DNA of 24,113 nucleotides from Escherichia coli. GTDB taxonomy: Bacteria; Pseudomonadota; Gammaproteobacteria; Enterobacterales; Enterobacteriaceae. Below are positions 1 to 24,113 of the stretch, one piece after another. Below the pieces are notes generated by a model. That model was not told the DNA's origin. It saw only the letters and a program-made list of their open reading frames with translations, and ran no database searches. The position numbers and the translations under genes were made by a program. The stretch lies in NCBI RefSeq assembly GCF_003334355.1, contig NZ_QOWP01000044.1. The stretch is one strand, 5' to 3'. Position 1 is the stretch's first letter, and each line of letters begins with the position of its first letter.

Positions 1-77
1 AATCGGTGGAGCTGCATGACAAAGTCATCGGGCATTATCTGAACATAAAACACTATCAATAAGTTGGAGTCATTACC
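1..77 (+). mobile_element. insB: IS1 right terminus (partial, cut by window edge): last 20 codons of insB (stop 60-62) and the 23-bp IRR ending at 77
   Basis: Bases 1-77 match the recalled 3' end of IS1 (...AATCGGTGGAGCTGCATGACAAAGTCATCGGGCATTATCTGAACATAAAACACTATCAATAAGTTGGAGTCATTACC); frame from pos 3 reads [19 protein letters not shown], the InsB C-terminus. Confidence 0.85.
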
Positions 78-151
78 ACGTGTGGCTGCTTTCCTATTTT
101 AACTGCAAAAGGGAGGAGTACCTTTTCAAGCGATGCAATAACATTACTCAT
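78..151 (-). pseudogene. chbC: 5' fragment of chbC (chitobiose PTS EIIC), truncated after about codon 25 by the IS1 junction
   Basis: Minus-strand ATG at 151 reads [25 protein letters not shown], the ChbC N-terminus as I recall it, then runs into IS1 and stops after 7 IS1-encoded codons. Located directly downstream of chbB as in the chbBCARFG operon. Confidence 0.8.
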
Positions 152-235
152 AGAAAAATACCCTTAAAAACCGCAATTTAAATATTGCGGTATTGATTTA
201 TGAAATAACTCTTTGACGGGAAAATTTAAAATAAA

Positions 236-556
236 TTAATTTGCTGCGGCTTTTTTAATCGCTGCAACCGCAGCCTTAAGCACGCCTAAACCATCGACTT
301 TGCCATAAAGCAGCGAGTCAATTACTTCAACCGGTTTGTTGGGTAACAAACGCTGGATTTCGGGCAACATATAAGCAATCTGCGGCCCTAATAACACGAC
401 ATCGGCATTCTGACCTTTTTCACCAGCCAGTGTTTCCGGAAATGCTTCAATAATGACCGGAACTTCATATTTTTCTGCCTGTGCGCGCATTTTTGATACC
501 AGTAAAGAGGTAGACATGCCCGCAGAACAAAACAGATAAATGTGTTTCTTTTCCAT
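236..556 (-). CDS. chbB: PTS chitobiose-specific EIIB component
   Basis: 106-aa [23 protein letters not shown]... with the CSAGMSTS phospho-cysteine loop typical of lactose/cellobiose-family EIIB; same length as K-12 ChbB. Confidence 0.92.
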
Positions 557-793
557 AAAACTGCCCTCATCGACGATTATCTGTCAGCCAGACACTCCGC
601 AAGCCTTAACCTGCTTCCATGCTCTGGGTAACTTGCGAAACCAACATGACTTTTTTTGTGGCTGAAAGGAGTATACGGTATAGACCTGAGCAATAGTATT
701 TCTTTGACCTTATAAATTGTTTCTCCTTGACCTGTGGTTATGACCCTCTTCACATTTCGGGCAAATAATTCGCGAAGATAATTAAGAACTCAG
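557..793 (-). promoter_or_regulatory. chb operon promoter/operator region (known to be controlled by NagC, ChbR and CRP); contains a direct repeat TTGACCT at 704-710 and 727-733
   Basis: Non-coding region upstream of chbB; repeats seen directly. Assignment of binding proteins is from established knowledge of the chb promoter, not mapped here. Confidence 0.4.
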
Positions 794-821
794 GCCAAAA
801 AAACCGGCGCAATGGCCGGTT
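794..821 (-). terminator. Rho-independent terminator downstream of osmE
   Basis: On the minus strand, stem AACCGGC / GCCGGTT (plus 802-821) followed by a run of 7 U (plus A-run 797-803), 33 bp after the osmE stop. Confidence 0.6.
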
Positions 822-853
822 TCCGTTGTTACTCAAGCTTTCAGACGAATTGA

Positions 854-1192
854 TTACTTCGCAGCCTGTGGATCAGTGTCGTATTCAGCACAGGTCTGAT
901 AACCGGAGTTGATGACATGTCCGGTATCATCTAACGCGACAAAGTAGGTTTCTGCTTTACCATCACGTTGACCCAGGATGTAGGTCTGGCAAGTACCGCG
1001 AGCATGGATCATGCTCACTTCAGACGAAGGTTTACCCGCAATTTGTGCAACCTGCGCCCGGCTCATGCCTTTTTTGACGTCTTTCACCACAGGCTGTACA
1101 AACTGGTCTTTGGTACGATCATAAGCCGTACAACCCGCCAGCATGGTTAATACCGCCGCTGCACTCAGAATTCCTGCCATATTCTTGTTCAT
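854..1192 (-). CDS. osmE: Osmotically inducible lipoprotein OsmE
   Basis: 112-aa ORF with signal peptide and lipobox (LAGC); recognised as OsmE; position between chbB and nadE as in K-12. Confidence 0.9.
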
Positions 1193-1393
1193 ATTCCGTC
1201 CTCTTGTTTATCAGCGTGTTAGATAAGCCTGGAATACATTGGGCGCTTTTTCAAGCCCGTGAACGAAACGGCTCCGCTTTCAGAGGATTCCTGTATGACG
1301 TTTTAACCACCATTCAGCCCGCTGTCGCTTGTCGTTTCAGTAGCAACGGGTTAGCTTTAAGGAAGTTTTGTCTTTTCTGTCTGGAGGGGTTCA

Positions 1394-2221
1394 ATGACAT
1401 TGCAACAACAAATAATAAAGGCGCTGGGCGCAAAACCGCAGATTAATGCTGAAGAGGAAATTCGTCGTAGTGTCGATTTTCTGAAAAGCTACCTGCAAAC
1501 TTATCCGTTCATTAAATCACTGGTGCTCGGGATCAGCGGCGGTCAGGACTCCACGCTTGCCGGAAAGCTGTGCCAGATGGCGATTAATGAGCTGCGCCTG
1601 GAAACCGGCAACGAATCACTGCAATTTATTGCCGTACGCCTGCCCTATGGTGTTCAGGCCGACGAACAAGATTGCCAGGATGCCATTGCCTTTATTCAAC
1701 CGGATCGCGTATTAACCGTTAATATCAAGGGCGCGGTATTGGCCAGCGAACAGGCATTGCGGGAAGCAGGCATTGAACTGAGCGATTTTGTCCGTGGCAA
1801 TGAAAAAGCGCGTGAGCGGATGAAAGCACAATATAGCATTGCGGGTATGACCAGCGGTGTCGTGGTGGGCACCGATCATGCAGCAGAAGCCATTACCGGA
1901 TTCTTCACTAAATATGGTGACGGCGGTACGGACATTAATCCGCTGTATCGTCTCAACAAACGTCAGGGTAAACAGTTACTGGCGGCATTAGCTTGCCCGG
2001 AACACCTTTATAAGAAAGCGCCAACGGCCGATCTGGAAGATGATCGCCCTTCTCTGCCAGATGAAGTGGCACTCGGCGTGACCTATGACAATATCGACGA
2101 CTATCTGGAAGGGAAAAACGTACCTCAACAGGTCGCCAGAACAATAGAGAACTGGTATCTGAAAACCGAACATAAACGCCGTCCGCCAATTACCGTTTTC
2201 GATGATTTCTGGAAAAAGTAA
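1394..2221 (+). CDS. nadE: NH3-dependent NAD+ synthetase
   Basis: 275-aa ORF with the PP-loop motif SGGQDS; recognised as NadE. Confidence 0.93.
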
Positions 2222-2263
2222 TAATTTGCACATATTGGATTGTGCGAAAAAGAGTAATTTGTT

Positions 2264-2366
2264 CACGCCGGATGCGGCGTGAACGCCTTATTCGACCTAT
2301 AAAACTATGCAAATTCAATACATTGCAGGAGTCGAATAGGCCTGACAGGCGTAGCACGTCAGACGG
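2264..2366. repeat. REP/BIME-like palindromic units in the nadE-cho intergenic region
   Basis: GCCGGATGCGGCGTGAACGCCTTATTCGACCTA resembles the canonical E. coli REP consensus (GCCGGATGCGGCGTGAACGCCTTATCCGGCCTAC); a second partially inverted unit follows (...GAATAGGCCTGACAGGCGTAGCACGTCAGACG). Confidence 0.6.
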
Positions 2367-2419
2367 TGTAACCTTTGTCATCGACCCGCCTCTTTTTTAA
2401 TCGCTTCCCGCCTGTTACA

Positions 2420-2435
2420 CTGGATAGATAACCAG
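2420..2435 (+). promoter_or_regulatory. Candidate LexA (SOS) box upstream of cho
   Basis: CTGGATAGATAACCAG = CTG-N10-CAG with AT-rich spacer, about 16 bp upstream of the cho start; cho is a known SOS-regulated gene. Match to the full LexA consensus is only partial. Confidence 0.4.
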
Positions 2436-2450
2436 CATTCGGAGTCAACA

Positions 2451-3951
<1,501 letters not shown>

Positions 3952-3984
3952 TTAGTGGTGATCAGGCTTTTTTTACAACTGTTT

Positions 3985-4053
3985 GAGAAGAGAAAAGAAA
4001 ACCGCCGATCCTGTCCACCGCATTACTGCAAGGTAGTGGACAAGACCGGCGGT
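3985..4053 (-). terminator. Rho-independent terminator downstream of spy (stem also plausible on the plus strand)
   Basis: Long GC-rich inverted repeat ACCGCCG...CGGCGGT (4001-4056) with a T-rich tract on the minus strand (TTTCTTTTCTC) and TTTTTT on the plus strand. Confidence 0.55.
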
Positions 4054-4075
4054 CTTAAGTTTTTTGGCTGAAAGA

Positions 4076-4561
4076 TTATTCAGCAGTTGCAGGCATTTTA
4101 CCTTTTGCCGCTGGACGTTCTGTCAGACGCTTCTCAAAATTAGCATTAAATTGCTTTTTCTGTTCCGGCGTCAGGATGTTGTAAATTTTGTTCTGGGTTT
4201 CCATGTGCGCCAGCATGTTAGCTTTGCGCTGTTCTTCCATTTTTGCGATCTGCGCTTCAGCTTTTACTTTATCGAAGGTATCGCTGGCAATGATGTCATG
4301 CATTGCGCGGCGTTCTTCCAGCGGCGGACGTTTCATCTGGTCACGCTGGCCTTTCATGATTTCGCGGATCTGCTGTTTCTGCGCGTCGGTCAGGTTCAGG
4401 TCTTTGAACATCATGTCCTGATGCGGACCGAACTTGCCTTTGTGGTGCATCATCGGCTTCGCGTCAGCCGGTGCTGCGGTAGTGGTGTCTGCGGCATGGG
4501 CCAGGTTAGCCGCGCCAAGAGCCAGGGTAGAGGCAACAAACAGTGCAGTTAATTTACGCAT
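4076..4561 (-). CDS. spy: Periplasmic ATP-independent chaperone Spy
   Basis: 161-aa ORF with signal peptide MRKLTALFVASTLALGAANLAHA and LTxxQ-type repeats; recognised as Spy. Confidence 0.93.
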   Translation of the reverse strand: MRKLTALFVASTLALGAANLAHAADTTTAAPADAKPMMHHKGKFGPHQDMMFKDLNLTDAQKQQIREIMKGQRDQMKRPPLEERRAMHDIIASDTFDKVKAEAQIAKMEEQRKANMLAHMETQNKIYNILTPEQKKQFNANFEKRLTERPAAKGKMPATAE

Positions 4562-4720
4562 ATTCTATATCCTTCCTTTCAGTTATTTATTACGGCTTTC
4601 TTAAGTAGCGTGCCGTGTTGACGAGATTAACTTTACTGACTTTAGCGTCAATTAATCAGAGCAACGGTAAAACAATGAAAGTGTAAAAAACACTTTTGCG
4701 CCAATTATGGAGAAAAAAAG
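4562..4720 (-). promoter_or_regulatory. spy promoter region (known CpxR/BaeR-regulated); contains GTAAA-type pentamer repeats
   Basis: Upstream non-coding region; GTAAA motifs seen at about 4667-4671 and 4683-4687 and on the opposite strand near 4638-4652. Exact sites not mapped; regulation is from established knowledge. Confidence 0.4.
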
Positions 4721-4861
4721 AAAATTTGATGGAGAGTGATGAGAGAATATTACAACACGATGATTTTGCAGAGATTATGAAGAACTATACCGGATGACTG
4801 GTGATAAATAAAGCAAATAACCAGGATTAATCTGTATTAATTTATAAGAAAGCAACTTAAT

Positions 4862-4885
4862 ACCCGCAGAATGATTTCTGCGGGT
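4862..4885 (-). terminator. Hairpin immediately downstream of astE (end of the ast operon)
   Basis: Perfect stem CCCGCAGAA / TTCTGCGGG with a 6-nt loop, 6 bp past the astE stop; the flanking U-tract is imperfect. Confidence 0.5.
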
Positions 4886-4890
4886 AAGTA

Positions 4891-10954
<6,064 letters not shown>

Positions 10955-10990
10955 TTAATAATAAGTAATGTTTGCGCTGTAAATGTAGAT

Positions 10991-11006
10991 TGCAGGGTTC
11001 GTGCCA
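10991..11006 (-). promoter_or_regulatory. Sigma-54 type -24/-12 promoter element for astCADBE
   Basis: Minus strand reads TGGCACGAACCCTGCA (GG and GC spaced as in TGGCAC-N5-TTGCA), about 75 nt upstream of the astC ATG; the ast operon is known to be NtrC/sigma-54 and ArgR controlled. Confidence 0.6.
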
Positions 11007-11363
11007 GCCAGTGATAAAAGTGCATAAACGGCGGAGGCTAACTGGAAATCAAGGAGTTATAACCAAACCATATGCATTTAAAGTGCATATAAAGTGAATA
11101 CGTTTGCGATGTGGGTGAATAAAAAGAATAAAAAACGCAATGTTATGCAGAAGTAAAATATAATTCTGGAATTGTGATCATTGACGAAATTTACTGGAAA
11201 TTACTGCGCCATTCTGACGCAGCGCGCACCAAAAGCGGGCATTTTTTGCGCCATCGTTGACATCATTAACAACCATCGATCAAATCACTTAACAACAGGC
11301 GGTAAGCAACGCGAAATTCTGCTACCATCCACGCACTCTTTATCTGAATAAATGGCAGCGACT

Positions 11364-12170
11364 ATGAAATTTGTCTCTTTTAATATCAACGGCCTGCGCG
11401 CCAGACCTCACCAGCTTGAAGCCATCGTCGAAAAGCACCAACCGGATGTGATTGGCCTGCAGGAGACAAAAGTTCATGACGATATGTTTCCGCTCGAAGA
11501 GGTGGCGAAGCTCGGCTACAACGTGTTTTATCACGGGCAGAAAGGCCATTATGGCGTGGCGCTGCTGACCAAAGAGACGCCGATTGCCGTGCGTCGCGGC
11601 TTTCCCGGTGACGACGAAGAGGCGCAGCGGCGGATTATTATGGCGGAAATCCCCTCACTGCTGGGTAATGTCACCGTGATCAACGGTTACTTCCCGCAGG
11701 GTGAAAGCCGCGACCATCCGATAAAATTCCCGGCAAAAGCGCAGTTTTATCAGAATCTGCAAAACTACCTGGAAACCGAACTCAAACGTGATAATCCGGT
11801 ACTGATTATGGGCGATATGAATATCAGCCCTACAGATCTGGATATCGGCATTGGCGAAGAAAACCGTAAGCGCTGGCTGCGTACCGGTAAATGCTCTTTC
11901 CTGCCGGAAGAGCGCGAATGGATGGACAGGCTGATGAGCTGGGGGTTGGTCGATACCTTCCGCCATGCGAATCCGCAAACAGCAGATCGTTTCTCATGGT
12001 TTGATTACCGCTCAAAAGGTTTTGACGATAACCGTGGTCTGCGCATCGACCTGCTGCTCGCCAGCCAACCGCTGGCAGAATGTTGCGTAGAAACCGGCAT
12101 CGACTATGAAATCCGCAGCATGGAAAAACCGTCCGATCACGCCCCCGTCTGGGCGACCTTCCGCCGCTAA
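11364..12170 (+). CDS. xthA: Exodeoxyribonuclease III (AP endonuclease)
   Basis: Track ORF trimmed to [14 protein letters not shown]... (268 aa); EEP-family endonuclease motifs; divergent from astC. Confidence 0.92.
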
Positions 12171-12336
12171 TTTAGCAGCTCTCCTGGCTCAAACTGGGTC
12201 AGGAGAATTAACCTTGAGAAAAATCAACAAACTGTCAGTAATGATTTGTTGCCTGCCGTCCTTTGTTATACCGTCTCTGCGTTTTTAGTTGTCTGACCAC
12301 TTCTCTATTATCAAGTTTGATATAGGAAACCCCACG

Positions 12337-13047
12337 ATGAACGCTGAGCGTAAATTTCTTTTTGCCTGTCTTATTTTTGCGCTGGTCATTTACGCTATCC
12401 ACGCTTTCGGTTTATTCGATCTGCTCACCGATTTACCCCACTTACAGACACTCATCCGCCAGAGCGGATTTTTCGGCTATAGCCTCTATATTCTGTTATT
12501 CATCATTGCCACCCTCTTGCTGTTACCAGGAAGCATACTGGTGATCGCGGGAGGAATAGTTTTTGGCCCGCTCTTAGGGACACTACTCTCATTAATTGCC
12601 GCCACGCTGGCCTCCTCGTGCTCATTCCTGCTGGCGCGCTGGCTGGGACGTGATTTACTGCTGAAATACGTTGGCCATAGCAATACCTTCCAGGCCATTG
12701 AAAAAGGCATTGCGCGTAACGGTATTGATTTTCTTATTCTGACCCGCTTAATCCCGTTGTTTCCTTACAATATTCAAAATTACGCTTACGGATTAACCAC
12801 AATCGCCTTCTGGCCTTATACCCTTATTTCGGCACTCACGACCCTACCCGGTATTGTTATTTATACCGTGATGGCAAGCGATCTCGCCAATGAAGGCATT
12901 ACGCTGCGCTTTATTTTACAACTCTGTCTGGCGGGCCTGGCGCTGTTTATTCTCGTCCAGCTCGCAAAACTCTACGCCCGACACAAACATGTGGATCTGT
13001 CTGCTTCGCGCCGCAGCCCACTTACTCACCCAAAAAATGAAGGATAG
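12337..13047 (+). CDS. ydjX: DedA/TVP38-family inner membrane protein
   Basis: Track ORF starts with TTG at 12289; trimmed to the ATG at 12337 (MNAERKFLF..., 236 aa) preceded by AGGAA; multiple predicted TM helices. Confidence 0.8.
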   Translation: MNAERKFLFACLIFALVIYAIHAFGLFDLLTDLPHLQTLIRQSGFFGYSLYILLFIIATLLLLPGSILVIAGGIVFGPLLGTLLSLIAATLASSCSFLLARWLGRDLLLKYVGHSNTFQAIEKGIARNGIDFLILTRLIPLFPYNIQNYAYGLTTIAFWPYTLISALTTLPGIVIYTVMASDLANEGITLRFILQLCLAGLALFILVQLAKLYARHKHVDLSASRRSPLTHPKNEG

Positions 13048-13051
13048 AACG

Positions 13052-13729
13052 ATGTTGCAACATTATTCAGTGTCATGGAAAAAAGGACTGGCTGCACTCT
13101 GTTTACTGGCTGTTGCTGGGCTTAGCGGCTGCGATCAACAAGAGAATGCGGCGGCAAAAGTGGAATACGACGGACTTTCGAACAGCCAACCGCTGCGTGT
13201 CGATGCCAATAACCATACGGTAACCATGCTGGTGCAAATTAATGGTCGTTTCCTCACCGACGACACTCGTCACGGTATTGTGTTTAAAGATGGCTCCAAC
13301 GGACATAAATCGCTGTTTATGGGTTATGCGACCCCGAAAGCATTTTATGAAGCCCTGAAAGAGGCAGGTGGTACGCCGGGCGAAAACATGACGATGGATA
13401 ATAAAGAAACGACTCATGTCACAGGCAGCAAACTGGATATTTCGGTCAACTGGCAAGGGGCGGCAAAAGCGTATTCCTTCGATGAAGTGATTGTTGACAG
13501 TAATGGCAAGAAACTGGACATGCGCTTTGGCGGTAATTTAACGGCAGCAGAAGAGAAGAAAACGGGTTGCCTGGTGTGTCTGGATAGCTGCCCGGTCGGC
13601 ATCGTCAGCAATGCAACATACACTTATGGTGCGGTTGAAAAACGTGGTGAAGTTAAATTCAAAGGCAATGCCTCAGTTCTCCCGGCGGATAACACGCTGG
13701 CAACGGTTACCTTTAAAATCGCCGAATAA
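13052..13729 (+). CDS. ydjY: Predicted lipoprotein of unknown function with a Cys cluster
   Basis: Trimmed to the ATG at 13052 (MLQHYSVSWKKGLAALCLLAVAGLSGCDQQ..., 225 aa); lipobox LSGC; cysteine cluster CLVCLDSCPVG near the C-terminus. Confidence 0.78.
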   Translation: MLQHYSVSWKKGLAALCLLAVAGLSGCDQQENAAAKVEYDGLSNSQPLRVDANNHTVTMLVQINGRFLTDDTRHGIVFKDGSNGHKSLFMGYATPKAFYEALKEAGGTPGENMTMDNKETTHVTGSKLDISVNWQGAAKAYSFDEVIVDSNGKKLDMRFGGNLTAAEEKKTGCLVCLDSCPVGIVSNATYTYGAVEKRGEVKFKGNASVLPADNTLATVTFKIAE

Positions 13730-13743
13730 AGCCAGGATAAAGG

Positions 13744-14451
13744 ATGATGATGATGCAATCGCGAAAAATCTGGTACTACCGTATAACCCTCATCATCCTG
13801 TTGTTCGCTATGCTGCTGGCATGGGCGCTGCTTCCCGGCGTCCATGAGTTTATCAATCGCAGCGTTGCGGCGTTTGCCGCCGTGGACCAACAGGGTATAG
13901 AACGCTTTATTCAGTCTTACGGCGCACTGGCGGCAGTTGTCTCGTTCTTGTTAATGATTTTGCAGGCCATTGCTGCACCGCTACCTGCGTTTTTGATCAC
14001 CTTTGCCAATGCGTCGCTGTTTGGCGCGTTCTGGGGCGGCTTGCTGTCGTGGACCAGTTCGATGGCCGGCGCGGCGCTGTGCTTTTTTATCGCCAGAGTG
14101 ATGGGCCGCGAAGTGGTGGAAAAATTAACCGGCAAAACCGTGCTTGACAGTATGGACGGCTTTTTCACTCGCTACGGCAAACACACCATTCTGGTCTGTC
14201 GGTTATTGCCTTTTGTCCCTTTCGATCCAATCAGCTATGCTGCCGGTTTGACTTCAATACGTTTTCGCTCGTTTTTTATCGCCACCGGGCTTGGTCAGTT
14301 ACCGGCAACTATTGTTTATTCCTGGGCGGGCAGCATGTTAACAGGCGGTACTTTCTGGTTTGTCACCGGACTGTTTATTCTGTTTGCCCTGACCGTGGTG
14401 ATTTTTATGGCGAAGAAAATATGGCTTGAACGCCAGAAGAGGAATGCCTGA
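13744..14451 (+). CDS. ydjZ: DedA/TVP38-family inner membrane protein (paralog of ydjX)
   Basis: 235-aa hydrophobic ORF; stop overlaps the ynjA start (TGATG). Confidence 0.82.
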   Translation: MMMMQSRKIWYYRITLIILLFAMLLAWALLPGVHEFINRSVAAFAAVDQQGIERFIQSYGALAAVVSFLLMILQAIAAPLPAFLITFANASLFGAFWGGLLSWTSSMAGAALCFFIARVMGREVVEKLTGKTVLDSMDGFFTRYGKHTILVCRLLPFVPFDPISYAAGLTSIRFRSFFIATGLGQLPATIVYSWAGSMLTGGTFWFVTGLFILFALTVVIFMAKKIWLERQKRNA

Positions 14452-14999
14452 TGGGTTTACCGCCGCTTAGCAAAATTCCTTTAATTTTACGTCCACAGGC
14501 GTGGCTGCATCGTCGCCATTACGGCGAGGTGCTAAGCCCCATTCGCTGGTGGGGGCGGATCCCGTTTATCTTTTATCTGGTGTCGATGTTTGTTGGCTGG
14601 CTGGAGCGCAAACGCTCACCGCTCGATCCGGTAGTACGATCGCTTGTCAGCGCGCGCATTGCGCAAATGTGCCTGTGTGAGTTTTGTGTGGATATCACCA
14701 GTATGAAAGTCGCCGAGCGCACCGGCAGCAGCGATAAACTGCTGGCAGTGGCTGACTGGCGGCAAAGCCCGCTCTTTAGCGATGAAGAACGGCTGGCGCT
14801 GGAGTACGCCGAAGCCGCAAGCGTAACGCCGCCAACGGTCGATGATGCCCTGCGTACCCGACTGGCTGCGCATTTTGACGCTCAGGCGCTCACCGAACTG
14901 ACGGCATTGATCGGCCTGCAAAATCTGTCAGCCCGTTTTAATTCTGCCATGGACATTCCCGCTCAGGGGCTGTGCCGTATTCCTGAAAAACGTTCTTAA
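14451..14999 (+). CDS. ynjA: AhpD-like / carboxymuconolactone decarboxylase-family protein
   Basis: 182-aa ORF, same length as K-12 YnjA; family assignment from recalled annotation. Confidence 0.75.
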   Translation: MGLPPLSKIPLILRPQAWLHRRHYGEVLSPIRWWGRIPFIFYLVSMFVGWLERKRSPLDPVVRSLVSARIAQMCLCEFCVDITSMKVAERTGSSDKLLAVADWRQSPLFSDEERLALEYAEAASVTPPTVDDALRTRLAAHFDAQALTELTALIGLQNLSARFNSAMDIPAQGLCRIPEKRS

Positions 15000-15005
15000 G
15001 GAGAG

Positions 15006-16175
15006 ATGATGCGCCATTGTGGGTGGTTGCTGGGATTGTTATCGCTGTTTTCTCTGGCAACACATGCCAGTGACTGGCAAGAAATTAAAAATGAGGCCAA
15101 AGGGCAAACCGTCTGGTTTAACGCCTGGGGCGGCGATACCGCAATTAACCGCTATCTCGACTGGGTGAGCGGCGAGATGAAAACCCATTACGCTATAAAC
15201 CTGAAGATTGTCCGTCTGGCGGATGCCGCAGACGCGGTGAAGCGCATTCAGACCGAAGCCGCAGCCGGACGTAAAACGGGCGGCTCGGTGGATCTGCTCT
15301 GGGTGAACGGCGAAAACTTCCGCACCTTAAAAGAGGCCAATTTATTACAAACGGGCTGGGCGGAGACTCTGCCCAACTGGCGCTATGTCGACACACAGCT
15401 GCCGGTGCGGGAAGATTTTTCTGTGCCGACACAAGGTGCGGAATCGCCCTGGGGCGGCGCACAACTGACGTTTATCGCCCGCCGCGATGTTACGCCACAG
15501 CCACCACAAACGCCGCAAGCCTTACTGGAGTTTGCTAAAGCCAATCCCGGCACGGTTACCTATCCGCGCCCACCGGACTTTACCGGCACGGCGTTTCTTG
15601 AACAGTTGCTGATTATGCTGACGCCCGATCCCGCCGCATTAAAAGAAGCGCCGGACGATGCGACTTTCGCCCGTGTCACTGCTCCCTTGTGGCAATATCT
15701 TGATGTGCTGCATCCGTATTTGTGGCGCGAAGGAAAGGATTTCCCGCCTTCACCCGCGCGGATGGATGCTCTGCTGAAAGCCGGCACATTGCGCCTGTCG
15801 CTGACCTTTAACCCCGCGCATGCGCAGCAAAAAATCGCCAGCGGCGATTTGCCTGCAAGCAGTTACAGTTTTGGCTTTCGCGAGGGGATGATTGGCAACG
15901 TGCATTTCGTCACCATTCCTGCCAACGCGAATGCCAGTGCTGCGGCGAAGGTAGTTGCCAATTTCCTGCTCTCACCCGATGCGCAACTGCGTAAAGCAGA
16001 TCCCGCTGTCTGGGGCGATCCTTCTGTTCTCGATCCGCAAAAACTGCCTGACGGGCAGCGCGAATCATTGCAATCAAGAATGCCGCAGGATCTGCCGCCG
16101 GTACTGGCTGAACCGCACGCAGGTTGGGTAAATGCGCTGGAACAAGAATGGCTACACCGTTACGGTACGCATTAA
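15006..16175 (+). CDS. ynjB: ABC transporter periplasmic substrate-binding protein
   Basis: 389-aa ORF with N-terminal signal peptide (LLGLLSLFSLATHA); position as in K-12. Confidence 0.8.
   Translation: MMRHCGWLLGLLSLFSLATHASDWQEIKNEAKGQTVWFNAWGGDTAINRYLDWVSGEMKTHYAINLKIVRLADAADAVKRIQTEAAAGRKTGGSVDLLWVNGENFRTLKEANLLQTGWAETLPNWRYVDTQLPVREDFSVPTQGAESPWGGAQLTFIARRDVTPQPPQTPQALLEFAKANPGTVTYPRPPDFTGTAFLEQLLIMLTPDPAALKEAPDDATFARVTAPLWQYLDVLHPYLWREGKDFPPSPARMDALLKAGTLRLSLTFNPAHAQQKIASGDLPASSYSFGFREGMIGNVHFVTIPANANASAAAKVVANFLLSPDAQLRKADPAVWGDPSVLDPQKLPDGQRESLQSRMPQDLPPVLAEPHAGWVNALEQEWLHRYGTH

Positions 16176-24113: not shown

Follow-up and report, generated by a model that had tools for sequence, protein, structure and literature searches.

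A probable IS1 knockout of the chitobiose permease gene chbC in Escherichia coli

Introduction

Uptake of chitobiose in Escherichia coli is mediated by the phosphotransferase system (PTS) ChbBCA, of which ChbC is the only EIIC component. Induction of the operon promoter, Pchb, depends on chitobiose entering the cell through ChbC, with the phosphorylated sugar acting via ChbR, and on relief of NagC repression. In the stretch of E. coli DNA analyzed here (24,113 nt, referred to throughout as the window), the first codons of chbC lie directly beside the end of an insertion sequence. This arrangement raises the question of whether an element has transposed into the permease gene and inactivated it, and further what may have become of the remaining operon and why this part of the gene should be struck. 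The element belongs to the IS1 family, whose members are about 768 bp long, carry the transposase genes insA and insB’ with a programmed -1 frameshift and duplicate 9 bp, sometimes 8 bp, of their target upon insertion. Literature searches on chbC together with Shigella, on the chb operon together with insertion sequences and on the strain PSS-12, a close relative considered below, returned nothing relevant.

We conclude, with a probability of about 0.93, that IS1 transposed into E. coli chbC and knocked out the permease, with the consequences for the chb system that are set out in the Discussion.

The chbC-IS1 junction

The left edge of the window (positions 1–77, plus strand) consists of the right (IRR) end of an IS1 element with its transposase sense on the plus strand; these 77 nt are the part of the left-hand element that is known, the remainder running off the window edge. 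They are identical to an annotated IS1A copy of E. coli WP7-S17-ESBL-04 and differ by one base from the copy in E. coli 23AR0998. The frame at 3–62 (+) encodes the final 19 residues of InsB and includes its stop codon; it corresponds to the 3’ terminus of the transposase gene annotated for IS1 in both of these genomes. The terminal inverted repeat (GGTAATGACTCC...) ends at position 77 and abuts host DNA exactly at the junction, such that the break between element and host lies at 77/78 and homology to K-12 chbC begins with base 78. From there to position 900, the window is identical base for base to K-12 MG1655 (100%). The transposase is encoded on the plus strand and the chb genes on the minus strand, and the two are therefore convergent.

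The host sequence adjoining IS1 is the 5’ remnant of chbC (78–151, minus strand), which retains nucleotides 1–74 of the gene, corresponding to codons 1–24 and two bases of codon 25, and matches K-12 at 74 of 74 positions. Its identity is further given by its place: the remnant lies directly downstream of chbB, from which it is separated by a spacer that is likewise identical to K-12. Alignment to K-12 chbC places the break after codon 25, in agreement with the initial annotation, which had described the gene as cut by IS1 about 25 codons in. Across the break runs a fused chbC’-IS1 open reading frame of 31 amino acids (56–151, minus strand), in which 25 ChbC residues are followed by six residues encoded by IS1 (VMTPTY) and a stop. 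Codon 25 itself is a hybrid, GT being contributed by chbC and G by IS1, and still encodes Val. The seven foreign codons counted initially are accordingly right to within one codon, as six codons are purely of IS1 origin and the hybrid codon 25 is shared. The same peptide is deposited at NCBI as WP_249537063.1, described as “hypothetical protein, partial [Escherichia coli].”

For comparison, intact K-12 ChbC comprises 452 amino acids, with the PTS_EIIC domain (PF02378) spanning residues 30–363, and its residues 5–442 align with the solved structure of a homologue, Bacillus cereus ChbC (3QNQ). A complete EIIC domain is absent from the window, where 25 native and six foreign residues precede the stop. 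Since the frame closes before the EIIC domain begins at residue 30, no permease can be made from it. Judged by its sequence, chbC is here a pseudogene remnant with none of the ten-helix EIIC domain left.

The upstream part of the chb operon

On the other side of the remnant, the operon is preserved. The chbB-chbC spacer (152–235, minus strand; 84 nt) is intact and identical to K-12, as is chbB (236–556, minus strand), which encodes the EIIB component of 106 amino acids and whose DNA is the same as that encoding chbB WP_000412169.1 in K-12 and PSS-12. Full (100%) identity to K-12 extends through the chb promoter and regulatory region that separates chbB from osmE (557–853, minus strand) and into the 3’ end of osmE, which lies in the same stretch. 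That chbB and the chb promoter are intact, as had been proposed, is thus borne out by complete DNA identity to K-12. A simple promoter and terminator scan of window positions 1–900 gave counts no higher than expected by chance.

The spacer retains two further elements in their K-12 form. One is the pairing site for the small RNA ChiX (also SroB or MicM) at window positions 209–220, where the mRNA strand reads CCCGUCAAAGAG, a perfect 12-nt complement of the ChiX sequence CUCUUUGACGGG; the sequence thus matches the ChiX seed. The other is a hairpin at 170–191 (ACCGCAAT...ATTGCGGT), with a T-run after it on the mRNA strand. When the complete window was scanned against Rfam, the sole match was the ES036 (CssrF) sRNA at 2301–2343 (+) in the nadE-cho intergenic region (gathering-level, 42.9 bits, E = 9e-6), which is unrelated to the chbC break.

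The right-hand IS1 and the age of the insertion

The window is bordered by IS1 on both sides. Its last 77 nt (24037–24113) are the exact reverse complement of positions 1–77 and represent the IRR end of a second IS1 (plus strand), inverted relative to the first and continuing off the right window edge. The IRR ends of the two inverted copies face a unique segment of 23,959 bp. The window therefore looks like one whole short-read contig, each end of which overlaps a collapsed IS1 repeat by 77 nt. As the contig ends 77 nt inside IS1, the far side of the element, be it the rest of chbC and chbARFG, a deletion or an inversion, lies outside the view that the window offers.

The nearest complete relative is E. 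coli PSS-12, which was isolated from human faeces in Ecuador and has about 20 IS1 matches; it is 99.963% identical to window positions 2660–24113 (21.4 kb; 8 mismatches). The right-hand IS1 junction of the window recurs exactly in PSS-12, yet the chbBCARFG genes of that strain are intact. Because PSS-12 carries the right-hand IS1, which in the window lies 24 kb from the chbC break, together with an intact chbC, the chbC insertion is recent, namely younger than the common right-hand IS1 and specific to a sub-lineage. The suggestion that the interrupted gene marks an IS-rich host-adapted lineage finds no support, given that the sequence is that of E. coli and that its nearest complete relative is a faecal isolate with an intact chbC. 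A Shigella origin was also considered and is rejected in view of the E. coli label of WP_249537063.1 and by the 99.96% identity to PSS-12.

At the right-hand junction, which does not belong to the chb lesion, IS1 truncates a gene with a J-domain and Sel1 (TPR) repeats that lies downstream of gdhA and is a pseudogene here. Comparison with E. coli OW1E2, which has an intact 1,944-nt J-domain/Sel1 gene and an adjacent gene for an Hsp70-family partner, shows that the 3’ two-thirds of the former are retained in the window (22706–24036, minus strand), and that IS1 replaces about 610 nt at its 5’ end as well as the whole adjacent Hsp70-family gene. No target duplication is present at this IS1 in PSS-12, where topB adjoins the element. 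The lesion looks like an adjacent deletion associated with IS1. The remaining part of the J-domain/Sel1 gene also differs in length by 1 nt from intact copies and is annotated as frameshifted in PSS-12.

Other IS1 insertions at chbC

Complete E. coli genomes with IS1 near chbB-chbC were collected and the insertion sites aligned, each being described by the length of chbC that remains next to chbB. Simple insertions in the orientation seen in the window were found in 23AR0998 (88 nt of chbC kept), 1332KP (about 199 nt), PM4 (about 212 nt) and AR_0119 (about 642 nt, with the rest of chbC beyond the element). A further simple insertion, with the rest of chbC beyond it, keeps 76 nt in FACU 2024 and has the opposite orientation. 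Two alleles in the same orientation as the window are rearranged: in WP7-S17-ESBL-04 (129 nt kept), a deletion reaches celF, and in 19SZHZ869Rt (48 nt kept), IS1 is followed by ycjN as part of a large rearrangement. In LR-72, IS1 lies in the chbB-chbC spacer, again in the same orientation, and chbC is intact. Together, these make at least eight other independent IS1 sites in the interval from the chbB stop codon to about nucleotide 642 of chbC, and seven of the eight share the orientation of the window. In 23AR0998, which is the one neighboring allele whose flanks were read for a target duplication, the element is flanked by a 9-bp duplication, TTTTGATTG. The corresponding duplication at the chbC site of the window is predicted to be ACGTGTGGC (window 78–86).

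The spacer element of LR-72 is an IS1B located about 20 nt past the chbB stop, equivalent to about window position 215, so that it coincides with the ChiX pairing site or directly adjoins it. Three further genomes share the match pattern of LR-72 and may have a similar spacer insertion.

These alleles bear on what lies past IS1 in the window. A simple insertion would predict a second junction at which TTGATTGCATTAACGTGTGGC is joined to GGTGATGCTGCCAACTTACTG, the IS1 left end GGTGATGCTGCC being followed by the rest of chbC and by chbA. An exact look-up of the partial products predicted for this case (SKLAASPPHVNAIKN... and KLAASPPHV...), aimed at the far half of chbC in the draft assembly discussed below, found neither on record, as would also happen if gene callers had picked a different start codon or if the ChbC of this strain departed from that of K-12. 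A ChbC product with Met36 as its start has been predicted in hundreds of genomes whose chbC is intact and consequently says nothing about chbC in this strain.

The alternative that comes closest to the evidence is that the junction is real, but that IS1 borders an adjacent deletion, inversion or rearrangement, such that the remaining chbC-chbARFG genes are absent or parted from Pchb. Both ends of the contig are inverted IRR ends of IS1, as would be expected for an inversion isomer or for two independent insertions. The inverted topology fits a simple second insertion and an inversion isomer equally; the latter could have its origin in intramolecular replicative transposition or in a later recombination of the two IS1 copies. 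Furthermore, since the right-hand IS1 of PSS-12 lacks a target duplication and has replaced part of the J-domain gene and the whole Hsp70 gene, an IS1-linked deletion has evidently happened in this lineage. Of the six other alleles that have IS1 within the first ~215 nt of chbC, two are rearranged as well (WP7-S17-ESBL-04 and 19SZHZ869Rt). Against this stand the other four, in which a simple insertion has left the remaining operon where it was, and the window itself, which shows no sign of a deletion. A rearrangement behind IS1 is a real possibility, though less likely than not. It would alter the fate of the distal genes; the interruption of chbC by IS1 is common to both readings.

Recurrence at the 5’ end of chbC

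The clustering of IS1 sites was quantified by searching 400-nt stretches of K-12 against 5,426 complete genomes, with a split match taken as an interruption and a coverage below 80% as an interruption or deletion. The stretch covering chbC nucleotides 1–280 and 120 nt upstream is split in 31 genomes and less than 80% covered in 33. For nucleotides 281–680 both figures are 23, and for nucleotides 681–1080 both are 1, all of these being counts of genomes and not of independent events.

In principle, such an orientation-biased landing zone could result if gut lineages with expanded IS1 were under selection to lose the chitobiose permease while keeping chbB and the ChiX-sponging spacer. In favor of this, at least nine distinct IS1 sites, that of the window included, are spread from the chbB stop to about nucleotide 642 of chbC, eight of them in one orientation, and the split matches fall steeply along the gene (31, 23 and 1 genomes). 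However, IS1 prefers AT-rich targets, and the GC content of the first ~280 nt of chbC is 37–41% and that of a 100-nt window over the spacer 32%, as opposed to 47–58% in the remaining gene. Selection for loss of function would moreover be expected to strike the whole of chbC as well as chbA and chbB. In addition, the carrier genomes simply hold many IS1 copies (36–40 or more matches, compared with 7 in K-12), the counts do not separate descent from repeated insertion, and the region is intact in 99% of genomes. Such selection is improbable and is not needed to account for the recurrence. Given the low GC content of the first ~280 nt of chbC, the likeliest explanation is a preference for AT-rich targets in genomes with active IS1.

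Lastly, a chimeric join of the IS1 repeat to the chb locus during assembly is very hard to credit. Mis-joins do occur at repeat boundaries, and a short-read contig whose two ends both lie exactly 77 nt inside a collapsed repeat could invite one. However, the identical chbC-IS1 junction is found in a separate, independent E. coli draft in GenBank (GCA_002190165.1, contig LYBG01001072.1 of 23,998 bp, which ends just 19 nt into IS1), the break coincides with the final base of the IS1 terminal repeat, which is what real insertions show, and a de Bruijn contig should include only junctions spanned by reads. The junction is most likely real. Its exact sequence occurs in none of the 5,426 complete E. 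coli genomes and otherwise in this one draft E. coli assembly only.

Discussion

The preferred reading is that of a transposition event in which a 768-bp IS1 would have entered chbC between coding nucleotides 74 and 75, with its transposase gene directed against chb transcription. The ChbBCA transporter is thereby left without its permease, and, from what is established for the chb system, both uptake and phosphorylation of chitobiose should be lost. ChbR would then have no inducer, and Pchb would be expected to stay repressed despite its intact sequence. The activator gene chbR presumably lies downstream of the IS1 site in the chb operon. As induction needs uptake through ChbC as well as ChbR, encoded downstream of IS1, Pchb is probably not inducible in this strain. 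The earlier description of the operon as “transcriptionally intact” can hence be upheld for the DNA sequence and, in view of established knowledge of chb regulation, is unlikely to hold for its inducibility. If chbA, chbR, chbF and chbG are still present behind the element, they should receive far less read-through transcription, given the classical polarity of IS1 in either orientation. The strain should be Chb- and, by the same reasoning, would have no route to the evolved cellobiose-utilizing (Cel+) phenotype via the chb operon. A minority of cultured cells could nonetheless retain an intact chbC, which would be compatible with a consensus contig.

The retained spacer deserves separate consideration. 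The chbBC spacer acts as a sponge for ChiX and destabilizes it (PMC7815308). In this strain, the decoy is likely silent, since the operon is probably no longer inducible.

For practical purposes, the isolate is to be scored as chitobiose-negative and chbC is to be annotated as an IS1-disrupted pseudogene. A mildly useful by-product of the analysis is the catalogue of repeated natural IS1 strikes on the AT-rich 5’ end of chbC in E. coli.

The allele is a genuine but ordinary knockout that follows a textbook mechanism, and similar natural alleles are already recorded as pseudogenes in RefSeq. It resembles the classical polar IS1 mutations of gal and lac and the IS1 pseudogenes of E. coli and Shigella in its exact-end junction, its truncated reading frame and its position within an operon; no mechanistic difference from such classical inactivation is apparent at the one end of the element that the window displays. 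The closest counterparts are the chbC::IS1 pseudogene alleles of seven strains in RefSeq, which involve the same gene and the same element, in six of the seven cases in the same orientation, while the site in the window (74 nt) is distinct from all seven positions. A further set of IS insertions is known from the same locus, where IS1, IS2 or IS5 upstream of the cel (= chb) promoter activates the operon for cellobiose use (Parker and Hall, tabulated in PMC5493358). These share the locus and the class of element with the window, but differ in position and effect: the cel-activating insertions precede the promoter and turn the operon on, whereas the IS1 described here sits inside the permease gene and destroys its function.

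Follow-up and report, generated by a model that had tools for sequence, protein, structure and literature searches.

At the araBAD promoter, AraC, a regulator with a cupin domain and two helix-turn-helix motifs, binds araI1 and araI2, tandem boxes of the same orientation with a period of 21 bp, of which the distal box is strong and the proximal box is weak. The proximal box lies over the -35 position of a promoter that has no usable -35 element, a CAP site is situated just upstream, and AraC also uses a distant site, O2. RhaS/RhaR (at rhaBAD and rhaSR) and MelR (at melAB) are further AraC-family sugar regulators with paired boxes of ~17-19 bp beside a CRP site, the proximal box again reaching the -35 region. 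ChbR, the regulator of the chbBCARFG chitobiose operon, has reportedly been footprinted on two 19-bp direct repeats between NagC sites. The K-12 chbB operator consists of these two repeats upstream of chbB with a CAP site and a NagC operator flanking them, and the ChbR operator of the chb promoter is an already known element in K-12. ChbR is placed in the AraC family (PMC4797297), is recorded as a dimer (PMC10767902), and is a dual regulator, repressing in concert with NagC and activating in the presence of chitobiose; chb repression differs from that of araBAD in needing a second protein, NagC (PMC3551598).

The window, by which we mean the whole stretch of 24,113 nucleotides of E. coli DNA that was analysed, contains the 297-bp osmE–chbB intergenic region of the chromosome, where the repeat under study is located, with nadE as the next gene in the neighbourhood. 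Since the chb operon lies on the minus strand, its promoter must be read as the reverse complement of approximately 557-800. From the chbB ATG to about position 800 the sequence is identical, base for base, to that of K-12 MG1655, and over 540-860 the sole difference is one T in the T-run of the osmE terminator; the promoter is therefore the K-12 sequence, and knowledge of the K-12 chbB promoter transfers directly. Of 5426 complete E. coli genomes, 5417 have a single copy of a 161-bp promoter core (at ≥95% identity), and both heptamers of the repeat are kept in the sampled E. coli variants of this core. Read along the sense strand of chb, the layout runs from the NagC distal operator through a CAP-type site and two boxes, R1 and R2, to the -10 hexamer, and the features of the region are as follows.

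854-1192, minus strand: osmE, flanking the chbB promoter region on its other side.
764-786, minus strand: NagC distal operator, CTTAATTATCTTCGCGAATTATT, at about -123 to -101, upstream of the CAP-type site and R1.
739-754, strand not assigned: predicted CAP/CRP-type site, TGTGAAGAGGGTCATA, centred at about -83.5 and including TGACCC at 741-746.
733 to 715, minus strand: R1, the promoter-distal box, AGGTCAAGGAGAAACAATT, at about -70 to -52, including the second TTGACCT copy (727-733).
711-714, minus strand: TATA, the 4-bp spacer between R1 and R2, read from the sequence, with columns that are not conserved in orthologues.
710 to 692, minus strand: R2, the promoter-proximal box, AGGTCAAAGAAATACTATT, at about -47 to -29, including the first TTGACCT copy (704-710), its 3′ end lying over the -35 position.
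670-675, minus strand: -10 hexamer TATACT, within CGTATACT, which is invariant in Enterobacterales promoters.
649-671, minus strand: tentative candidate for a proximal NagC operator, CTCCTTTCAGCCACAAAAAAAGT, of weak type, which would cover the start site at a distance of 115 bp from the distal operator.
236-556, minus strand: chbB coding sequence, from the open reading frame and its translation, annotated as chbB in E. coli genomes; the first gene under the promoter.

The preliminary description had reported TTGACCT on the plus strand at 704-710 and 727-733, 23 bp from start to start, together with TGACCC at 741-746, and all of these coordinates are exact. Taken as heptamers, the two copies could have arisen by chance, the intergenic region being AT-rich, and could lack any function of their own: TTGACCT occurs three times in the window against 2.0 expected, with a single copy outside the pair, 27% of the dinucleotide-shuffled versions of the intergenic region contain an exact 7-mer direct repeat at a distance of 15-35 bp, and a repeat search with a seed of 6 did not pick up the pair. 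On the sense strand of chb, however, the heptamers (AGGTCAA) are the 5′ cores of longer boxes, R1 and R2, which have the same orientation and a 23-bp period, are identical at 15 of 19 bases and form the best such pair of the region, a match equalled by only 26 of 5000 shuffles. Scored with a weight matrix built from the R1 boxes of other species only, R1 (28.7 bits) and R2 (19.6 bits) are the top two among 48,190 positions of the window, the next reaching 12.9 bits. The shuffles and the matrix together indicate that the direct repeat is real and significant at a length of 19 bp rather than 7, whereas the heptamer pair as first described does not go beyond chance. A fortuitous origin, which is also contradicted by the near-invariance and fixed geometry of R1 in 75 orthologous promoters described below, thus appears extremely improbable.

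A third in-phase box, AGGTCT at 687 to 682, was considered and rejected, as its 19-mer (669-687, overlapping the -10 hexamer) scored -4.4 bits and its pentamer is variable within the species (one E. coli strain has AGGCCT); its continuation of the 23-bp period is probably a coincidence.

Because TTGACC matches the -35 consensus TTGACA at five of six positions, the plus-strand copies might instead be read as -35 hexamers of rightward promoters running antisense to osmE, and a consensus scan did return one plus-strand promoter-like site nearby (ATGACC at 740, followed by AATAAT, 9 of 12 positions). With 0.5 hits expected, that one site does not exceed chance, and it uses neither TTGACCT copy; inspection revealed no acceptable -10 hexamer at 16-18 bp after either copy, and the only features downstream on the plus strand are the osmE terminator and antisense osmE. 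Furthermore, what is conserved is a stretch of 19 bp rather than a hexamer, and it is asymmetric in the manner of a protein-binding box, so that we attach hardly any probability to rightward promoters as the source of the repeat.

The osmE terminator just mentioned is represented by an inverted repeat, AAACCGGC/GCCGGTTT, at 801-822, which is followed by a T-run on the minus strand and lies directly upstream of the NagC distal operator. By appearance it looks like an intrinsic terminator, and the terminator scan of the region did not call this hairpin.

The TGACCC element had been described as a further, related copy of the repeat, a reading that does not hold. The element is the reverse complement of GGGTCA in the dyad of the predicted CAP/CRP-type site TGTGAAGAGGGTCATA, which matches TGTGA-N6-TCACA at nine of ten defined positions. 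In most Enterobacterales promoters a match to TGTGA-N6-TCAnA precedes R1, always at a distance of exactly 21 bp; about ten promoters, mainly of Enterobacter, have a variant right half (TCAAC or other) and do not match. A ChbR site of three boxes with TGACCC as the third would draw on the resemblance of GGGTCA (746 to 741) to AGGTCA. Nevertheless, with its start 13 bp rather than 23 bp upstream of R1, the element is out of step with the period of the repeat, no 19-mer containing TGACCC reaches 6 bits with the box matrix, and a CAP-type site, TGTGA-N6-TCATA, which has a fixed position in most orthologous promoters, accounts for the element as its right half. It was consequently ruled out as a repeat copy, and a three-box operator is very improbable.

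The preliminary description had also placed the repeat between NagC sites, and the published distal operator agrees with this on the upstream side, where R1 and R2 lie downstream of 764-786 and upstream of the -10 hexamer. The sequence of 764-786 is listed as 'chbB distal' among the known NagC operators (PMC3098098, Table 1), and it comes first in the whole window, with 16.9 bits, when the matrix is derived from the other nine operators of that table. Its centre is located 42 bp upstream of the R1 start in 63 orthologous promoters. A scan of the window with the same matrix gave no convincing proximal operator; the 23-mer at 648-670, which overlaps the tentative candidate over the start site, is a weak match (0.1 bits), and the equivalent position in the orthologues (centre offset 73) reaches at least 6 bits in only six promoters. 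The second-best NagC match of the window, GATTTTTCTCAAGGTTAATTCTC at 12203-12225 (12.8 bits, the nine training operators scoring 16.6-24.4), is probably not a real NagC site. In the full-text papers searched, no printed copy of the R1 and R2 sequences was found, the NagC distal operator being the only one of these elements met with there.

The conserved -10 hexamer would put the chb start site (+1) at about 663, which places the chbB ATG at +108, and R2 ends at 692, 16 bp before the hexamer (675 to 670). By inspection, the positions 16-18 bp upstream of TATACT match TTGACA at only one or two of six bases, and a consensus sigma-70 scan called nothing on the chb strand. A missing -35 element and a missing promoter call are as expected for an activator-dependent promoter.

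To place the repeat in a comparative frame, GTDB species genomes were scanned once with ChbB, which gave 80 loci from Escherichia, Salmonella, Citrobacter, Enterobacter, the Klebsiella group, Cedecea, Buttiauxella, Proteus and Aeromonas, and column statistics were taken over 75 distinct Enterobacterales promoters, from Escherichia to Proteus. The consensus of R1 is AGGTCAAnGAGAGACAATT; the box was recovered at all but one of the 80 loci (79), and 16 of its 19 positions are near-invariant over the 75 promoters. The distance from the R1 start to the invariant CGTATACT is 56 bp in all Enterobacterales promoters but one, where it is 57 bp. The chbR gene is found downstream in all 69 Enterobacterales loci that extend far enough. 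When both strands of the 80 promoters were searched with the R1 matrix, additional hits of at least 8 bits fell on the same strand only, and almost only at +23 and at +65/66 from the R1 start.

R2 has a different history in its two halves. All Enterobacterales promoters compared share its 3′ half (G-A-W-T-A-Y-C), which lies over the -35 position, whereas its 5′ half GGTCAA, which holds the first TTGACC copy, is conserved in Escherichia, Salmonella and Citrobacter only. R1 is thus near-invariant and the R2 3′ half is retained, the R2 copy of TTGACC is confined to three genera, and a pair of identical heptamers cannot be regarded as general to this operator. R1 is the conserved anchor, presumably of high affinity, and R2 the weaker box, which evolves faster.

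It could even be proposed that the ancestral functional operator consisted of R1 and the R2 3′ half only, the second GGTCAA (704-709) being a lineage-specific improvement that is not essential. Across Enterobacterales, offsets 23-30 from R1 carry almost no information and offsets 31-38 are conserved, and a +23 box of at least 8 bits occurs in 27 promoters, all of them from Escherichia, Salmonella and Citrobacter. On the other hand, E. coli retains both heptamers, since exact 41-mers spanning them are found in at least 2592 complete E. coli genomes, with near-exact ones in most others. Such an origin, which seems to us possible, if on the doubtful side, would refine the assignment of the two boxes to ChbR and does not contradict it.

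Within R1, position 13 (window position 721) is A in the window and in K-12 (GAGAAACA), whereas the other Enterobacterales promoters examined nearly all have G (GAGAGACA), the A being shared by one further locus only. Of the 5426 complete E. coli genomes, 2335 have the A-type 41-mer and 2817 the G-type, and the two alleles represent a frequent natural polymorphism within the ChbR box.

According to the above comparative and positional evidence, and to the background on the K-12 operator, it is very likely that the TTGACCT heptamers are the cores of the tandem boxes R1 and R2, which would jointly form the ChbR operator. The assignment of the repeat to the AraC-family regulator ChbR, put forward in the preliminary description, is therefore supported by the identity of the promoter with that of K-12, the conservation and geometry of R1, the co-occurrence with chbR, and an AraC-type tandem layout that ends at the -35 position. 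K-12 ChbR matches the NCBIfam equivalog model NF007633 (ChbR) with 585 bits, its Pfam domains are Cupin_2/AraC_binding at 28-81, HTH_AraC at 190-223 and 234-273, and HTH_18 at 201-273, and RhaS and MelR are among its best NCBIfam matches other than itself. This domain plan, a ligand-binding/dimerisation part followed by two helix-turn-helix motifs, is that of an AraC/XylS-type tandem activator, and so is the position of R2 over the -35 region of a promoter that lacks a -35 consensus. The 23-bp period, being slightly above two helical turns, was counted against the ChbR assignment.

Judging from the general behaviour of AraC-family proteins and from the reviews cited above, we infer that a ChbR dimer could place one two-helix-turn-helix DNA-binding domain on each of R1 and R2. 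With the inducer present and cAMP–CAP bound just upstream, the subunit on R2 would bring in RNA polymerase at a promoter that presumably cannot work unaided and would need recruitment by ChbR and CAP. When the inducer is absent, ChbR would stay bound and, together with NagC at the flanking operators, hold the promoter shut.

Compared with the described systems, the chb boxes share with araI1–araI2 the tandem arrangement in one orientation for a cupin and double-helix-turn-helix regulator, the proximal box over a -35 position without a usable element, the CAP site just upstream, and the pairing of a strong distal with a weak proximal box. They differ in their period (23 bp versus 21 bp), and no ChbR counterpart of the distant O2 site was found within 330 bp in E. 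coli, nor is such a site known to us. The RhaS/RhaR and MelR sites are similar in the size of their paired boxes, the adjacent CRP site and the reach of the proximal box; nevertheless, the Rha sites are inverted repeats in contrast to the direct repeats of ChbR, and the Rha and MelR box sequences are unrelated to those of ChbR. Relative to the K-12 chbB operator, the element itself has the same sequence and shows no differences, and what sets the present locus apart is that chbC is cut by IS1 and the window contains no chbR.

The second class of additional hits raises the possibility of another mode of repression in other genera. A strong ChbR-like box on the same strand begins at +65/66 from the R1 start in 23 promoters of Proteus, Buttiauxella, Cedecea, some Enterobacter and Aeromonas (loci L058-L079 and others; for example CATTCAAGCAGAAACAATC in L058), where it lies over the predicted start site at about -5 to +14, and no promoter combines it with a strong +23 box (23 versus 27 promoters). 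The equivalent position in the window, 650-668, scores -7.4 bits. The sequence TCAAGCAGAAACAAT occurs in the +65 box of the Proteus mirabilis promoter. On this positional evidence, ChbR might originally have repressed through a second strong box over the start, which would have decayed in Escherichia, Salmonella and Citrobacter, and the stretch may now hold a weak proximal NagC operator. We regard this scenario as rather unlikely, and its reading is confounded by phylogeny, as few independent lineages are involved. If it were true, a NagC operator in this stretch would account for the fact that repression in E. coli depends on NagC as well as on ChbR.

The repeat belongs to an operator of textbook type, its regulator has already been characterised in E. 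coli and its promoter does not differ from that of K-12, so that it holds little discovery value; the alternative start-site box of other genera is the one lead of mild novelty. The main value of the analysis is that a real regulatory site was recognised correctly from raw sequence. Beyond that, the near-invariant R1, the half-conserved R2 and the rigid spacing between the CAP-type site, R1 and the -10 hexamer could be used in modelling ChbR specificity or in engineering chb promoters, for which the +65 box of other genera and the A/G polymorphism in the E. coli R1 supply further modest detail.

The genetic context of the operator in this strain is disrupted. Bases 1-77 of the window are the terminal part of an IS1 copy, a sequence with many matches per E. 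coli genome that are annotated as IS1 family transposase, and the insertion truncates chbC after codon 24, leaving a remnant at 78-151 (24 residues, with the ATG at 151). No match to chbR was found anywhere in the 24-kb window by tblastn. With the operon broken by IS1 and no chbR in the window, the operator is present here without its operon and, locally, without its regulator, and may be non-functional in this particular strain. The annotation of strain WP7-S17-ESBL-04 shows a chb deletion associated with IS1 that is similar to the present one without being the same. The chbB–chbC spacer (152-235), which we take to be the decoy region for the small RNA ChiX, is intact despite the truncation of chbC. 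The chb mRNA has been reviewed as a decoy for ChiX (PMC4098024), the review itself not assigning this role to the spacer.

Follow-up and report, generated by a model that had tools for sequence, protein, structure and literature searches.

The LexA box upstream of cho in Escherichia coli and its putative overlap with an extended -10 promoter

The cho locus and its upstream region

The stretch of DNA analyzed here (24,113 nucleotides in total, referred to below as the window) represents an E. coli chromosome segment of the K-12 type, with the gene content chbB-osmE-nadE-cho-ves-spy-ast and, following the RefSeq annotation, the gene order chbC-chbB-osmE-nadE-cho-ves-spy-astE-astB. Window positions 2196 to 2500 are identical to MG1655, and position 2451, at which cho starts, corresponds to position 1823515 of NC_000913.3. 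The wider segment from 2200 to 3400, with nadE, cho, and ves as its underlying features, was matched in every one of the complete E. coli genomes (5426/5426). The cho open reading frame scored 579.7 bits against the NCBIfam equivalog model NF007833 ("excinuclease Cho"; cutoff, 367), with residues 1 to 287 covered, and UvrC models scored under their own cutoffs on the same frame. Cho is the second 3'-incision nuclease of nucleotide excision repair. A GTG was found at the projected start in most cho orthologues. At its other end, cho (plus strand, ending at 3338) converges with ves, annotated by RefSeq on the minus strand from 3298 to 3873, and the two genes overlap by 41 bp (window 3298 to 3338).

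The features around the start of cho are as follows, in window coordinates.

2393 to 2398, plus strand: T-run at the -35 position of the proposed promoter, with a 17-bp spacer; TTTTTT in 53 of 93 orthologues (1.0 to 1.4 bits), and a poor match to TTGACA
2413 to 2421, plus strand: putative extended -10 element TGtTACACT (TG at 2413 to 2414, hexamer TACACT at 2416 to 2421), overlapping the 5' arm of the LexA box
2418 to 2437, no strand assigned: 20-bp LexA (SOS) box CACTGGATAGATAACCAGCA, almost certainly the cho operator, as judged from matrix score, published motif, and orthologue conservation
2420 to 2435, plus strand: CTG-N10-CAG core CTGGATAGATAACCAG, read from the sequence
2427 to 2429, plus strand: predicted transcription start at the center of the box, 6 to 8 nucleotides past the hexamer and placed solely by the -10 assignment
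2441 to 2444, plus strand: Shine-Dalgarno sequence GGAG, read from the sequence, 6 nucleotides 5' of the GTG and conserved in the orthologue stack
2451 to 3338, plus strand: cho (ydjQ), encoding excinuclease Cho (295 amino acids, GTG start), from the open reading frame list and the RefSeq annotation

An earlier note on this DNA, made from the sequence alone, had pointed to a LexA-like core just 5' of cho, and CTGGATAGATAACCAG is indeed found there, with the half-site cores CTG and CAG exactly 10 bp apart. Its distance to the start codon, given in that note as approximately 16 bp, measures 15 nucleotides from the 16-mer and 13 nucleotides from the full box. The description of the core as palindromic is accurate for the arms, CTGG and CCAG, which are perfect, but not for the 16-mer as a whole, an imperfect palindrome that is self-complementary at 12 of its 16 positions. 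Finally, the remark that the match was to the core only does the site less than justice: the complete 20-mer agrees with the consensus TACTGTATATATATACAGTA, TACTG(TA)5CAGTA, at 14 of 20 positions.

Several other elements are located in the nadE-cho intergenic region. Just past nadE, an inverted repeat (2252 to 2293) with 19-nucleotide arms (GAGTAATTTGTTCACGCCG and CGGCGTGAACGCCTTATTC) includes GCCGGATGCGGCGTGAACGCC, a REP-type extragenic palindrome. Adjoining this REP-like hairpin, and approximately 75 nucleotides upstream of the LexA box, a full-length match to the Rfam sRNA family ES036 (CssrF) was found on the plus strand at 2301 to 2343 (42.9 bits versus a gathering threshold of 37.6). The stretch from 2255 to 2350 occurs at up to three places per E. 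coli genome, and the ES036 match may belong to a BIME/RIP-type repeat instead of marking an sRNA gene in its own right. Closer to cho, a conserved CCGCCTCTTTTTT (2386 to 2398) precedes the proposed promoter. In Pseudescherichia, Leclercia, and Phytobacter, this sequence forms the 3' half and the T-tract of a GC hairpin (GGCGGCgnaaGCCGCC-TCTTTTTT), which points to a terminator of the upstream gene that at the same time sits at the -35 position of cho. The 5' half of that hairpin was not evident in E. coli, and a terminator before the T-run was rejected for this species, with a terminator scan negative there and the fold of 2296 to 2400 no better than that of shuffled sequences (z = -1.1). The CCGCCTCTTTT of this intergenic region is the same as that reported as "motif 2" upstream of UV-induced genes (PMC3009722).

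Score, conservation, and published record of the LexA box

A bare CTG-N10-CAG core is of little diagnostic value, as the window contains 16 of them. While dinucleotide shuffles predicted only 5.1 occurrences, the frequencies of the trinucleotides CTG (0.025) and CAG (0.021) in the window predicted 12.7, so that the excess over the shuffles is largely due to trinucleotide or codon usage and such shuffles understate the chance level for cores of this kind in coding DNA. We therefore turn to the score of the full 20-mer, for which a matrix was built from the E. coli LexA motifs given in PMC3009722 (Table 4; 18 in all), minus cho (17 boxes, with symmetrized counts), and expressed as a heterology index (HI) of the Berg-von Hippel/Lewis type, on which the next-best 20-mer of the window takes a higher value than the best.

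With this matrix, the cho box has an HI of 8.02, a value that, like the others reported here, does not derive from the Lewis 1994 matrix and is not comparable in absolute terms with published HI values. It ranks 11th among the 18 known E. coli boxes, whose leave-one-out values range from 2.0 (istR2) to 17.0 (polB), with lexA (8.09) and ruvA (8.64) adjoining cho. The earlier note had suggested a LexA matrix score as a check, and by this measure the site falls within the range of established boxes and comes out at the top of the window: it is the best of 24,094 20-mers (runner-up HI, 13.63; median, 41), and the remaining 15 CTG-N10-CAG cores have HI values of 15 to 33. The exact probability of an HI of 8.02 or lower is approximately 1.3e-7 per position, corresponding to 0.003 expected sites per window and roughly 0.6 per 4.6-Mb genome, and none of 300 surrogates generated with first-order Markov models of the window reached this score.

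The runner-up, GACTGGTGATAAATAAAGCA (4796 to 4815; HI, 13.6), is located in the spy-astE intergenic region and is without a CAG arm. As its score was attained by 68 of 300 surrogates, which is chance level, we ruled it out as a second LexA site.

For a view of conservation, species-representative genomes were scanned for a degenerate DNA pattern encoding the Cho peptide (Q/K)PLFNKRLRR, which lies inside the coding region and therefore does not favor loci with a box. A Cho homologue was found by tblastn in 113 of 120 loci, of which 97 were usable, that is, included the N-terminus and at least 160 nucleotides of upstream sequence. These orthologues, with 56 to 95% protein identity to E. coli Cho, represent about 20 genera (Escherichia, Salmonella, Citrobacter, Enterobacter, Raoultella, Klebsiella, Kosakonia, Leclercia, Lelliottia, Pluralibacter, Cedecea, Atlantibacter, Franconibacter, Siccibacter, Trabulsiella, Kluyvera, Phytobacter, Superficieibacter, Pseudescherichia, Mixta, and Serratia). 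In 94 of the 97 loci, the best LexA-type 20-mer between -250 and +40 has an HI of 12.3 or lower, and in 92 of these 94 it is the top site of the whole locus (1.3 to 14 kb). The box starts 29 to 38 nucleotides 5' of the projected start codon in 93 of 97 loci, most often at -32 or -33, the E. coli box included. By comparison, among 3,477 control stretches of 290 nucleotides from the same loci, with the cho upstream region excluded, 0.3% reached an HI of 12.4 or lower and 0.17% an HI of 10 or lower (median best HI, 22.6). Across the 93 stacked sites, neither CTG nor CAG varies (93/93 each), and A2 (89/93), A14 (89/93), and A20 (86/93) are nearly invariant, whereas the center varies freely (position 10 being A in 43, C in 22, G in 14, and T in 14 sites); invariant arms around a variable center are what would be predicted for the site of a dimeric repressor.

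A few loci deviate from this pattern. In Kluyvera ascorbata, a good box was found 235 nucleotides upstream of the alignment start, rather than the approximately 33 nucleotides seen elsewhere. No LexA-type box was found within 600 nucleotides upstream of the cho orthologues of Ewingella americana and of an uncultured Enterobacterales metagenome-assembled genome, and none was found in Stenotrophomonas. LexA of the Xanthomonadales recognizes a different motif, so the lack of a box in Stenotrophomonas was expected. Within E. coli, a 65-mer around the box was found in 5,413 of 5,426 complete genomes, and the 33-mer from 2412 to 2444 is at least 99% identical in 5,070 of 5,426; common polymorphisms are located just upstream of the box. 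A natural variant in which the 5' half-site core CTG is changed to CTT (CACTTGATAG..., position 227 of locus L005, corresponding to window 2422) is carried by 4 of the 5,426 genomes (isolate 538, FDAARGOS_144, A21, and UID2309220013). From this change, weaker binding of LexA is predicted, with no effect on the TACACT hexamer.

The published record points to the very same sequence. The 25-mer TACACTGGATAGATAACCAGCATTC, which Table 4 of PMC3009722 gives for the LexA motif preceding cho, a UV-induced gene, is identical to window positions 2416 to 2440, and the documented cho operator, the other point of comparison raised by the earlier note, thus does not lie elsewhere. An SOS review (PMC6590174, Table 1) has cho (ydjQ) in its "Known SOS box" group, with reference to Fernandez De Henestrosa 2000 and Courcelle 2001, and ydjQ has been counted with the known LexA-regulated genes (PMC11039860). 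The induction ratios reported for cho are modest (2- to 3-fold): DNA-damaging quinoxaline dioxides induced E. coli ydjQ 2.2- to 3.0-fold (PMC4546592), and Salmonella ydjQ, with a single box for which a published HI of 6.69 was given on a scale other than ours, was 3.3-fold up with nalidixic acid (PMC8072944). LexA regulation and damage induction of cho are taken here from this literature, and for physical binding of LexA to the box we rely on citation at second hand and on what is established about the SOS regulon. We conclude that window 2418 to 2437 is, almost certainly, the LexA operator (SOS box) of E. coli cho (ydjQ). The central claim of the earlier note, a LexA operator at an SOS-induced cho, is borne out by both the matrix score and the identity to the published motif.

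Promoter geometry and alternative readings

Conservation in the 93 orthologue promoters extends beyond the box on its 5' side. A TG is present at -5/-4 in 76 of 93, and the hexamer follows TA[T/C]ACT in 81 of 93 (TATACT in 41 and TACACT in 40), with 1.9 and 1.8 bits for the T and A immediately 5' of the LexA 20-mer and 1.7 bits for the G at -4. Mirror-image conservation 3' of the 20-mer was not found in this stack, and the asymmetry of the TG/TA conservation goes beyond what LexA can explain. Judged by its letters, TGtTACACT fits the pattern of an extended -10 element, in which a TG stands one base 5' of a TAnnnT hexamer. A consensus promoter scan of window 2150 to 2600 found no sigma-70 promoter, because the -35 position matches TTGACA poorly. 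Extended -10 promoters can dispense with a good -35. Shigella tables of transcription start sites make no mention of cho.

The arrangement that we propose, and to which we would assign roughly even chances, is that the cho promoter is of the extended -10 type, takes its hexamer (TAnACT) from the 5' arm of the LexA box, and has its -35 position held by the terminator T-tract of the upstream gene, which would make operator and promoter one fused, co-conserved module across the Enterobacterales. In undamaged cells, a LexA dimer would occupy both the CTG and the CAG half-site, the former being fused to the -10 hexamer of the putative sigma-70 promoter. With a transcription start in the center of the box and the -10 element within its 5' arm, bound LexA would cover the promoter from -10 to about +10 and exclude RNA polymerase. 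DNA damage would lead to RecA-stimulated self-cleavage of LexA and free the site, and the freed promoter would then yield a cho transcript with a leader of approximately 22 to 24 nucleotides that carries the GGAG and the GTG start. The statement in the earlier note that an operator at this position would occlude the promoter is made plausible by the conserved TGnTAnACT that overlaps the 5' arm in orthologues. If such a fused module is real, CTT variants, or loss of the box as in Ewingella, would be expected to alter SOS control of Cho.

LexA might also bind as a roadblock in a transcribed leader, with the promoter further upstream, consisting of TTGTCA (2375 to 2380) and TTTAAT (2396 to 2401) and starting transcription near 2408. 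These hexamers each match their consensus (TTGACA and TATAAT, respectively) at five of six positions, and the promoter scan, which supports no promoter in the region, favors neither geometry. However, the spacer between the hexamers is only 15 bp, and conservation across the 93 orthologues amounts to approximately 0.1 bit at the TTGTCA position, compared to 1.7 to 1.9 bits for TGnTAnACT at the edge of the box, which makes an upstream promoter improbable in our view.

Considerably less probable still is that the conservation reflects promoter or 5'-leader elements of cho only, with an incidental resemblance to a LexA box and no regulation by LexA. Coincidence of the 5' arm with the putative -10 hexamer could explain part of the conservation of that arm, but the 3' arm, which has no promoter role, is equally conserved (CAG, A14, and A20) at the exact LexA spacing. 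In addition, the score lies inside the range of proven boxes, cho is listed with a known SOS box (PMC6590174), and the literature describes the gene as damage induced (PMC3009722, PMC4546592, and PMC8072944). As for a functionless chance CTG-N10-CAG, the abundance of the bare core (16 versus 12.7 expected) would be in its favor, but neither the probability of the full 20-mer, with no surrogate matching it and no other core in the window coming near it, nor the position kept in 93 of 97 loci, against 0.3% of control stretches, is compatible with that explanation, which we consider refuted already and to which we give virtually no credence.

Comparison with known SOS boxes

The site changes nothing about what is known of cho; it is real, ordinary, and shared by enteric bacteria, and its main use is that of a positive control, a real regulatory site that was recognized by a reader without tools. 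It also carries a caution, as the evidence is borne by the score over the full 20 bp and by positional conservation, while the CTG-N10-CAG core says little.

Among other E. coli boxes, that of ruvA (CGCTGGATATCTATCCAGCA) shares with cho the arms CTGG...CCAGCA (G6, C15, and CA at positions 19 and 20) and has a similar score in the present matrix (8.64 versus 8.02), but it belongs to another gene and promoter and has another central spacer. The box of Salmonella enterica ydjQ (cho) is the orthologous site; in S. enterica arizonae and diarizonae, it reads TACTGGATGAATAACCAGTT at -33. With a T at position 1, the Salmonella box is nearer the consensus than its E. coli counterpart. In PMC8072944, it was placed at distance 0 to the ATG, and a different start annotation must therefore have been used there.

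Finally, the closest relative is the object itself: the SOS box of E. coli cho (ydjQ, b1741), which Fernandez De Henestrosa et al. placed in the LexA regulon in 2000 (cited via PMC6590174), is the same site, so that we are dealing with the specific, already cataloged SOS box of cho/ydjQ and not merely with a member of a known family. No difference from the cataloged box was found, and what is added here is its conserved position and the putative extended -10 element fused to its 5' arm, the latter being only a modest addition with a geometry that curated databases may already record.
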